Origin: a virus
Virus record (IMG/VR): IMGVR_UViG_3300022177_000070
Span: 1,007-65,006 of that record
Direction: 5' to 3' (one strand)
DNA: 64,000 bases
The first letter of the stretch is position 1, and each line of letters begins with the position of its first letter. The notes beneath the pieces were generated by a model. It worked only from the letters and a program-made list of their open reading frames with translations, was not told the DNA's origin and ran no database searches. The position numbers and the translations under genes were made by a program. Below are positions 1 through 64,000 of this stretch, one piece after another.

Positions 1-376
1 TCAATGCGACCAGGGCCTTGTTGGCGCTGGCGTGGGTCTTAGTGTTGGCGATGTGGGTGATCCGGTCGGTAATCATATCCACAGTGATCTCGTCCAGCAT
101 TAGGTCTCGCCAGTCGGCAAAATACCTAAGCCTGGCGATGTTGTCCTTGAAGTGTTTGGGTGTGGTGCGGGCCTTTAATGATTCAAGGCGTCTATAAACG
201 GCTACGGAAAACGCCAAGCGGGTCGTCAATTTCTTCAGCTTGACCCGCAACTCGGCTTCGGCCTGCTCGGCCTCGGCTCGGGTGGCAAACCCGTACTCGC
301 GATACAGCTTCCCCCCCGACTTGAACTTGAAGTACCAGGGGTTGAACTCTCTCTCTTTCCGCCTCAAGACAGTCAT
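1..376 (-). CDS. Phage integrase (tyrosine recombinase), N-terminal part; runs off left edge
   Basis: Hand translation from ATG at 376: MTVLRRKEREFNPWYFKFKSGGKLYREYGFATRAEAEQAEAELR...THASANKALVAL. Resembles arm-binding plus core-binding domains. Absent from the ORF track because there is no stop in the window; catalytic domain not visible. Confidence 0.7.
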   Translation of the reverse strand, partial: MTVLRRKEREFNPWYFKFKSGGKLYREYGFATRAEAEQAEAELRVKLKKLTTRLAFSVAVYRRLESLKARTTPKHFKDNIARLRYFADWRDLMLDEITVDMITDRITHIANTKTHASANKALVAL

Positions 377-536
377 AAATAACCCTCCGAAAGAATTTTA
401 GAGGGCCAAACGCCTTGGTTCCTCCCAGGCGCTCCGCGTTTTTGCGAATCCACCAGGGGGAGACCCCTAAAATCCGCGCCGCCTCTTGAGGGGAAATTAA
501 CTCGCTATCGCCCATGTTGCAATACTTTTTACTCAC
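192..536 (-). CDS. Excisionase-like HTH protein (likely start 515)
   Basis: ISPQEAARILGVSPWWIRKNA HTH motif; directly upstream of and overlapping the integrase. Confidence 0.65.
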   Translation of the reverse strand: MSKKYCNMGDSELISPQEAARILGVSPWWIRKNAERLGGTKAFGPLKFFRRVIYDCLEAERERVQPLVLQVQVGGEAVSRVRVCHPSRGRAGRSRVAGQAEEIDDPLGVFRSRL

Positions 537-744
537 AAGAAATTGTCAGAAGCCCAGCGTTTTCAAGGGCTTTTTGGAGGCCCCACGGTCGGGGAAAACC
601 CTCAAAGGGAAAGTTGACTTCCCAGCACTCCTTGACATGCTCGATTGCCGCCTGCGCCACGGCCCGCAGCGCCTCAAGCTCAGTCTCAGCAGGGACCGCC
701 GGGCCGTTGCACACGGTCCACCTCCCGCTCCTGAATGTTTCCAT
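529..744 (-). CDS. Hypothetical phage protein
   Basis: ORF track 529..768, likely start METFRSG; part of a tightly packed leftward operon. Confidence 0.45.
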   Translation of the reverse strand: METFRSGRWTVCNGPAVPAETELEALRAVAQAAIEHVKECWEVNFPFEGFPRPWGLQKALENAGLLTISCE

Positions 745-964
745 AGAAGACCTCGGCCTGATGGCCAAAGGTCTCTTCCAATTCTTCGATCAAGGGCCGG
801 ACCCGCTCTTCTCTCAGGTCGATTCTGGAGGTCAGTTGACCGCCGCGCTGGCCGTTTTTGAGCATGATGAAGCCATGCACCTGGGCCGACGGAAAGCTCC
901 CCAGGCTAATGGAGATGCTTTCCACCAGGACTTCGACCGGGATTTTGATTTGATGTTCTGGCAA
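686..964 (-). CDS. Hypothetical phage protein
   Basis: 92 aa ORF in operon context. Confidence 0.5.
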   Translation of the reverse strand: MPEHQIKIPVEVLVESISISLGSFPSAQVHGFIMLKNGQRGGQLTSRIDLREERVRPLIEELEETFGHQAEVFYGNIQEREVDRVQRPGGPC

Positions 965-976
965 GGCATTGCTCCT

Positions 977-1195
977 TTATTGGAGTAGGTGTCCGGAGGT
1001 GAAGGGGGCGGTATTGGGCATCTTGATTTCGTGATGCAGGGTGCCCCCCTTCCACCTTTGATCTTCCCAATCGTACCAAGCGCCGCACAGGAGACACTTG
1101 ATGACCTTGCGGCAGTTGCCGGGCTTAATGCCGTGGCCGGTTAGATCGTGATCGCAACTGGTGTACCCAAGTTCGGCGAGCGTCGGCATGGTCAC
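977..1195 (-). CDS. Small Cys-rich (Zn-ribbon-like) protein
   Basis: CDH and CLLCGAWY motifs; overlaps the stop of the upstream gene. Confidence 0.5.
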   Translation of the reverse strand: MTMPTLAELGYTSCDHDLTGHGIKPGNCRKVIKCLLCGAWYDWEDQRWKGGTLHHEIKMPNTAPFTSGHLLQ

Positions 1196-1443
1196 ACCTT
1201 CTTATAGGTCTCGGCGCTCAAGGTCCCGCCGGTGTTGGTGACGATCATCATTTCGCCGTCGCCGATGCTGGCCAACTCCACCAGGAAGGGCATTATCAGT
1301 TCTCGGGCAGCCTTAACCGCGGCCACGGCGTCCTCGGCAATGGGTGTTTTTGACAAGAAATCTTGCACATCCTGCTTTAAGGCCGACATCCTTTTCGCTC
1401 CCTCAAACCACGGTTCATTAAACCAGTTGTCAAACCAGCCCAT
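1192..1443 (-). CDS. Hypothetical phage protein
   Basis: 83 aa ORF in operon context. Confidence 0.5.
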   Translation of the reverse strand: MGWFDNWFNEPWFEGAKRMSALKQDVQDFLSKTPIAEDAVAAVKAARELIMPFLVELASIGDGEMMIVTNTGGTLSAETYKKV

Positions 1444-1449
1444 AGCAAC

Positions 1450-1638
1450 CTACGGCATGGGCGCGAACGTGAAGACCTCAATGCCGCCCATAGCGTCGAA
1501 ACACTTTTCGCAGATGTCGGCCTCACGTTCGCACTCGCCCATGTCACGAATCACCCGATAGGCAGGCTTCCCTTTGCCGTCGTTCAGGGAACACCAGAAG
1601 CACTTGCCAGAAGGCTCGACTACCCTTTTGACCGGCAT
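1450..1638 (-). CDS. Small zinc-finger protein
   Basis: CFWC...CEKC motif pair. Confidence 0.5.
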   Translation of the reverse strand: MPVKRVVEPSGKCFWCSLNDGKGKPAYRVIRDMGECEREADICEKCFDAMGGIEVFTFAPMP

Positions 1639-1790
1639 GTGTTCCCCTTCTTGGCTCGGCGGCGGGCCTTCTTGGAGGGTGGCTTCGGCTCCTTCCGGCG
1701 TACAGACCCGTCGGCCTGGACCTCCAGGTGGGTTCCATCTTTATATCTCCAGGTGACTCCTGGGGTGTGGTAGCTGGGTGTCCGGTTCAT
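1620..1790 (-). CDS. Small basic hypothetical protein (56 aa)
   Basis: Hand-translated MNRTPSYHTPGVTWRYKDGTHLEVQADGSVRRKEPK...; ATG overlaps the thyX stop and the ORF fills the gap. Confidence 0.45.
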   Translation of the reverse strand: MNRTPSYHTPGVTWRYKDGTHLEVQADGSVRRKEPKPPSKKARRRAKKGNTCRSKG

Positions 1791-2434
1791 TACCACTCCA
1801 CCAACTCATTGAATATGAACGGAACCTTGCCCCTGAAGTCTTCCAAGAGAGGCTTCATCAGTTCCCGAATTTGCGGGTGGGCAGCCCTGGAGCAACGTAA
1901 CTGGAGAATGTGCGCCCATTCCCGCAGGTTGGCCGTAACCACAATCTCGGTCTTGAGGCTGTTGGGCAAGACGGCCCTGGCCTGCTCAGGACGCCAACCC
2001 TGTTTGAGCAACGTCTTGTAAGAAGCTTCGGCGCAGAGCATTTGGGCCAGCCAGATACGCTCCGGGTCCGTCGGACTGTCGGGCACGGCCCCGTGTTGGC
2101 CCAGCACGTCAGAAGAACACCAGACCGGGCGAATCAGCTTCACATGGCCATTGCCGTAGTTGCAGTACCGGGTGGATTCTTGGCTGAAGGCGCAGAGCCG
2201 GTGCCGGACGAGTTCGTGGGTGACGCCGCGGTCGGTGGTGAACCGCACGGAAGCACTGACATGCTCAATCACCGACAGGTGGCCCCGGCGCACAATGCGT
2301 TCTACAAACTCTTTGCTACTGCCGGGCCGGGCAAGCTCTTCGCTCTTGTAGCAAGTCCGACCAGCAGTTTCGATGATCTCCAGGGCCGAAATGGGCACCT
2401 GCTCCCACTGGTAATATTGTTCAATGACTTCCAT
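1790..2434 (-). CDS. thyX: Flavin-dependent thymidylate synthase
   Basis: THELVRHRLCAFSQESTRY signature, GHLSVIEH, ARAVLPNS, NLREWAH, AHPQIR. Confidence 0.95.
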   Translation of the reverse strand: MEVIEQYYQWEQVPISALEIIETAGRTCYKSEELARPGSSKEFVERIVRRGHLSVIEHVSASVRFTTDRGVTHELVRHRLCAFSQESTRYCNYGNGHVKLIRPVWCSSDVLGQHGAVPDSPTDPERIWLAQMLCAEASYKTLLKQGWRPEQARAVLPNSLKTEIVVTANLREWAHILQLRCSRAAHPQIRELMKPLLEDFRGKVPFIFNELVEW

Positions 2435-2446
2435 GCAGTCTTCCTC

Positions 2447-2791
2447 CTATCTTTTGTCGCCGCTACCCTGAATCACCCCCCGGCGCGCCCGGTCGTCCAG
2501 CTTCTCCAGGTTGACTCGGGCAACCGTGGCCAGGTCCAGGCCAAGCTCGGTGCAAAGGGCGGCAAGATACCACAAGACGTCCCCCAATTCATCGGCAAGG
2601 CATTCCCTGGTCTGTTGGGTCACAAAATTATTGTGGTCACGCATGACCTTTTTTATGATGTTCAGCGTTTCACCGGCTTCTGCTCCCAGACCCAAGGCTG
2701 GGTAATAGATACCGCGGGGATAGGCTGCCGTGGTGAGCGCGAGGCGTTGATAGTCCTTGAAATTTAGCTCAAAGGGGATTTCATTGGGCAT
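2447..2791 (-). CDS. MazG-like NTP pyrophosphohydrolase
   Basis: LGLGAEAGE...KK and ELGDVLWYLAAL...NLEKL motifs; likely start MPNEIPF at 2791. Confidence 0.85.
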   Translation of the reverse strand: MPNEIPFELNFKDYQRLALTTAAYPRGIYYPALGLGAEAGETLNIIKKVMRDHNNFVTQQTRECLADELGDVLWYLAALCTELGLDLATVARVNLEKLDDRARRGVIQGSGDKR

Positions 2792-2810
2792 AGAGTTTAT
2801 CCACCATTCT

Positions 2811-3569
2811 TTAAGCAGCCTGATAATCTCCCAACATAAGATTCTTAGGCTTCTTCGTGGCAATAACAATTGCCAATGATTTGTTGGAAATTTTAAGAGA
2901 TAGCCCTACATAAATACCCCAATCCTCACCGGCCTCGATGCCCCCACCGGCCTCGATGCCCCCACCGGCCTTGATGCCCCAACCAGCCTCGATGCCCCCA
3001 CCGGCCTCGATGCCCTCACCGGCCTCGATGCCCCCACCGGCCTCGATGCCCCCACCGGCCTCGATGCCCTCACCGGCCTTGATGCCCCAACCAGCCTCGA
3101 TGCCCCCACCGGCCTTGATGCCCCCACCAGCCTCGATGCCCCCACCGGCCTCGATGCCCCCACCGGCCTCGATGCCCCAACCAGCCTCGATGCCCTCACC
3201 GGCCTTGATGCCCTCACCGGCCTCGATGCCCCCACCGGCCTCGATGCCCCAACCAGCCTCGATGCCCCCACCGGCCTCGATGCCCCCACCGGCCTCGATT
3301 GATTTGGATATCCTTATTCTCCCCGACACTCGTATTGTGCCAGCATAAAAAATATTCCCGTCTATCACCAGGTCGCCAGCTATTTCCATGACAGAATCAA
3401 TAAGTCCAGCAGTTTTGAGCAACCAGAGACCCCAATCAACCCTGTTATCTGCGGCCAACCCGTCTAAGACATCCTGATAATTGCCACCTTCAGGAAAATT
3501 AGACCTAAACCATTCAATTCCGCCGACGCAGGCTCTTTTTTCTTTTAACCATTCAACTGTAATTTGCAT
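2811..3569 (-). CDS. Hexapeptide-repeat (I[EK]AG[GEW]G) protein, predicted beta-solenoid
   Basis: 21 tandem hexapeptides between a unique N-terminal domain (ITVEWLKEKRACVGGIEWF) and a short C-terminal cap. Confidence 0.8.
   Translation of the reverse strand: MQITVEWLKEKRACVGGIEWFRSNFPEGGNYQDVLDGLAADNRVDWGLWLLKTAGLIDSVMEIAGDLVIDGNIFYAGTIRVSGRIRISKSIEAGGGIEAGGGIEAGWGIEAGGGIEAGEGIKAGEGIEAGWGIEAGGGIEAGGGIEAGGGIKAGGGIEAGWGIKAGEGIEAGGGIEAGGGIEAGEGIEAGGGIEAGWGIKAGGGIEAGGGIEAGEDWGIYVGLSLKISNKSLAIVIATKKPKNLMLGDYQAA
2922..3299. repeat. 18-bp coding tandem repeat, 21 units
   Basis: Unit ccggcctcgatgccccca with variants and no spacers. Confidence 0.95.
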
Positions 3570-3573
3570 TTTG

Positions 3574-4101
3574 TTATACCTCTGTGGTGGTAGAGCGGAC
3601 GAAGCCGCGAACTATCAGGTTGCTGTGCTGGAGAAGGTACTTCGATTTCTCGTCGTAGTACTCCAGGTCCACCACCACAACCTCTTTAACCCCGGCGTTG
3701 ATGATCTCGATCAGGCAGTCGCCGCAAGGAATTGTCGTGTCCAAGTAGAGGGTGGCCCCCTTGGTTCGGATGCCCAGGCGGGCGGCTTGAATCAGGCAGT
3801 TGCGCTCGGCGTGGGCGGCAATGCACAGATGGAGACCTTCGCCCGATTTGTAGCCCAGCAGTTGCCGGGGACACATCTTCTCGTGTTCCTGAAACTCCAG
3901 GCCCTCCACAATCAATTTCTTGAGGATCGGATCACATTCGTACCGCTCGGCACAGTGCGGGACCCCCCGCGGCGGGCCGTTGTAGCCGGTACAGACCACC
4001 ACATTGTCCACGGCCAAGACGGCCCCAATCTTCCGCGACAAGCACTTGCTGCGGGAACCGACCACATGGCAGATGTTGAGGAAGTATTCATCCCAGGTCA
4101 T
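3574..4101 (-). CDS. dCMP deaminase
   Basis: SKCLSRKIGAVL, GYNGPPRG, HAERN and PCGDC zinc-deaminase motifs. Confidence 0.92.
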   Translation of the reverse strand: MTWDEYFLNICHVVGSRSKCLSRKIGAVLAVDNVVVCTGYNGPPRGVPHCAERYECDPILKKLIVEGLEFQEHEKMCPRQLLGYKSGEGLHLCIAAHAERNCLIQAARLGIRTKGATLYLDTTIPCGDCLIEIINAGVKEVVVVDLEYYDEKSKYLLQHSNLIVRGFVRSTTTEV

Positions 4102-4524
4102 ATTTTTTCCTTATTTGAGGTGGCCCCTGTCTCGTCGGGGCCATACGGTGCGGGTGATTAGCCTGGGTGACATTGGCAACGGTGCCCCGCCCAAAACCTT
4201 GACTCTCTGGATAAGGAGAGCATCACCCTTAAACCGCCCCATACAGGACGCCGGAGGATATCGGGGCGACCGGGGGACATCTTTTTAAGGGCTCTGCAAT
4301 TTGTCCAGATGGGCGTCACAGTGGTTCATGAGGTCAATGGCCTTGGTGGCCCTCGACATGATGCCGGTGGCCGGGGTCCGCGTCTTGTTGGTCGGGCCGT
4401 TCTGCGCCTCCGTGCTGGCGGCGTCCACGAGTTCGATCAGATTGGTCCGAATGGTATTGGATTCATGCCCATGCGATAGGGGTGTAGGGGGCAGTATTGC
4501 TGATCGCAAAGTCGCACCGCCTTG

Positions 4525-4872
4525 GGCCCCCCAACGCACTGCATCCAGAAAAGCCTCGAGTTTGTCCGTCGAGTCCCAGCCGGTTATTTTGGGAAGTCCA
4601 GCCCGTTCCAGAACCCGAGCACCCGGTTCCAATTCCCACAAGACTTGCAAGCTTTCGCCTAAGGAATCCTCGTCAAGCGAGCCAAGTGTGACCAGGTGTT
4701 GCTTTCCGTTCCCAACTGACGAGAAGGCCGATGCCTGAATATCGCTGACGACCCACTGGCGGCGTCGAACCTCGACTAGCTGACCTGGATCGGGTACCGA
4801 GCGACTCCAAACCCTTTCGGCAAGATCTTTTCGTCGTCTTCCAGAGATGTGCTCCGGCTCCTGCGTTGCCAT
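4525..4872 (-). pseudogene. drmD: N-terminal fragment of DISARM SNF2-like helicase DrmD; frame continues into unrelated sequence to 4285
   Basis: PDPGQLVEVRRRQWVVSD...LQVLWELEPGARVLERAGLP...LEAFLDAVRWGA matches the DrmD N-terminus as recalled. No helicase motifs follow. Confidence 0.75.
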
Positions 4873-4876
4873 TCTT

Positions 4877-5959
4877 TCACTTTCTTGTATGGAACTCGAC
4901 GTTCTCAAGTATGCTCAAACCTATAACCTTCCCAAGTTGGACCGGAACGGCGTTACCGATAAGTCTTCCTAACGATTTCTTATAGATTGGTGTACCAGGG
5001 GGTATGAAAACATAATCTCTTGGAAAACTCTGGAGGATCGCCCCTTCTCGCAAAGAAATGGCCCGGTTTTGTTCTGGATGGCCGAAGCGACCATTACCGA
5101 ATCCGAAAAATTGGGTAGTTATAGTGGGAGCGAGGTCGTCCCATGACATGCGGCCATATACACTGGGATATGTCTTACCAGTCCCCTTCATGTGACAGTC
5201 CGCTACCAGTGTTTTCCTCCATTCCCGCCATGTCCCACCTGGGCGCGATGCTTTAATGCGTGCCATGTTGATCCGAGTAAGCGCCGAAGCCTGATGCAAG
5301 GGGTCTTCCTTGTCTACCTCGCCAGCCTCCAGAGGGGGCAAATCACTGATTTTCTCGCGAACGGTCGAACGCTCGGAACCGAACTCGGATGGAGTTAGTA
5401 GACGAATCGGACCAAGTTGCGACGCCAGCAGGACCAGTCTTTGCCGCTGTTGGGGAATACCATAATCCGCACAGTTCACGATCCCATAAGTTACGTGATA
5501 GCAAGCATTCGCCAAGTCTTCGACAAAATGCTTAAAAACATCTCTTAACATTAACCTGGGAACGTTTTCCATGGTGACCAAATGAGGTGAGAGTTCCTTT
5601 ACGAGCCTTGAGAACTGATTTAGTAGCCACCATCGGTTGTCCGCGGAGGTAGCTTTCTGATTGTACGTGGAAAAAGTTTGACAAGGGGCACATCCTGCCA
5701 GAAGATGAATACCTCTCTTGGGGAACACCTTTGCGATATCTTGCGATTTTAAGTCCTCGACGGGCTTCAAAAGAAATTTAGCCTTATTGTTGGTCGTGTA
5801 AGGGAACTCGCAAGCCGGATCGACATCTATCCCGAGCCGGACATTGATACCGGTTTTCTCCAACCCGTGCGTGAGCCCACCTGCGCCACAGAATAGATCC
5901 ACAGCGTAGACTTCTCGATTGAGTTGCTTTCCCCTTCGAGTCGGCTCCTTGGGTTTCAT
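4877..5959 (-). CDS. dcm: DNA (cytosine-5)-methyltransferase
   Basis: Motif I DLFCGAGG, catalytic GCAPCQ, ENV, RQRL, SLREGAILQSFP, IGNAVP; likely start MKPKEPT at 5959. Confidence 0.95.
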   Translation of the reverse strand: MKPKEPTRRGKQLNREVYAVDLFCGAGGLTHGLEKTGINVRLGIDVDPACEFPYTTNNKAKFLLKPVEDLKSQDIAKVFPKRGIHLLAGCAPCQTFSTYNQKATSADNRWWLLNQFSRLVKELSPHLVTMENVPRLMLRDVFKHFVEDLANACYHVTYGIVNCADYGIPQQRQRLVLLASQLGPIRLLTPSEFGSERSTVREKISDLPPLEAGEVDKEDPLHQASALTRINMARIKASRPGGTWREWRKTLVADCHMKGTGKTYPSVYGRMSWDDLAPTITTQFFGFGNGRFGHPEQNRAISLREGAILQSFPRDYVFIPPGTPIYKKSLGRLIGNAVPVQLGKVIGLSILENVEFHTRK

Positions 5960-5979
5960 CTTTTCCGATTCCTGATTTC

Positions 5980-6063
5980 TTAGGCCTTCGAGTGGTCCAA
6001 GGCTGCACCACCGGCCTTCACCCATTCGTCGACTTCGTCTTTTTTGAATTTCCATAATCGCCC
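5980..6063 (-). pseudogene. C-terminal remnant of an excisionase-type HTH regulator (MAD1-like, typical of methylation-based defence loci)
   Basis: Hand translation GRLWKFKKDEVDEWVKAGGAALDHSKA*; N-terminal half missing and an in-frame stop lies just upstream. Confidence 0.7.
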
Positions 6064-6065
6064 CT

Positions 6066-6290
6066 TCAATCAGGTCCCTCATGGTTTGACTCCTTTTCGC
6101 TTATTGAGTGGGAGGTTTTGAGATTTCCAATGCGTCCTACACCGGCACGGTTGGGGTTGTTTCCCATCCGGTAGAAGTGTAGGGAGCAGTCAGCTTGGTC
6201 GCACTCCCGTACCAGCGACGGCTTGCCACAACAACACTCCAGGCATTTCAACCTGATGGCCTTGAGCGGAGTGGGCTGCTTGTCGCTCAT
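6066..6290 (-). CDS. Conserved small Cys-rich phage protein
   Basis: TPLKAIRLKCLECC...VREC...CSLHFYRMG pattern. Confidence 0.65.
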   Translation of the reverse strand: MSDKQPTPLKAIRLKCLECCCGKPSLVRECDQADCSLHFYRMGNNPNRAGVGRIGNLKTSHSISEKESNHEGPD

Positions 6291-6832
6291 GGACCGACGG
6301 GTGAAGCCTGAAAGGGAGAGGTAACGTGACCCTTGTTTTTGAGCAAGAACTCCATCTCCTGGTCCTGGTTCAGGCGCTCTTTTACCTCTTTCAGGCGACG
6401 TGCTTCTCGGTCTTCAACAATCCGTCTGATTCTTTTTATATCTTCAGGGCTTGGTATTTTTTTGCACAAGTCATTGTCGGTGGCTTCGGAAACAAAGCCG
6501 GTGCCATTGATTTCCGGATTCAAGAGCTTGCCCACGGCGAAGACCATGCGGCAGAGGGCGTGTTGCAGGTGCGGCTCCCCCAGGTCACCCGCCAGGTAGG
6601 CATAGATGTGGGCGAGACAGTGGTTCAAGTGGCTGTGCAAAGGTATGCCGTGCCAGTTGTTCTCGCCGTACTTGGCCGCGCCCTTGTGGGCGATTTGGGC
6701 CACCGCGGCCAGGGCGAAGGGGTCAAGCAGGTCATAGCGATAATTCACCGCCGACTGCATGGCACCATTCTCCAGGGTTTCCACCGGCATGTCGTCTGTG
6801 GGAAATAGCTTGTCCATCAGTCCTCCAGGCAC
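6287..6832 (-). CDS. dATP/dGTP diphosphohydrolase domain protein (DUF5664-like)
   Basis: RYDLL...GAAKYGENNW...HLNHCLAH...EPHLQHALC pattern. Confidence 0.8.
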   Translation of the reverse strand: MPGGLMDKLFPTDDMPVETLENGAMQSAVNYRYDLLDPFALAAVAQIAHKGAAKYGENNWHGIPLHSHLNHCLAHIYAYLAGDLGEPHLQHALCRMVFAVGKLLNPEINGTGFVSEATDNDLCKKIPSPEDIKRIRRIVEDREARRLKEVKERLNQDQEMEFLLKNKGHVTSPFQASPVGP

Positions 6833-7089
6833 TCGTAGATGGTTTCGTACATCAACTCCCTATTGAGAAGGATCAGTACGTCATGCAACATGGATAGCGC
6901 CGTCAGCACCGACCCCGCCCAGGTGATGTCGTAATGCTCATTACCTTCCGCGTCCAGAGAAGTGGCCGCAAAAACGACGGCTCCAGGGTTCTTCTCGGTG
7001 ACGTCGGCTATGGCCTTTTCCAAGGCTCCGGCGGTTTCGTTGAGCCGCGTTACCTTGGATTTTTTTGGACCATCTTTCACTTCGGTCAT
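6817..7089 (-). CDS. Hypothetical protein
   Basis: Likely start MTEVKDG within track ORF 6817..7191. Confidence 0.5.
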   Translation of the reverse strand: MTEVKDGPKKSKVTRLNETAGALEKAIADVTEKNPGAVVFAATSLDAEGNEHYDITWAGSVLTALSMLHDVLILLNRELMYETIYECLED

Positions 7090-7274
7090 TCGCCCCCCTT
7101 GGCTTGAACAATCAGGTCGTTGACTGACTGCCGACAAATCCACACGGCGCGGCCCAGCTTTATGCCGTCCAAGTCTTCGATGTTGTACCACCGATAAATG
7201 GTGGCTCGTGACACTCCCAGCATCTTGGCAGCTTCGGCGGGTCTCATGTAATTTTCGGGTATGGTTTGTTGCAT
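7086..7274 (-). CDS. Excisionase-type HTH DNA-binding protein
   Basis: MRPAEAAKMLGVSRATIYRW...IKLGRAVWICRQSV. Confidence 0.8.
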   Translation of the reverse strand: MQQTIPENYMRPAEAAKMLGVSRATIYRWYNIEDLDGIKLGRAVWICRQSVNDLIVQAKGGE

Positions 7275-7342
7275 TTACCCTACCTTTTAAAAGGGGTGCG
7301 CCGTCCCTGGCGCGGTGGCCGTCCCTGGCCGTGCCATCCTGG

Positions 7343-8587
7343 CTATTTGGTTGCCGGTCGGATTCGGGTGATGAACTCCAGTATCAGCGAAAGCTTGTCA
7401 GAAGGAAGCTGGGCCACTTCGTTCCAGTCCTTCACGCCGTACTTCTTGGCCAGAAGATTGAACGGGACGTTCCGGGCCTCGGCGGCGGCTTTGATCTCGG
7501 CTACCGTTTTGGCGATTCCGGCGTCCCGTTCCCCCTCCTGGGGCGGGTCCACAACCTCGGCCTCGGGGAACATGGGGGCGGTGTAGTTATCTTCCGGCCC
7601 ATCCGGGGGGAGGTTGGCGCTGGTGGCGGGCGGCGCGTCTTGAGGCGGAGCAAAGAAGGCTTCAGCCTCGAAAGGCATCACCGGCTCCGTTTCCGGCTGC
7701 GGCTCGGGCGCTACCGGGGAAGGCGGTGGGGGAGGGGTGTTGTTGGGGTGGTCTTTCAGCTTGCCAGCCAGGGCGGCTCCGCGCCCGGCCTTGGCAGGCT
7801 CGGTCCTGGCGGCATCCGTCGCTGACTCTTCGGACACTTCCAGGTCGATGATATCCGGGTCCAGCACTCCGGCCAGGTCGCCATCAGCCAAGACCTTGCC
7901 CTCGTCCTCCACCAACTGCTTGAGGGAAGAGGGGAGCGGGAGCAGCTTGAAGGCCCGGTGAACGACGGTCTTGGCGCACATGGACTCAAACCAGTCGGCC
8001 CACGGCCCGCTCTTGTTGAACTTCCAATTGGCACTGGACGCCCGCGCCTTCTCGAAGTCGCTCAGGCGAAGGGGAGGGCAAAAGTAGGTCTTCCCGCAGA
8101 TTTCGTAGGAGAAATAACCGCCGACCACATCGCCGGGGTTTTCGTCCAGCCCGGTGGGCACGTGCATGATCCGGCGCTCACTCCCTTCCTCGTAGTGGAA
8201 CACGTCGTTTTTGTACACCAGCACCGGACGCCCGCTGTCGATCACGCCGGATTCGACCGCCTTTTTGATAAGGGCTTGGTACTGGGTAATGGGAGTGACC
8301 TGGCCCTTGTAGGGAACCAGAGCCACACCGTCGGGAACCCCCACCTCCAGGCCCCGCTGGGCGGCGTAGAGACAGGACAGAAACAGCGACTTCTTGTTGC
8401 AGGTAATCAGGTCGGGGTTGCGGGCCAGGGCCAGATAGAAATTCTGTGTGAATCTGGTCATGTTGTCCCTGCCCACCATCGAGACGATTACCCCTTGGTA
8501 GTTCTTGAGAAGTTCATCTCTCAGTGCCACCGCGGTAACCCTGGCTTTGTCCTGGGTGGACGGTAGGTTTTCGGTTCTCTTGCTCAC
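7343..8587 (-). CDS. recT: RecT-family single-strand annealing protein
   Basis: LARNPDLITCNKKSL...AAQRGLEVG...LVPYKG, VYKNDVF, GPWADWFESMCAKTVVHRAFKLLP; downstream of YqaJ. Confidence 0.88.
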   Translation of the reverse strand: MSKRTENLPSTQDKARVTAVALRDELLKNYQGVIVSMVGRDNMTRFTQNFYLALARNPDLITCNKKSLFLSCLYAAQRGLEVGVPDGVALVPYKGQVTPITQYQALIKKAVESGVIDSGRPVLVYKNDVFHYEEGSERRIMHVPTGLDENPGDVVGGYFSYEICGKTYFCPPLRLSDFEKARASSANWKFNKSGPWADWFESMCAKTVVHRAFKLLPLPSSLKQLVEDEGKVLADGDLAGVLDPDIIDLEVSEESATDAARTEPAKAGRGAALAGKLKDHPNNTPPPPPSPVAPEPQPETEPVMPFEAEAFFAPPQDAPPATSANLPPDGPEDNYTAPMFPEAEVVDPPQEGERDAGIAKTVAEIKAAAEARNVPFNLLAKKYGVKDWNEVAQLPSDKLSLILEFITRIRPATK

Positions 8588-9627
8588 TTGGCCTCCTTTT
8601 TCTTTTTCTTCTCTTGCCAGTCGAAGTTCTTGCGGAAGACCCGCGGCCCCGGAAAGGTGCGCGTGGCCTTGGTTTCCGCTTCCTCAACCAGTTGTTCATT
8701 ACAGGATTTGGCGAGAATCTTAAAAGCTTCCTCCCAATCTGTTTTTTCTGAGGACTTGTTGTTTTTCCAGGTGATCTTGTAGCGCCGTCCGTCCGGCAGG
8801 TAGCCAAACAGGCCCAGGCCGTTGCCGATGTGGGCCTTGATGCCGTTAACCATCCGGGCGTAGTCAAGCTGGCAAATCTCCAGCATCCTCTCACCCATCT
8901 CCAGGTCGGAGATGTCTTTGGCAAGCTCCGGCCTTTCCACCAGTTCATTGTCGGTATTGGTGGGGTACACGGCGTTCAGAAACACCTTCCATGAATCGGA
9001 GCCGGAGGGCCGGGGCGGGGTGCGCTCTAAGACGTGTTCAGTCCAGAAGTGTTCGGCGATTCGCAGCAGGGTTCCCTCAAGCTCTTCCTGGGGCCGGATG
9101 CGGTACTGGCGATAGTCCTGCCCGCCGATCAACACAGCGCAGTCCCACCAGCGCAAGTTCAGCAGGGCACGATACCAAACGCACTGGACATAATAGCTTT
9201 CGGGAATGTCGTCGCCGCCGTCCTTACCCCAACGGTGGATCATGCGGTAGCCCGCCGTCTTACACTCTAGGCCACCTAAAACGTGTTGCCAGAACGACAA
9301 GTCGTTCTCCAGGTCGGCCATCGTCAAGCCGGGCACATCCACCACCAGCCGGTCAGGGGTGCCCCACCACCAGGGGAAATCCGGGTGCTTAAAGGGCTTT
9401 TCGCGATCAAACCCTTCATCGTTGCTGGGAAAGAGAATGACGTTGTTGCGCTCGGCGTACTCCCTGGCTACTACCGGCTCCAGCTTGTTGCCCCAATAGG
9501 CCGGGGTCGATTCTTCGTAGGGTTTCAAGCCGAAGATGTCCAGGTAAGCGTCCATCTCGTCGCTCCAAGGCGACGTGCCGGACAGGGCGGCGATGGTGCT
9601 GCCGCCAATTCCTCGCACTGGTTCCAT
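8584..9627 (-). CDS. YqaJ-like viral recombinase exonuclease
   Basis: GIGGS, WGNKLEPVVA, GTPDRL, LECKTA, YYVQCVWY motifs. Confidence 0.9.
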   Translation of the reverse strand: MEPVRGIGGSTIAALSGTSPWSDEMDAYLDIFGLKPYEESTPAYWGNKLEPVVAREYAERNNVILFPSNDEGFDREKPFKHPDFPWWWGTPDRLVVDVPGLTMADLENDLSFWQHVLGGLECKTAGYRMIHRWGKDGGDDIPESYYVQCVWYRALLNLRWWDCAVLIGGQDYRQYRIRPQEELEGTLLRIAEHFWTEHVLERTPPRPSGSDSWKVFLNAVYPTNTDNELVERPELAKDISDLEMGERMLEICQLDYARMVNGIKAHIGNGLGLFGYLPDGRRYKITWKNNKSSEKTDWEEAFKILAKSCNEQLVEEAETKATRTFPGPRVFRKNFDWQEKKKKKEAK

Positions 9628-9663
9628 ATCGTCTCCATGAGCTTTTTGATTATTGTTGTCCTT

Positions 9664-9691
9664 ATTCTATTCAGTTTTGGAATTATGTCAA
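9664..9691 (-). promoter_or_regulatory. Sigma70-like promoter for the leftward early operon
   Basis: Minus strand TTGACA-N16-TAGAAT; the spacer overlaps an ATTC-N7-GAAT box (9669-9683). Confidence 0.6.
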
Positions 9692-9693
9692 GC

Positions 9694-9733
9694 AAAAAAA
9701 AACCGGAAAAATTATCCGGGCTTTCTTTTTTTT
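9694..9733 (-). terminator. Rho-independent terminator after the repressor gene
   Basis: CCGGA/TCCGG hairpin followed by a T9 run on the minus strand. Confidence 0.55.
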
Positions 9734-9752
9734 GACCTGCCGGTGTTAGTTT

Positions 9753-10367
9753 TTATGCAAGATTCATCCAGATTACCTTGTCAAGTAGTCTGATATGACT
9801 TGGGGGGCGCACCGAATCCTCCCCGCCAGGGTGAATATCTCTCAAGATAACATGGGTTGGCGTCAATTTTACCATCCGCAAGCGCCCCATATTATCATCG
9901 TCAATATAGATTACCAGGTCCCCCTCCTTGACATCCGACCCGCTCTCCTTGGCAACATATACAATGTTGCCCTCGCGCAAGACGGGAAAAAAGAACATTC
10001 CCCTCACCCGTAGGACATAAAGCCTGTCCAGCAAGTACTCGCTGATAGGTGGAATTGGAGCCATGCCATAATCTTCTCCGGGGGGTACTCCGTCGGTCAC
10101 ATTGCTATAAGGAAAGCCCTCGGGGCCGATTTCCGCCACAACGGGCAGTTCCGACCTGCCCATCAATAACTCCAAGACATTCACCTGATATATACTGCAA
10201 AATTTTTGCAGGGCGTCCTGTCTCCAGCGCACCTCCCCCTTCAGCAACTTGTTGATGTGGCCTTGAGAGAAACCCAAAAGCTTTCCTAACTGCTCTTGGG
10301 TGTGAGGGCCTTGCTTAAAGACCTCTCTGCACCTTTCTGCAATTTTTTCATCTAACGGGGACGCCAT
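9753..10367 (-). CDS. CI-like repressor (XRE HTH plus degenerate S24-like C-terminal domain)
   Basis: TQEQLGKLLGFSQGHINKLLKGE HTH; YVLRVRG...PVLREGNIVYV...EGDLVI; divergent from a Cro-like gene. Confidence 0.82.
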   Translation of the reverse strand: MASPLDEKIAERCREVFKQGPHTQEQLGKLLGFSQGHINKLLKGEVRWRQDALQKFCSIYQVNVLELLMGRSELPVVAEIGPEGFPYSNVTDGVPPGEDYGMAPIPPISEYLLDRLYVLRVRGMFFFPVLREGNIVYVAKESGSDVKEGDLVIYIDDDNMGRLRMVKLTPTHVILRDIHPGGEDSVRPPSHIRLLDKVIWMNLA

Positions 10368-10466
10368 CTCTTTTTCAGTCCTTTTTGTAATTTACTCCAG
10401 GTGCCCACTTTTCCTGTTGGGAAATAATATAACTACCTGAAATATATTTGTCCAGAAAAAAAATTC

Positions 10467-10495
10467 TTGACTTAAATTCATTTTCTGATTATTTT
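10467..10495 (+). promoter_or_regulatory. Putative rightward (PR-like) promoter with operator-like box
   Basis: TTGACT-N17-TATTTT; ATTC-N7-GATT at 10476-10490 lies in the spacer. Confidence 0.4.
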
Positions 10496-10543
10496 CTATC
10501 CTACATCCCGATTATCACCTGAATAATCGCTTTAGGAGGTTGG

Positions 10544-10774
10544 ATGGAGCATCTACCGTTCCCGCGTGGATTTAACCGTCAAGTTGGCCTTTCCGTGGCA
10601 TACGCCTGGAAAATTAAGACCCGCCAAGCCATTCCCTCTCCTGCCGTGGCTCTGAGAATTTACAAGGCCCTGGAGGGACAGGTGCGCCTGACGGACATCC
10701 TGCAATGCAACCAAGAGACTGTGGAGATTGCCAGAATTATCAGCCGAGAAAATCAAGGAGAGCAAAAAACATGA
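10544..10774 (+). CDS. Cro-like transcriptional regulator
   Basis: VGLSVAYAWKIK...PSPAVALRIYKALEGQVRLTDIL; position opposite CI; GGAGG RBS. Confidence 0.65.
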   Translation: MEHLPFPRGFNRQVGLSVAYAWKIKTRQAIPSPAVALRIYKALEGQVRLTDILQCNQETVEIARIISRENQGEQKT

Positions 10775-11136
10775 ACCGAGCAATTCTGATGGGCCGGGTC
10801 GGACGGGACCCGGAAGTCAAGTACACCTCCGGCGGCACCGCCTACGCCAAATTCTCCCTCGCCACGACGGAGTATTTTAAGGACCGGAACGGCGACCGTC
10901 AAGAAAAAACCGAGTGGCACAACTGCATCGTTTGGGGAAAGTCGGCGGAAAACCTGGGCCAGTACGTTGCCAAGGGTGACAAGCTGTTGGTGGAGGGCAA
11001 ACTGACCACCAACGAGTGGGAAAAGGACGGTGTGAAGCGCCGGGACACCGTGGTCAACGTGCAGACCTGGGAAATCGCCCAATCCAAGAACGGCGGGCGG
11101 CAGCAGCAGCAGGACGACGACGACATTCCCTTTTAA
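10771..11136 (+). CDS. ssb: Single-stranded DNA-binding protein
   Basis: MNRAILMGRVGRDPEVKYT, KTEWHNCIVWGK, acidic tail DDDDIPF. Confidence 0.97.
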   Translation: MNRAILMGRVGRDPEVKYTSGGTAYAKFSLATTEYFKDRNGDRQEKTEWHNCIVWGKSAENLGQYVAKGDKLLVEGKLTTNEWEKDGVKRRDTVVNVQTWEIAQSKNGGRQQQQDDDDIPF

Positions 11137-11145
11137 GGAGTAGGT

Positions 11146-12198
11146 ATGGGCCGTCTATGGGGTCGCTTATATGCGGGAACTCGGAATCATCGCAAGATAC
11201 GCATTTTGCGTGAGCGCCATCCGGCCATGTGGACCGCGTGGTACGTCCTCATCGAATTAGCGATTGAGTGTGACGATGACGGTTGGATTTACGTGGCTCC
11301 GGGGCGGCCCTATACCTATAAAGAGCTTGCCAGAGAAGTCGGTATAGGACGCGCAGACAAGGCGGAAGGATTCATTAAGGAACTCGTAAGCCTTGGTTTA
11401 GCAACGCATAAGGATGAATTAGGCATCTGCCTAAACGGATTTATGAATCGCAATTATACCTCCGATTCTTCGACTGAGCGCGTAAGGAAGTATCGGGATA
11501 GATTGAAAAATCAGGAACCGGAAGGGGAAAATGAAACGTTTCAGAAACGTGACGGTGACGTTTCGGTAACTGCCATACTACAGAACAGAACAGAACAAAA
11601 CAAAACAGAACAGAAAGTACGTACGGACGAGTCGAAAAATGACTCACCCTCACCCTCACCCTCACCCTCCCTGCCCATATTTTCCTGTAAGTTTTTCACC
11701 ATCGACCAGGAATATCAAGACAAGTTGTTGAAAAAATTCCAAGCTTTGTCTCCTGAGATTTTAGCTGAAGAGTTTTCCAAGATGGAAGACTGGCTTTTTG
11801 ACAATCCCGGCAGGCATAAGTATAAGGCCAGTGGCGCACTTAAGGACCCCCGGCGTTTTATTAACAGATGGGTAAGTAAGGTAGTGGTTCCGCCGGGGTC
11901 AGCGTTCCGTCAAGCACCGGCACCGGCCAACACTACCCCCCTTCTCCCTGCCCGGCCTGACTGCGCTGCCTGTGATGGCACCGGATTGGTTTATTCTGAG
12001 CGAGTCGGGGAGCAAGGGGAAAAGCGGGTGGCATCACAGATATGTGGCTGTCGGCGCGGCGAGGACACCGGCACAAAAAAGCGGGTCCCGGTCGTTCCCA
12101 ACCAGGATTGCCCCACCTGTCATGGACAAGGAATTGACAGAACCAATGGCAAACCCAAGCCGTGCGCCTGCCTGAAGCCGAAGGAAAAAGCAGCATGA
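11146..12198 (+). CDS. Phage replication initiator / replisome organiser
   Basis: N-terminal domain ending SDSSTERVRKYRDR, low-complexity linker, two C-terminal CxxCxGxG...CxC motifs; precedes DnaB. Confidence 0.7.
   Translation: MGRLWGRLYAGTRNHRKIRILRERHPAMWTAWYVLIELAIECDDDGWIYVAPGRPYTYKELAREVGIGRADKAEGFIKELVSLGLATHKDELGICLNGFMNRNYTSDSSTERVRKYRDRLKNQEPEGENETFQKRDGDVSVTAILQNRTEQNKTEQKVRTDESKNDSPSPSPSPSLPIFSCKFFTIDQEYQDKLLKKFQALSPEILAEEFSKMEDWLFDNPGRHKYKASGALKDPRRFINRWVSKVVVPPGSAFRQAPAPANTTPLLPARPDCAACDGTGLVYSERVGEQGEKRVASQICGCRRGEDTGTKKRVPVVPNQDCPTCHGQGIDRTNGKPKPCACLKPKEKAA
11581..11670 (+). repeat. Short tandem repeats within the initiator gene (possible origin)
   Basis: (CAGAA/CAAAA)x7 at 11581-11615 and (TCACCC)x4 near 11644-11667. 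Confidence 0.5.
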
Positions 12199-13505
12199 CC
12201 CAAAACCAAGTCATCTCTTCTCCCGAGGCCGAGCAGTCGGTTATAGGGGCGGTGCTGATAAAGTCCGAGGCCCTGGAGCAAGTCATTGACCAGATTAAGC
12301 CGGAAGATTTTTACTACCTGAACCATGCCGAGATTTTTCAGGCCATGCTGGCGATTCGCAACAACGGCGACCCGGTGGACCTGACCACGGTAACGGCCCG
12401 CCTATTTGACCTGGGTAAACTGGAGGAGGTTGGCGGGCTGACATATTTGGCCGACCTGTCTGAGCATGTGGGGAGTTGGGCCAACATCGAGCATTACGCA
12501 AAACAGGTTGTGGAAAAATCGCGGTTAAGAAAGCTGGCAAGGCTGGGACTGGAGACCCAAGGCAAGATCGACCCCAGCAGTAATCCCGACGAGATTCTTT
12601 CGTGGCTCCTGGGAAACTGTGTCAACTTGTTGGCAGAATCGACCCTGGAGCAAGAAGAGTATATCGGCAAAATCGTGGGGACTGTGCGCCAGAAGTTAGA
12701 GGATGTGTGGTATTCCAAGATGCCGCCGGGGGTTATGACCGGGTTTCTGGATATCGACAGCATCTTGGGGGGACTACACCGCAAAGATTTGGTCCTCCTG
12801 GCTGCCCGGCCCAGCATGGGAAAGAGTGCCCTGGCCCTGAATATCGCTTACAACGTAGCCCGGAAAGGTCTGCCGGTGGGCATTATCTCCCTGGAGATGT
12901 CCAAAGAGCAATTTGGTGCCCGGATGGTTTCGAGTACTGGCCGGATCAACCTGGAGCGGATAATCAACTGTGACCTGTCCACGGATGAATGGGCCAAGAT
13001 GTCTGAGGTGGAGACTGAGGTTGAGGGCCTGCCCGTCGTGGTGGACGACCGGAGCCGGGTGTCGATTGAGGATGTTCAAGCAAGGTGTTATCGGTGGAAG
13101 CAGACCTATAACATGGGCCTGGTCATCATTGACTATCTGCAATTAATTCGTGATGAAAAGTGGCGAGGGAGTCGAGAGGCTGAGGTCTCCAAAATATCCC
13201 AACGGCTGAAGTCATTGGCTAAAGAGCTTGATATGCCAGTTATGGCTCTGTGCCAGTTAAACCGGGATGTCGAGAAGCGCACCGACAAGCGCCCCATCCT
13301 GGCAGACCTGCGGGAGTCCGGGGCCTTGGAGCAAGACGCCGACGTGGTGCTGATGCTGTACCGGGACGAGTTCTATAACGCTGAGTCAGACCTGGCTGGC
13401 GTGGGGGAGCTTTTTGTCCGCAAGAACCGCAATGGCCGTACTGGCAACGTGTTTCTGCAATATACCAAGGAATACACGTTGTTCCAAAACTATACCCATC
13501 TGTAG
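12195..13505 (+). CDS. dnaB: Replicative DNA helicase
   Basis: EAEQSVIGAVL, Walker A AARPSMGKS, SLEM, IIDYLQL, QLNR, DLRESGALEQDAD, KNRNG. Confidence 0.97.
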   Translation: MTQNQVISSPEAEQSVIGAVLIKSEALEQVIDQIKPEDFYYLNHAEIFQAMLAIRNNGDPVDLTTVTARLFDLGKLEEVGGLTYLADLSEHVGSWANIEHYAKQVVEKSRLRKLARLGLETQGKIDPSSNPDEILSWLLGNCVNLLAESTLEQEEYIGKIVGTVRQKLEDVWYSKMPPGVMTGFLDIDSILGGLHRKDLVLLAARPSMGKSALALNIAYNVARKGLPVGIISLEMSKEQFGARMVSSTGRINLERIINCDLSTDEWAKMSEVETEVEGLPVVVDDRSRVSIEDVQARCYRWKQTYNMGLVIIDYLQLIRDEKWRGSREAEVSKISQRLKSLAKELDMPVMALCQLNRDVEKRTDKRPILADLRESGALEQDADVVLMLYRDEFYNAESDLAGVGELFVRKNRNGRTGNVFLQYTKEYTLFQNYTHL

Positions 13506-13513
13506 GAGGTTTT

Positions 13514-13813
13514 ATGAAGCAGAGTGATCTGGTGCGGGAAGTTTCCCGCAAGGTCGGTGTGTCCCAGGTAGTCACCAAGGAAGTGGTGAGCGCCCTTCTG
13601 GATACCATCGGCGAAGAGTTACGCAATGGTGAGCCAGTGCGCCTCACCGGCCTGGGGGTTTTGCGCCCGGCCAAGATGGCTGCCAGGGTCTATGTTTATC
13701 GCTATGTGGATGACGACACCGGCGAAAAGATGGAAGAGCGTGTCCCGAAGCCCGAGCGCCAGACGGTGCGGTTCCGGGTGTCCAAGGTGTTTCGGGAGTC
13801 CATGAACCAGTAG
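13514..13813 (+). CDS. HU/IHF-family DNA-binding protein
   Basis: MKQSDLVREVSRK, GEPVRLTGLG, VPKPERQTVRFRVSK. Confidence 0.88.
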   Translation: MKQSDLVREVSRKVGVSQVVTKEVVSALLDTIGEELRNGEPVRLTGLGVLRPAKMAARVYVYRYVDDDTGEKMEERVPKPERQTVRFRVSKVFRESMNQ

Positions 13814-13858
13814 CGCCAAACAAGAAGAAGTCGCATTACGATCTAGGGTCAAAGTTGG

Positions 13859-13892
13859 GGGCCTCTGGAATCGAGGCCGGAGGCCCTTTTTT
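13859..13892 (+). terminator. Rho-independent terminator
   Basis: GGGCCTCTGG...CCGGAGGCCC stem plus T6. Confidence 0.8.
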
Positions 13893-13896
13893 GGTA

Positions 13897-13924
13897 TTGA
13901 CAGGTGAAAAAAATAATTTACAAT
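13897..13924 (+). promoter_or_regulatory. Near-consensus sigma70 promoter
   Basis: TTGACA-N16-TACAAT immediately after the terminator; GGAGG RBS at 13963. Confidence 0.7.
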
Positions 13925-13971
13925 CGTTCAGAGCTTGTTCCCGCCTTATCTTAATTAAAACCGGAGGCAGC

Positions 13972-14277
13972 ATGGGGCCACTTGTAACACAAGGGTTGGG
14001 GGGAAGGTTTGTTGTGGTTTCTGACAACTATTTGCCGATAATTAGGCCAGGGGCGCAAATATTTTGCGACAACAAAGAGCAGCCAGGCGACGGCGACATG
14101 GTTGTGTATGACGATGGTGGCGGGCCAAGGATGGCAAGGGTGAAACTTGGGGATGGCCTGGTAAACTTGAATGGCTTTGGCGACATTACCACTTTGTCGC
14201 TTAACAATATTAAAAAGTTGTCTAAGGTTGTTTGGATAAAGATGGCGCTTATCGCCATTATTTTTTTGGTCTTTTAA
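13972..14277 (+). CDS. Stand-alone S24-like domain, paralog of the repressor C-terminal domain (101 aa)
   Basis: PIIRPGAQIFC/DGDMVVYDD/IKKLSKVVWIKMA aligns with repressor PVLREGNIVYV/EGDLVIYID/IRLLDKVIWMNLA; no HTH. Confidence 0.65.
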   Translation: MGPLVTQGLGGRFVVVSDNYLPIIRPGAQIFCDNKEQPGDGDMVVYDDGGGPRMARVKLGDGLVNLNGFGDITTLSLNNIKKLSKVVWIKMALIAIIFLVF

Positions 14278-14431
14278 GCGCAGCGTCTATTAATTTTGGC
14301 GACAATGTAGCAAAAATAGATGAGATTGGTGGATTTAACAAAATGCACCACAACCACCGCGGAGTTCCTTGTGGTGGAGGGGTTGATTGTCGCTGGAACG
14401 AGTTTCAGTGTTGAGGTCCGCAAACAAGAAG

Positions 14432-14465
14432 GGGTCCCTGGATAAACCGGGGACCCATTTTTTTT
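14432..14465 (+). terminator. Rho-independent terminator between convergent genes
   Basis: GGGTCCCTGG-ATAAA-CCGGGGACCC plus T8. Confidence 0.8.
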
Positions 14466-14483
14466 GCCAAAAAAGGTTGCAGG

Positions 14484-15047
14484 TTAAGCCCGCAAGCCCT
14501 TCATCGCCTCTTCAAGTTCCGAGTCCACGATATGAGTGTAGATTTCCGTCGTCGTGATACTGCTATGGCCGAGAGCCTTTTGGGTGAGCCGCAGGTTTGC
14601 CGTCTGGCGGTAGAGATCGGTGGCGAAGGTATGCCGGAGCATGTGGGGGTGAACATCCTTCTCTATCCCGAGACTTCTGGCAACACGTTTCACCATCTGC
14701 CGCAGGTAGCGGGGCTGGATGCCGCGACCAGTGCGCGACCTAAAAACAAGTTCATGTGACCTATTTTGTAGGTCAAGATACTGGCACAAGAGGGCCGTGT
14801 CGTCCTCTGAGAGATAAAGGGTGCGGTCCCGCTTGCCCTTACCGCGCACCTTCACCCTGCCGGTTTTGAGGTCGCAGTTTTTGATTTCAAGATTCAAGAT
14901 TTCCGCCGACCGCATCCCGGTATTAAGCATGAGCCGGATCAGCAAGTGATTTCTCAAACCATTCACCGGGGGGAGATTTTTCTGGTCCAGTAAAATCTGT
15001 CGCTCTTCCGGCGTCAGCACGTCGGGGAGCCTCCTGGGGCGCGTCAT
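14484..15047 (-). CDS. Short tyrosine recombinase (catalytic domain only, 187 aa)
   Basis: TGMRSAEI (R), GKGKRDR (K), HPHMLRHTFAT (HxxR), LGH, TEIYTH (Y). Confidence 0.92.
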   Translation of the reverse strand: MTRPRRLPDVLTPEERQILLDQKNLPPVNGLRNHLLIRLMLNTGMRSAEILNLEIKNCDLKTGRVKVRGKGKRDRTLYLSEDDTALLCQYLDLQNRSHELVFRSRTGRGIQPRYLRQMVKRVARSLGIEKDVHPHMLRHTFATDLYRQTANLRLTQKALGHSSITTTEIYTHIVDSELEEAMKGLRA

Positions 15048-15053
15048 AATATC

Positions 15054-15374
15054 CTACCTCCCTTCTCCAGACTCTTTTTTACTCTTAACCACGGCAAGCA
15101 CCGGATTCAATTTTTGGGGCGACCACCCCCCTGGCGGGGCAGGCAGGGCGTCCAGGGTGGCCGGGTCCGGGGCGTGGTCCTTCAGGTTTAACAGGTGGCC
15201 GGTCAGTTCGCTCCGCTCTTTCATTTCCGGCGCTATCCACAATACCTTGACCATATTGGCCGATATCAAGTCAACCACGCGGCCATAGGCTTTCATTCCT
15301 ACATGGGGCCGGTAGGTGACATTATCGCCGCGGCGGTAGGTTTCCCCTTCCCAAGTCTCTATTTCTGTCAACAT
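15054..15374 (-). CDS. Hypothetical protein (possible SH3/KOW-like fold)
   Basis: YRRGDNVTY...GRVVDLI...VKVLW. Confidence 0.55.
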   Translation of the reverse strand: MLTEIETWEGETYRRGDNVTYRPHVGMKAYGRVVDLISANMVKVLWIAPEMKERSELTGHLLNLKDHAPDPATLDALPAPPGGWSPQKLNPVLAVVKSKKESGEGR

Positions 15375-15432
15375 ATTGCTGCTCTCTTCCTTTTATGATC
15401 TTGTCCAGGTCCATAATTGCCAGGGCCACAAT

Positions 15433-15513
15433 GGCGGCTTCAGCCTGCCGGTCTTCGTTTATCTCTTCTGTGGTGGCGGCGGGCTTTGGTGATCTTGTCC
15501 ACAGGGTTCCCCT
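15433..15513. repeat. Composite of two exact duplications: 15433-15481 = 18332-18380 (49 bp) and 15475-15513 = 17722-17760 (39 bp)
   Basis: Direct base-by-base comparison; the two pieces overlap at GGCGGCG. Confidence 0.9.
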
Positions 15514-15821
15514 TAAAACCGTTGGTTTCTTCCCTCATACCTAATGCGGCTAAAAAAAGCCGGGTCAATCCTATCCATAAGTTCGCCGCAAAGTTCGGCC
15601 AGTTCGTTTGCGGTATATAATTCCGACAGTGCCTTGAGGTAAATAAATCCGGCGTGGGTCCACAGAGTTTTTCGTCCATAGATTTTGAGCAATCCCTCTT
15701 TAATTAAGTTGGGGGCTTCAGGGAGTAGCAAATATGCGCGGAGCCCAAGCTCGCGGTAACGGTTAAGGGCGTTATCATAAAGGGCGAACAGTTCTTTGTC
15801 GGTGAAGTCTATGGGGTTCAT
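15513..15821 (-). CDS. Winged-helix-like paralog 6
   Basis: FTDKELFALY...LIKEGLL...WTHAGFIYLKALSELYTANEL. Confidence 0.7.
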   Translation of the reverse strand: MNPIDFTDKELFALYDNALNRYRELGLRAYLLLPEAPNLIKEGLLKIYGRKTLWTHAGFIYLKALSELYTANELAELCGELMDRIDPAFFSRIRYEGRNQRF

Positions 15822-16105
15822 CTTCCTAACTCTTTCATGGCCTGGTCAAAGTATTTGTCGGCCAGGCGTTGCAATTCTTCCAGGGTGTTCAGTTCTGACA
15901 ATAACTTAACGTAAGTCTCTCCGGCGGGGGTAAGTCTCATTGAAAACTCATCCAGGTAGGGCCGGGCATATCCAAGGGCTATTAGGCCGGGGAAGTCCTG
16001 GGGGTAGCCGGAAAAGATAATATCGGGCCTTCCTTCTGTCTTGGTGTTCCGGGCCTTGACGTGAAGGATATAAAACTCAAAGTTTGTTAGGTCGGCGTCG
16101 CTCAT
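15818..16105 (-). CDS. Winged-helix-like paralog 5
   Basis: LTNFEFYILH...LIALGYA...LTPAGETYVKLLSELNTLEEL. Confidence 0.7.
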   Translation of the reverse strand: MSDADLTNFEFYILHVKARNTKTEGRPDIIFSGYPQDFPGLIALGYARPYLDEFSMRLTPAGETYVKLLSELNTLEELQRLADKYFDQAMKELGR

Positions 16106-16428
16106 TGGTTAAGCCTTATATGGTCATTTAGTGCTTGATCTTTCAGGGCGCATAGTTCATCTATGGTGCAGATTTGTGACAATACGTTGACATGAGCCTT
16201 GCCAGTGTCGGTGAAATAATAGGTATCTTCCCGGTAAAAATAGTTCGTTGCTTCCTTTGGCGTTGCTTCTCTGACAAGTTGCAGGTTTAAAAGGTCTTCA
16301 ATGTGTTCGCTGTCTGCATAAAAATAAAGGCTGTCCAGGGCAATTCCTTGGGCAAGGTCTTTTGCCTTGGCGTAAAGGTAATAACGGGCCGATGGGCTGA
16401 GGTCGTTATCCGTGGGGGTCATATTCAT
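16102..16428 (-). CDS. Winged-helix-like paralog 4
   Basis: LSPSARYYLY...LLNLQLV...FTDTGKAHVNVLSQICTIDEL. Confidence 0.7.
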   Translation of the reverse strand: MNMTPTDNDLSPSARYYLYAKAKDLAQGIALDSLYFYADSEHIEDLLNLQLVREATPKEATNYFYREDTYYFTDTGKAHVNVLSQICTIDELCALKDQALNDHIRLNQ

Positions 16429-16696
16429 AATCTCTATAAGCAAGTTCACGCGCTCGAATTAATAATTTTTGCAGGCCGTCTATCGTGTTAATAGCCTTAA
16501 AAACTTCAATTAAAGCTCTGCCGGTTTCGGTAGGGGTGTATGTTGCCGTTGTTGCTTCGCAATGCAGGGTAAATAACTTGCTGGTTTTCTCCGGGCCGGG
16601 AAACAAGCAATGCCGGGGCTGGGTCATCCCATAGACCTTTTCACCAAGGGCATACCTATACAGGGCGTAAAATTCACGGTTGGTCAGGTCTTGCAT
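16406..16696 (-). CDS. Winged-helix-like paralog 3
   Basis: MQDLTNREFYALY...PTETGRALIEVFKAINTIDGL (3' part of track ORF 16406..17041). Confidence 0.65.
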   Translation of the reverse strand: MQDLTNREFYALYRYALGEKVYGMTQPRHCLFPGPEKTSKLFTLHCEATTATYTPTETGRALIEVFKAINTIDGLQKLLIRARELAYRDYEYDPHG

Positions 16697-16940
16697 TTCA
16701 TTCTTTCCTGTATTTCTTGCTGGTTTAAATAATAAGCTCGGTCGGTCATGTCTTGAATTTCTTCCAGGGAATACATTTTTGACAATGCGTTGACGTAAGC
16801 TCTTCCTTGCTCGGAAAGTATCAAGGTGGTAATGTCGGGGCCATAGTCGGGAAAGCGCGCGCCTGGGGGCTGTCGTTTCCGGTCCATAGGGTATAAAAGC
16901 TTGTGTTGATGCGGTCTTTGGAAAGTCTGCCGTCTGACAT
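16684..16940 (-). pseudogene. Winged-helix-like paralog 2, apparently frameshifted
   Basis: ATG 16940 gives MSDGRLSKDRINTSFYTLW and stops after 39 aa. The conserved LSEQGRAYVNALSKMYSLEEI lies in another frame; the switch falls near a GCGCGCGC run (~16855-16862). Confidence 0.55.
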
Positions 16941-16943
16941 GGC

Positions 16944-17561
16944 TTAAGCTTCGTAAAAAGGTAAACATCTTTGGTGGGTTTCTTCTCCCATTGCTTTAAG
17001 CATATTCCGGTGATTTTGTTTGATACGTCCAAGGGGGTCAAGTTCTCTCAATTTGTCGCCATTTTTCTCATACAGTGCATATAAAGCCTTGGCTTTCTTA
17101 TAAATTTCAAGGCGTTCCGTGTAGAGTTTTTCAACTTCAGTTCTGATATTTTCTTTATAGGTTTCATCGGGATGGTTTTTGTCCACATACTTAATGCCGG
17201 ACAATTCTTTAATTTCGTAAACCGGGGCCTTTTGGGTGATAAAGCCTTTTTCGTATGTTATGGTTCCCGTGGGGTTAAGGGTGAAGCTATCCACAAAAAC
17301 CGTCAAGGTGCTGTGGCGGAAATAGTGGCTGTACTTTTCCCCATAATAGTTCCCGAAAAGCACCGTTCCCAGCAAGATATTTATATGTCGGTCAGGTGGG
17401 ATTAATTTGGCTCCCCTGCTCCCGATTTCCACAAAGTCTTTGCCAGTACCGCGCTCTTTAATTTCAAGATAATTTATCTGGTAAGTTTTCCCGCCGGGGC
17501 CTTCGAGTCTTAGGCGGGTTTTTCCCTGGTCCTGATAGCTGGCAAGATAAACCCTTTTCAT
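16944..17561 (-). CDS. Hypothetical protein (205 aa)
   Basis: GGAGG RBS; C-terminal LRELDPLGRIKQNHRNMLK shared with neighbours. Confidence 0.7.
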   Translation of the reverse strand: MKRVYLASYQDQGKTRLRLEGPGGKTYQINYLEIKERGTGKDFVEIGSRGAKLIPPDRHINILLGTVLFGNYYGEKYSHYFRHSTLTVFVDSFTLNPTGTITYEKGFITQKAPVYEIKELSGIKYVDKNHPDETYKENIRTEVEKLYTERLEIYKKAKALYALYEKNGDKLRELDPLGRIKQNHRNMLKAMGEETHQRCLPFYEA

Positions 17562-17680
17562 GGTTCTTTTCCTCCGGTGTTTTTGGTTAATGCCTTCAAT
17601 CGGCGGCAGGGCTGGCGGCTGGTCCTGTCCTGCCGTCTGTTCAAGGTATTAACTGCGGGCCGCGGGCCTGGGGGGCCAGG

Positions 17681-17749
17681 TTAAACACCGTCATTCTTTT
17701 GGTTAAGTCTGACAGTAACCCGGCGGCGGGCTTTGGTGATCTTGTCCAC
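17681..17749 (-). CDS. 22-aa micro-ORF MDKITKARRRVTVRLNQKNDGV
   Basis: AGGGGA RBS plus GTG start; its 5' part is duplicated at 15475-15513. Confidence 0.3.
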   Translation of the reverse strand: MDKITKARRRVTVRLNQKNDGV

Positions 17750-17758
17750 AGGGTTCCC

Positions 17759-18133
17759 CTATATCTTGTCTATAAAGATGGTGTAATGCTCGTTTTGTGA
17801 TAATCCCAAATCGTCCAGTACTCCCCCAGAACTCCTAATGCTCAATCGGAACATCTTGATTATAAGTTCTTTATCAGTGTCAGTATTTAATTGGACCAAT
17901 GCGTTAATATAAGCTTTCCCCGCTGCGGTTACCTTAAATGCTTTAATAGTGTTTTCTCTGTGGTTTTGTACACAGTCGTAGGCGTATTGTACAAGCCCTA
18001 AGCCGGTTAATGTCGGGATATCATCGGGGGCGTCGGCGCAAATGTGGCCGTCAAACTCTCTACCACTGGCGCAGGCATAGATGCCGCGGTAGAGGAAATA
18101 TAACTCATTGTCATTAAATTTGAGATTGATCAT
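17759..18133 (-). CDS. Winged-helix-like paralog 1
   Basis: FNDNELYFLY...LTGLGLV...VTAAGKAYINALVQLNT. Confidence 0.7.
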   Translation of the reverse strand: MINLKFNDNELYFLYRGIYACASGREFDGHICADAPDDIPTLTGLGLVQYAYDCVQNHRENTIKAFKVTAAGKAYINALVQLNTDTDKELIIKMFRLSIRSSGGVLDDLGLSQNEHYTIFIDKI

Positions 18134-18142
18134 GGGCTTTCC

Positions 18143-18808
18143 TTAGGGCACAAAGGCATGTTTAAGGGCGTCCAAGTATCTGTTGATGTGCCATGCTTCT
18201 TTGTCGCTGCCAAGTTCTATAAGGGCTCTCAGGTGGCCATCTATTATTGTGTTGTCGGGGCTGATTTCCTTCAGGGCGTAATAGGTGGTTCTGGTCTGCT
18301 CGTAAAGTGCCAAGAGTTCAGACCATAGGCGGGCGGCTTCAGCCTGCCGGTCTTCGTTTATCTCTTCTGTGGTGGCGGCGCGGTCGAAAAATATCAGGCC
18401 GGGATATTTCCTTGAATCGTACTTAGGGATAAGCCGGGTAATGTATCCGCGGGGCTCCCTCCAAACGTCTTCCTCCAGGTCTAAAAAGTCGGCAGATATA
18501 AAGACATGGGCCTTTTTTGTGTTGTACGGCGGCATGTTGTCGGTAAAGAGGTTGTAAAAGGGCTTGCCGTCATACCAGGGCCGGGGCCGGTGGGTCAAGC
18601 CGGGCAAAGTAAGAGAGTCGTTTCTTCCGTCAAAAGCTCCGTTTAGGTTGACAAGCTTGAGGGGGTTTCCCTGGTCTAGTTCGTTCTGCCAATAAATTGT
18701 TAGTTTCTTCACTCTATAGGGGCCGCGGTTTTTTGCTCCGGTTTTCAGTTCATACCAACAAAATGCTCCCCTGTCAGTCACATGGTTGAGCAAGCGTGCG
18801 GTGGCCAT
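18143..18808 (-). CDS. Hypothetical protein (221 aa)
   Basis: ORF track; C-terminal helical region weakly similar to that of 16944..17561. Confidence 0.7.
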   Translation of the reverse strand: MATARLLNHVTDRGAFCWYELKTGAKNRGPYRVKKLTIYWQNELDQGNPLKLVNLNGAFDGRNDSLTLPGLTHRPRPWYDGKPFYNLFTDNMPPYNTKKAHVFISADFLDLEEDVWREPRGYITRLIPKYDSRKYPGLIFFDRAATTEEINEDRQAEAARLWSELLALYEQTRTTYYALKEISPDNTIIDGHLRALIELGSDKEAWHINRYLDALKHAFVP

Positions 18809-18811
18809 GTC

Positions 18812-19036
18812 TTAAGCTCCCATGAAAAACAAACTTTCAAGTTTTGAGTTTGTTCTTTCTTTAAGGGCCTTGTTGTGAATTTCGCGGACGCGCCCGAGGG
18901 GGTCCAGGGCGTTAATTTCCCGCGAGAGTTCTGCATACCTTCCTGTGGCCTTCATGATGGCGGCGTAAAGCCTTAACCGGCGTTCGCTGTACTCGAGGTC
19001 AATTCCGGCGTCGGCTATCTCTTGGCAAATTGCCAA
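18812..19036 (-). CDS. Hypothetical protein or 5'-truncated gene
   Basis: The frame extends upstream through AAPDLLAIC to a stop without an ATG; contains INALDPLGRVREIHNKALK. Confidence 0.45.
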   Translation of the reverse strand: MAICQEIADAGIDLEYSERRLRLYAAIMKATGRYAELSREINALDPLGRVREIHNKALKERTNSKLESLFFMGA

Positions 19037-19151
19037 GAGGTCTGGCGCGGCGGGCCTGCCGGGCCTGATGTTTATCCATTATCCACAGGCCGATGATAAT
19101 TCCGGCGGCGAATATTGCCAGGGCTTCCGGGGTCATTAGGGCCGGGTTCAT
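18999..19151 (-). CDS. Small single-TM protein (50 aa)
   Basis: Hand-translated MNPALMTPEALAIFAAGIIIGLWIMDKHQARQARR... Confidence 0.4.
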   Translation of the reverse strand: MNPALMTPEALAIFAAGIIIGLWIMDKHQARQARRARPLGNLPRDSRRRN

Positions 19152-19156
19152 GGGCA

Positions 19157-19276
19157 TCACTTTTTCCCCCTTGTATTTTTGATTGCTGCCAGCAATAGGG
19201 CCTTTCTCTCTTCTTTTGACAAGCTCTTGTAAAAAGGGCTTAGTCTTAAGGCGCGGGCAACGTCCAGGGCTTTCAT
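19157..19276 (-). CDS. Small basic protein (39 aa)
   Basis: MKALDVARALRLSPFYKSLSKEERKALLLAAIKNTRGKK; GGAGA RBS. Confidence 0.45.
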   Translation of the reverse strand: MKALDVARALRLSPFYKSLSKEERKALLLAAIKNTRGKK

Positions 19277-19288
19277 GGTCTTTATCTC

Positions 19289-19450
19289 CTATGCGGCGCG
19301 GCGGGCCTTAATCCGGGCGCGGGTTGCGTTCAAGGTCTTCATTACCTGGGGCCGGGGGTCTTCCTGGGCCTGGGCTTTGATCTCTTCGAGGTCCAGGGCT
19401 TCGCGGTGGTTCCGGCGGGCCTGTCTGACTTTGATCTTATAGCCGGGCAT
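19289..19450 (-). CDS. Small basic protein (53 aa)
   Basis: MPGYKIKVRQARRNHREALDLEEIK...; AGGGA RBS. Confidence 0.45.
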   Translation of the reverse strand: MPGYKIKVRQARRNHREALDLEEIKAQAQEDPRPQVMKTLNATRARIKARRAA

Positions 19451-19507
19451 GGGTTCCCTTTCTTTCAGGGGTCCAGGGCTGGCCGTCCGTGGCCTGCCGG
19501 GGGTCCC

Positions 19508-20818
19508 TTAATCCATCGTGATTACTTCGCCAAAGGGCGGTTGAAAACCGTTCTTCCCTTGCTGGGTGAGTATCCATAAAACCGGATAGGCGGGCGGTTC
19601 GGGAAAGCGGTTGCAGTATCCGTCTGTGAGATATACCGCGGCCACAGGGTCAAGCTCTTCCTGGTCGATATACTCAAAGCCGGGCCGGAAGTCCGTTCCT
19701 CCTCCCCCGCGGGCGTTAAGCTTCAGGGGCAGGTCTTCGCTTTCAAAGCGTTCCACCGCGGCAAGCTGGGCGTCCACGTAAATCACGGTGGCGGCGGTGC
19801 GGTAGGCTTCCAGTATGCCGGTGATCTCTCCGGCGAATACGTTTAATTCATCCTGGCCGATACTGCCGGACGTGTCCACGATAACGGCTATTTCGGGGAG
19901 TTCGTTGCTCCGCAAGCCGGGCAGGAAAAAGCCGGTGTGCATGTAGCGGGAATTGGGCCGGGTCCAGGCGTAATCATTCCGGGCGGTTTGTTCGATGAAT
20001 TGCCGTAAGATATCGGTCCAGGGCAGGGCCGGAGATATCACCGCGTCGATAAGCCGGGCCAGGTCGGCGGGTAAATTGCCTTGGGCCTTGGCGGTGGCCG
20101 CGGCCTGCACTATCCTGACCATCTGGTCTTGCTGGGCCTGTTGGCGTTCCTGGGGGTCGGCGGCGGGGTAGTCTCTGACTTCTCCCACGTTCCCCTTGAA
20201 ATTCGCGGGGGGCGGGGCCTGGGGGCTGGGGGCCTGTCCCTGTCCCTGTCCGTTGCCGGGTTGGTCCTGGGGCTGGCCGTCGGGCTGGCCGTCTTGCGGT
20301 TGTTCGGGGTCATTGCCGGGGGTGCCGGGGCTGTTGCCGGGCTGGGGCTGTTCCTGGGGTTGCTCTTGGGGCTGTTCCTGGGGGGCCGGGGATTGCTCCG
20401 GGGGCTTGCGGTAAATCTTCTTATAAACATCTTCCGCGGAGTCGTCCAGGTATTGAGTATCGTACAGCGCGCCGTCGTCCAGGGAAAAGCCGTCATTTTT
20501 GAGTATGCCGTTAATGGTATAATCGGCGGCTATATTCCAGGTTTCATGATCGCGGGGGCCGCGGCGAAAGTTGTGCATGTTGGCGATATGCAATACTTCA
20601 TGGGCCACCGCGCCCTTAAGCTGGTCAATGGGCAAGCCGTTCACGTAGTCGGGATTAAAACCAAGGGTCAAGCCGTCGGTCCATAGGGTCTGACAAGTCG
20701 GGTCTGCTTCAAGCTTCAGGTTTAAGGCGATACTGGCGAAAAAGGGCTTGTTGATTACCAGACCGGCGCGGGCCTTTTTCATCTTGTCAATAGCTTGTTG
20801 ATAGTCGGCGGGTTGCAT
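19508..20818 (-). CDS. Metallopeptidase-like plus vWA domain protein (DUF2201-like)
   Basis: VAHEVLHIANMH (HExxH), Pro/Gln/Gly linker, VIVDTSGSI MIDAS, GGGGTDF, YLTDGY. Confidence 0.88.
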   Translation of the reverse strand: MQPADYQQAIDKMKKARAGLVINKPFFASIALNLKLEADPTCQTLWTDGLTLGFNPDYVNGLPIDQLKGAVAHEVLHIANMHNFRRGPRDHETWNIAADYTINGILKNDGFSLDDGALYDTQYLDDSAEDVYKKIYRKPPEQSPAPQEQPQEQPQEQPQPGNSPGTPGNDPEQPQDGQPDGQPQDQPGNGQGQGQAPSPQAPPPANFKGNVGEVRDYPAADPQERQQAQQDQMVRIVQAAATAKAQGNLPADLARLIDAVISPALPWTDILRQFIEQTARNDYAWTRPNSRYMHTGFFLPGLRSNELPEIAVIVDTSGSIGQDELNVFAGEITGILEAYRTAATVIYVDAQLAAVERFESEDLPLKLNARGGGGTDFRPGFEYIDQEELDPVAAVYLTDGYCNRFPEPPAYPVLWILTQQGKNGFQPPFGEVITMD

Positions 20819-20830
20819 TGGGCCTGCTCC

Positions 20831-21817
20831 TTAAGCCATGTATCCGGCCATTTTATTCAAGAGGTTGTCCATATCCACCGCGGGCGGGGGAGTCGGGGCC
20901 GGGGGTTCCGGGGCCACCGCGGGGGCCTGGGGGGCCTGCTCGGGGGCGGGCTGGGCCTGGGGGCCGTCCATGAGGGCCGCAATCTTCCCGGCCAGGGTCG
21001 CGGCGTCGGCGGCTGTCTGTTGCCGGATTAAAGGGGCCTTTCTCAGGCTGTTTATGTCGATGCCGTCTAAAATCTTCTGCTCGATCTCCCGGCGCATGGT
21101 ATCAAGGGCGGGGTCGTTGGTCATGTTCAGGCGGGGCAGTAAATTAATGAGGTCTTGCAAGTTGGTTATCACGGTTTCCCTTATCACCGCGTCGGGGTCG
21201 GAAAGCTTCTCCGCCATATGGGAAACAGTGTCAAAAAGACGTTGCCACAAGTCCCGCATGGCGTACGCGGTGGCCTGTCTCAAGCTGGTGTCAAGCTCTT
21301 CCCTGATTCGCTTTATCTCCCCGTCTCCCAGGTCAACCCGGAAATCAGGGGCGGCGGGTAGGGGGCTGACGAAAATGGAAAAACTGTACTTCTTCGCCAG
21401 TTTTTCCGGGGCCGGGTAGTCGTCGGGCTTGAAAAGGTTATTCAGGCGGTTTGCGTGCTCTTGAATTCTCTGCGGATATACCGCGAATAGATCAATAACC
21501 GCGTCTTGGAATTCCCGTTTAAGGCGGTCCATTTCCCGGGTGTATTCAAAATAGTTTTCCGCGGGGAGGATATCCGCGCCTTTGTGGGTCCAGGGGAGGG
21601 TATTGGCGTAGTGAAAAGACCGGGCGGAGTTGTTGGCCTTTTTAATCCGGTCCAGTTCGGGACATTGCAGCAATACCTTGTTATACCTGCCCGCGTCGCG
21701 GTCGGTGCCGTAGGTGGCCGCGACGTTCTCCGTCGCTTCCTTATCTTCCCGGCGGGCGTTCCAGGTCGATATATTCAGGCTCACGAGCATAGCCTTTTCC
21801 GACAAGTTCTTTTCCAT
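20831..21817 (-). CDS. Conserved phage protein (DUF3150-like) between AAA and vWA genes
   Basis: AMLVSLNISTW, AGRYNKVLL, HYANTLPW, FKPDDYP; neighbourhood typical as recalled. Confidence 0.6.
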   Translation of the reverse strand: MEKNLSEKAMLVSLNISTWNARREDKEATENVAATYGTDRDAGRYNKVLLQCPELDRIKKANNSARSFHYANTLPWTHKGADILPAENYFEYTREMDRLKREFQDAVIDLFAVYPQRIQEHANRLNNLFKPDDYPAPEKLAKKYSFSIFVSPLPAAPDFRVDLGDGEIKRIREELDTSLRQATAYAMRDLWQRLFDTVSHMAEKLSDPDAVIRETVITNLQDLINLLPRLNMTNDPALDTMRREIEQKILDGIDINSLRKAPLIRQQTAADAATLAGKIAALMDGPQAQPAPEQAPQAPAVAPEPPAPTPPPAVDMDNLLNKMAGYMA

Positions 21818-21841
21818 TGTCCCGGTTCCTTTTCCTGGGGG

Positions 21842-22849
21842 TTAGCCTAAGAAAATGTTTTGGTTCTTCGTGGTCCAGTTGATAAACTCCCGCGTTCTCT
21901 GACAGTCGGGGGAGGTCTTCGCGGAAAGCACGGTGAGCAATACGTTAAATTCCATCTCAAGGCGTTCAGCGTACTGGAGAATACTGCTAAAGGTCTGCGG
22001 GTTTGCTTTGCGGGAAAGCGCTCCGGCCAGGGCGTAAAGGGTCTGTGGGTCGGTCGGTACGTCGGCGGTCTTGGGGTTCAGCAAGACCGCGTCGGGGTCG
22101 GGCAGGTTGCGGTAAATCTTCAAAAAGCCGGTAAACTCTGCCGCGAAAGCTTTCCCGGCCGCGCCTTTGTAAATCTCGTACTCGAGGGCTGTGGGTAAGC
22201 CGAGGTTGTAAAGCCGTCCAGCGTGGGTCAGGGTGCGGGGGCAAGGGCCGTTGACTATCTCCGCGGTAGGTTCCCACGCGGTCAAAAAGTGGGGCCGGAA
22301 GCGAATAAAGGCTATAAGCTCGGTGGGCATACCATTTTTCAGGCTCCACGCGGTCCAGTCGTCCAGGTCGGGGGCAAGTTCGATGATACAGGCAAAGCGG
22401 GATTTAACAGGCTCCAGTATCCCGCTAACGTTGGCGCGGTCCTTTTTGCGGTTGGTAGCGGCGATAAAGGTCACATGATCGCTTACTTTATGACCGTTCA
22501 CGCGCCGGGCTAAAATCAGTTGCATTACTGCCGATTGCACCGCGGGCGGGGCCTGGCCTAAATCGTCCAGAAAAGCCACAGTAAGTTTGTCGGCGTGAAT
22601 CAGGGTGGTCAGTTCCCCAAAGGGCAAAAACGTTGCCGCATGGGGATTGTCGGGGTCCAGGGCGGGAAGTCCTTTATAGTCGGTCGGGTCGGATACTGCC
22701 GGATGAAAAATGATAAGGTTTGCGTCCGCGTCGGCGGCGGCTTGGGCCACAATGTCAGATTTCCCGATTCCGGGTTGTCCGGTAATCAGAACGTTCTGTT
22801 TCCCTGGTATCAGGTGCGCCAGGGCCGTTTTTAAATCACTTGGTTTCAT
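21842..22849 (-). CDS. MoxR/CbbQ-like AAA+ ATPase
   Basis: Walker A GQPGIGKS, Walker B FLDDLGQA, AATNR, KSRF, PCPRT. Confidence 0.9.
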   Translation of the reverse strand: MKPSDLKTALAHLIPGKQNVLITGQPGIGKSDIVAQAAADADANLIIFHPAVSDPTDYKGLPALDPDNPHAATFLPFGELTTLIHADKLTVAFLDDLGQAPPAVQSAVMQLILARRVNGHKVSDHVTFIAATNRKKDRANVSGILEPVKSRFACIIELAPDLDDWTAWSLKNGMPTELIAFIRFRPHFLTAWEPTAEIVNGPCPRTLTHAGRLYNLGLPTALEYEIYKGAAGKAFAAEFTGFLKIYRNLPDPDAVLLNPKTADVPTDPQTLYALAGALSRKANPQTFSSILQYAERLEMEFNVLLTVLSAKTSPDCQRTREFINWTTKNQNIFLG

Positions 22850-23022
22850 CCTTTTCCCTTTCTCTATGTGGTTTTTGGTTTCGCCGTGTGGCCTGCAAAT
22901 TCGGTATTACAATATGCTTATCGGTTAATGTAGTCGAATCTTGAATTTTTTGCCATAAAAAAATTGACTATCTTCATATTTTTTATTTTCATAATAGTAT
23001 CAAGCTTTTATGGGGTGCTATT

Positions 23023-23532
23023 ATGGATAAGGTCTTTTTCCTGGGGGTTGATAGCGGGGCTAATGGGGCCGCGGCGGTCATAGGGCCGGGCGGTGACTAT
23101 GTGGCCGCGTTCAGGTGGGCGGGCAAGGGCGGCGGTCCAGGTCCCGCGCTCGAATTTCTCCGGCGGTATGCTCCAGAGGTGCAGGCCTGCTATATCGAGC
23201 AAGTCCAGATATTCAGACAATTACCTGTCAATACTATTTTGGCTATGCAAACCTTGCTAATAAACTGCGGGATATGGCAGGGCCTATGCACCGCGGCGGG
23301 GATAGATTACGGGTTAATCAAGCCGGTAAGCTGGCAGGCTAAGACGGGCGCGCCTAAGAAAACTGACAGGTGGCGGGTTGCTGCCGGGGTCTGGCCGTCG
23401 GCAGGTATCAAGGGTCCTGCTCATGATGGGATAGCGGACGCGTTGTATATCGCCAGTGCGGCGCGGGCTGATGCCATACAAGGGGGCCTATTCGGGGCCG
23501 GGTCTCCTGGGGGCCTGAAAAGGGGCCTCTGA
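23023..23532 (+). CDS. RuvC-like Holliday junction resolvase
   Basis: FLGVDSG, CYIEQ, IKPVSWQ, GIADALYIA acidic catalytic pattern. Confidence 0.82.
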   Translation: MDKVFFLGVDSGANGAAAVIGPGGDYVAAFRWAGKGGGPGPALEFLRRYAPEVQACYIEQVQIFRQLPVNTILAMQTLLINCGIWQGLCTAAGIDYGLIKPVSWQAKTGAPKKTDRWRVAAGVWPSAGIKGPAHDGIADALYIASAARADAIQGGLFGAGSPGGLKRGL

Positions 23533-23609
23533 TCTCCCGCGAGGGTTAAGGTATAGGGTGGGGGGAGTTCTCTTTAAAATCGGTTATTCAGTGGGCTTTA
23601 ATTTGGGAA

Positions 23610-23738
23610 TTATATAGTTAACTCCTTGCCCCCGATGTAGGTTTCATCGACTTCGATGATTCCCTTAAGCTTTCTAAAATCGTCGCCACCGGCTTCCCGA
23701 TCGAAAAGCTGAAAAGTGCTGATAGTTATCTTGTCCAT
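23610..23738 (-). pseudogene. IS1595 transposase relic (42 aa, internally deleted)
   Basis: MDKITISTFQLF (N-terminus) joined to KLKGIIEVDETYIGGK (first DDE Asp), which runs into the TIR. Confidence 0.8.
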
Positions 23739-23902
23739 TGTTCTAAGCAATCAAGAAATTTAGGCACCCACGAGGGAACTGGTCTTCTCCCCATTTCCCA
23801 TGAATCCACGGCCCATTTAGTGACCCCTAAGACCTCCGCCAAGGCCCGGCGGGACCGAAAACCCAGGCGGAGACGAGCCGCTTTGAGTTCAGACGGTTTC
23901 AA
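23726..23902 (-). CDS. XRE-family HTH protein (58 aa, TTG start)
   Basis: Hand-translated MKPSELKAARLRLGFRSRRALAEVLGVTKWAVDSWEMGRRPVPSW; absent from the track. Confidence 0.7.
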   Translation of the reverse strand: MKPSELKAARLRLGFRSRRALAEVLGVTKWAVDSWEMGRRPVPSWVPKFLDCLEQWTR

Positions 23903-24155
23903 TTTTATCTCCTACAACTACCCGATTAAGGCGGCAAAGGTCCTTAATCCGCCAGCCGGTTTCGGAGCCCTGGCAAAGGATCAACTTCCCTTCGGTTTCG
24001 TAGTCTGCGGCGCTGGTGGTGCGCCATTCGGCCAAGGTATAAAGTACCCAGCCATTCTCGCTAGCAGAGGCGACAACCTGCTTGCCGTTCGGGAGCCGGT
24101 AAAGCCAACCGTCCTTAATTTCACTGGGGTTCCTTTCAATGATTTGCGTTTTCAT
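23889..24155 (-). CDS. Hypothetical passenger protein (88 aa)
   Basis: GGAGG RBS and its own promoter. Confidence 0.65.
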   Translation of the reverse strand: MKTQIIERNPSEIKDGWLYRLPNGKQVVASASENGWVLYTLAEWRTTSAADYETEGKLILCQGSETGWRIKDLCRLNRVVVGDKIETV

Positions 24156-24185
24156 TGTCGTTCCTCCTGTCGTTTTGATGATTAT

Positions 24186-24214
24186 AATATAATACAGCGT
24201 ACAACCTTTGTCAA
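24186..24214 (-). promoter_or_regulatory. Sigma70 promoter inside the mini-IS
   Basis: TTGACA-N17-TATATT on the minus strand. Confidence 0.6.
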
Positions 24215-24373
24215 GAAAAAAAATGTAGAAAATGCGAAAAAAAATTGAGTTAGGGAGTCAAGTATATAATTCCCTTTAATTTTCATTCCTGCCGGGTCTG
24301 GGGGTTGCCAGGGTTGACAAGGGGCAAGTTCTCGGGGTCCAGGGTCAAGAGGATACTCTAAGAGGGGGTCATC

Positions 24374-25111
24374 ATGTCTCAAGATAATCTGCAAGAGGTT
24401 GTGGATACTGCCAAGGGTGTTGCGCCTGCGGCCCAGGGTAAAGAGATCCAAAAGAAAAAACCGGGTGGCCGTCCGCGTAGAAAGCTAACTCCCGAAGAGA
24501 TACAAGCGCGTGAGCAAGAGTTATTTGATATCGAGGTATCCGGGCCTGCCGGGCCGGGGGGGCATAGTACTAATAATAGTACTATAGATAAGGGGAGTGA
24601 TAATATATGTAGTGGAAAAGAGTGTTTTGGTACTGATTATAATGAGTTAAGTACCAAAGAAGTGGATACAGGCGGGGTGAAGTTTAGTGAACGCGAGTTA
24701 AGGGCTTTAGAAAACTGGTTTTCTGGGAAGTATAAGACCAAGTGGCAAGCGGCGCGGGCGGCTGGGTATAAAGGGGCAACAAAACGCAGTTTAATCAATA
24801 CCCTAAACGGGGTGTTGAAGAAATATGATTCAGGCTCAGACCATCGGGCCATAATGCGGGATATCGGGGCGGGTGAATCGCATTTAATCAAGTTATTGCT
24901 ACAACTTGCGGAGGGCGGCAAAGATGAAAAAACTCGGCTGGGGGCCTTAAATATCTTGACAAAGTGCGCCGGATTGCAGCGCGAAGTTGTTGAGGGGGAT
25001 AAGGGCGGGGATATCATCATCAACGTACCCACGGGTAAGCGGGTTGCACCGCAGGATGACGCCGCGCCGGGGGCCGGGGGCCAGGGTAAGCCGTTCACCG
25101 TGGTCAAATGA
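24374..25111 (+). CDS. Terminase small subunit-like protein
   Basis: FSERELRALENW...TKWQAARAAGY HTH; EKTRLGALNILTKCAG; C-terminal IIINV. Confidence 0.55.
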   Translation: MSQDNLQEVVDTAKGVAPAAQGKEIQKKKPGGRPRRKLTPEEIQAREQELFDIEVSGPAGPGGHSTNNSTIDKGSDNICSGKECFGTDYNELSTKEVDTGGVKFSERELRALENWFSGKYKTKWQAARAAGYKGATKRSLINTLNGVLKKYDSGSDHRAIMRDIGAGESHLIKLLLQLAEGGKDEKTRLGALNILTKCAGLQREVVEGDKGGDIIINVPTGKRVAPQDDAAPGAGGQGKPFTVVK

Positions 25112-25622
25112 TGCCGGAAATATAGATTATCGGTATTAGATCATGGCCGGGGGGTATGTCCGCAAGATAAAGGGTACGGGGGGCGCACGGGCGGCGCTGG
25201 TGGGGTCGCTGGCGCTGGGGGCGGGGGCGGCGCACGTCAGACGGGCGGGGCGCAGGCGCACGGCGTACACGGGGACAGGCGGGCGTCTGGGGAAAACCGG
25301 GGGACCGGGACTCCTACCCCCCTAGGTAATATATCCCCCCCCCATTCAATTCAATTTTTAAAACCTTTCCTCCCATGAAAAGAAAGTAGGACTATTCTCC
25401 TGATCCCTTCGGCGGTTCGATGCAATTTCCCACCTGCTGACCCCCCTAACTACGAGAGAATTTTTTCCGTAGGACTGAACCTCTCAGGGGGACCCTACCC
25501 CCGTCAGATGGAACCGCCTGAATATAATTTATTACTCAAGAGAATTGGCTTTTTGGCTGAAGTTGGCGATGCGGGCCAATTATTCCATCCTGATATTCAA
25601 TAACTGAATCAGGAGGTGCGTC

Positions 25623-25985
25623 ATGGTCAGTTCAGTGAATCCCAGGTATCGGACAGGGGCCTTGGTGCGCCGGGCCGAGACGGTCCTGGGGATGAGTAGG
25701 CGGACGGTGTACCGCTGGCTGAAAGCCGGGGTGGTCACGGAGGAAGGGTTGCGGGAGTTCTTGCGGGAGTGCCGGGAGGTCTTACTGACTCCCCGGCAGG
25801 CCGCAGAAGCTTTGGGGGTGTCTCGGAAGTGGCTCTATGCCCTGGTGGACAGAGGAAGGCTGGTGGCTGTCAGGCTGGAGCCGTTTGGCACGATCTGGGT
25901 GAAGCAGTCTGAGGTGGAGAGCTTTATTGTGCGATTCTCCGCCCGAGAGACGGGCAGGGGGACTCGTCGTGCCAGCACTTCTTAG
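25623..25985 (+). CDS. Tandem-HTH (excisionase-type) DNA-binding protein
   Basis: LGMSRRTVYRW and LLTPRQAAEALGVSRKWLYALV. Confidence 0.72.
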   Translation: MVSSVNPRYRTGALVRRAETVLGMSRRTVYRWLKAGVVTEEGLREFLRECREVLLTPRQAAEALGVSRKWLYALVDRGRLVAVRLEPFGTIWVKQSEVESFIVRFSARETGRGTRRASTS

Positions 25986-26108
25986 TGTGCAGGCCGTAAT
26001 GTAGGCACTCGTCATAGGTCGGCATACTCGGGTAGCCGGGTTCCCAACAGGGCATCTCCAGGCCCTTGAGGGATTCTTCGCTCTTCTTCTTCTTCGTCGT
26101 CGTTTTTC

Positions 26109-26423
26109 TCACCACGTTATCCCCAGCGCAGCCTGCTCATGAGTGTCACATAAGCGAGCATTTTCTTTTCTGCAAGCTTTGCAGATGCGAATGTTTATTT
26201 TGTCTGGACTGTTGAAATAATTCAGACATTTCAGGCATTGTAACGTTTCATTGCCGTTGTGTAACGCTTCAGTAACGTTCTTGGGTCTGTTTCTGAGGTA
26301 GCGGCGGTGGTACTCCCTGCTGCACTCGCCCCCGCAGGTCTTCTTTTGGGGCCGGGTGGTTATGAACCAGTCGCCGCATATTTCACATCTGCCCCTTCTG
26401 GGTGTTGCTGCCGTCCTTGGCAT
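26109..26423 (-). CDS. Zinc-finger protein
   Basis: CEICG, CGGEC, CLKC, CKAC motifs. Confidence 0.6.
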   Translation of the reverse strand: MPRTAATPRRGRCEICGDWFITTRPQKKTCGGECSREYHRRYLRNRPKNVTEALHNGNETLQCLKCLNYFNSPDKINIRICKACRKENARLCDTHEQAALGITW

Positions 26424-27556
26424 GTGGTCTCCCTCGTGGCATGAACGAAAGCTTCGGGGACCTTCTCGCTGGCCCGCCGGACTGCCTGAAGAACATATTC
26501 CTCATTCAATTCGATCCCCACGGTGTCTCTTCCCATCCGGGCGGCCACGATCCCTGTGGTTCCCGCTCCAAAGAAGGGGTCCAACACGGTGGCTGGGACC
26601 GGCTCCGCGTCGGTTATGCAGTCACAGGTGGGCACCCAGCCCACGGTGATCTCTTCTCTTAGCCCAGCCAGGACCTTGCGCTTCAGGTCGCTCGGGTTCT
26701 CGGCTCCGGCCTTCTCGTAGTCCTTCTTTCCCTGCCCCCGGTACTCCCCGGACTTGTCGGCTCCACACCGGGCCTGGGCCTCTCGATCCGGCTTACCTTT
26801 GTCAACCAGTCGCCCGAAGGGAGCAAGGCAGGCCGGGCAGACCCCATACTCGGAGGTTCCGGCGGTGACACACCTTTCCACAAGACGTTCAGGAAACGTG
26901 GCAAAGTGGTTGCCGCCATAGTTGGGGGCCGGGATGATCCAGACCGACTTGGGGGTGTTGAAGGGCTGGTAGGGGTCCTTCTTGATAAGCTCCTTCAGAC
27001 CCAGCCAGTCCCAATAGTAGTTTTTACTCTTGGAGAGGACGAAGATGGATTCGTGGGAGTGGATGCACCTGTCCCGGTAGCCCTCGGGCCGCGGGTTGGG
27101 CTTGAACCAGACGATCTCCTGGCGCAGATACCAGCCGTCGGCCCGGAGGGCCTGGGCCACCAGCCAGGGGATGCCGATGAGGTCCTTTGGTTTCAGGCCG
27201 GGCACCTTCCTGCCGGGGTATTTGGCACACTTCTCCCGCAGCCCTCCTTTGTTGTGGTCTCCCCCGGCCCCCCCGGAGCCGTTGTACGAGTCGCCGAGGA
27301 CCAGGAATAGCACTCCGTCCGGCCTCAAGACCCGCTTGACATGGGAAAAGCACTCGACCAGGTGGGCGGCGTACTGCTCCGGGGTGGGTTCAGCCCCCAA
27401 TTCACCCTTCCAGCCATCCTCCCAGGTCGCCGGATCGGTCTCATAGTTCCGCAGACCGAAGTACGGGGGTGAGGTCACGGCCATGTGGAAGTAATCAGAG
27501 GCGGTCAAGGCGCACACGTCGCGCACATCACCCTTAACAACGTCTATCCTTGCCAA
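26360..27556 (-). CDS. DNA amino-methyltransferase, beta class (N4-cytosine likely)
   Basis: TSPPYF catalytic motif precedes VLDPFFGAGTTG AdoMet motif; HFATFP; Cys-rich insert. Confidence 0.92.
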   Translation of the reverse strand: MARIDVVKGDVRDVCALTASDYFHMAVTSPPYFGLRNYETDPATWEDGWKGELGAEPTPEQYAAHLVECFSHVKRVLRPDGVLFLVLGDSYNGSGGAGGDHNKGGLREKCAKYPGRKVPGLKPKDLIGIPWLVAQALRADGWYLRQEIVWFKPNPRPEGYRDRCIHSHESIFVLSKSKNYYWDWLGLKELIKKDPYQPFNTPKSVWIIPAPNYGGNHFATFPERLVERCVTAGTSEYGVCPACLAPFGRLVDKGKPDREAQARCGADKSGEYRGQGKKDYEKAGAENPSDLKRKVLAGLREEITVGWVPTCDCITDAEPVPATVLDPFFGAGTTGIVAARMGRDTVGIELNEEYVLQAVRRASEKVPEAFVHATRETTCQGRQQHPEGADVKYAATGS

Positions 27557-27783
27557 TTTATTGCCCTCTCCGTCGGAAAAAGTATGACCTTGCCGTTGTA
27601 GCGGTCGATGAAATCCTGAATCATGGCCTCGTGGGCGTCAAAAATCGGCTCCAATGGCTCGGGCGACGTACTCGGGGAGGTCTGAGTGTTCGTCTTCCCC
27701 CCTTTCAAGACCCTCAAAGATGGCGAGTTCGTGGGGTTTTGGGACATTTTCGGCTCCATTTTGGGCAATTTTCCTGATTGCAT
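27544..27783 (-). CDS. Hypothetical protein
   Basis: 79 aa ORF in the leftward operon. Confidence 0.4.
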   Translation of the reverse strand: MQSGKLPKMEPKMSQNPTNSPSLRVLKGGKTNTQTSPSTSPEPLEPIFDAHEAMIQDFIDRYNGKVILFPTERAINWQG

Positions 27784-28090
27784 ACTCGCTTTCGGCGTGT
27801 TTCAGGATGTGTTCGGCTCGGTCGGCCCATTTGGGCTTGAGTTTGGCCTTGATAAGCCGCAGGCAGACCTTCTTGTTGAACTTATCCGGGTCGTAACTGG
27901 CACAGGTTGCACAATTTAATGCCGAACCGTCGTTGTACGCCTCAGCGTAGAGGCAACCGCCGTAGTAGGTGCAATTCCTGAAGGGGAAATCCCGCCTCCG
28001 ACCCACGACCGACTTCACATCTTTGTTGTGCGAGCCTGTTTCGTTATAGACGTACCGCTTTTTGGGCGGCTTACTGACCTTCTTGGGCAT
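27638..28090 (-). CDS. Cys-motif hypothetical protein
   Basis: RNCTYYGGCL...LNCATC. Confidence 0.55.
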   Translation of the reverse strand: MPKKVSKPPKKRYVYNETGSHNKDVKSVVGRRRDFPFRNCTYYGGCLYAEAYNDGSALNCATCASYDPDKFNKKVCLRLIKAKLKPKWADRAEHILKHAESEYAIRKIAQNGAENVPKPHELAIFEGLERGEDEHSDLPEYVARAIGADF

Positions 28091-28655
28091 TTGGCAATTC
28101 CTTAACGGGGACGTAGAAGGTTTTGCGGTCGGCCTGGTGCGGATTCCAGAATCTCCCGATCCCGTCCTTGATGACCTTGGTGGCCTTGTGGTCCGAGAGT
28201 GGCTTTCCGTTGGGGCCGGTGAAGTTCTCCCGAATCAGTAACCGGAGTTCAGTTGCACAGGGTGGCCCGCCGAAGTCATTCTCAAACCTCTTGATTTTGG
28301 TGTGGACCCGGCGCAAAAACAGGAATGTTGACAGCTTACATCCGTCGTCAAGCGGCTTCTGGAGGCCCAACTCGGGGTGCTTGAGGTTGAACTGATGTCT
28401 GCCGGGGCCGACGTTCTGGAGAATGAACGGCTCCTGGGGGTCAATTTTGATTTCCTTAATCATGGTGACGGCGACAGTTGCAGGTAGTCGAGCCAGTCCC
28501 CTGGTTATGGTCAACTCGTTGTTCTCAAGGGTCATATAGTGGTCGCCCCTGGAGAGAGTAAGCCTGGTATCAAACCGCGACCGGCTGGGATCGCCGCCCC
28601 ACCCCGAGAACAGGGCGGCGAGCAGGACTTGGTCTTTCTTGTTGTGTGCCCACAT
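28071..28655 (-). CDS. Hypothetical protein (194 aa)
   Basis: Start MWAHNKK overlaps the upstream stop (TAATG); 3' part of track ORF 28071..28958. Confidence 0.55.
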   Translation of the reverse strand: MWAHNKKDQVLLAALFSGWGGDPSRSRFDTRLTLSRGDHYMTLENNELTITRGLARLPATVAVTMIKEIKIDPQEPFILQNVGPGRHQFNLKHPELGLQKPLDDGCKLSTFLFLRRVHTKIKRFENDFGGPPCATELRLLIRENFTGPNGKPLSDHKATKVIKDGIGRFWNPHQADRKTFYVPVKELPNAQEGQ

Positions 28656-28876
28656 TATTTCAGTCCCATCCTTTTGGCCAGGAAGTGCGACGCCTTGATG
28701 AACAGGGCGGCGAGCATGTAGGTCTTTTCCAGACCTTCCTTGTCGCAAGTGATGTCCAGGGAGCCGTAGAGAGAGAGGCGGTCGGGGTGGTTTTCGATGG
28801 TGAAGTCGTCGATGTTGAGGGATTCGGTGCCATTGGCGAAGGGGGTGAAGCGGGGTTGGTCGGTGCTTTCTGACAT
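28655..28876 (-). CDS. Conserved hypothetical protein
   Basis: FTPFANGTESLNIDDFTIENHPDRLSLYGSLDIT; GGAGA RBS. Confidence 0.6.
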   Translation of the reverse strand: MSESTDQPRFTPFANGTESLNIDDFTIENHPDRLSLYGSLDITCDKEGLEKTYMLAALFIKASHFLAKRMGLK

Positions 28877-28885
28877 GATTTTCTC

Positions 28886-29074
28886 CTATTTCGTTATGGT
28901 TAAGGCCACATAGACAAGAATCATGGTGCCCATGAGGATGTCGGCGATGCCCCCGCACAAGTCTTCTTTCTTGGCGGAATACTTGTAGAGAACAACCTCA
29001 ACAACCCCACCGGCCAAATTGACCAGACCGGCGAGCGCCGCGAAGAAACAGGTCATCCAGAATAGGGCTTTCAT
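28886..29074 (-). CDS. Small two-TM membrane protein
   Basis: Two hydrophobic segments; holin-like topology is possible but unproven. Confidence 0.55.
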   Translation of the reverse strand: MKALFWMTCFFAALAGLVNLAGGVVEVVLYKYSAKKEDLCGGIADILMGTMILVYVALTITK

Positions 29075-29448
29075 TCTCCCTCCAGCTTCAGGTCGGCATA
29101 GACCTTAATCATCCGCCGGATAGCTTCATCTGGCGTGACTCCCTCTGCTTTACAGGTTGCCCGGAAGACCTTCAGGTCGCTGGGGTCCACCGGCGTCAAG
29201 TGCATGATCTCCAGAATCTCGAACAGGTCCAGCTTGAGAAGTTGAGCCATCCTCCGAAAGAGGGGGATGCTGGGGATTATGTTGCCCCGCTCGTAGCCGT
29301 AGGTCGTCTCTCGCCCTACCTGTTTGGCAAATTCAACCCCCGACAAACCAGCCGCCTTTCTGGCAGCCCGCAGTCGCTTGTGGTCGAAGTGCCTGGTGTT
29401 TGGCTCTTCCCTTTGCCGTGGTCTCACACACCCTCCTTTCTGTGACAA
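29071..29448 (-). CDS. XRE-family HTH regulator with C-terminal RHH-like segment
   Basis: RLRAARKAAGLSGVEFAKQVG...YERGNIIPS; FRATCKAEGVTPDEAIRRMI. Confidence 0.75.
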   Translation of the reverse strand: MSQKGGCVRPRQREEPNTRHFDHKRLRAARKAAGLSGVEFAKQVGRETTYGYERGNIIPSIPLFRRMAQLLKLDLFEILEIMHLTPVDPSDLKVFRATCKAEGVTPDEAIRRMIKVYADLKLEGE

Positions 29449-29570
29449 ATTTCCTATTGCGACTTATTATTCACCTTATTAATTCAATTTCAGAATACTG
29501 CAAATCGACGGTCCTGTCAACACTTTTTCGCTCGTTTGACGACTTTTGATCTCGATGTTTTGCTCTAAGT

Positions 29571-30977
29571 ATGAGCAAGTCGTTGGTCTTTGACCTCACA
29601 CCAACACAGCGCGATTACGTTTTTTCCGACGCCGTGGTCAATGTCATTTACTCCAATACCGGAGAGGGCAAAACCTATGCTTCGATAGCCGCGATGATCG
29701 TTCATGCAAAAAGATGTGGTCGGCCCATTCATGCGGCCATTGTGCGGGATACCCATGAAAACATTAAAACTTCTACTGCCAGGAGCATCCTTGAGACGTT
29801 CCAAGAACACCCCGGCATGATTCAGTTTCGGAATGATTTTAAACAACTGACCATCTTTTCCAAGCCGCGGGTGGATGTGGACCTCTTTGGGATCGACAAC
29901 CTGGGCAGTTTATCGAAACTCCAAGGCCCTGAGTACGCCCTGATTTGGCTCGAAGAACCGGCTCCGATGGCGGACAAGGTAAACGCCGGTTTGGCTGTTG
30001 AGGTGTACCGGGCGGCCCTGGTGCGCTGTGCCCGGCAAAAGGGCGCTAAGGCCCGTCTCCAGGTCAGCATGAATCCGGCGGACCAAGAACATTGGACCTA
30101 CGATGAGTTGATCGAGAAGGGGCCAATCCCCGATCCGGGCAACCCCCTTATTACCAAGGCGGTTTTCCGGGTCAATCCGGGGGAGAATCCGCATGTCTCA
30201 GAAACCTCCAGGCAGGCGGTCCGCGTGGCCTACCAGAGTGATCCGGCAAGCTATTGCCGGTACGTGCTGGGACAGTTCGCCCCCGTTTATAAGGGGGCCA
30301 AGGTGACGCCGGAGTACAACCCGGCCATTCACTTGGCTCCCTATCCTCTTACGCCAGCCCCCGGCCTGGTCTCCTTCCGGCTGTGGGACGGCTGGCACAA
30401 CCCGTCGTGCCTCCTGGGGCAGATTACCTCCATCGGCAGGACCGTCATCATCGACACCCTGCGGATGGCCAACACCGATGTTGAGACCCTTATCAATGTC
30501 AAGGTCAAGCCCTTGCTGGAGTCGCCCAAGTGGCGCAATAAGGCGCGGGCCTGGCGGGACATCGGGGACGTTTCCATGCGACAGCCGGACCAGAGTAACA
30601 TCGCCCGGTCGGCGGCCCGAGTCATCGAGGAAGCCTTTGGCACCTCATTCGAGCCGGGGCCGAAACAGTGGCCGCACCTGCGGGATGGCCTCAAGCGCGG
30701 TCTCCAAATGATGATCCAGGGTCTCCCGGCGGTGACGATCAACCCGGAAGAGCGGCTTCTCCACAAGGCGTTGTCGGGAGGGTGGCACTACAAGACCGAC
30801 AACAACGGCAACATCATTGGCCAGATTCCTGACAAGGATGAACACTCGCACATCGGCGATCCCTTCGCCAACGGTATGTCGGTCCTCTTTCCGGCCCAGG
30901 ACTACCGGAAGGGCCTGGACCGCTATAAGGCCCAACTGGCTGCGGCCAGCAAGCGCGTGTCGTCCTACATCCACTGA
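29571..30977 (+). CDS. terL: Terminase large subunit
   Basis: Walker A SNTGEGKT, Walker B IWLEEP, motif III SMNP, nuclease acidic residues (WDG, IGD, HIGD). Confidence 0.85.
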   Translation: MSKSLVFDLTPTQRDYVFSDAVVNVIYSNTGEGKTYASIAAMIVHAKRCGRPIHAAIVRDTHENIKTSTARSILETFQEHPGMIQFRNDFKQLTIFSKPRVDVDLFGIDNLGSLSKLQGPEYALIWLEEPAPMADKVNAGLAVEVYRAALVRCARQKGAKARLQVSMNPADQEHWTYDELIEKGPIPDPGNPLITKAVFRVNPGENPHVSETSRQAVRVAYQSDPASYCRYVLGQFAPVYKGAKVTPEYNPAIHLAPYPLTPAPGLVSFRLWDGWHNPSCLLGQITSIGRTVIIDTLRMANTDVETLINVKVKPLLESPKWRNKARAWRDIGDVSMRQPDQSNIARSAARVIEEAFGTSFEPGPKQWPHLRDGLKRGLQMMIQGLPAVTINPEERLLHKALSGGWHYKTDNNGNIIGQIPDKDEHSHIGDPFANGMSVLFPAQDYRKGLDRYKAQLAAASKRVSSYIH

Positions 30978-30984
30978 GGAACCT

Positions 30985-31248
30985 ATGGGAGTTATTGAAA
31001 CAACTGGTTTTCGAGGCTGGTGGCCCCTGCGGGAGTTCTGCGGCAAGGACAGTCAGGGCCGCAAGATCGTCAAAGAGGGGTTCCGTAACATGACCAATGG
31101 CGACTTTTACGCTACGGAGCGGGGCTGGGATGATGCGCCGCCCTACCCCACCGGCGAGATTGCAGTCTTGAGAACTGCTTCCGAAACCTATCGGGAGAAC
31201 TACGACAAGATCAGGTGGAATCGAGATGGCCAAAGTCAAGCCGGTTAA
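30985..31248 (+). CDS. Hypothetical protein
   Basis: Start MGVIETT after GAGGA; ends YRENYDKIRW. Confidence 0.55.
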   Translation: MGVIETTGFRGWWPLREFCGKDSQGRKIVKEGFRNMTNGDFYATERGWDDAPPYPTGEIAVLRTASETYRENYDKIRWNRDGQSQAG

Positions 31249-31522
31249 CGAGAAGGATTGGGCGCGGACCCAGCACTTTTACTTTGGGGGTGACTCCAAC
31301 CTGCCTATACCCGACGGCCTGAAGGGCGCGGAGTTGGGCGAAGAGGTGGTCGTGGTGGTCCGGGGCAAGGTCCGTCATGCGAGCTTCACCGAAAGCATCG
31401 ACTCCGGCGACTCTGCCAGCCTGGAGGTGGTGGCCTCCGAGATCACCGTTTCTGGCACTAAGCCCAAGCCCGCGACCTTGAAGGACGCAATGGGGGCGGA
31501 CGAGAAGCGCCGGAGGCTCTAA
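31226..31522 (+). CDS. Hypothetical protein
   Basis: 98 aa ORF, coupled to its neighbours. Confidence 0.6.
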   Translation: MAKVKPVNEKDWARTQHFYFGGDSNLPIPDGLKGAELGEEVVVVVRGKVRHASFTESIDSGDSASLEVVASEITVSGTKPKPATLKDAMGADEKRRRL

Positions 31523-31701
31523 TGGTCGCGGCTGTCCAGCTTGACGACTACCGGCAGGAGTGGGGCGTGGCGGACGCCGTGTGTGACCGTTGCGGCTTTG
31601 AGTGGGTGGCCGTCTATTTGGCCCCGGCGCACGAGGCCGGTGAGCCTCTGGAGTGCAAATACTGCAAGCACCAATCGGGGAGGGTAGTCAATGTCCGGTA
31701 A
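31522..31701 (+). CDS. Small Zn-ribbon protein (59 aa)
   Basis: Hand-translated CDRC...CKYC; TAATG coupling. Confidence 0.5.
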   Translation: MVAAVQLDDYRQEWGVADAVCDRCGFEWVAVYLAPAHEAGEPLECKYCKHQSGRVVNVR

Positions 31702-31867
31702 AGCCCAGATCAATCTGGCCGATCTCAAGGGGTTGGCTCCGCAGGGGGGACCCCCCAAGGCCAAGGGTAAGAAGACTGCCAAGAAGGCCAAGGGTGCCAA
31801 GGCTGGGAACCTCAAGAAACCGGCCCCGCCCGTCACGACCCCGGTGGCCGGTCTCGGGAAACTGTAA
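31691..31867 (+). CDS. Small Lys-rich protein (58 aa)
   Basis: MSGKAQINLADLK...KAKGKKTAKKAKGAK; stop overlaps the portal ATG. Confidence 0.45.
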   Translation: MSGKAQINLADLKGLAPQGGPPKAKGKKTAKKAKGAKAGNLKKPAPPVTTPVAGLGKL

Positions 31868-33840
31868 TGGCGCAGCCCTTTATCGAAGACCCGATCAAGT
31901 CGGTCCAGGCCCGCATCGAGCAGATTAATCGAAGCAAGCCGGAGCCGCTGACGGACGACATGGACGTGAAGGAACTCGCCGAGCGCGAAGAGGCCGCCGA
32001 TGCGTACGCCAAGGAGAGGCCGCAGCACTTCGTTGATTACTGCGAGGACTGCATCAAAACCTCCGTCCATGCCATGACCGAGATTCGCCGGATGCAGGCG
32101 GAATGTTGGCGGGTCTTCAATGAAGAGGCCCCGCCCAACTATGCCAACAAGGAGTCCTGGCAGTCCAAGACCATCGTGCCCAAGCCCTTTGGGGCCGTGC
32201 AGTTTGCGATGGCCGTGGTGCGGAAAGCCTTCGATGTCCAGTTTTTGAGCATCGAGAACGAGCAAAACGCCGAGGCCGCCGAGTTCTGGAAAAAGCTGTT
32301 GGGCCTGATGCTCTCTCAGAATTTTGCCGACTTCCCGATCCAGTTCACCGACGCCTGCGGCATGAGCTTCGCGGTGGGGCAGTCGTTGGAAATGCTGCCG
32401 GTGTGGCGGCCAGGTCGGGGCCTCCGGTTCATCCTGGTGGAGCCGTGGAAGATTCACCGGGACCCGGACGCCATCAGCCGCCAGCCGCAGTCGGGCCTCT
32501 ATTGGATTCATCAGGAGTGGATGGACTACTACCTGCTCCGCAAATTTCAGGACGCCGGGCGCTACGAGAATATTGACGAGACCTTCAGGACCGGCGGGAC
32601 CGAATCGGACAACAAGCACGACACCAACCTCACCAAAGAGGAACTGGCTCGTCGCCGCAATATGTTTTGGAAACGGTCGGGATTCCGCACGATGATCCTA
32701 ACCTCCGAGTTTTGGGGCACGGTCCTGGGGCCGACCGGGGAACTGCTGCTCCCCTCCGCGAACTACACGGTCGCTGGGGGAAAGGTAATTCGCGCCCCCA
32801 AGGCGTCTCCCTATAAGAACTTGCGGTGGCCGGGCATGAGCTTCAGCGTTCTGCCGAACTTCCTGCGGTTTGACGGCCGCGGCATCGTCCAGGGGATCAA
32901 GAGCCTTTGGTACTCCATGTGTTCCCTGCTCTGTCTGCACATGGACAACCTGAATTGGGTGGTGAATCCGCCCACCGAGATTGACGTGAGTTCCCTGGTG
33001 GACCCGACGGATGTGAACAACGTCCCCGGCAAACCCTGGCTGACCAAGGGGACCCCCAACGGGCAACAGGTTGTCAGAACCATCGACCGCCGGAGCAGCA
33101 CCAGTGACATCCTGGCGAACATGAACTTCGCCGACCAGAGGTTTCAGGAGGGCACCTTTGTCACCAACTTGGTGCAGGGTCTCCCCGGCTACCGGGCGGA
33201 GGTCACGGCCAGGGAGTCGGCGCAGAGTTTGGAGCAGGCCCTTACCATCTTCTCGCTCATTGGCAAGAACATCGAGCATGGCGCTCTTAACGTCATCCGG
33301 GCCGCGGCGGAAACCGTCGCCGCCAACATCTCCCACGAGGAACTGACCTTGTGGATGGGGGAAGAGGTGGCCAGCCGCTATGTTGACGGGGCCTCTCCTA
33401 CGGGTGTGACGTTACCACAGTTGACCACCGGGTCTTTTCAGGTCTCCGGCATCTCCGCCCTCATGCGGGACATGGAGATTGTCAACAGCATCAGAAATGT
33501 GATTCTGCCGCTCTTCGAGGGTCAGGCAGCCAGCGTCTTCATGCCCTACTTGAAGCCCTATCAGCTTTTGCGGTCCATCGAAAAGCGGTTAAACCTCAGA
33601 GACGAGGGAATCCTGATTGACGAGAACATGGCCGGGCAACTCGACCAGAACCAGCAGCGCAATCAGAACGCCGCCATTGACCTGGAACACATTACGAATG
33701 AGGCGGCGGCCCTCCAGTCGGCACAAGGAGTTGTGGCAGGTCAGGGGGTCGAAGGCGAGGCTGGGGCCGGAGCACAACCGCAACCCGTCGAGGAACCGAC
33801 TCACGAGGTTGCCCCGATGAAGGAATCCTATCTGGAGTAG
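31867..33840 (+). CDS. Portal protein
   Basis: 657 aa, first large gene after TerL; late EVTARES motif and Gln-rich tail typical of P22/N4-type portals. Confidence 0.75.
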   Translation: MAQPFIEDPIKSVQARIEQINRSKPEPLTDDMDVKELAEREEAADAYAKERPQHFVDYCEDCIKTSVHAMTEIRRMQAECWRVFNEEAPPNYANKESWQSKTIVPKPFGAVQFAMAVVRKAFDVQFLSIENEQNAEAAEFWKKLLGLMLSQNFADFPIQFTDACGMSFAVGQSLEMLPVWRPGRGLRFILVEPWKIHRDPDAISRQPQSGLYWIHQEWMDYYLLRKFQDAGRYENIDETFRTGGTESDNKHDTNLTKEELARRRNMFWKRSGFRTMILTSEFWGTVLGPTGELLLPSANYTVAGGKVIRAPKASPYKNLRWPGMSFSVLPNFLRFDGRGIVQGIKSLWYSMCSLLCLHMDNLNWVVNPPTEIDVSSLVDPTDVNNVPGKPWLTKGTPNGQQVVRTIDRRSSTSDILANMNFADQRFQEGTFVTNLVQGLPGYRAEVTARESAQSLEQALTIFSLIGKNIEHGALNVIRAAAETVAANISHEELTLWMGEEVASRYVDGASPTGVTLPQLTTGSFQVSGISALMRDMEIVNSIRNVILPLFEGQAASVFMPYLKPYQLLRSIEKRLNLRDEGILIDENMAGQLDQNQQRNQNAAIDLEHITNEAAALQSAQGVVAGQGVEGEAGAGAQPQPVEEPTHEVAPMKESYLE

Positions 33841-33842
33841 GT

Positions 33843-34226
33843 ATGGCTATGCTGAGTAATTCTGGAATCGACGTGGACATCTTTACCGGCCAACCGCTTG
33901 CCCGCGACGCGGACACCAGGCGGAAGGAGCAGGCCAGCAAGATCGTGGAAGAGGCGCACCGCAACAGTCAGTTGCTCCTGAACGATCTGGCTGGACCCGG
34001 CGGAGAAGTCCTGCGTCTGGTTCTGGAAAGTCTTTGTCGCAGGCTTGATGAGCTTGTGGCTCACGACCCCCAATGCCAGGCCCTCATGGGGGTACTGGCC
34101 AAGGTTGGGTTTGTGGCCAGGGTGGCCCCCAAGTATGCCAAGGCCAAGGCCAGTCAGATGTTGGGGGAAGACTTCAACTTTGATCTCGCCGCCCCTCCCG
34201 AGGATACCGGCGAAGAAACAGCTTAG
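33843..34226 (+). CDS. Hypothetical protein
   Basis: 127 aa, between portal and scaffold. Confidence 0.6.
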   Translation: MAMLSNSGIDVDIFTGQPLARDADTRRKEQASKIVEEAHRNSQLLLNDLAGPGGEVLRLVLESLCRRLDELVAHDPQCQALMGVLAKVGFVARVAPKYAKAKASQMLGEDFNFDLAAPPEDTGEETA

Positions 34227-34259
34227 GCGGCCCGCAAGGATACCCGCCGGGGAGAGTGT

Positions 34260-35279
34260 ATGAAGAAAGGCCAAAAAGGGACTGGTGAGGAAGAGGCTAA
34301 GACGGTTGATTCTTTGAGCGCCGCTCTGGCGGCGACCCGCCCGGTGTTTGACGGTCATCCCGCCGAGGATGGGCCGGGCGCGGAGCCGGAGCCGGAAGAC
34401 AAGAAGCAGCCTGAACCCGAGCCTGAAAAAACCAGTGCCAAAGACGCCAAGGATGACGGGGACAAGGGCGACGACAAGCCCAATGAACCTGATGCTTCCG
34501 ACAAGGACACTCCCAAGTTTAAGCACAAGACCTGGGAGGAAACGGAAAAGGCCCGCCGGGAGGCGGAGCAGTTGGGGCATCGGAAAGCTGAGGAAGCAAA
34601 AACGGAGCGCGATCGCGCCGACGGTCTCCAGAGGAAGCTCGATGAGATCGAGGCCCAGCGTTCCAAGGATCAGGTTGAACTGAAGACCCCGGAATTTGAG
34701 GCGGAGCGCAAGGCCAAGGCCGAAGAGTTGGCCAAAAAGTTCACCGGCTTGGACCAGTACGCTGATGGCTACCAGGAGCAGGCCGCCGCCATCCTGGCGG
34801 AAATGGCGACCCTGGCCCAGCCTACCTTGTCGCAGACAGACATCAAGCAGGTTGTTGAGGCCGAAGTGCAGGCCCGACTGGCTGCCGCCGAAGCGGACAA
34901 GAGGGTCAAGACGGACGCCGAAACTGCCAAGGTCGAGGCTCACAAAACGGCGGTGCGGCTGGCTACTGAGGCCGGTCTGGATATGGGGGAGGACTCCATT
35001 GACGCCGACCTGTTCTGGACCTACAGCGACCAGGCCCCCCGCGACATTCCCCTGGATGAACAGGTTGAGTGGGTGGCCAACAAGGTGAAGACCCGGAAGG
35101 CTGGGCTGGTGAAGGCCGAATTGGGCCGGAAGGCCAAGGAAGCTCAAAAAGACAACGCCGTGCTGGAGCGGGGGTCTTCGACCACCAAGACTCCGGCCGC
35201 GGCCTCCGATGAGAAGTCCGATGCCCCCCTAACATTAAACCAGGCAATGCAAATGAACCTGAAATCTCGCAGAGTTTAG
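34260..35279 (+). CDS. Capsid scaffolding protein
   Basis: Acidic disordered N-terminus, coiled coil, position directly before the capsid gene. Confidence 0.65.
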   Translation: MKKGQKGTGEEEAKTVDSLSAALAATRPVFDGHPAEDGPGAEPEPEDKKQPEPEPEKTSAKDAKDDGDKGDDKPNEPDASDKDTPKFKHKTWEETEKARREAEQLGHRKAEEAKTERDRADGLQRKLDEIEAQRSKDQVELKTPEFEAERKAKAEELAKKFTGLDQYADGYQEQAAAILAEMATLAQPTLSQTDIKQVVEAEVQARLAAAEADKRVKTDAETAKVEAHKTAVRLATEAGLDMGEDSIDADLFWTYSDQAPRDIPLDEQVEWVANKVKTRKAGLVKAELGRKAKEAQKDNAVLERGSSTTKTPAAASDEKSDAPLTLNQAMQMNLKSRRV

Positions 35280-35292
35280 GAGGGTTTAACCC

Positions 35293-36258
35293 ATGAGTGA
35301 TGCTCACACTTGGACCTTTGACGCCCCCAACGGCGTCTATCGTAACCATGCCATCTCCAATGAACTGCTTTTGCAGTCCGTGGCGAAGATGAAGGTCGTT
35401 CCCTTCACACAGTCCTTCGATGGCCTGGGCAAGAAGAACGGCGAGTACGTCAACATCTTCCACCTGAAGGAATTGCCGGACCCGACCTCCGCTCAGTTGG
35501 AGGAAAGCACCCGCATCCCCATCGACAAGCTCCAGATGGGTTCTCGGGTGATCCGGGTGGTCGAGTGGGGCCGGGGTGTCGAGTACAGCGACCTGGCTTC
35601 CCAGCTTTCCAAGTTCGATCCGGCCTCCTATCTCCAGAAGGCCCTCATGCGGCAGATGGACCGGGCGATGGACACCGCGGCCGCGACCGCGTTCCAGGGC
35701 ACCGATGTCAAAATCTGCTTCATTCCCACCGGGATTTCTTCGGGGACCTTCGACGTGGACGGCACCCCGTCCGCCACGGCCACCGCGCCTCTGGGTTTCG
35801 ACCACATGGGCATCCTGGCCGACTACCTGGCCGGTAACATCCACTGTCCGCCCTACGAGGGTGAGGACTACATCATGCTCACCTGCCGGAAGAATCTGCG
35901 GAGCCTGAAGACCGACCCGCTGTGGCAGGCCGTTCACCTCTATCTCCAGAAGGGCGACCTGTTCTTCCGGGGCGAGATGGGCAAGGCCGAAAACATCCGG
36001 TGCGTCCAGGTGGACCGGGAGGCCGCCTTCTCCAACACCGCCGGGGCCAGCACCGTGCTGGGTGAGGGAGTGGTGTTTGGCGACGAGGGTGTGGTCCGGG
36101 TGGAAGTTGATGCCCCGTCCCTCTATGCCGACCCCAACTTCCAGAGCGACTTTGGCCGCACCAAGGCCGTCGCCTGGCGTGGCATCCTGGCCTATGCCCC
36201 CCTGTGGGAAACCGCCAATGACGGCGAGGCCAAGATCATCCGCGTGACCAGCGCCTAA
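35293..36258 (+). CDS. Major capsid protein (HK97 fold)
   Basis: 321 aa after the scaffold; GKKNGEYVNIF, LEESTRIP, VEWGRGV, DFGRTKAVAW; strong codon bias. Confidence 0.78.
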   Translation: MSDAHTWTFDAPNGVYRNHAISNELLLQSVAKMKVVPFTQSFDGLGKKNGEYVNIFHLKELPDPTSAQLEESTRIPIDKLQMGSRVIRVVEWGRGVEYSDLASQLSKFDPASYLQKALMRQMDRAMDTAAATAFQGTDVKICFIPTGISSGTFDVDGTPSATATAPLGFDHMGILADYLAGNIHCPPYEGEDYIMLTCRKNLRSLKTDPLWQAVHLYLQKGDLFFRGEMGKAENIRCVQVDREAAFSNTAGASTVLGEGVVFGDEGVVRVEVDAPSLYADPNFQSDFGRTKAVAWRGILAYAPLWETANDGEAKIIRVTSA

Positions 36259-36315
36259 ACCTGAACGGGGCGGCAGGTCCGCCCCTCAATCTCTTTCTGT
36301 AAAGGAGACTGCATC

Positions 36316-36798
36316 ATGGGTCAGTATGGTTCTTACGGCAAAGAACTTGTTCTCAATATGGCCAACGACGATACCGCCAAGGCGACCGCCATCGCTTTGG
36401 AGGCCGTCGCCGGGGTCAAGTCCACCTGGACCATTCTGGAGCCGATAACCGTTACCCGGTTCGGTATCCGGCCCACGGTGGCCTTCAACTACGACACCCT
36501 GGTCACGAAGGCCGTCCTGAAGCTCAAAAAGTACATCACCCCCGGCTCTGCCACGGGGGAGGTGGAACTGGCCTCCATCACCCTGGAAGACGCCTGGGCC
36601 GTCGGTCACGTCTATTATGTGGACGTGTCGAACCTGGGCGGCAAGGCCGACATCAAGTGCGGCGAGCAGTTGGTGGCCGAAGTGACCACGCAGGGCGCTG
36701 GCGGGACCGAGGTGGGCGATTACGAAATCTACATCGCCGGGAACCCGCGGGCCGAAGTGGCCGCCAACCAGTCCTATATGCACAACGTCACCCCGTAA
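36316..36798 (+). CDS. Putative capsid decoration/cement protein
   Basis: 160 aa beta-rich protein right after the capsid gene. Confidence 0.5.
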   Translation: MGQYGSYGKELVLNMANDDTAKATAIALEAVAGVKSTWTILEPITVTRFGIRPTVAFNYDTLVTKAVLKLKKYITPGSATGEVELASITLEDAWAVGHVYYVDVSNLGGKADIKCGEQLVAEVTTQGAGGTEVGDYEIYIAGNPRAEVAANQSYMHNVTP

Positions 36799-36847
36799 CC
36801 TGGCTGGGGGGCCATGCGCCCCCCTTCCTTAATATAGGAGATTTTCT

Positions 36848-37204
36848 ATGGCTGCTCTGGCGAAAACCGACTGGACCGTCACCATTGGTCAGCGCGACCG
36901 GGATCAGTTGACCCGGTTTCGCAAGTGCTTTGCCACGCTGAAAATCGGTGATGCGGTCAAGACCTATCCGGCCAACGGCATCCCCTTGCCGGACAAGGAA
37001 CAGTTCGGCCTGCACAAGTACGTCCGGTTCGTCAACACCATGCCGCCGATTGACGGCTATGTGTACAAGGTCGACAAGGCGAACTGGAAGCTGCTCATTT
37101 ACTACGGCGACTACGATCCCGCCGCGGCTGCCGCGTTGGTCGAGATTCCCGACAGCACCGCCCCGGCAGAGTTCACCATCGAACTGGAAATCACCGGCGA
37201 ATAA
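36848..37204 (+). CDS. Hypothetical virion-module protein
   Basis: 118 aa; GGAGA RBS. Confidence 0.6.
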   Translation: MAALAKTDWTVTIGQRDRDQLTRFRKCFATLKIGDAVKTYPANGIPLPDKEQFGLHKYVRFVNTMPPIDGYVYKVDKANWKLLIYYGDYDPAAAAALVEIPDSTAPAEFTIELEITGE

Positions 37205-37213
37205 GAGGGTTCT

Positions 37214-37777
37214 ATGGCTCAAAGACTGATTACCAAGCACTATGGCCCCATCGAGGTCGAAAAAAGCTGGAACGTCGGCGCTCAACACATCGGGAAACTG
37301 GTGGGTGGGGGCTACGTTTATCTGACCGGCCTGCCCGTCAAGACCAAACAGGAACTCAAGGCGATCATTCCTCCGGGTCCCGACCTGGACGAAGCCCTGG
37401 AGTGGTTCGACAGCCCTGACAAGTTCAGTGAGACCAGGATCAAGCGGCTGATGCTCAACCCGGACGGGTCGTACGAGTTCGACGACGGCTCCCCGGTGGA
37501 GAGCGTTTCCGATCTGGTCAAGCACTTACAGGAAGGTCCGGCCCTGGATGCCGCCCTGACCTGGTTCGTCAAGGCCCAGGAGGCCAAGAAGGGCGTTCAG
37601 GCCGAGGTCAAAACCAAGGTCGGGAAGGCCGCCACGGCCGCCAAGAAAGTGGCCGCCAGGCCGAGCAGAAAGGTGGTGGGTGCCAAGAAGGCCCCCGTTC
37701 CCCAGGCCGGGCCGATTGAGGTCCACGACTCTCAGCCGGTCATGGTCACGGGCCAGCCGCAGGAAGTCACGGTCTGA
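37214..37777 (+). CDS. Hypothetical protein with internal duplication
   Basis: GxPVxxxxxLxxxxxxGPxLDxALxWF occurs twice. Confidence 0.6.
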   Translation: MAQRLITKHYGPIEVEKSWNVGAQHIGKLVGGGYVYLTGLPVKTKQELKAIIPPGPDLDEALEWFDSPDKFSETRIKRLMLNPDGSYEFDDGSPVESVSDLVKHLQEGPALDAALTWFVKAQEAKKGVQAEVKTKVGKAATAAKKVAARPSRKVVGAKKAPVPQAGPIEVHDSQPVMVTGQPQEVTV

Positions 37778-37953
37778 TGTCTTCGGTGAGGTTCTGCGCC
37801 AACTGCAAGCTGACGTACGAGCCGGACCCGCGGATTTATAAGGACCCGCACGAGTACTGCCCGCGCTGTGGGGCCAACTTGGAGCAGTCTGCCGCCAGGT
37901 GGAAAGAAGGTGGTGAACTCGACCCGAGAGCCAGCAATCCGAGTAACCAATAA
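37777..37953 (+). CDS. Small Zn-ribbon protein (58 aa)
   Basis: Hand-translated CANC...CPRCG; TGATG coupling. Confidence 0.5.
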   Translation: MSSVRFCANCKLTYEPDPRIYKDPHEYCPRCGANLEQSAARWKEGGELDPRASNPSNQ

Positions 37954-38004
37954 GGGCGGTCACTGAGACATTTGGGGGCCGCCCACCCCTACAAGGAATT
38001 GCCA

Positions 38005-38676
38005 ATGAACCTGGGTGAACTGGTCCAAGAGATTGGCCTGATTGTTCAGGACCCGTCTCTGGAGCGTTTCTTTGAGCGGTGGGTCAATCAGGCCATTCTG
38101 GCCCTGGCCACCGATTTCGACCTTCCGGCCCTGAAGCTCATCAGGCCCGCCACTTTCAATGTTTCCACGGCAGATTGGGTCTTCGATGCTCCCGACAACT
38201 TCCTGAAGGGACTCTTTAAGTGCCGGGACAGCGCCGGAAACAAGGTCCACATCTGTAATTCCATCGACAAACTGGACGACCTGGACCCGGACCACACTGA
38301 GATTGGCGATCATATCACCGACATTGCCGTCATGGAACACGGTACTGGCAAGAAGTTTTGTGTGTACCCCAAGGCCAACGAGACCGCGCAGGTCTGGTTC
38401 TTTGAGCGCCCGGCGGTACTGGTCAAGGCCGGTGATATACCCACCTGTATCCCCGAGGGCTTTCATCACCGGGTCATCATCCCCAAGGTGGTCCTGAACA
38501 ACTTCCGGCTCTTGCAGGACATGGCCACCGAGGCCCCCCATCAAAGCCTGGCCTATTGGGAAGAGGAATACCGCAAGGGCCTCTTTGGGACCCCGAGGGG
38601 GGACAACGGCCTCTTTTCGGTCATCGCCAAATCTCTCAATCCGCGCCGCCACGGCGGCCGCGACCCTCTGCCGTAG
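38005..38676 (+). CDS. Head-tail adaptor (tail tubular A-like)
   Basis: MNLGELVQEI...WVNQAILAL pattern and position. Confidence 0.6.
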   Translation: MNLGELVQEIGLIVQDPSLERFFERWVNQAILALATDFDLPALKLIRPATFNVSTADWVFDAPDNFLKGLFKCRDSAGNKVHICNSIDKLDDLDPDHTEIGDHITDIAVMEHGTGKKFCVYPKANETAQVWFFERPAVLVKAGDIPTCIPEGFHHRVIIPKVVLNNFRLLQDMATEAPHQSLAYWEEEYRKGLFGTPRGDNGLFSVIAKSLNPRRHGGRDPLP

Positions 38677-38683
38677 GTGACAC

Positions 38684-39937
38684 ATGGCCAAGCAAGTTGT
38701 TATCGCCGGATTCAACGGCATGACCAACTTAGACCAGGCTCCTTCGGTCTTTCTGGATGACGAGCGCCGGGCTTCCCCCCGGCACATCATCAATGCCGAC
38801 GTGTACGACGGCGGCGTTCTGGTGCCCCGCGGGGGCTACCGCAAGCTCGTTTCCCTGATCAATACCCGGTCTCTCTGGGCCGGGTCCGTCATGTTGTGCG
38901 TGGCCGACGGCTCCGCCGGGGGCGCGTCGCTCTACCGGATCAATGCCGACACATCCCAGGAGCTTTGCTCTGTCGAGGACCCGGACGGCTTTCTGAACTA
39001 CCTGGAGGTCAACGGCAAGGTTTACATCTCGGGCCGGGCCTGGACCGGGGTGTACGACATCCTGGCCAACTCCATGCACTCGTGGGGCGTTCCCCTGCCC
39101 GACGCTCCCCAGGTGAGCATTAGCTCTGGCAACCTGCCGGGCGGCAAGTACTCCCTGTGCTACACCAGGTTTGAAGGTGAGCGCCAGGGCGGCACCGGGC
39201 ACATCGTCGATGTCTCCCTGGAGGGCGACGGCCACGGCATCGAGCTTCTGAACTTCGCCGATGACTATATCGCCTGGATTACTCACGCCAATGGCGGCGA
39301 CTTCTTTCTGGCTCAACTGGACGGCGGCGTCATTCGGAACCAAACCCCCTTCATTCAGCCCCTCACCACGCTTGGCGTTTTCCCGGCCCCCCGCTTCACT
39401 CATTCCACAGCCTATGCCTTTGGTCGGGTGTGGGGGACTTTGGGGAAAAAACTCGTGTTCAGTGAGCCTTTTCAACCAGAGTTTTTCCGTGTGGGAGGCT
39501 ACAAGCAGTTTATAGAAGATTTGGTCATGGTGGCCTCGGTGGCGTCCGGCCTCTTTGTCAACTCCCAGGACTCCACCTGGTTTCTAGGTGGGACCTCCGC
39601 CGACAAGATGAGTCTCACTCGGCTGGGGGAGGGGGCCATTCCTGGGACCTTGACGATGGGCCTGGTGGAAGGAGGGGGGTACGAGGTCTCCAAACAGTTG
39701 GCCCAAATGCCTATGCCCATCTGGTTTGACCGCAACGGCATGGTGATTGGGACCCACAACGGCCATCTGGTTCACTGGACCAAATCAAAGCTGAAGGTGA
39801 CGCAGTACCCCCGCGGGGCCGCCTTCAACCGCATGGTGAACGGCGTTCCGCAAGTAGTTGTCACGCTCTACGGGAACTGCCGGAAACACATTGATCCCGA
39901 GATGCAAACCATCATCCAAGACGGACAACTCTTTTAG
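38684..39937 (+). CDS. Tail tubular B / stabilisation-like beta-propeller protein
   Basis: GFNGMTN...INADV...GVLVPRGG N-terminus, AFGRVW, FSEPF; follows the adaptor. Confidence 0.55.
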   Translation: MAKQVVIAGFNGMTNLDQAPSVFLDDERRASPRHIINADVYDGGVLVPRGGYRKLVSLINTRSLWAGSVMLCVADGSAGGASLYRINADTSQELCSVEDPDGFLNYLEVNGKVYISGRAWTGVYDILANSMHSWGVPLPDAPQVSISSGNLPGGKYSLCYTRFEGERQGGTGHIVDVSLEGDGHGIELLNFADDYIAWITHANGGDFFLAQLDGGVIRNQTPFIQPLTTLGVFPAPRFTHSTAYAFGRVWGTLGKKLVFSEPFQPEFFRVGGYKQFIEDLVMVASVASGLFVNSQDSTWFLGGTSADKMSLTRLGEGAIPGTLTMGLVEGGGYEVSKQLAQMPMPIWFDRNGMVIGTHNGHLVHWTKSKLKVTQYPRGAAFNRMVNGVPQVVVTLYGNCRKHIDPEMQTIIQDGQLF

Positions 39938-39945
39938 GTGAGACT

Positions 39946-40755
39946 ATGGCCGGATTTTCTTCGTACGACGACCTCATTAACGAGATCACCGTAAATGGAA
40001 AAATTTATGAGTGGTTTTTTCACAAGATAGGCTCTGCCCCGGAAGCTGCCGGGGTGTGGCACACTCTCTGGAAGGCTGCTGGCATACCGGGGGCCGGGGC
40101 TGACGCCGCCGGAACGCCGGGCGATGCCCTGGACGACGTAGCCGGGTCGATGTTCTTCCCAGACCAAGCCTCTGACACCAAGCACCTCATTTCCGTTGGT
40201 GCATTGGCGAACCAATCCTTGACCCTGATGATTTATGATCGCCTGGTTTCTGTGGGCGGTGTGTCCATCAACTCCACCGGCGACAAGACGATCAATTCTC
40301 CCACCTTGCCCCGCTACACCGACGGGGTTGGGGTGTTGCCAATCATAGAAGTCACCACAGTTACGGCAGCGGCAGCGGTGGTAAGTGTCAATTCCTATAC
40401 GAATACGGCTGACCAAACCGGGCGAGCGGGCGGCTCCGTAACCTTTCCGTCGGCAATCACCAATGTCGACACCATGTTTTTTCTGCCCCTTCAGGCGGGA
40501 GACAAAGGCGTCAAGGCCATCTCTACAATCAACGCGTCATCGACCGGAGGCGGCTCGGCGGCAGTAGCGGTCAGTCTTGTTAAGCCCCTGGTGTTTCTCC
40601 CGATCCTGGCAAGCTATTGGACGGAGAGGGACCTGGTGCTGCAAATGACATCGCTCCCCCGCATTTATGATGGCGCTTCTTTGGGGCTGGCCTATTTGGC
40701 CTCAACGACAAATGTGGCCAACGTCTTTGGGCACTTGCGGGTCGCTTACGGTTAA
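39946..40755 (+). CDS. Virion structural protein, paralog A1
   Basis: MAGFSS..., DRLV, TGDKT.NS..LPRYTDGVGV shared with the next gene. Confidence 0.7.
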   Translation: MAGFSSYDDLINEITVNGKIYEWFFHKIGSAPEAAGVWHTLWKAAGIPGAGADAAGTPGDALDDVAGSMFFPDQASDTKHLISVGALANQSLTLMIYDRLVSVGGVSINSTGDKTINSPTLPRYTDGVGVLPIIEVTTVTAAAAVVSVNSYTNTADQTGRAGGSVTFPSAITNVDTMFFLPLQAGDKGVKAISTINASSTGGGSAAVAVSLVKPLVFLPILASYWTERDLVLQMTSLPRIYDGASLGLAYLASTTNVANVFGHLRVAYG

Positions 40756-40766
40756 GAGGTGGGGAT

Positions 40767-41579
40767 ATGGCCGGTTTTTCCAGTTTTGCAGACCTGCTTG
40801 CCGAAATGGCCGCAGGAAAGGTATGGGAAGTTCCTTTCCAAAAAGCCGGTAACGTGAGCGTTACAAACCAGTGGTATTCCCACTGGAAGCAGGCAGGTTT
40901 CCCTCCTGCCGGGGACGACCCCGCCGCAACTCCGGGCACGCAATATAGCAACGATAACGGGTCGATTTTTTTTGACGACAAGGACCCCGACCGCAAATTT
41001 CTTGTAAAGGCGGGACTTGTCAGCCAGTCGGCCTCATACGCCTCTGTAGTAATGGTCTATGACCGCCTGGTCGGAGTGAGCGGAATTTCATTGACCACCA
41101 CCGGCGACAAGACCGTCAACTCTGCCGCCCTCCCCCGCTATACCGATGGGGTTGGGGTCCTGGCGGCGCTTGAGATAACGACGGCAACAAATGCCACGGC
41201 AGCGGTGGTAACTCTAAACTCCTACACAAACACAGGAGACCAGACGGGGAGGGCGGGAAACCAGGTAACATTAGGCTCTACGTACTGCCCTGTGGGGTAT
41301 TTCCATATTTTGCCATTGCAGGCAGGAGATCGGGGCGTCAAGGCCGTTGCTACGATCAACGTGGGGACCGCCACGACCGGCGGTATTGCCAATCTTATTC
41401 TGTTCAAGCCGTTGGCTGTTATTCCGCTGGTGCCTGGGATTTCCAACGACATTGAGTTTGTCATGCAGCAGGCGGCCCTGCCGCGCATTTATGACGATGC
41501 CTGTCTGGGCTTTTTGTCTTTTTACACTTCGTCCGCCGCCGTCGGTATTGGTGGATGTCTGACGGTCGCCCACGGATAA
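40767..41579 (+). CDS. Virion structural protein, paralog A2
   Basis: Full-length similarity to 39946..40755. Confidence 0.7.
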   Translation: MAGFSSFADLLAEMAAGKVWEVPFQKAGNVSVTNQWYSHWKQAGFPPAGDDPAATPGTQYSNDNGSIFFDDKDPDRKFLVKAGLVSQSASYASVVMVYDRLVGVSGISLTTTGDKTVNSAALPRYTDGVGVLAALEITTATNATAAVVTLNSYTNTGDQTGRAGNQVTLGSTYCPVGYFHILPLQAGDRGVKAVATINVGTATTGGIANLILFKPLAVIPLVPGISNDIEFVMQQAALPRIYDDACLGFLSFYTSSAAVGIGGCLTVAHG

Positions 41580-41582
41580 GAG

Positions 41583-42908
41583 ATGCCGGGGTCTAAGTAC
41601 ACCACGAATAAAGACTTCTACTGGCTCCTGAAGTTTGCCCCGAAAATTCCAGGCGGGTGGACAGGGAAGAACCAGGTTGCGCCGTTCCCGCTTTCTCAGA
41701 CGGTATGGGACCTTTCGGGGCAAGTGCAGGCCAGCAGCGCCGCGGCCGGGTCCCTCAGCACCGTCAAGAACTTGTCGGCAACGGTTGCGACGGAAAGCTC
41801 CGCCTCCGGTCAGATTACCAGAACGGTTGGTGTCTCTGGGCAGATTGATACAGGAGCCACGGTTGCGGGCCAGGTCACTATCGGCAATTTATTGTCGGCG
41901 GCCATTGCGGGACAAGCTCAGGTTGGCGGCGAGGCGGGCGTTGTTCGGGGAGTGGCCGGTGAGATTGGTGCTGCCAGCGTTGTCCAGGGGGAAATCGGGG
42001 CGACGCTCAAGCTGGCTGGCCTGGTGGCATCGGCGTCCGAACTCACTGGCGCGGCGACTAGGTTTAAACTGGTCTCCGCCTCTCTTGTTGCCGCGTCTGG
42101 GGTTGAGGGAAGTACTCGAGTTGGCCGGTCGCTTTCTGTCGCCCTTCCCAACATCCTTCAGGTTGCTGGGTCAACAAAGGTCCAGCGTTCCCTGGCTGGC
42201 GAGATAGGCGTCCAGGGGGCTGTTGGTGCCAAGCTGCTCAAGATCGTTCCTCTCGCCGGTGGCCTGTCGGCTACAACCGCAGCGACGGGGGCGGTTGGTA
42301 TTTTCAAGACGCTGGCCGGGGGTGTCGCCGGGACCACAACCGTTTCCGGCGCAATTCACGTCGTCCGTCGGCTGGCGGTTTCGGTGTCCGCAGTTGCCGC
42401 GGCCCAGGCCGATTCCGGGGTGCATCGCCAGGTTGCTGCCGAATTGTCGATTCAGTCCACCGTGTTCGGGGCGGCCCGCCTGGTAGTGGCCCTCTCTGGG
42501 CAAGTGGTTGCCGAAGCTGTTTCGACAGGTTTTGTCAGGGTCTTGCTGGGGGCGTCCGGGGCCATTGAGGGGGTCGGCTCGCCGGTGGCCTTGATGCGCG
42601 GCGACAAGCCTCTGGTTGGAACAGTGCCGGTGAAGGCTGGCGTTGCTGCCCCTCTGCGCCGCAAGACTATGACAGATGGCGCAATTAATGAAGTTTCAAG
42701 CCTGCTTGGATCAATTATCCCAAAGAAGAGAGAGATACCAGCCGGGACCTTTCTCGCTCTGGGCCTGCTTCAGAACTACGGAGTCACGGTTGATTTTGAC
42801 GAGCAAGAGGTTGCCGTGGTGCCAGCCGCAGAGATTTGCCTATCAGTATTAGAGGAAAGACGTGAAATTGACTGTGCCTTGTCCGGCGCTAAACTCACTT
42901 TAAGATAA
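41583..42908 (+). CDS. Ala/Gly/Val/Ser-rich repetitive tail/fibre-like protein
   Basis: About 19-aa quasi-periodic LxGxVxxxSxxxGxL pattern. Confidence 0.6.
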   Translation: MPGSKYTTNKDFYWLLKFAPKIPGGWTGKNQVAPFPLSQTVWDLSGQVQASSAAAGSLSTVKNLSATVATESSASGQITRTVGVSGQIDTGATVAGQVTIGNLLSAAIAGQAQVGGEAGVVRGVAGEIGAASVVQGEIGATLKLAGLVASASELTGAATRFKLVSASLVAASGVEGSTRVGRSLSVALPNILQVAGSTKVQRSLAGEIGVQGAVGAKLLKIVPLAGGLSATTAATGAVGIFKTLAGGVAGTTTVSGAIHVVRRLAVSVSAVAAAQADSGVHRQVAAELSIQSTVFGAARLVVALSGQVVAEAVSTGFVRVLLGASGAIEGVGSPVALMRGDKPLVGTVPVKAGVAAPLRRKTMTDGAINEVSSLLGSIIPKKREIPAGTFLALGLLQNYGVTVDFDEQEVAVVPAAEICLSVLEERREIDCALSGAKLTLR

Positions 42909-42921
42909 GGGGGTTATCGGT

Positions 42922-43323
42922 ATGAGCTTCAGCAATTTTCTGGAAAACGAGCTTCTGGATCACGTTTTTGGAGGCGGGACCCGCAACTATAGCCCGCCGA
43001 CCAACGTGTTTACGGGCCTCAGCACCGCCGATCCTGGTGATGACGGCGCTGGTCTGGCGGAGCCGTCGGGTAACGGCTATGCCCGAAAGCAGACCGCCGC
43101 GTCCGACTGGAGCGTTGCTTCCGGCGGGGCCTTGTCCAATGCCAACCCTATCACCTTCGATGAGGCAACCGGCTCCTGGGGCACGGTGACGCATGTGTGT
43201 CTCTTTGACCAGTTGACCGGCGGCAACCTGCTGGCTTCTGGGGCGTTGTCGGCCTCCAAGGCAGTTGGCGCTGGCGACACCGTTCAGTTCGCTGCTGGCG
43301 ACCTGGATGTGACCCTGGATTAA
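42922..43323 (+). CDS. Tail-fibre-associated structural protein, family B1
   Basis: SNFLENELLDHVFG, EPSGNGYAR, ITFDEATGSWGTVTH. Confidence 0.7.
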   Translation: MSFSNFLENELLDHVFGGGTRNYSPPTNVFTGLSTADPGDDGAGLAEPSGNGYARKQTAASDWSVASGGALSNANPITFDEATGSWGTVTHVCLFDQLTGGNLLASGALSASKAVGAGDTVQFAAGDLDVTLD

Positions 43324-43326
43324 GCG

Positions 43327-43734
43327 GTGAGCCGCGACCTGGAAATCAAGCAGGGTGAGACCCGGACCTTGACGGTGATGGCAAGGTCTCCGGGCGGGAA
43401 CCCACTTAACCTGACTTCCGCCAGGGCCTACTTCGCCCTGAAGGAAGATGAGGGTGATTCGGGCTATGCCTTGTTTTTGGGCGACGAGGCTTTTGATAAA
43501 ACCGCCGCCGCCAACGGGATTCTCTATTGCACCTTGCGAAGCTCGGATACCTTCTTGGACCCTGGCAGGTACTTGGCGGAGTCCAAGGTGACTTTTCCTG
43601 ACGGCAACATTATCAAGTCCCTGGATGACATCTATGTCGTCATCAAGGGTTCGGTCATTCATCGCACCATCTTCCAGGCCGCCGGGGTGACACCTGGCGC
43701 TGGGGCCGTTGTTGGCTCTCTGACAATTACTTGA
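43327..43734 (+). CDS. BppU-N-like baseplate/tail protein
   Basis: IKQGETRTLTV, PLNLTSA, PGRYLAESKVTFPDG. Confidence 0.55.
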   Translation: MSRDLEIKQGETRTLTVMARSPGGNPLNLTSARAYFALKEDEGDSGYALFLGDEAFDKTAAANGILYCTLRSSDTFLDPGRYLAESKVTFPDGNIIKSLDDIYVVIKGSVIHRTIFQAAGVTPGAGAVVGSLTIT

Positions 43735-43746
43735 TAGGAGTCCGAA

Positions 43747-44448
43747 ATGTCTCTCTATGTGCCCAATATCGGCGAAAAGGAATTGCTCAAGGCAATCCTT
43801 CAGTCCGGCGCTCTCTGTCTGGGCCTCTATAAGACCCAGATCATCCCCGACGGCAATACGGTCATCGACACCATCGACGAACTGCCCACCGGGGGAGGCC
43901 GGACCTACGCCCAGAAAGCTCTCACCAATAATGTGGTGGAGGCCGCGGCCGCGGCTGACAAGTGGTTTGTCAACATCAATTCCTCCGGCAAGGCCGAAGC
44001 TCAGTACGGCCTCACGGCTGGCCCCCAGGAGTTTAGCTTTGCTGCTGCGGACGTGGCGGACGGGAACACCATCTACGGGGCCTTCGCCTACGTGTGGGCC
44101 ATCCCCTTCACCGCCGGTCAGTCCGAGGGTCCCATCAAGGTGGGGGATACCGTGACCGGGGCCAACAGTTCGGCCACCGGGGTCGTTACCGAGGTGGTGG
44201 TCACGTCGGGGACCTGGGCCGGTGACGATGCCGCCGGGTATTTGCTGGTCAAGACCAAGACCGGCACGTTCCAAAATAACGAGCCGTTGCAGGTGGGTGG
44301 AATCACGATGGCGACCACAGCGACCGGGGCGACCGGCGACGCCCACAAGCGCCTGGTCTTCGTGGAAGCTTTCTCGACCGGCTACGCCATTGACACGGCG
44401 GGGCAGAAACTCACCTATCTGCCCAAGATCACCCTGTCGTCCTCCTAA
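43747..44448 (+). CDS. Tail structural protein, family B2 with insertion
   Basis: GEKELL, LGLY, TIYGAF, KLTYLPKITL. Confidence 0.6.
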   Translation: MSLYVPNIGEKELLKAILQSGALCLGLYKTQIIPDGNTVIDTIDELPTGGGRTYAQKALTNNVVEAAAAADKWFVNINSSGKAEAQYGLTAGPQEFSFAAADVADGNTIYGAFAYVWAIPFTAGQSEGPIKVGDTVTGANSSATGVVTEVVVTSGTWAGDDAAGYLLVKTKTGTFQNNEPLQVGGITMATTATGATGDAHKRLVFVEAFSTGYAIDTAGQKLTYLPKITLSSS

Positions 44449-45320
44449 TGGACGTTTACGAAGTTGAGCCGCACAGCTATCGCCGCAACCACTTGAACCT
44501 TGGGGAAGTGGCGCAGACCTCTTACGAGGTGGCCAAAATCAAGGACTTCGGAGTCAAAAACAACAACCCTCTAAAGCTTGACGGGACTTGCACCATCGAG
44601 TTGGAGGGGGGCGGAACCGTGGGCGGGGTCGATATCTTCTACCATTGCAAGAAGGGGCTGTACATCGACCAGGACCCCGACCAGGAGGACAACGGCTCCC
44701 TTAAGCATGGAGCAATGGCCTTCAAGCCCGACAAGGAAGTCAAGGTCCTGCTGGTCAATAACCGTCCTGAGTGCGTTATTGCCCACGCCGACCGCAAGAC
44801 CAGGCCGTGCGTCAACTTCTTCAAGATCAAGTTCCGGGGGTGGGAGGGTCAGTGGCACGAGGTCATCTACGACTACGAGAACGTGGCCGAGGTCTCGTCT
44901 CCCTCTCAAGACCTAAAGCTGACTCACAAGGGCGAGCGTATTATGGGGTCCAGGGAGATTCAGTTCGCCACGACCATGTACTACAACGGCGACTTCATGT
45001 TTCACCTGGGACCCCTACTCTTTGTGCTGTGTGTTCGTTCCGTGGGGATGCCAGCCCCTATCACCATCGGGACTATCCTCTACGCCGCGCCTTACAGTAA
45101 GGAGTTGGAGGATTCCACCAGGGCCATCGGGAAAGAGCGTGACAAGAAGTTGTCAGCCCTTTCGCTTTTCTCTCCGGTGCCGACCGAGATTGGCTATCCG
45201 GGGTTTACGGTTCAAGACAACTTTACGGCCCTGTTTCACAAGCGATACCAGGGGTACAGAGTGCCATCGCCCCGGTGGATATTTACCGAAATTTACATCC
45301 AAGACTTCTTTGGGGACTAA
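44448..45320 (+). CDS. Hypothetical protein
   Basis: 290 aa; TAATG coupling. Confidence 0.6.
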   Translation: MDVYEVEPHSYRRNHLNLGEVAQTSYEVAKIKDFGVKNNNPLKLDGTCTIELEGGGTVGGVDIFYHCKKGLYIDQDPDQEDNGSLKHGAMAFKPDKEVKVLLVNNRPECVIAHADRKTRPCVNFFKIKFRGWEGQWHEVIYDYENVAEVSSPSQDLKLTHKGERIMGSREIQFATTMYYNGDFMFHLGPLLFVLCVRSVGMPAPITIGTILYAAPYSKELEDSTRAIGKERDKKLSALSLFSPVPTEIGYPGFTVQDNFTALFHKRYQGYRVPSPRWIFTEIYIQDFFGD

Positions 45321-45322
45321 TA

Positions 45323-46726
45323 ATGCTTGAACCTGAAATCAAAAGGCCCGACACCCTGCCGTACTTCAGGATGCTGCGCGCCCTCAAGAAGCTCGACGAG
45401 CCTCTGTATGAACTGGTGGTGGCCAAGACCAATCCGGCCATGCATCAGGTCTTAATGGAGAAGATGCAGATTGAGCGCCCCGAGCTTTACGCCAAGATCG
45501 TCAAGATCATCGAGGCCGCCGAGCGGGGCGAGGAAACCTTCGTCAACTCGCCGCCGGTCAACGTCAAGCGGGCCGCCTATGAAACGGCGGACCTACTCAT
45601 TAAAGAGTACGACTGCGCCGAAGGCTTTCGGGAAGCCAAGCCCGAGATCGTGACAGTAACGGTCAAGCTAAAGGTGTCGGAGTTGGTGGTGGGCTTGCCC
45701 AATTCGGTTATCGCCCTATCCGACAACCTGGCCAGGGAATACCAGACGATGCGGAAGTGGACCTTCGGCTTCGACAATCGGCAATTCGTTGCTGATGTCT
45801 CTTGGGACGCTCTGGACGCCATGCTGCGGGACCCCAATGTCGAGGATGTGGTCATTGAGCCGATGGCCAACATCTGCGCCATTCCCGATTACAACCCGTC
45901 CGCCCCCAACGTGGATTGGGGGGTATCGCGAGTGGCCCCGCAAAACGCCTGGGCCAAGGGTCTATATGGCGAGCGGGTGAAGATTTGCGTCATTGACACC
46001 GGGATCAAGTCGGACCATCCGGCCTTTTGGGTTGATGATGAGACCTGCTTCAAGGGCGGCTGGAACTTTGTCTCCGGCTACGAAGACCCCAAAGACGACC
46101 ACGATCATGGCACGTACTGCTGCTCCATCGTGGCTCACCGGCACACCGATGTTGGCGGCTCCTACCGGGGGGTGGCCCCCAACTGCGACCTCTATGCCTG
46201 CAAGGTCTTGGACGCCAAGGGGTCCGGCAGTTTCGCCAATATCGCTGCCGCGGTGGATTGGGCCAGAACCAACGGTATGGACGTTATCAGTATGAGCCTG
46301 GGGGGAACGTCGGGGTCTGATGTTCTCAAGCAGGCTTGTGACAATGCCTGGTATGCCGGGGTCTTGGTGGTGGCGGCGGCAGGAAACTCCGGGCCGGGCG
46401 ACAACACGGTCAACTACCCGGCCAAATATACCAGTGTAATTGCTGTGGCTGCCGTGGATGTCAATGAGAACGTGGCCAACTTTTCCAGCCGCGGGCCGGA
46501 AGTTGAGTTGTCAGCCCCCGGAGTTGCTATTTCCGGGGCCTTTGCCGGAAACACCTATCACGACCTGGTGGTTCCCGGCTCCGACTTCCTCTATATGACC
46601 GCCAACGGAACGTCTGCCGCCTGCCCTCATGTGGCGGCGGCGGCTGGCCTTATTAAACAATGGTATCGCCTGGCCGATCCCCGGATGCTCCGCGAGTACC
46701 TGCGGGACTATGCCAGAGACCTGTAG
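45323..46726 (+). CDS. S8 (subtilisin-family) serine peptidase
   Basis: Triad VIDTGI (D), HDHGTYC (H), NGTSAACPHVA (S); oxyanion AAGNSG; propeptide-like region; no signal peptide. Confidence 0.93.
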   Translation: MLEPEIKRPDTLPYFRMLRALKKLDEPLYELVVAKTNPAMHQVLMEKMQIERPELYAKIVKIIEAAERGEETFVNSPPVNVKRAAYETADLLIKEYDCAEGFREAKPEIVTVTVKLKVSELVVGLPNSVIALSDNLAREYQTMRKWTFGFDNRQFVADVSWDALDAMLRDPNVEDVVIEPMANICAIPDYNPSAPNVDWGVSRVAPQNAWAKGLYGERVKICVIDTGIKSDHPAFWVDDETCFKGGWNFVSGYEDPKDDHDHGTYCCSIVAHRHTDVGGSYRGVAPNCDLYACKVLDAKGSGSFANIAAAVDWARTNGMDVISMSLGGTSGSDVLKQACDNAWYAGVLVVAAAGNSGPGDNTVNYPAKYTSVIAVAAVDVNENVANFSSRGPEVELSAPGVAISGAFAGNTYHDLVVPGSDFLYMTANGTSAACPHVAAAAGLIKQWYRLADPRMLREYLRDYARDL

Positions 46727-46735
46727 GAGACAGCT

Positions 46736-47143
46736 ATGCCGAAATGGTGCGATGAAGGTGAAAACTACTTGATGGATGTGGCTTTCAAGAAGAACACGTC
46801 CCCCCCGACCAACCTTTATCTGGGTCTTTACACCGCCCCCACTTCGGAACCGGCGGAGACTGCAACCCTGGCCGACCTGACCGAGCCGTCCGGCGGTAAC
46901 TATGCCCGCCAGGCTATTGCCATCGGCGGCGATGCCACTCTGTCTGGTGCCGAGATCACGTTTGCACAGAAGACTTTCGCCGCTTCCGGGGCGGCTTGGG
47001 GGAATGTCTATGGATATTTCCTCTGCACAGTGGTGAGCGGTACTGCTGGCAAGCTGTTGGCGGTAGAGCAGTTCAGCGACGGGCCGTACAACGTCATCGA
47101 CGGGGGATCGGTCAAAGTGACTGCCAAGCTCACCTGCGCCTAA
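46736..47143 (+). CDS. Tail structural protein, family B3
   Basis: EGENYLMD, LYLGLY, EPSGGNYAR, AWGNVYGYF. Confidence 0.7.
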   Translation: MPKWCDEGENYLMDVAFKKNTSPPTNLYLGLYTAPTSEPAETATLADLTEPSGGNYARQAIAIGGDATLSGAEITFAQKTFAASGAAWGNVYGYFLCTVVSGTAGKLLAVEQFSDGPYNVIDGGSVKVTAKLTCA

Positions 47144-47189
47144 CCCTTGGGGGCGGCCCTAAAGGCCGCCCTTGCTGTATGGAGGGGCT

Positions 47190-47591
47190 ATGTCTGTCGC
47201 CAAGCTCTCAAGCGACGGGGAAAACCGTCTGCTCGATATCCTTTTTGGTGCCCTGCCGGTCGATGGGGTTTTGTATGTGGGCCTTTATCGCAACCAGACC
47301 GAACTCGCCAAGGGGGCTACCCTGGTGGATATCTCCGAGGTTTCGGGCTACGGCTACTCCCGCAAGTCTATTACTCGGGGACACTGGACGGTGAGCGGCA
47401 ACGAGGCTACTTATCCAGAGCTTACTTTCATGGCGCTGGGCGGCGAATGGGGAGATATCTACGGGTACTTTGTCTGCACTTCCCTGACCGGGATCAGCGG
47501 CAAACTTTTGTTTTCGGAACACCTGGACGCCCCCCTGAATGTCGCCAGCGGGAAGGGGGTCAAGATTACTCTCAGACTCGCCTGGCTTTAG
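47190..47591 (+). CDS. Tail structural protein, family B4
   Basis: DGENRLLD, LYVGLY, EWGDIYGYF; GGAGG RBS. Confidence 0.7.
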   Translation: MSVAKLSSDGENRLLDILFGALPVDGVLYVGLYRNQTELAKGATLVDISEVSGYGYSRKSITRGHWTVSGNEATYPELTFMALGGEWGDIYGYFVCTSLTGISGKLLFSEHLDAPLNVASGKGVKITLRLAWL

Positions 47592-47601
47592 GAGTACCGA
47601 T

Positions 47602-48588
47602 ATGGCTCGTCTGTTTGTGGCAAATTTCGAGAACGGCGTTTGGGACGGATTTGACGACTTTGTCACCAATCCGGCATATCCACTGTCTGTTACTAATGCC
47701 TGTCAAGGAAGGGCTTTGGTGGTAACGGGCAGCTACTCTTATGTCAGAAAGAATTTCAGCAACAAGTCTGAAATCTACATCGCCATGCTGGTGCAGACCC
47801 GTAAGGTGGACGCCAGCCTGTCGCTGTTGGAGTTTCGCAATGGCGACACCATTCTGGCGCGGCTTCAGAGAATTAGAGAACATGGCTCTCTAACTGCCTG
47901 GAGAGGCCATTACGCCACCGAGCTTGCCAGCGGTGTCCGGGGATTACTGTATGACCGGCCCGCCCTGGTGGAAGTTTATTATAAGCCGGACGAGGTTTCC
48001 GGGGTCTTACAGGTCAAGATCAATGGCATCACGGAGATTGACTACTCCGGCAACACGTCCGCCTCTGGAAGCGTTGTGAACGGAGTTGTTTTCGGCAACA
48101 CTTTCGGTTCTTCGAATCCAAGCTTCTATTTTGACAACATTATTCTTGATGATGCCGCCTGGCCGGGCGACTCCCTTATTGCCTCCCTCCTTCCTTCTGG
48201 GGCCGGAAACTCGACACAGTGGACCCCCTCTGCGGGCAACAACTATACCAATGTGGATGAGGCCCCGGCGAGCGATGCCGATGGGGTGCTAACCAATACC
48301 GCCGACCAGCTTGACCTTTACGGCTTGGGCGACCTGCCTACAGAAGCCAATGCCGTTAAGTGTGTGCAGTTGGACGCCAGGAGCTTTCGTAACGGCGCTT
48401 CCACCCCCACAACCATCAAGGCCGGATTGCGAACCGGGGGAACCAATTATCTTGGCGACTCCTTCTCTCCAGACAAGATGTTTCCAGTTCATGTCACCAA
48501 GCTGTACGAGACCAACCCCAACACCGCCTCCAACTGGTCCGTATCAGAAGTCAACGGGCTTGAGGCGGGGGTGCAGTCGGGAGCATAA
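47602..48588 (+). CDS. Lectin/ConA-like virion protein, paralog C1
   Basis: KSEIY, QVKING..EID, FDNIILDD, DEAPASD shared with the next gene. Confidence 0.65.
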   Translation: MARLFVANFENGVWDGFDDFVTNPAYPLSVTNACQGRALVVTGSYSYVRKNFSNKSEIYIAMLVQTRKVDASLSLLEFRNGDTILARLQRIREHGSLTAWRGHYATELASGVRGLLYDRPALVEVYYKPDEVSGVLQVKINGITEIDYSGNTSASGSVVNGVVFGNTFGSSNPSFYFDNIILDDAAWPGDSLIASLLPSGAGNSTQWTPSAGNNYTNVDEAPASDADGVLTNTADQLDLYGLGDLPTEANAVKCVQLDARSFRNGASTPTTIKAGLRTGGTNYLGDSFSPDKMFPVHVTKLYETNPNTASNWSVSEVNGLEAGVQSGA

Positions 48589-48590
48589 CA

Positions 48591-49586
48591 ATGGCACTGA
48601 TTTTTATGGACGGCTTTGAGGGTGGCGACCTAAGCCTGTGGGACCTCAGCTATGGGGTGGCGATTATTGCGGCTCCCAGCGGCATGGACGGCTCTTATGT
48701 TTGTGACCTGAAAACCACGTCGGGGGGCCATGTTTCCAAGCGGTTTACGGCAAAATCGGAAATTTACATGGCCTTCAAGTACAAATTTGCCGCGGTCACA
48801 GAGCCATCCTACCAGCAACCCATTGTCACCTTCGTTAAGGGTGGAAACAAGCTGGCGTCGCTCATGCGCTCGTCTGGCACTCCACACACCCTCAATGCTG
48901 CCTTGGGCCTGGGAGGTACGTCGTTGGCCACTTCCACTACGGCCCCGGCTCTCAACAGCATTTACGACATCGAGATTCACTATAAGCCCCACGACACCGA
49001 AGGTATTTTTCAGGTCAAAATCAATGGGACCCTGGAGATCGACTTCACCGGCGACACTACCGCCGCCGATTCCACGGTGGACGGCGTGTACTTTGGGCAG
49101 TTTCCTGGGATCGGCTTTTTGGGGCAGATCGGCAACTTGGACAACGTGTTTATAGATGACGCCAACTGGATCGGGAGGTACTTGATTCAGAGGTTGGTCC
49201 TGGTGGATGAGGGAACGTATAGCGGCTATTCCGGGGCCTACACCGCTGCTGACGAGGTTCCCGCCTCCGACACCGATGCCCTGGAGACCAATGAGGCCGA
49301 CATCCTTTCCACCTTTCCAACCGGCGACCTGACCGGCTCCATCGAGACGGTCAAGGCCGTCCAGGTTCAGGCGCGTACGGAATCAGAGGGGCCGGTGACT
49401 CCGAAAAACATCAAATTGGTCCTGAAGTCTGGCAACACGGTTTCCTTGAGTGGCGGCAAGCCGGTTCCCTATGGCGGCGATCCGCATAGCGTGGCCCACA
49501 TTTGGGAAACCGACCCCAACGATAGCGGTGCCTGGAATCCTGATAAGGCCAACAACCTTGAGATCGGGGCGCAGTCTGCCTCATAG
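48591..49586 (+). CDS. Lectin/ConA-like virion protein, paralog C2
   Basis: Full-length similarity to 47602..48588. Confidence 0.65.
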   Translation: MALIFMDGFEGGDLSLWDLSYGVAIIAAPSGMDGSYVCDLKTTSGGHVSKRFTAKSEIYMAFKYKFAAVTEPSYQQPIVTFVKGGNKLASLMRSSGTPHTLNAALGLGGTSLATSTTAPALNSIYDIEIHYKPHDTEGIFQVKINGTLEIDFTGDTTAADSTVDGVYFGQFPGIGFLGQIGNLDNVFIDDANWIGRYLIQRLVLVDEGTYSGYSGAYTAADEVPASDTDALETNEADILSTFPTGDLTGSIETVKAVQVQARTESEGPVTPKNIKLVLKSGNTVSLSGGKPVPYGGDPHSVAHIWETDPNDSGAWNPDKANNLEIGAQSAS

Positions 49587-49595
49587 GGCGACATC

Positions 49596-51956
49596 ATGGC
49601 GAATGATTTTACCCAGGACGGTTCCTGTCAGGCTCTATGGAGGTTTGAGAGCGGCTACCTCAGTGTAGATTCCAAGAACTCCAACAATCTTACCCTGAGC
49701 AACGTCCAGTCCAACGTCTCCACCTACAAGGAGGGCGGGGGCTGTGCCGACTTCGAGAAGGACAACTCCGCCTACTGCTCCATCGCCGACGGTTCCCTGT
49801 CGGCCAACTTCCCACTGAAAAACGGCGACAGCACCAAGACGGGGGCCATCGCCTTCTGGATTCGCCCCGAGTCGGCCCTGGCCGAAGGCTTAATCTGCGG
49901 TAAGTACGACACCGACAACAACAAGCGGTCTCTGGGCGTCTCGCTCACCACATCCTCAAGGCTTCGCATTTATTGGGGATACAACGGTGGGGCGAGCCAG
50001 GAATATTTTGATATTCCTGTCACCATCTCCGCCACCAAGTTCTACCACGTCGTTGTCAGTTTTGATGGGGTCAACAAGAAGCTGGCCGCCTTCGTCTGGG
50101 ACGACACCAATTCCATTTTTTATGCCTACAAATTTTCCCCGGCCAACGAACTCAATGTTGCTGATTGCGACTGGACCATCGCCAGGAAGCCGGGGGCCAC
50201 GCCCTGGTACTATGACGGCCTCATTGATGAGTTGGTCGTTTTTAACTCCCCCCAAAACCCCTTTGAGGCCAACTTGCTCCGGGCTGGTAACTACACCGGG
50301 GCGAACAACCTGGTCGTCACTAATGTTCAGGCATTGGCGGAGTACACCAAGGCCCCCAAACAGAGGGTCACGCAGATTATTGCCCAGGTCGCGTATCAGC
50401 TTACCGACCCCAACACCCACAATTATTATGGCCACATCGACACTGCGGTCGCCGTCTCTTCGACGCGGAATACCGAGATTGCCAGGAATGGCAATGTCAC
50501 CGTCGAGATAACCACAAGCTGCAACTCCCTCTACCAGCCCCCCGGACAATTTGTTTATGACGGGGACATTGACATTGGGGTTACGGTCGAGGGCGCGTCC
50601 ATTCACAACCGAGTTTACACTGGCAACGTCCCGGTGACAGTTACTCCGGGCGGAAGCTCCTGGTTTGCGACGCGGGCCTATATTGGCAACATCGAGATCG
50701 CCATTGAGCCGTCCTGCGGAGTCAGAATCCCCGTTACCGGCTTCGACCGAGATACCGGCTACGGCATCATCGACATCAGCTTTCTCTCCAATGACCCGCC
50801 CTTCTGGGTGTCTGAGGGTAATCTGGAGATTGCCCTTGACAACACCGCTTCCAAGTTTGTCCTCTACGCCGAAAGAAGTATGGCCGCGAGCGGCGGGGTT
50901 AAGGTTGGCGGGGCCGGGCTGGTCGCCATGCGCGAGCCAGACTTGGACGAAATTGTTGCCGAGGGCGGCCTAGAGGTCTCCGGCGGCTCCCCGGACTACG
51001 GGGATTCGGTTTACGAGTTCATCACCCCCGAGGAAGACGAAGACCTTCAGCGCGACGTGGTGGGGTCCGGCGGCCTGGTCTTCTCCGGCCCCGTCCTGCC
51101 GGTGGTGACCTTTGTTGAGACCGATCCCGCTGCCATTCCGACCCGCAACGTCGTGGCCAGTGGCGGGGTGGAGCTTGGCGGCGGGCAGAGCTACGCCTTT
51201 GCCCAGGCGCTCCAGAGAGACATTGTGGCCAGCGGCGGGGTGGTGGTCTCCGGGCCGTTCTCGCCGACGATAGAGCTTGTCGATGCCGACGACCTGGTGC
51301 TGGCGGCCTGCACCTCTCCGGTGGAGTTGGCAATCTCCGGCGCTCCGATTGTCACCTTCTTTACTCCCGAGACGACTCACACCTCCTGGCAAGAAGTTGC
51401 CCTTGTCCCCATTGATTACGACGGCCTCATCAAGATCGGCGGCGAGGCCCTGGTGGCAATGGTGGCCCCGGTCACGGTGGCGATTGTGGCCGACGGCGGC
51501 TTGGTGGTGGGCGGCGGACTGTCGGAGACGGCGGCGGGCGAGACCTGGGCCGCAACCGGGACCAAGCGGGAACCATCGCTCTATCTGAACTTCGTCTTCA
51601 ATTCCTACGCCGTCCACAATGGAGTGGCCTATGGAGCCAAGGATGATGGCATTTACATCTTGGAGGGCACCACTGACAATGGCGCGCCGATTCATCCGGG
51701 GGTCCGGCTGGGGCCGACCAACTTCGGGAGCAACGGCTACAAGTTCATCCGGTCCATGATCTTGGAAGAGAGCGGCGACGACACCAAAGTTCGCTACCGG
51801 GCTATGGATACTGACAAGGAGTTTTACGTCGAGAAGGACCGTGACAAATTTGCCGGGGCCAGGGAGGTCTTGGGGCGGGAACTGATGGTCGAGATCATGG
51901 ACTTTGACAGGCTCGGGGCCTGCAACATTTCGGTAGTGCCTCTGGCCAGGAGATAG
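49596..51956 (+). CDS. LamG/ConA-domain tail protein (candidate receptor-binding protein)
   Basis: ALWRFE, AFWIRPE, YHVVVSFDG, YDGLIDELVVF; GG-spaced beta repeats; C-terminal FNSY...YGAKDDGIY domain. Confidence 0.68.
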   Translation: MANDFTQDGSCQALWRFESGYLSVDSKNSNNLTLSNVQSNVSTYKEGGGCADFEKDNSAYCSIADGSLSANFPLKNGDSTKTGAIAFWIRPESALAEGLICGKYDTDNNKRSLGVSLTTSSRLRIYWGYNGGASQEYFDIPVTISATKFYHVVVSFDGVNKKLAAFVWDDTNSIFYAYKFSPANELNVADCDWTIARKPGATPWYYDGLIDELVVFNSPQNPFEANLLRAGNYTGANNLVVTNVQALAEYTKAPKQRVTQIIAQVAYQLTDPNTHNYYGHIDTAVAVSSTRNTEIARNGNVTVEITTSCNSLYQPPGQFVYDGDIDIGVTVEGASIHNRVYTGNVPVTVTPGGSSWFATRAYIGNIEIAIEPSCGVRIPVTGFDRDTGYGIIDISFLSNDPPFWVSEGNLEIALDNTASKFVLYAERSMAASGGVKVGGAGLVAMREPDLDEIVAEGGLEVSGGSPDYGDSVYEFITPEEDEDLQRDVVGSGGLVFSGPVLPVVTFVETDPAAIPTRNVVASGGVELGGGQSYAFAQALQRDIVASGGVVVSGPFSPTIELVDADDLVLAACTSPVELAISGAPIVTFFTPETTHTSWQEVALVPIDYDGLIKIGGEALVAMVAPVTVAIVADGGLVVGGGLSETAAGETWAATGTKREPSLYLNFVFNSYAVHNGVAYGAKDDGIYILEGTTDNGAPIHPGVRLGPTNFGSNGYKFIRSMILEESGDDTKVRYRAMDTDKEFYVEKDRDKFAGAREVLGRELMVEIMDFDRLGACNISVVPLARR

Positions 51957-51958
51957 GT

Positions 51959-53197
51959 ATGCGTGACGAGGCCGCCAAGTGGAACCTGATGGTCAATCAG
52001 ACGATGGGCAAATACGCCGACACCGTCCGCAACACGTTGAAGGAAAATGCCGGGCGGGGGGCCGACATGCCGGACGGCGAGACGCTGGGGCTTATCGTTG
52101 ACCTGGCGCACGAGACCAAGAAAAACCTCACTGAAGGCAATGCCAAGATTTATAAGGAGGCCCGCGAGCGCATCCTGTCCCTCTTGGAATTGCTCAACAA
52201 GTTGCGCCTGGCCGCGGCCAAGCTGCGTCTGAAGGAATATCAAGAACACTGGCTGAACGACATGGCCATCGACCAGGCGGAGTTTGAGGCCCAAGTTGAG
52301 AAGAACCGGAACGACGTGAAGCGCCTGGAGGCAGAGATTGATGCTCGCACCGAGGCCCTTATCCGCCTCAAGGCCGACATCGACCACGAGCTTAACCTGC
52401 TGAAGATTCAACTGACCGAGGTGGAAAAAATCTCTCTGGGTAAGGAGATTGAACTGGTCAACGCCAAGGTGGCCACGGCCCAGGAACGCCTGAAGATGAT
52501 CGACTACCTGCGGGCGGTGGTGGATTCCGACCGGCTGGTTATTGAGGCGGAGCAACTGAAGGCCGAAGCCCTGACCAGGGTGGTGGATGCCAAGGAGCGG
52601 GTGGTCGAGGTCAAGCGGGGCATGATCCCTGACTATGTTCGCAAGGCCGACGCCCGCAACCAGTTGGCTGAAGCCACGATCCGAGAGGCTGCTGACCGGG
52701 AAGCCCTGGAGATGTTGGGTTACGAGAAGACCGAGGTGGAACGGGCCAAGTACGACGGTCGCCACGACATCGCCGCCTTCCGTTTGAGCAATGAGTTGCC
52801 CACCCGGCGCTCAATCACTACCCTGGAGCAACTGGTTGAGGAAACCCGTCTGAGGAATCGCATCGGCCTTCAGGATGCTATGAACGAGACCAAGCGCAAG
52901 ATTCTGGAAGCCAAGCGCCAACTGGAAGAGGACATGGCCCGGTTCAAAATCGACATTCAGGCAGCCCGCCGGGAAATCGACGTAGAGGCCATCAAGAAGC
53001 AGATGTCCCTGGAGGCTGGGTCTATTGCTTCGGGGGCACATGGGGCTGCCGGAGCCGCACAAGCTGGCGGCCAGGCGGCGGCCAACATCATGGAGGGGGC
53101 TGCGACGCAAACCAAGACCCTGACCTATAACCAGGATCACACCACGACCTCCACGATCACCTCAACCGCCAATATTCAGCGCAATATCTCCAAGTAG
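51959..53197 (+). CDS. Coiled-coil virion protein D1
   Basis: Long E/K/R/A heptads, Gly/Ala patch, Thr-rich C-terminus. Confidence 0.6.
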   Translation: MRDEAAKWNLMVNQTMGKYADTVRNTLKENAGRGADMPDGETLGLIVDLAHETKKNLTEGNAKIYKEARERILSLLELLNKLRLAAAKLRLKEYQEHWLNDMAIDQAEFEAQVEKNRNDVKRLEAEIDARTEALIRLKADIDHELNLLKIQLTEVEKISLGKEIELVNAKVATAQERLKMIDYLRAVVDSDRLVIEAEQLKAEALTRVVDAKERVVEVKRGMIPDYVRKADARNQLAEATIREAADREALEMLGYEKTEVERAKYDGRHDIAAFRLSNELPTRRSITTLEQLVEETRLRNRIGLQDAMNETKRKILEAKRQLEEDMARFKIDIQAARREIDVEAIKKQMSLEAGSIASGAHGAAGAAQAGGQAAANIMEGAATQTKTLTYNQDHTTTSTITSTANIQRNISK

Positions 53198-53205
53198 GGG
53201 GACAC

Positions 53206-54426
53206 ATGGACCTTGACAAGACCTTGGACCTGGTGGCCCTGCAAGGGCGGGCGCGAGAGCGCAACGAGGCCGTCTGGCAACTGGTTGACTGGAGTGGCCT
53301 GGCGTCCAGCCTTATGGGGTATGAGGGGGTCCTAAATCACACGCACCTGGCGACCATCGAGTCCTACCTGGCTATTGTGGACGCCGAAATGGGGACCAAG
53401 GAGTATATCTTGGCCGAAGAGGCGGGGGCGCAGTTTCGAGAACTGGAAAGTGAGCGCCAGATTTTTGACGCCAAGATGGACACGGAACGGCTGAAGCTCG
53501 CTATTAAGACCGAGACCGAGAACTATGCCCACCAGGTCCGGCTTTACGAGGCCGCCGTCAAGGACCTGATTATGGCGGCCAAGGAGTATGCGGGCGAAAT
53601 CGAGCGGGAGCAGGTTGCCGTAGAGCAAGCCCGCCTGGAACTGGCCATCGCCAAGGAAGAGAACCAGGTCCGGCAACTGGACGCCGAGATTATTCTGGAG
53701 CAGTACAAAGCCGCCGAGACCCAGGTGGATATCGAGAAGGCCAAGTTGGAGGTCTCCAGGGCCGCGGTCCGACTGGTGCAGGCCCAGGTGGATATGCGGG
53801 AGGCCGAACTGAAGATTGTGGAGGCCGAACTGGAAGAGGCGATGTCGGTGGCCGAGGCTGCCACGCTCCGGGCCGACGTGGCCAGCATCCTGGCGGAGAT
53901 CGTCACCAAGGGCCTTACGGCCATCAAGCTGGGAGTCGAGACCGCCGAAATCGAGATGCTGCAAGAAGTTGTCCCGAGAGAAGCCACTGACGAACTGGCC
54001 ATCAAGCAGGCCGAAACCGGCATCTTGGAATTGAGCTTGGCCCACCTGCCCCGGATTCTGGAGCTACTGGCCCAGCTTTACGGCGAAGAGCTTGAGTATG
54101 AGCGTGACATTCGCTTGCTGGAGGGCCTGGAGCTTCCCCGGTGGATTTTCGACTTCGAGAAAAACATCACCGAGGCCGACCTACTTGATGAACACGCCAA
54201 GCGCATGTTGGCGGCGCAGTATCGGGCCATGCCTGCCGGGGCCAGGGCGCAGGGAGAAATCGCCATTGCCCGCGCTCATGCCCTGGTCAAGCAGATGATG
54301 GCTGCGGCTTCCGCCTCTGTGAAGCGCCAAGAGTCTCAGCAGACCATTAACGCCACGTACACCACCAGCAACCTGACTACGACGGAGCGGAACGAAACCT
54401 CCGACGAACAGATCAGTTCCGGGTAA
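53206..54426 (+). CDS. Coiled-coil virion protein D2
   Basis: Same architecture and similar length as 51959..53197. Confidence 0.6.
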   Translation: MDLDKTLDLVALQGRARERNEAVWQLVDWSGLASSLMGYEGVLNHTHLATIESYLAIVDAEMGTKEYILAEEAGAQFRELESERQIFDAKMDTERLKLAIKTETENYAHQVRLYEAAVKDLIMAAKEYAGEIEREQVAVEQARLELAIAKEENQVRQLDAEIILEQYKAAETQVDIEKAKLEVSRAAVRLVQAQVDMREAELKIVEAELEEAMSVAEAATLRADVASILAEIVTKGLTAIKLGVETAEIEMLQEVVPREATDELAIKQAETGILELSLAHLPRILELLAQLYGEELEYERDIRLLEGLELPRWIFDFEKNITEADLLDEHAKRMLAAQYRAMPAGARAQGEIAIARAHALVKQMMAAASASVKRQESQQTINATYTTSNLTTTERNETSDEQISSG

Positions 54427-54429
54427 GCC

Positions 54430-55626
54430 ATGAGTGACATCTACGATCTTGATTCCGACTTTCCCGAGATGCCCTATTATGGCGAGGGTCAGGGAGATCG
54501 GGGCGACGTTGACGATGGCTCCGACCCTCTGGGATTAAGCGATGCCGAATCCATCTTGGAAGAGTGGGAGCGCGAAGAGGCGGAGCAATGGTGGGCCGAA
54601 AATGTAGGCCAAAGCGTTGCTCCCCCCGACGCTACTCGGCGGGTAATGGACGGCAGAGAGGTAGCCCCTCTGGGGGACCGCGGCAGCACCGTTCTGCAAC
54701 GTATTGAGGATAGCCTGGATATGACCTGGTGGCTTTTCGACTCCGAGCCGGGCATGGATGACATTTACGACCGGGCCGGAGATTCCCTGGAGACCCTGAC
54801 TGACCAGATGGGCTACCAGATTTTCCAGACCAACGACGGCAACCCCCGACTTTTTCAATGTCGCTTTGAGTTCTTGCGAGAAGGCGGGACTTTCAAGTAC
54901 GACGGCAAGGATTCCTCCTTTTCCGGAGATGTCAAGGTTTACCTGGACTTCCTGACCGGCTTTCCCATCGACTGCATCGAGATCATGTTTATGGTGGCGC
55001 AGTACTCTTCTCTCTACACCCACGAGCAGATTACCAAGATGGACTACGGCAATGGTGCAACCCCGCCGGTTCCCGCCAGCTTCTTTGAGGGGTATGATCC
55101 AGACCGGATCATGGTGAATATCACCGCCATTGACCGGGAGATGTCCGGGGGCCAGTACTATGGGGTCCACTTGGTCAAGGGCTTGTCGGGAGCGCCGGAG
55201 CCGGAAAATATCAAGTGGTTTGCCCGGACCAACCTGGCGGCAGATGAGAAGTGGCCCATCCCTGGCGAGTTTGTGGCCCTTGGGGTTCGCATCATGCCGA
55301 CCGACATTGGCGGCAATCAACAGACCTCTCCGTTCCTCTATGCGGGCAACTGGATCGACTCAGTTTACTATACCAGTGGAGAAATTGAAGAAGTTGACGA
55401 TTCCGGGGAAACCCCCATATATACAGTTAAGTGGAGAAATCAACGGATTAAGATTCCTTCTACCGACTACGCCAAGTATTCCGTGGGGGATCGGGTCACG
55501 ATTTTGAAGGACGTGGAGACCAGAAAACTTTCGCAGACCTGGGAAGATGCTGACAGCCTTGATCCACAGCCGGGGGTTTGGAGCATCGCCCCCATCATGT
55601 TTTACGGCATTGAGTACGGCGAATAG
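54430..55626 (+). CDS. Hypothetical virion protein
   Basis: 398 aa, acidic; C-terminal DYAKYSVGDRVTILK is OB-fold-like. Confidence 0.6.
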   Translation: MSDIYDLDSDFPEMPYYGEGQGDRGDVDDGSDPLGLSDAESILEEWEREEAEQWWAENVGQSVAPPDATRRVMDGREVAPLGDRGSTVLQRIEDSLDMTWWLFDSEPGMDDIYDRAGDSLETLTDQMGYQIFQTNDGNPRLFQCRFEFLREGGTFKYDGKDSSFSGDVKVYLDFLTGFPIDCIEIMFMVAQYSSLYTHEQITKMDYGNGATPPVPASFFEGYDPDRIMVNITAIDREMSGGQYYGVHLVKGLSGAPEPENIKWFARTNLAADEKWPIPGEFVALGVRIMPTDIGGNQQTSPFLYAGNWIDSVYYTSGEIEEVDDSGETPIYTVKWRNQRIKIPSTDYAKYSVGDRVTILKDVETRKLSQTWEDADSLDPQPGVWSIAPIMFYGIEYGE

Positions 55627-55635
55627 GAGCTTCGC

Positions 55636-57531
55636 ATGGCCAAGAACAAGCTGGACCTCAAGGACCTCTCGAAAGATCAGAAGTTTCGCCTGGCTATGGA
55701 GGAAAAAAAGACGGGCGAGCGATTGAGGTTGGAAGCCATAAAGGAACAGGCTCGCCTGACCAGAGACGCCGCCAAGGACGAGATGACCACCCGCCGGACA
55801 ATGGACATCGCTACCATGCGGCAAGAAAGCGCCGACCGGCGAACTCAGGAGCAGTACACTGAACCGAGACTCCAGGCGTTCCGGGCGCAAGATGAGAAGC
55901 GGAAAGACGCCGACTTCAAGGAAGAAGTTGCCAGGGTGTACGGCAGCGGCAAGGAGGGTCAGGAGGCTTATGAAAGGCTGCGCGACATGGCGCAGGCGGC
56001 TCCGGCGTCGGCTTCCCGAGAACTGGAGAAGGAGGCCGAACTCAATAAGATGCGGCAGAATTGGGCCAAAACTTCCGACCTCTATCAGCGCCAACTGGAA
56101 TCTCGTCTGGGCCGCCCCTTGACCAGTGCAGAGGTGGGGCAGTTGGCCACTCCCTCCAATGAAACCATCTTGGCTGCCAACCGGGCCATCAGGACCCAGG
56201 AGTTTCAGAACTACAACATTGTTGATAGCGGCGAGCGCCTTCAGAGGGCTGACCGTGCCCGGCAGAATTACGAGGGTAACTTGTCAGCCCGGATGCACCT
56301 ATTGGAGAAGAACGCTACCGGCGGGGGGATCGTCAAGATCGGTGGCGACAAGGATGCCGCCAAAATGACCCAGGCGGGCTACCGGCAGGTTCAGTCCGGT
56401 CCCGAGAGGGGTTCTTTTGTGAAGTATGTGGACGCCGGAGACGGCTATGTGGTGCGCCACATGTACCGGCCCTCCGAGACCAAGCCCGGAACTTACCTCC
56501 TGGCCACAAAGACCGATTGGGGGACCGACGCCCAACTGAAGCAGAAGCAGTTTGATACCGCCATGTGGGCCGATCAGCAAAAGACCAAGGGCGTGGCCAA
56601 TGACAAGATCGCCGCCGGGATGGCGGAGCGCAACCACCAAGCATTTGTGGATATTGCCAAGAAGCTCATGCCCCGGCTGGACCCTGGAGTCTTTGACGCC
56701 GTAAAGGACGTTTCCGTCAAGGACCCCGGCAAGGCCCTGACCGCCCTCCAGGGCAAGGTTGACAAGATGGACGTGCCCTATGATCCCAAGCATGTCGCCC
56801 TGGCCCTTCAGGATATGCAGCAGCGGGGTATGCAAATCACCCCTCAAGTTGTTGACGAAATGTATAGCGGGACCCCGGAGGCCAAGGAAAAGGTGGCGAC
56901 TTTTGCCCGCCAGTACTACGCCGGGACGGCACCGCCGATGGCCCCGGAAAGTTCTCCCCACTATCGACCAGAACTTGCTGAAAGGATGGCCGGGAGAAAA
57001 CAGGACCAGAGCGTGTACGCCAAGGGGGATGAACTGGCCCAGGCCGGTGAGATTCAGAAGAGTCTCAATGAGGCGTTTGCCGGGGCCAAACCCCCTGACC
57101 TGGCCCCCAATCTGGCTGCCGCCAAGCCGGACACGGTGCAGTCGGTGAGCGGAACCTTGGGAAGTCCGGGGCCGACGGCGCGGGGAATCTTGGGGCAGCC
57201 GGGTCCCACGGCCACCGGCGTCTTGGGTGAGTCGGGACCGACCGCCACCGGAACGCTGGGCAGTCCTGGCCCCACGGCAAGCGGCGTCCTGGGGGAACCA
57301 GGGCCAACGGCAACCGGGGTTTTGGGCGACCTGGCCCCCAACAAGATGAGTTCTCCGGGTTCTGCGGTCAGCGGCACTCTGGGGCCGAAACTGGAAGCCC
57401 CCGAAGCCAAGGAGCCGCAGGCCGGTAGCTTCAACAACCTTAGAGACCTGGCCGCGGATTTGGGCAAGAACTTGACCAGCTATGCCGCCGGAGCCAAGTT
57501 TGTCGAGTCGCATCGCAACGAACCGATCTAA
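55636..57531 (+). CDS. Putative DNA-ejection/internal virion protein
   Basis: 631 aa helical protein with C-terminal 11-aa Gly/Pro repeats; precedes the giant gene. Confidence 0.6.
   Translation: MAKNKLDLKDLSKDQKFRLAMEEKKTGERLRLEAIKEQARLTRDAAKDEMTTRRTMDIATMRQESADRRTQEQYTEPRLQAFRAQDEKRKDADFKEEVARVYGSGKEGQEAYERLRDMAQAAPASASRELEKEAELNKMRQNWAKTSDLYQRQLESRLGRPLTSAEVGQLATPSNETILAANRAIRTQEFQNYNIVDSGERLQRADRARQNYEGNLSARMHLLEKNATGGGIVKIGGDKDAAKMTQAGYRQVQSGPERGSFVKYVDAGDGYVVRHMYRPSETKPGTYLLATKTDWGTDAQLKQKQFDTAMWADQQKTKGVANDKIAAGMAERNHQAFVDIAKKLMPRLDPGVFDAVKDVSVKDPGKALTALQGKVDKMDVPYDPKHVALALQDMQQRGMQITPQVVDEMYSGTPEAKEKVATFARQYYAGTAPPMAPESSPHYRPELAERMAGRKQDQSVYAKGDELAQAGEIQKSLNEAFAGAKPPDLAPNLAAAKPDTVQSVSGTLGSPGPTARGILGQPGPTATGVLGESGPTATGTLGSPGPTASGVLGEPGPTATGVLGDLAPNKMSSPGSAVSGTLGPKLEAPEAKEPQAGSFNNLRDLAADLGKNLTSYAAGAKFVESHRNEPI
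57151..57327 (+). repeat. 33-bp / 11-aa coding repeat GxLGxPGPTA[RTS], 5+ units
   Basis: GTLGSPGPTAR GILGQPGPTAT GVLGESGPTAT GTLGSPGPTAS GVLGEPGPTAT GVLG. Confidence 0.85.
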
Positions 57532-57540
57532 GGGGAAAAA

Positions 57541-60500
57541 ATGGCTTACCCTTTTGACGACGAGCCAAAAAAAGACAACCTGGCCCTGGCCGACATCTCG
57601 ATGTTCAAGTCGGAGCCGCTGTCCCAGCCCGAAGCCGAACCCCCCAAGCCTGCCCTGGCCGACCTCAACATGGTGTCCAAAGAGGCCCCGCCGGTGGAGA
57701 AGAAGCCCACCGCCTTTGACTTGGGGGTGACGTTCAACCCGGCCGCGGCCACGGCTCCGGTGCCCAAAGAATTTGAGACCCGCATGGACCTGGCCCGGAT
57801 CAAGGAGTTCCGGCAGGATCAACAGTCTCAAGAGGCTCCTGACCGGGGACCTCTGGGCGAACTGGCCGCCAGCCTGGGCCGGGGCGCTGCCAACATCTTG
57901 GTGGAATCTCCCCTGGTGTTGGGCCAGTGGGGAGCCAAGGCATTGGGGGCCGAAGAGACCGCCAAGTCCCTGGACCCCTACATTGAATCGGTGAAGGCCA
58001 TCCAGGAAACCCAAGCCCTGCGTCCCGGCAAGAAGGCTGAGGCCGGGCCGGAAGTTGAGCTTGACAAGACTTTCAGTGACCCGCGGGCCGTTCTGGGGCA
58101 AATCAAGGAGAACGTCTCCAATCCCTATTTCTGGCTCTCCAAGGTACCGGAGGCGGGAATGTCCTGGCTGCCCATCATTGGCGCTACCAAGTGGGTGCGC
58201 TGGGTGGGGCAGGCGGAAAAACTGGTTGCCGGAATGGAGGCCGCCCAGGCGGTTGGCGCTACTGCGAAGGCGGCGGAGTTCGCCAGCAAGTTGGCCAGGG
58301 TCAGCAAGTTGGCGGAGACGGCGGGCTACGCCACCGGCATGGCAATGGAAGCCGCCGACCAGGCCGGACGCCTGCGGGATTGGGAACAGAAGACTGGCAA
58401 GCGGGTGGATTGGGCCACACAGGTTGGCACCGTCCTGGGGGCCGGGGCGCTGGCCGGGGCCTTGGAAAAGGTTGGTCTCGACAAAGTGACCAAGCTGTTC
58501 GAGGGCAAGCGCGGTGCGGCGACCGTGATGAAGATACTGGACACGGTGGCCTGGGAAGGTGCAACCGAAGGCGCACAAGAGGTCATCCAAAACGCCGCCG
58601 AGAAGTACGGCTACAACTTGGACAAGAAGTTGACCGAAGGCGTCGTCGAGGCCGTCCTGATTGGAGCCGCCCTTGGCGGGGCAGGCGGAACTATGGCCAA
58701 GGCGAAATCGACGTGGAATCAGTTGTTGAGTGGGGCAAAATCTGAACAGGGCGACGTTACGGCGGCCCCCGTCACCACGACTCACACCGATAACTTGCAA
58801 CCCACCGCGGAGGCCGGGGCCGACATCACCGCTCCGGCGACTCAGGCAACTCCCGTCGAGAAGACCTCCGGCGAGAACGCTCCCCTCTCTTCCACCAGTG
58901 AGGGCCTGGACAACTTCATTAATGCCCCGGTGCCCGAGCAGCCCGGCGGCCCGCCTCCCCCGGTGGAGACCGGGACCGCTCCGTCTCCCCCTCCTGCTCC
59001 AGCACAAGATTTGGACCCCGATAAGTTTGCCCGCGAGTGGCTGACCAAACAGCCCGGCGGCCCGGCGTCGATGACTTCCTTGATTCTCGAGTACGCGGAA
59101 GCCAAGGGTCTCGCCAATCTGGATGCGTCTCACGAGATTCTGCCGATTCTTGAGGCGATGGAAAAGACCGGCGAGTTGAACCTGAAAGACGTTGCCAGGG
59201 AAGATGGAGAGTGGGGCGACACCATGCTCACCTTCACGCCTCTGGGTTCGGTCGCGACTACCGAAAAGGGCGAGGCCGCAGAGGCCCCCAAGCGGGAGCC
59301 GGTGTCGGTGGGCAAGACCGCAGAGGTGGTCACGTCTCAGGGGACCAAGGCCGACACGCAATATCAGGTCTATGACATCAAAGACCTTATCGCCTCTCAC
59401 GACAGCGGGTTGTTGGTAAATCCCGACTACCTCAAGGAGTTGCAACCCCGAGACCGGAAGCGGGCTGAAACCGAACTTCTGGTGGGTCGCATTGCCAGCG
59501 CCCCCGATCCCGAGCAGTTGGCCGAAAACCGCATGGCCTCCGATGGCGCTCCCATTGTCGGCTCCGACATGATGGTGGAGGCGGGCAATGGCCGGGTGAT
59601 TGGCATGAAGCGGGCCTACGAGCGGGGCACGGCCCAGGCGTACAAGCAATGGCTTGTTGATAACGCCGACAGGTTTGGCCTGGACCCCAAAGCTATTGCT
59701 GCTGTAGAGCAACCACTGATGGTTCGGATGCGGACCACTGAGGTTGACCGGCCCAAGTTTGCCCGAGAGAGCAACATGGCCTCCGTGACTGCCATGAGTC
59801 CGGCGGAGCGGGCCAAGTCCGACGCCCAGGCCCTCATGGACAACAAGTTGCTGGACTTCTTTCATACCGACGACGACAACCGGATCGACACCAAGGATAA
59901 CAAGAGCTTTGTCCGGGCCTTCCTGGGGCGCGTTGTCGGCAAAGCCGAACTCAACTCCCTGTTGGACTCCAGGGGCGACATCAGCAAGGCGGGCCTGGAT
60001 CGGATTCGTGCAGCCGTCTTGTCGGCGGCCTACGGCGAAACCGGAGTCATCGAAAAGCTTCTGGAGGACACCAACGACCAGACCAAGAATATCTCCCACG
60101 CCCTGATGAAGACGGCTCCGCATGTGGCCAAGATCAGGTATCAAATCCAAAAGGGCGAACTGCATGACCGGAGCATGGACAACGAGTTGGCAGAGGCCAT
60201 GCGGATTCTCCAGAAAACCAGGGAAGCCAAGGGCAACCTGGCCGACTCCATCCGGCACATTGAGTTCATGGATGAGGTCGATCCTCTGGTCAAGGAGTTG
60301 CTGAACGTCTTTCAGGCGCACGGCAGGGCCAGGAACCGGATTGCCGCGGTCATCACCAATTACTACAACATCGTCGGGGCATTGGGGAATCCGAAGCAGG
60401 GCGAGATTTTTGGCCCGGCAGAAATCATCGGCAAGCCCGAGATTCTGGTTAAGGCCATTGAGATGATGGAGGCTGAGTATGCCCAAGAAACAGAACAAGT

Positions 60501-63500
60501 ACCAGGTGAGGTTCCTGAAGCCGAATCCCGAGGGGATGAAGCTGCTGGACAAGATATTGGCAGAAAGCCAGAAGAAAAAGCAGGAGCAGAACAAGGGGAA
60601 AGTGGTACTCTCCGAGAAAGACGTGCCGAATACCAAGCATTAAAACCCTCCAGTGCTACCCCAACTCCTACATCCGAGAATTTAATAGCCGAGCCAACAA
60701 AACCTCTGGGCAGCAAACCCGTCCCTCTCAGAAAAAGCAATACCATAAAGGATTACCTGGAAGCCACCGATGAGGCCGGAGTCGCATTTGAAAGCGAGAA
60801 GGCTGAGGTTCGGGCTATTGAGAAGGCTGCTCGTGAGGTCGAAGCCGCCAACCAGGGCGGCAAGTCTAACGTCCAAGAGAGCATCGAGGCGTGGCGCTCT
60901 GAGGTGGCCAAGGTCTATCACCAACAGAAGTACGTCAATCTGACCGGATATCAAATCAAGGGGCCGGAAGACCTGGCCGACTTGATGCAGATATACCGGA
61001 CCCCCAAGAAAGAAATCCTGCACGTCGTTTACGCCGACGCCGACAGAAACATCCTGGCCCACAACGCCATGACTTCCGGGGCACTCTCCTTTGTCTCCGT
61101 GGGGGACATGACCAAGTTCATGCACCGGGTCCAAAAGACGGCCAATAAGTTGGGGGCCGCCAAGGTCCACGTCATGCACAACCATCCCTCCGGCGACCCC
61201 AGCATGTCCCTTTATGACAAGAAGTTTGCCAATACCCTCAAGAACGGTTCCCAGCTTCGCACCAAGATCACCGGGCTGGGAGACCTGATGGGCGACTTCC
61301 TGGTCATTGACCACGGCACCTTTACCCACTTCAACTACGAGACCGGGAAAGAGGCGCAGGGGTCCTACCAGGTGCGCCGGGCTGACGGCTCCAAGGCTGA
61401 CAACTGGATGGACGAGCGCATGACCGCGGATGCCAAGACCCTGGCCATGATGACCCAACACCTAAACCTGAGCGCCGACCAGGTGGCCCTGGTTTACCTG
61501 GACCTGAACAATAACATCAACGGCTGGTCGGTCCATCGGGCCAACATCATGGAGAAGAGTCAGGACAGTTTGTTCAATGTCTTGTCCCAACAGGCCAAGG
61601 CCCACGACACCTCCAGAGTGGGGATTCTGTTCGGCAGCCGGAGTGATTTTGCCAGGTTTGACGGTAGGTCTCTGCGCGAGAGATGGGCTCTGGGTGATTG
61701 GGTTTATGACGCCATCTCGCCGGACCGCGAAAGCTTGCGGCAACGAAACCCGATTATTTTTGGACCGTCGGTGAAGACGAAGAAGCCTGTCAAAACTGCC
61801 GCGGCGGTATTTGCCCCGGAACCTAAGGCTGAGTTCGGGTCGAACCGGGATGACATTGACGCCTATAAAGATGACAAGGTGGCCGACACCCGCAGCCCCA
61901 AGACTACCGGGGCCAAGCGGGCGAAGGAATGGATCGTCAAGCAGTTCAACGCCTTTTACGAGAAGTGGATTGACGCCTTCGTGGCCATCGAAGACCTGAG
62001 CGATTGGGTCGAATTGCAGGCCAAGCAGGACCAGAACACCCGGATTCCGGGGCGGCATGTAGCCCTTCCGACTGGCCAGATTCCCAAGTACTCCCTGGAC
62101 GCGGTGCGAGGCAAGGCCGCCGGGTGGGTCGATCAGGCCATCAAGGGCGAGGGCGTTTTTTGGGACGACATGGTTGAGGGGGTGGAAACCCTGAAGGTGC
62201 AGGAGCTTGCTTTACAAGCCCGGCAAGAGTTTATCGACAAGGGCAAGGTGAGCGCCGACACCAAGGAGAAGCTGGACAAAGAGCTTGCCAGAAAGTTCTT
62301 TTCCGGCGGCCCGCCGGTCAAGGTGGGCGACAGCCTGGTAAAGACCCTGGAGCCACTGAATGAACTGGCCAAGCGGCGCGAGTTTGGGCGGGACCAGGTT
62401 TACTCTGACCTCTTCGATGCCCTGATGGTCGCCGAGCGTGACATCGAACTGGCCGCCCGCGGGAACATTAAGGGAGTGGATGAGGCCCGGAGCCGCCAGG
62501 TCATTGACGCTCTCAAGGCCGAGTACGGGGCCGACTATAAAGTGCTTGAGGATACCGCCGGGGCCGTGCGGGACTGGATTGACATGGCTATCCTGCAACC
62601 CCTGGTCCGGGTGGGCCGCCTGAGCCAGCAGACCTACGATCTTATCAAGGCCAGCAACCAGTTTTATGTGCCCTACTTCCGGCTCATCGAAGAGATGTCC
62701 GAGCGCGAACACGTCCCCTCCACGGTCAACATCATGGAGGTCCGCAACATCCCGGTCAAGGAAATCAAGGGGTCCGAGAAGCAAATCCTGCCGCCCCTGG
62801 ACATGATTCTCTACCTGACCTACAACGTGGCCAATATCTACGCCAGGGCCAAGACGGCCAAGACCCTCATGGACCTGCCGCTCTTCATGGATGAAACCGG
62901 GATCACCATTGAGGCCCCGAAGTTTCATCCCCAAGAAGTTCAGCTACGGCAGGCCGTTGACAAGCAGTTGCGGGAAGGGCTGACCAAGGTGGCCAACAGC
63001 CTGGGGGTGACGGTGGATTACACTACCCGTCACCGGAAGCTGGGCCGCCGGACGCTGGGGGCCTACCTGAAGGCGACGGGGGCCAGCCAGAATACCACCG
63101 ACCAGATTATGATGCTTTTCGGCTCCACCGAAAAGACGCTTTCCCACGAGCTTGGCCATGTCGTTGATGACAAGTTCGACCTCCAGAGCTTGCTCCTGAA
63201 GGACCCTGTAACCCGGAAAGAGGTGCGCCTGGTTGCCGATCAGCGCGCCGGGGCGACACCCAATAAGGCGTATCACAAGTACGTGCGGAGCCGCCCGGAG
63301 CAAGTGGCGGAATTTGTCTGCCGCTACCTCACCGCCAAAGACCTCTGCCGGGCCGTGGCCCCCCAGGCGACCGCCAAGCTGGAGAAGCTGTTCGGTCTTG
63401 TCCCCGAACTTCAGCCGCTCCTGACCATGATGCCCGGATTCGAGACGGGAACCATGACCATCGAAGATCAGGTTTGGGTCCGGTCTCCCTTCCCGCCCAA

Positions 63501-64000
63501 AGAAAACTGCATGTTGGTTTACGACAACGGCTTGCCCAAATGGGTCAAGCTGCCGCCCGACGTGTACCGGGCCTGCATGGCCATGACGCCCGCCGAGGTG
63601 GATGCCGTGGTCAAGCTCCTGGCGGCCCCGGCTAACTGGCTCCGGGCCGGTGCGGTGCTGAACCCCGAGTTCTCCGCCCGCAACATTCCGAGAGACCTCA
63701 TGGTGGCCAAGCTGTTCTCCAAGCATGGCTTCAAGGTAGATCAATGGCTGGTAGATGCCTACAACCTGGCCACCGGCGACGAGGCGACGCGGAAGCTTTA
63801 CCACCAGTTCGCCGCCGGGTCCGGGGTGTTTGCCGATCAGCCCCACTCCATGCAAGATGTTGCCAAGATCACGGCGGATGACATTAAGGGCGTCAAGAAG
63901 CCCTATATCGTTTACGCCAACCCCATCAAGGCGTACCAGATCATCCTCCACTACCTCAGAGAAACATCGGGGGCCAGCGAAAACGTAACCCGGTTCAGCC
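57541..64000 (+). CDS. Large polyvalent virion protein (>2150 aa, partial): ddrB-like ParB, JAB/RadC, zincin-like and probable LPD38-proximal regions
   Basis: Read by hand in frame +1 with no stop found over most of its length (62-63.5 kb only sampled). Motifs: NPDYLKELQPRDR...VEAGNGRV (59.4-59.8 kb), HNHPSGDPSMSLYD (61177), SHELGH (63142), LNPEFSARNIPRD (63658). Missing from the track because there is no stop in the window. Confidence 0.82.
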   Translation, partial: MAYPFDDEPKKDNLALADISMFKSEPLSQPEAEPPKPALADLNMVSKEAPPVEKKPTAFDLGVTFNPAAATAPVPKEFETRMDLARIKEFRQDQQSQEAPDRGPLGELAASLGRGAANILVESPLVLGQWGAKALGAEETAKSLDPYIESVKAIQETQALRPGKKAEAGPEVELDKTFSDPRAVLGQIKENVSNPYFWLSKVPEAGMSWLPIIGATKWVRWVGQAEKLVAGMEAAQAVGATAKAAEFASKLARVSKLAETAGYATGMAMEAADQAGRLRDWEQKTGKRVDWATQVGTVLGAGALAGALEKVGLDKVTKLFEGKRGAATVMKILDTVAWEGATEGAQEVIQNAAEKYGYNLDKKLTEGVVEAVLIGAALGGAGGTMAKAKSTWNQLLSGAKSEQGDVTAAPVTTTHTDNLQPTAEAGADITAPATQATPVEKTSGENAPLSSTSEGLDNFINAPVPEQPGGPPPPVETGTAPSPPPAPAQDLDPDKFAREWLTKQPGGPASMTSLILEYAEAKGLANLDASHEILPILEAMEKTGELNLKDVAREDGEWGDTMLTFTPLGSVATTEKGEAAEAPKREPVSVGKTAEVVTSQGTKADTQYQVYDIKDLIASHDSGLLVNPDYLKELQPRDRKRAETELLVGRIASAPDPEQLAENRMASDGAPIVGSDMMVEAGNGRVIGMKRAYERGTAQAYKQWLVDNADRFGLDPKAIAAVEQPLMVRMRTTEVDRPKFARESNMASVTAMSPAERAKSDAQALMDNKLLDFFHTDDDNRIDTKDNKSFVRAFLGRVVGKAELNSLLDSRGDISKAGLDRIRAAVLSAAYGETGVIEKLLEDTNDQTKNISHALMKTAPHVAKIRYQIQKGELHDRSMDNELAEAMRILQKTREAKGNLADSIRHIEFMDEVDPLVKELLNVFQAHGRARNRIAAVITNYYNIVGALGNPKQGEIFGPAEIIGKPEILVKAIEMMEAEYAQETEQVPGEVPEAESRGDEAAGQDIGRKPEEKAGAEQGESGTLRERRAEYQALKPSSATPTPTSENLIAEPTKPLGSKPVPLRKSNTIKDYLEATDEAGVAFESEKAEVRAIEKAAREVEAANQGGKSNVQESIEAWRSEVAKVYHQQKYVNLTGYQIKGPEDLADLMQIYRTPKKEILHVVYADADRNILAHNAMTSGALSFVSVGDMTKFMHRVQKTANKLGAAKVHVMHNHPSGDPSMSLYDKKFANTLKNGSQLRTKITGLGDLMGDFLVIDHGTFTHFNYETGKEAQGSYQVRRADGSKADNWMDERMTADAKTLAMMTQHLNLSADQVALVYLDLNNNINGWSVHRANIMEKSQDSLFNVLSQQAKAHDTSRVGILFGSRSDFARFDGRSLRERWALGDWVYDAISPDRESLRQRNPIIFGPSVKTKKPVKTAAAVFAPEPKAEFGSNRDDIDAYKDDKVADTRSPKTTGAKRAKEWIVKQFNAFYEKWIDAFVAIEDLSDWVELQAKQDQNTRIPGRHVALPTGQIPKYSLDAVRGKAAGWVDQAIKGEGVFWDDMVEGVETLKVQELALQARQEFIDKGKVSADTKEKLDKELARKFFSGGPPVKVGDSLVKTLEPLNELAKRREFGRDQVYSDLFDALMVAERDIELAARGNIKGVDEARSRQVIDALKAEYGADYKVLEDTAGAVRDWIDMAILQPLVRVGRLSQQTYDLIKASNQFYVPYFRLIEEMSEREHVPSTVNIMEVRNIPVKEIKGSEKQILPPLDMILYLTYNVANIYARAKTAKTLMDLPLFMDETGITIEAPKFHPQEVQLRQAVDKQLREGLTKVANSLGVTVDYTTRHRKLGRRTLGAYLKATGASQNTTDQIMMLFGSTEKTLSHELGHVVDDKFDLQSLLLKDPVTRKEVRLVADQRAGATPNKAYHKYVRSRPEQVAEFVCRYLTAKDLCRAVAPQATAKLEKLFGLVPELQPLLTMMPGFETGTMTIEDQVWVRSPFPPKENCMLVYDNGLPKWVKLPPDVYRACMAMTPAEVDAVVKLLAAPANWLRAGAVLNPEFSARNIPRDLMVAKLFSKHGFKVDQWLVDAYNLATGDEATRKLYHQFAAGSGVFADQPHSMQDVAKITADDIKGVKKPYIVYANPIKAYQIILHYLRETSGASENVTRFS

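What the first reader, a model, noticed from the sequence alone, without database searches (positions are those of the whole stretch)
4525..6066. Phage captured a slice of a DISARM-like defence locus, keeping only the methyltransferase intact
Three co-oriented pieces appear in operon order: the 3' remnant of a MAD1-like HTH gene (GRLWKFKKDEVDEWVKAGGAA), a complete C5 MTase, and the first ~115 codons of DrmD. Both flanking genes are cut, so the breakpoints (~6064 and ~4525) bracket the MTase, and the block looks more AT-rich than its flanks. Inference: the phage took a bacterial self-marking enzyme to evade the cognate methylation-sensing defence. The intact truncated neighbours suggest a recent event.
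Basis: partly seen in the sequence, partly recalled or inferred. Interest (0 to 1): 0.78.

Follow-up and report, generated by a model that had tools for sequence, protein, structure and literature searches.

The report
Phage-captured DISARM methyltransferase slice
A temperate phage has a 1.6-kb piece of a bacterial DISARM defence operon inserted into one of its early genes; only the cytosine methyltransferase is whole, and a related phage still shows the uninterrupted gene, so this is a clear example of a known anti-restriction strategy rather than a new one.

Summary
Window 6064..4525 (minus strand) is one ungapped 1540-nt match (86.2% nt) to a metagenomic bacterial locus, L002. That locus reads HTH(mad1-like)-C5 MTase(DrmMII)-DrmD-DrmMI-...-DrmA. 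Related genomes continue with DrmB and DrmC, which makes it a class 1 DISARM with the extra DrmMII.

The phage keeps the last 27 codons of the HTH, a complete 360-aa MTase with all catalytic motifs, and the first 116 codons of DrmD.

New here:
- **Empty site.** A related phage contig (L251) lacks the block. The 1609-nt insert (6067..4459) sits between codons 5 and 6 of a 62-aa phage gene, here called Y.
- **Two chimeric frames.** Y's strong ribosome-binding site and ATG now head a 401-aa frame that runs into the MTase. The DrmD fragment reads in frame into the rest of Y.
- **Filler.** The insert ends with 66 nt from a foreign copy of the neighbouring zinc-ribbon gene family.
- **Not a phage-type MTase.** It is sister to L002 inside a DrmD-linked bacterial clade, outside the large viral-only clade.

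The anti-defence role is inferred. Published work shows that 5mC only partly silences DISARM. The true donor was not found; the best match is 86%. This is a new member of a known kind, of moderate interest.

The parts
6066..6290 (-). Gene X: 74-aa zinc-ribbon phage gene directly upstream of the insert. Its stop (6066-6068) lies inside the start of gene Y.
   Evidence: ORF. The family is found in 72 viral contigs. The L251 homolog is 82.7% nt identical.
6068..6095 (-). 5' end of the split phage gene Y: AAGGAG ribosome-binding site (6095..6090), ATG 6082..6080 and codons 1-5 (MRDLI). It now heads the 401-aa frame that runs into the MTase.
   Evidence: Sequence. The intact 62-aa Y in L251 (1005-1193) has the same RBS and MRDLI start.
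4459..6067 (-). The whole 1609-nt insert relative to the empty-site phage L251.
   Evidence: blastn: L251 774-1019 = window 6316-6068 and L251 1020-1333 = window 4458-4146. Three-way junction alignment.
5980..6064 (-). 3' remnant (27 codons plus stop) of a mad1-like HTH_17 gene; its first ~45 codons are missing.
   Evidence: The full 73-74-aa gene is present in L002 and L003.
4877..5959 (-). Complete C5 cytosine MTase (DrmMII type), 360 aa from its native ATG at 5959. The frame is open upstream to ATG 6082 (401 aa).
   Evidence: PF00145 E 2.2e-53, DrmMII E 4.5e-85. It aligns end to end without gaps with L002, 86% aa. Motifs FxGxG, PCQ, ENV, QxRxR and GN all fall in invariant columns.
4525..4872 (-). 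First 116 codons of DrmD (SNF2 helicase of class 1 DISARM): the N-terminal beta-barrel domain and the start of the next helix. The ATPase core is absent.
   Evidence: PADLOC DrmD E 2.4e-47. 86% aa to L002 DrmD; homology stops at 4525. AlphaFold pLDDT is 80-94 for residues 21-90.
4459..4524 (-). 66-nt filler derived from the middle of an X-family zinc-ribbon gene. It is not a copy of this phage's own X and is absent from L251.
   Evidence: BLASTP of the 48-aa frame 4583..4440 (which contains the filler) to X: 53% over 38 aa, E 4e-11; its first ~10 aligned residues lie in DrmD-derived DNA. Absent from the empty site.
4285..4458 (-). 3' part of gene Y (codons 6-62 plus stop), now in frame behind the DrmD fragment and the filler. 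Together these form a 195-aa chimeric ORF, 4872..4285.
   Evidence: 57 codons align with L251 Y, dN/dS 0.116.
9664..9691 (-). Candidate early-left promoter (TTGACA-16-TAGAAT) just downstream of the CI-like repressor gene. It is the likely source of transcription through exonuclease, RecT, X, the MTase and the nucleotide-metabolism genes.
   Evidence: Consensus scan, 11 of 12 matches. All ORFs from 9627 down to 192 are co-oriented. Function is inferred.

Best explanation
An ancestor of this temperate phage acquired 1540 nt from the 5' end of a class 1 DISARM operon of the type HTH-DrmMII-DrmD-DrmMI-DrmA-DrmB-DrmC. The transfer was by illegitimate recombination, because there are no target-site duplication and no terminal repeats.

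The piece, plus 66 nt of filler from a foreign zinc-ribbon gene, sits between codons 5 and 6 of a small early gene, Y. The cuts removed the DNA-binding part of the HTH and the whole ATPase core of DrmD. Only the C5 MTase can still work as an enzyme.

The MTase lies in the early-left operon. It can be translated from its native ATG (5959) or, as a 401-aa fusion, from Y's strong ribosome-binding site and ATG (6082).

Shown: the anatomy, the donor-type synteny, the empty site, the placement in the tree and the intact catalytic motifs.

Inferred: during lytic growth the enzyme puts the DISARM 'self' 5mC mark on phage DNA. Progeny are then less well recognised by hosts with a cognate DISARM system, and by any restriction enzyme blocked by the same mark. 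The module then spreads between related phages by homologous recombination.
For:
- L002 and L003 gene order is HTH_17, PF00145, SNF2, Eco57I-type N6 MTase, helicase. PADLOC scores for L002: DrmD 1483 bits, DrmMI 1849 bits, mad1 E 2.5e-15.
- DrmB (PF09369) and DrmC (PF13091) lie directly behind DrmA in three related genomes.
- About 34 of 80 genome loci with this MTase family have DrmD directly downstream.
- Tree: the window is sister to L002 (support 99) within a DrmD-linked clade (support 96), separate from a 36-row viral-only clade.
- The empty-site phage L251 has intact Y.
- All MTase motifs are in invariant columns and there are no gaps or stops.
- dN/dS against L002 is 0.13 for the MTase and 0.16 for the DrmD piece.
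- GC3 is donor-like.
- The block is 100% identical in contigs of four runs (studies P1, P2, P3). One of them is a phage whose flanks differ beyond 7038 and below 4479.
- A 206-nt contig in a metatranscriptome library is identical to 5602-5807. This is only a weak hint of transcription.
- Literature: class 1 DISARM can carry an extra drmMII. Methylating donors raised plasmid transfer 82- to 134-fold (10.1101/2021.12.28.474362). 5mC DNA lowers DrmAB ATPase activity (PMC9142583).
Against: - No methylation or expression data exist for this phage, and the MTase's target motif is unknown.
- Class 1 DISARM protects largely independently of the methylation state of incoming phage DNA. It also uses a second mark (m6A by DrmMI) that the phage lacks (10.1101/2021.12.28.474362).
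- Class 2 DISARM still restricted modified phage (cited in PMC9142583).
- The host is unknown, so it is unknown whether any host of this phage carries the cognate system.
- The closest bacterial locus is only 86% identical, so the actual donor and the number of intermediate carriers are unknown.
- The filler shows the history had more than one joint.
- The bulk GC deviation is modest: about 10% of same-size windows are as low.
Confidence: 0.8

Rival explanations
1. Passive scar. The slice arrived through a chance illegitimate recombination and is simply tolerated. The MTase may be active but gives the phage no measurable advantage against DISARM, and would in time be lost.
For: - Both neighbours are useless fragments, and the insert carries junk filler and split a phage gene.
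- Class 1 DISARM defence is largely independent of methylation (10.1101/2021.12.28.474362).
- The low dN/dS of all pieces is equally explained by a very recent arrival.
Against: - The block is 100% identical in contigs of four runs (studies P1, P2, P3). One is a mosaic phage with different flanks that sits at about 600x contig depth, so the block spreads and persists.
- The MTase kept every catalytic motif and sits behind a strong ribosome-binding site in an early operon.
- Orphan MTases are a well-established phage anti-restriction tool (background knowledge).
Confidence: 0.12
2. The benefit goes to the lysogen, not to the virion. The prophage-borne DrmMII-type MTase acts as a defence or exclusion function, or as an epigenetic regulator of the host.
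For: In the Serratia system, DrmMII alone reduced M13 and T1 propagation (10.1101/2021.12.28.474362, Discussion). The record is classed as a provirus.
Against: - The gene has no promoter of its own: the scan found none on the minus strand between 9664 and 4877.
- It lies deep in the co-oriented early-left operon downstream of the repressor-controlled region, among recombination and nucleotide-metabolism genes.
- That position predicts lytic, not lysogenic, expression.
Confidence: 0.05
3. The DrmD N-terminal domain is kept on purpose. The 195-aa DrmD'-Y fusion would be a decoy that binds a partner of DrmD and poisons DISARM, working alongside the MTase.
For: - The cut leaves the confidently folded N-terminal beta-barrel whole: pLDDT 80-94 for residues 21-90.
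- The fragment is open, has its native start and runs in frame into the conserved rest of Y.
- dN/dS is 0.16.
- A second viral contig (L267) carries another truncated DrmD N-terminus.
Against: - An in-frame joint is a one-in-three chance, and low dN/dS is expected for any recent capture.
- All 13 other viral contigs with this domain carry full-length DrmD in whole loci.
- The ribosome-binding site before ATG 4872 is weak.
- No partner of the DrmD N-domain is known, and fold matches are only weak (E 0.04 or worse, Tudor/SH3-like).
Confidence: 0.08

Closest known systems
DrmMII of class 1 DISARM with an extra cytosine methylase (Serratia sp. SCBI type; Ofir et al. 2018 as cited in, and Aparicio-Maldonado et al., 10.1101/2021.12.28.474362)
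   Same: - It is a PF00145 C5 MTase, and the best PADLOC hits include DrmMII at E 4.5e-85.
- The nearest relatives sit directly upstream of DrmD-DrmMI-DrmA-DrmB-DrmC.
- An enterobacterial locus with the same order (L097, Raoultella) belongs to the same family.
   Different: - In the phage the MTase is an orphan, with no DrmMI, DrmA, DrmB or DrmC and only a stub of DrmD.
- The target motif is not known. It is MTCGAK for Serratia, but the Serratia sequence was not compared here.
Phage-encoded orphan DNA methyltransferases used for anti-restriction
   Same: A stand-alone MTase in an early phage operon. The expected role is self-methylation of progeny DNA.
   Different: - It does not belong to the large viral-only clade of the same family.
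- Unlike the 71 of 80 viral loci with a clean MTase, it still carries truncated bacterial neighbours on both sides.
- An empty-site relative exists, so the capture itself can be read.
MAD1 (first gene of the MADS defence operon) / HTH_17 excisionase-type regulators
   Same: The full-length donor-type HTH hits PADLOC mad1 at E 2.5e-15 and 5.9e-16, and Pfam HTH_17.
   Different: - Only the last 27 codons remain in the phage, without the helix-turn-helix.
- The loci are DISARM, not MADS.
- MAD1 is described as a widespread regulator type (10.1101/2023.03.30.534895).

Membership tests
C5 cytosine DNA methyltransferase (PF00145) | Full-length match to the family profile above the curated cut-off | tested here: met
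   182.3 bits against a cut-off of 22; profile positions 4-322 of 324.
C5 cytosine DNA methyltransferase (PF00145) | Catalytic and SAM-binding motifs: I FxGxG, IV PCQ, VI ENV, VIII QxRxR, X GN | tested here: met
   F23/G25/G27, P92/C93/Q94, E131/N132/V133, Q170/R172/R174 and G335/N336 are invariant columns of the 35-sequence alignment whose first row is the window protein.
C5 cytosine DNA methyltransferase (PF00145) | Methylates cytosine C5 in a defined motif | not testable with these tools
   Needs a methylome or an enzyme assay.
Class 1 DISARM (donor-type bacterial loci) | drmD (SNF2) and drmMI (N6 MTase) upstream of the core | tested here: met
   L002: DrmD 1483 bits, DrmMI 1849 bits. The same order occurs in L003 and about 34 genome loci.
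Class 1 DISARM (donor-type bacterial loci) | Core triplet drmA (helicase), drmB (DUF1998) and drmC (PLD) | tested here: met
   DrmA was found by tblastn in many loci. PF09369 and PF13091 ORFs lie directly behind DrmA, on the same strand, in the genomes of L050, L027 and L024. This was not checked for L002 itself, because the locus ends inside DrmA.
Class 1 DISARM (the phage block itself) | A working defence system: DrmA, DrmB and a complete DrmD present | tested here: not met
   Only 116 codons of DrmD remain, and no DrmMI, DrmA, DrmB or DrmC was seen in the ORFs annotated here or in the tblastx comparison with L002. The block is a fragment of such a system, not a member.
DrmD | SNF2 ATPase core (PF00176 plus Helicase_C) behind the N-terminal domain | tested here: not met
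   Homology stops at 4525, about 40 codons before motif I (DxxGLGKT) of L002 DrmD. Pfam finds no domain in the 207-aa ORF.
HTH_17 / mad1-like regulator | Helix-turn-helix DNA-binding part present | tested here: not met
   Only profile positions 32-49 of 51 remain, with stops directly upstream.
Transposon or insertion-sequence cargo | Target-site duplication and terminal inverted repeats at the insert ends | tested here: not met
   The three-way junction alignment with the empty site shows no duplicated bases: CCTGATT|GAAGGGG ... GAATCC|AATACC against CCTGATT|AACACC. No transposase lies in the block.

The most novel reading that the evidence does not exclude
The truncated DrmD is not debris. 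The phage would express the intact N-terminal beta-barrel domain of DrmD, fused to the C-terminal 57 residues of its own gene Y, as a dominant-negative decoy. The decoy would titrate a DISARM partner, so the captured slice would supply two counter-measures at once: the self mark and a subunit mimic. This would be the first protein inhibitor of DISARM derived from the system itself.
Probability: 0.08. Interest if true: 0.8.

Novelty: new member of a known kind. Interest (0 to 1): 0.5.

Why it matters
Phages are assumed to obtain anti-restriction methyltransferases from bacterial defence systems, but the transfer is rarely caught with its evidence intact. Here all of it is present:
- the donor-type operon;
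- both cut neighbours;
- base-level junctions;
- filler DNA;
- a relative with the uninterrupted target gene;
- a second mosaic phage that has already received the module.

It links a phage orphan MTase specifically to the DrmMII of class 1 DISARM, a system for which few counter-measures are documented. It also gives a concrete pair to test: this MTase against a matching HTH-DrmMII-DrmD-DrmMI-DrmABC operon. That test would show how far a single 5mC mark can switch DISARM off. Finally, it shows how a captured gene can take over the translation start of the gene it disrupts.

Tried and rejected
- **Closer donor.** The 5.8-billion-protein search gave 86% aa as the best non-self hit. The scan of 185,579 species genomes gave at most 71%. 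The phage collection gave only 67% nt over 258 nt, in Moraxella phages. No near-identical donor exists in these sets.
- **Tandem X-X' ancestor.** I first read the X-like piece at 4524..4459 as the stub of a second resident copy of X. I rejected this once L251 showed the piece is absent from the empty site.
- **Close phage relatives in IMG/VR.** The dGTP-diphosphohydrolase-like gene gave at best 43% aa. X-family loci (72) are all distant and share no synteny.
- **Shared flanks with L002.** The flanks of L002 share nothing significant with the phage beyond the block. This gives no support for L002's element being the direct source.
- **Other viral MTases of the family.** They were checked for hidden HTH or DrmD stubs and none was found at E up to 1.
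- **Fold of the DrmD N-domain.** Only weak Tudor/SH3-like matches, E 0.04 or worse.
- **Target motif.** The closest solved structures are DNMT1, M.HaeIII and M.HhaI at low similarity, which does not fix a motif. Palindrome counts in the phage, including TCGA at 0.95 of expectation, are uninformative.
- **Transcription.** Only one 206-nt metatranscriptome contig matches, which is not proof.
- **Diversity-generating retroelement for the X patch.** Rejected, because the changes are not specific to adenines.
- **Complex prediction.** Not run, because no binding claim is made.

Full report
**What is there.** All genes from about 9627 down to 192 lie on the minus strand. Pfam identifies several of them as a temperate-phage early operon:
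- a dATP/dGTP diphosphohydrolase-like gene, 6832..6287, and a dCMP deaminase, 4101..3574;
- MazG and ThyX;
- YqaJ-type exonuclease and RecT, from the gene table of the identical contig L004.

The record is an IMG/VR provirus of 71,307 nt.

**The three pieces.**
- The quoted peptide is encoded at 6063..6001. The 29-aa open piece 6069..5983 matches the last third of Pfam HTH_17 (positions 32-49 of 51, E 0.008), with stops directly upstream.
- ORF 6082..4877 is a C5 MTase (PF00145, E 2.2e-53; PADLOC DrmMII, E 4.5e-85).
- Residues 36-132 of ORF 4908..4285 match the first ~110 positions of DrmD models (E 2.4e-47). No helicase core follows.

**Donor-type locus.** The closest MTase outside this phage (P0002, 86% aa) lies on a 244.6-kb metagenomic contig. 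Its gene order is HTH_17 (74 aa), MTase, SNF2 helicase, Eco57I-type N6 MTase, two inserted genes, and a large helicase (L002). Desulfacinum infernum has the same order (L003).

blastn of the window against L002 gives one ungapped HSP, window 6064..4525 = L002 9896..11435, 1540 nt, 86.2%. Nothing else in L002 resembles the phage.

PADLOC calls the L002 genes DrmD (1483 bits) and DrmMI (1849 bits), and calls the small HTH mad1-like (E 2.5e-15). In three related genomes a DUF1998 gene and a PLD gene follow DrmA directly. The source type is therefore a complete class 1 DISARM with the additional drmMII, a known variant (10.1101/2021.12.28.474362).

Among 80 genome loci with this MTase family, about 34 have DrmD directly downstream and about 20 have the HTH upstream.

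**Phylogeny.** In a tree of 160 MTases, the window is sister to L002 (support 99). It lies inside a six-row clade (support 96) whose members with readable context are all DrmD-linked. Their named rows are Thermodesulfobacteriota and Nitrospirota. A separate 36-row clade is purely viral. The enzyme is therefore not one of the long-resident phage MTases of this family.

**Is the MTase intact?** It aligns with L002 without gaps or stops. It carries motifs I, IV, VI, VIII and X in invariant columns. dN/dS against L002 is 0.13.

**The insertion site.** This part is new. A homolog of the diphosphohydrolase-like gene (P0274, 72% aa) lies on a 1762-nt contig, L251, which aligns with the window as follows:

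| L251 | Window | Identity |
|---|---|---|
| 1-658 | 7104-6444 | 93.6% |
| 774-1019 | 6316-6068 | 82.7% |
| 1020-1333 | 4458-4146 | 80.1% |
| 1647-1762 | 4101-3986 | 88.8% |

L251 is thus an empty site. It carries an intact 62-aa gene, here called Y, with an AAGGAG ribosome-binding site and the start MRDLI. In the window, Y is split between codon 5 (ending at 6068) and codon 6 (starting at 4458) by 1609 nt.

The insert is made of three parts:
- 3 nt of unclear origin;
- the 1540-nt DISARM slice;
- 66 nt (4524..4459) that encode part of an X-family zinc ribbon. The 48-aa frame containing it is 53% identical to X over 38 aa (E 4e-11). It is not a copy of the phage's own X and is missing from L251.

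No bases are duplicated at the ends and there are no terminal repeats. The joints are therefore illegitimate, at least three in number, and probably not all made in one step.

**Consequences for coding.**
- Y's ribosome-binding site and ATG (6082) now open a frame that crosses the HTH remnant out of its frame. It runs without a stop into the MTase, giving the 401-aa ORF that gene callers report.
- The native ATG at 5959 has a weaker ribosome-binding site.
- The DrmD fragment, from its own ATG at 4872, reads through the filler into codons 6-62 of Y, giving a 195-aa chimera.
- AlphaFold folds residues ~31-89 of the chimera as a confident five-stranded barrel (pLDDT 80-94 for residues 21-90). The next helix crosses the breakpoint, and the Y tail is of low confidence.
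- Fold matches are weak (Tudor/SH3-like, E 0.04 or worse).

**How recent, and how mobile?**
- The block keeps donor-like composition: GC 51.5% against 51.9% in L002, and GC3 0.52-0.57 against 0.65-0.78 in neighbouring genes.
- The DrmD piece has dN/dS 0.16 against L002. The split Y has dN/dS 0.12 against L251 at dS of about 0.95. Neither has drifted as a pseudogene for long.
- The block is 100% identical wherever it was seen. That covers L004 (the source-like mixed culture), L005 and run X2 (an aquatic metagenome, contig depth about 600), and runs X3 and X4.
- The X2 phage differs from the window above 7038 and below 4479, so the module has already moved between mosaic phages.

**Function.** No methylation data exist, so this is inferred. 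The position deep in the early-left operon, downstream of a near-consensus promoter beside the repressor gene, predicts lytic expression and methylation of progeny DNA.

Published work supports a partial benefit only:
- Methylating donors raised plasmid entry into class 1 DISARM cells 82- to 134-fold, yet phage defence was described as largely independent of methylation state (10.1101/2021.12.28.474362).
- 5mC DNA lowers but does not abolish DrmAB ATPase activity, and class 2 DISARM still restricted modified phage (PMC9142583).
- The phage took only one of the system's two marks.

Protection from ordinary restriction enzymes that share the motif is an equally good pay-off.

**Verdict.** The observation and the core reading are correct. 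It is an instance of a known strategy, not a new kind of system.

Noticed in passing
window 6144-6224 (inside gene X, 6066..6290): 22 of the 23 differences between the window and L005 over 2238 nt fall in this 81-nt patch (codons 23-49 of the zinc-ribbon gene X). The rest, including the whole captured block as far as L005 reaches (down to 4801), is identical. The changes are not specific to adenines, so this looks like a local recombination patch rather than retroelement-driven mutagenesis.
   Followed up: partly
window 26360-27556 (-): The phage carries a second DNA methyltransferase, of the N6_N4_Mtase family (PF01555, E 1.2e-37).
   Followed up: no
window 1790-6832 (-): A run of nucleotide-pool genes surrounds the insert: a dATP/dGTP diphosphohydrolase-like gene (6287..6832), dCMP deaminase (3574..4101), MazG (2447..2869) and ThyX (1790..2434). 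This may point to remodelling of the dNTP pool or to a modified base.
   Followed up: no
window 2811-3569 (-): A 252-aa ORF consists largely of GGGIEA-type hexapeptide repeats (18-nt period, strong GC skew). It has no Pfam or PHROG match.
   Followed up: no
L267:3755-4606 (IMGVR_UViG_3300032154_000074): Another viral contig has a 283-aa ORF with a truncated DrmD N-terminus (DrmD model positions 12-171, E 8e-84) and no SNF2 core. It lies about 1.8 kb from an unrelated C5 MTase-Vsr pair.
   Followed up: partly
L254-L266 (IMG/VR contigs): Thirteen contigs classed as viral carry DrmMII-type MTase with full-length DrmD, twelve of them with the HTH and several with DrmMI. Whole DISARM loci therefore ride on, or sit beside, prophages, a plausible intermediate source for the slice.
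   Followed up: partly
L002:10001-11452 and 18446-21267: In L002 the MTase frame lacks the stop seen in the window and runs on for 483 aa over the start of DrmD, so the gene caller shortened DrmD. This DISARM locus also has UvrD_C_2 and DUF2290 genes inserted between DrmMI and DrmA.
   Followed up: no
L251:1005-1193 and window 4285-4458: Gene Y (62 aa) has no Pfam or PHROG family, yet it is under strong purifying selection between the two phages (dN/dS 0.12).
   Followed up: partly
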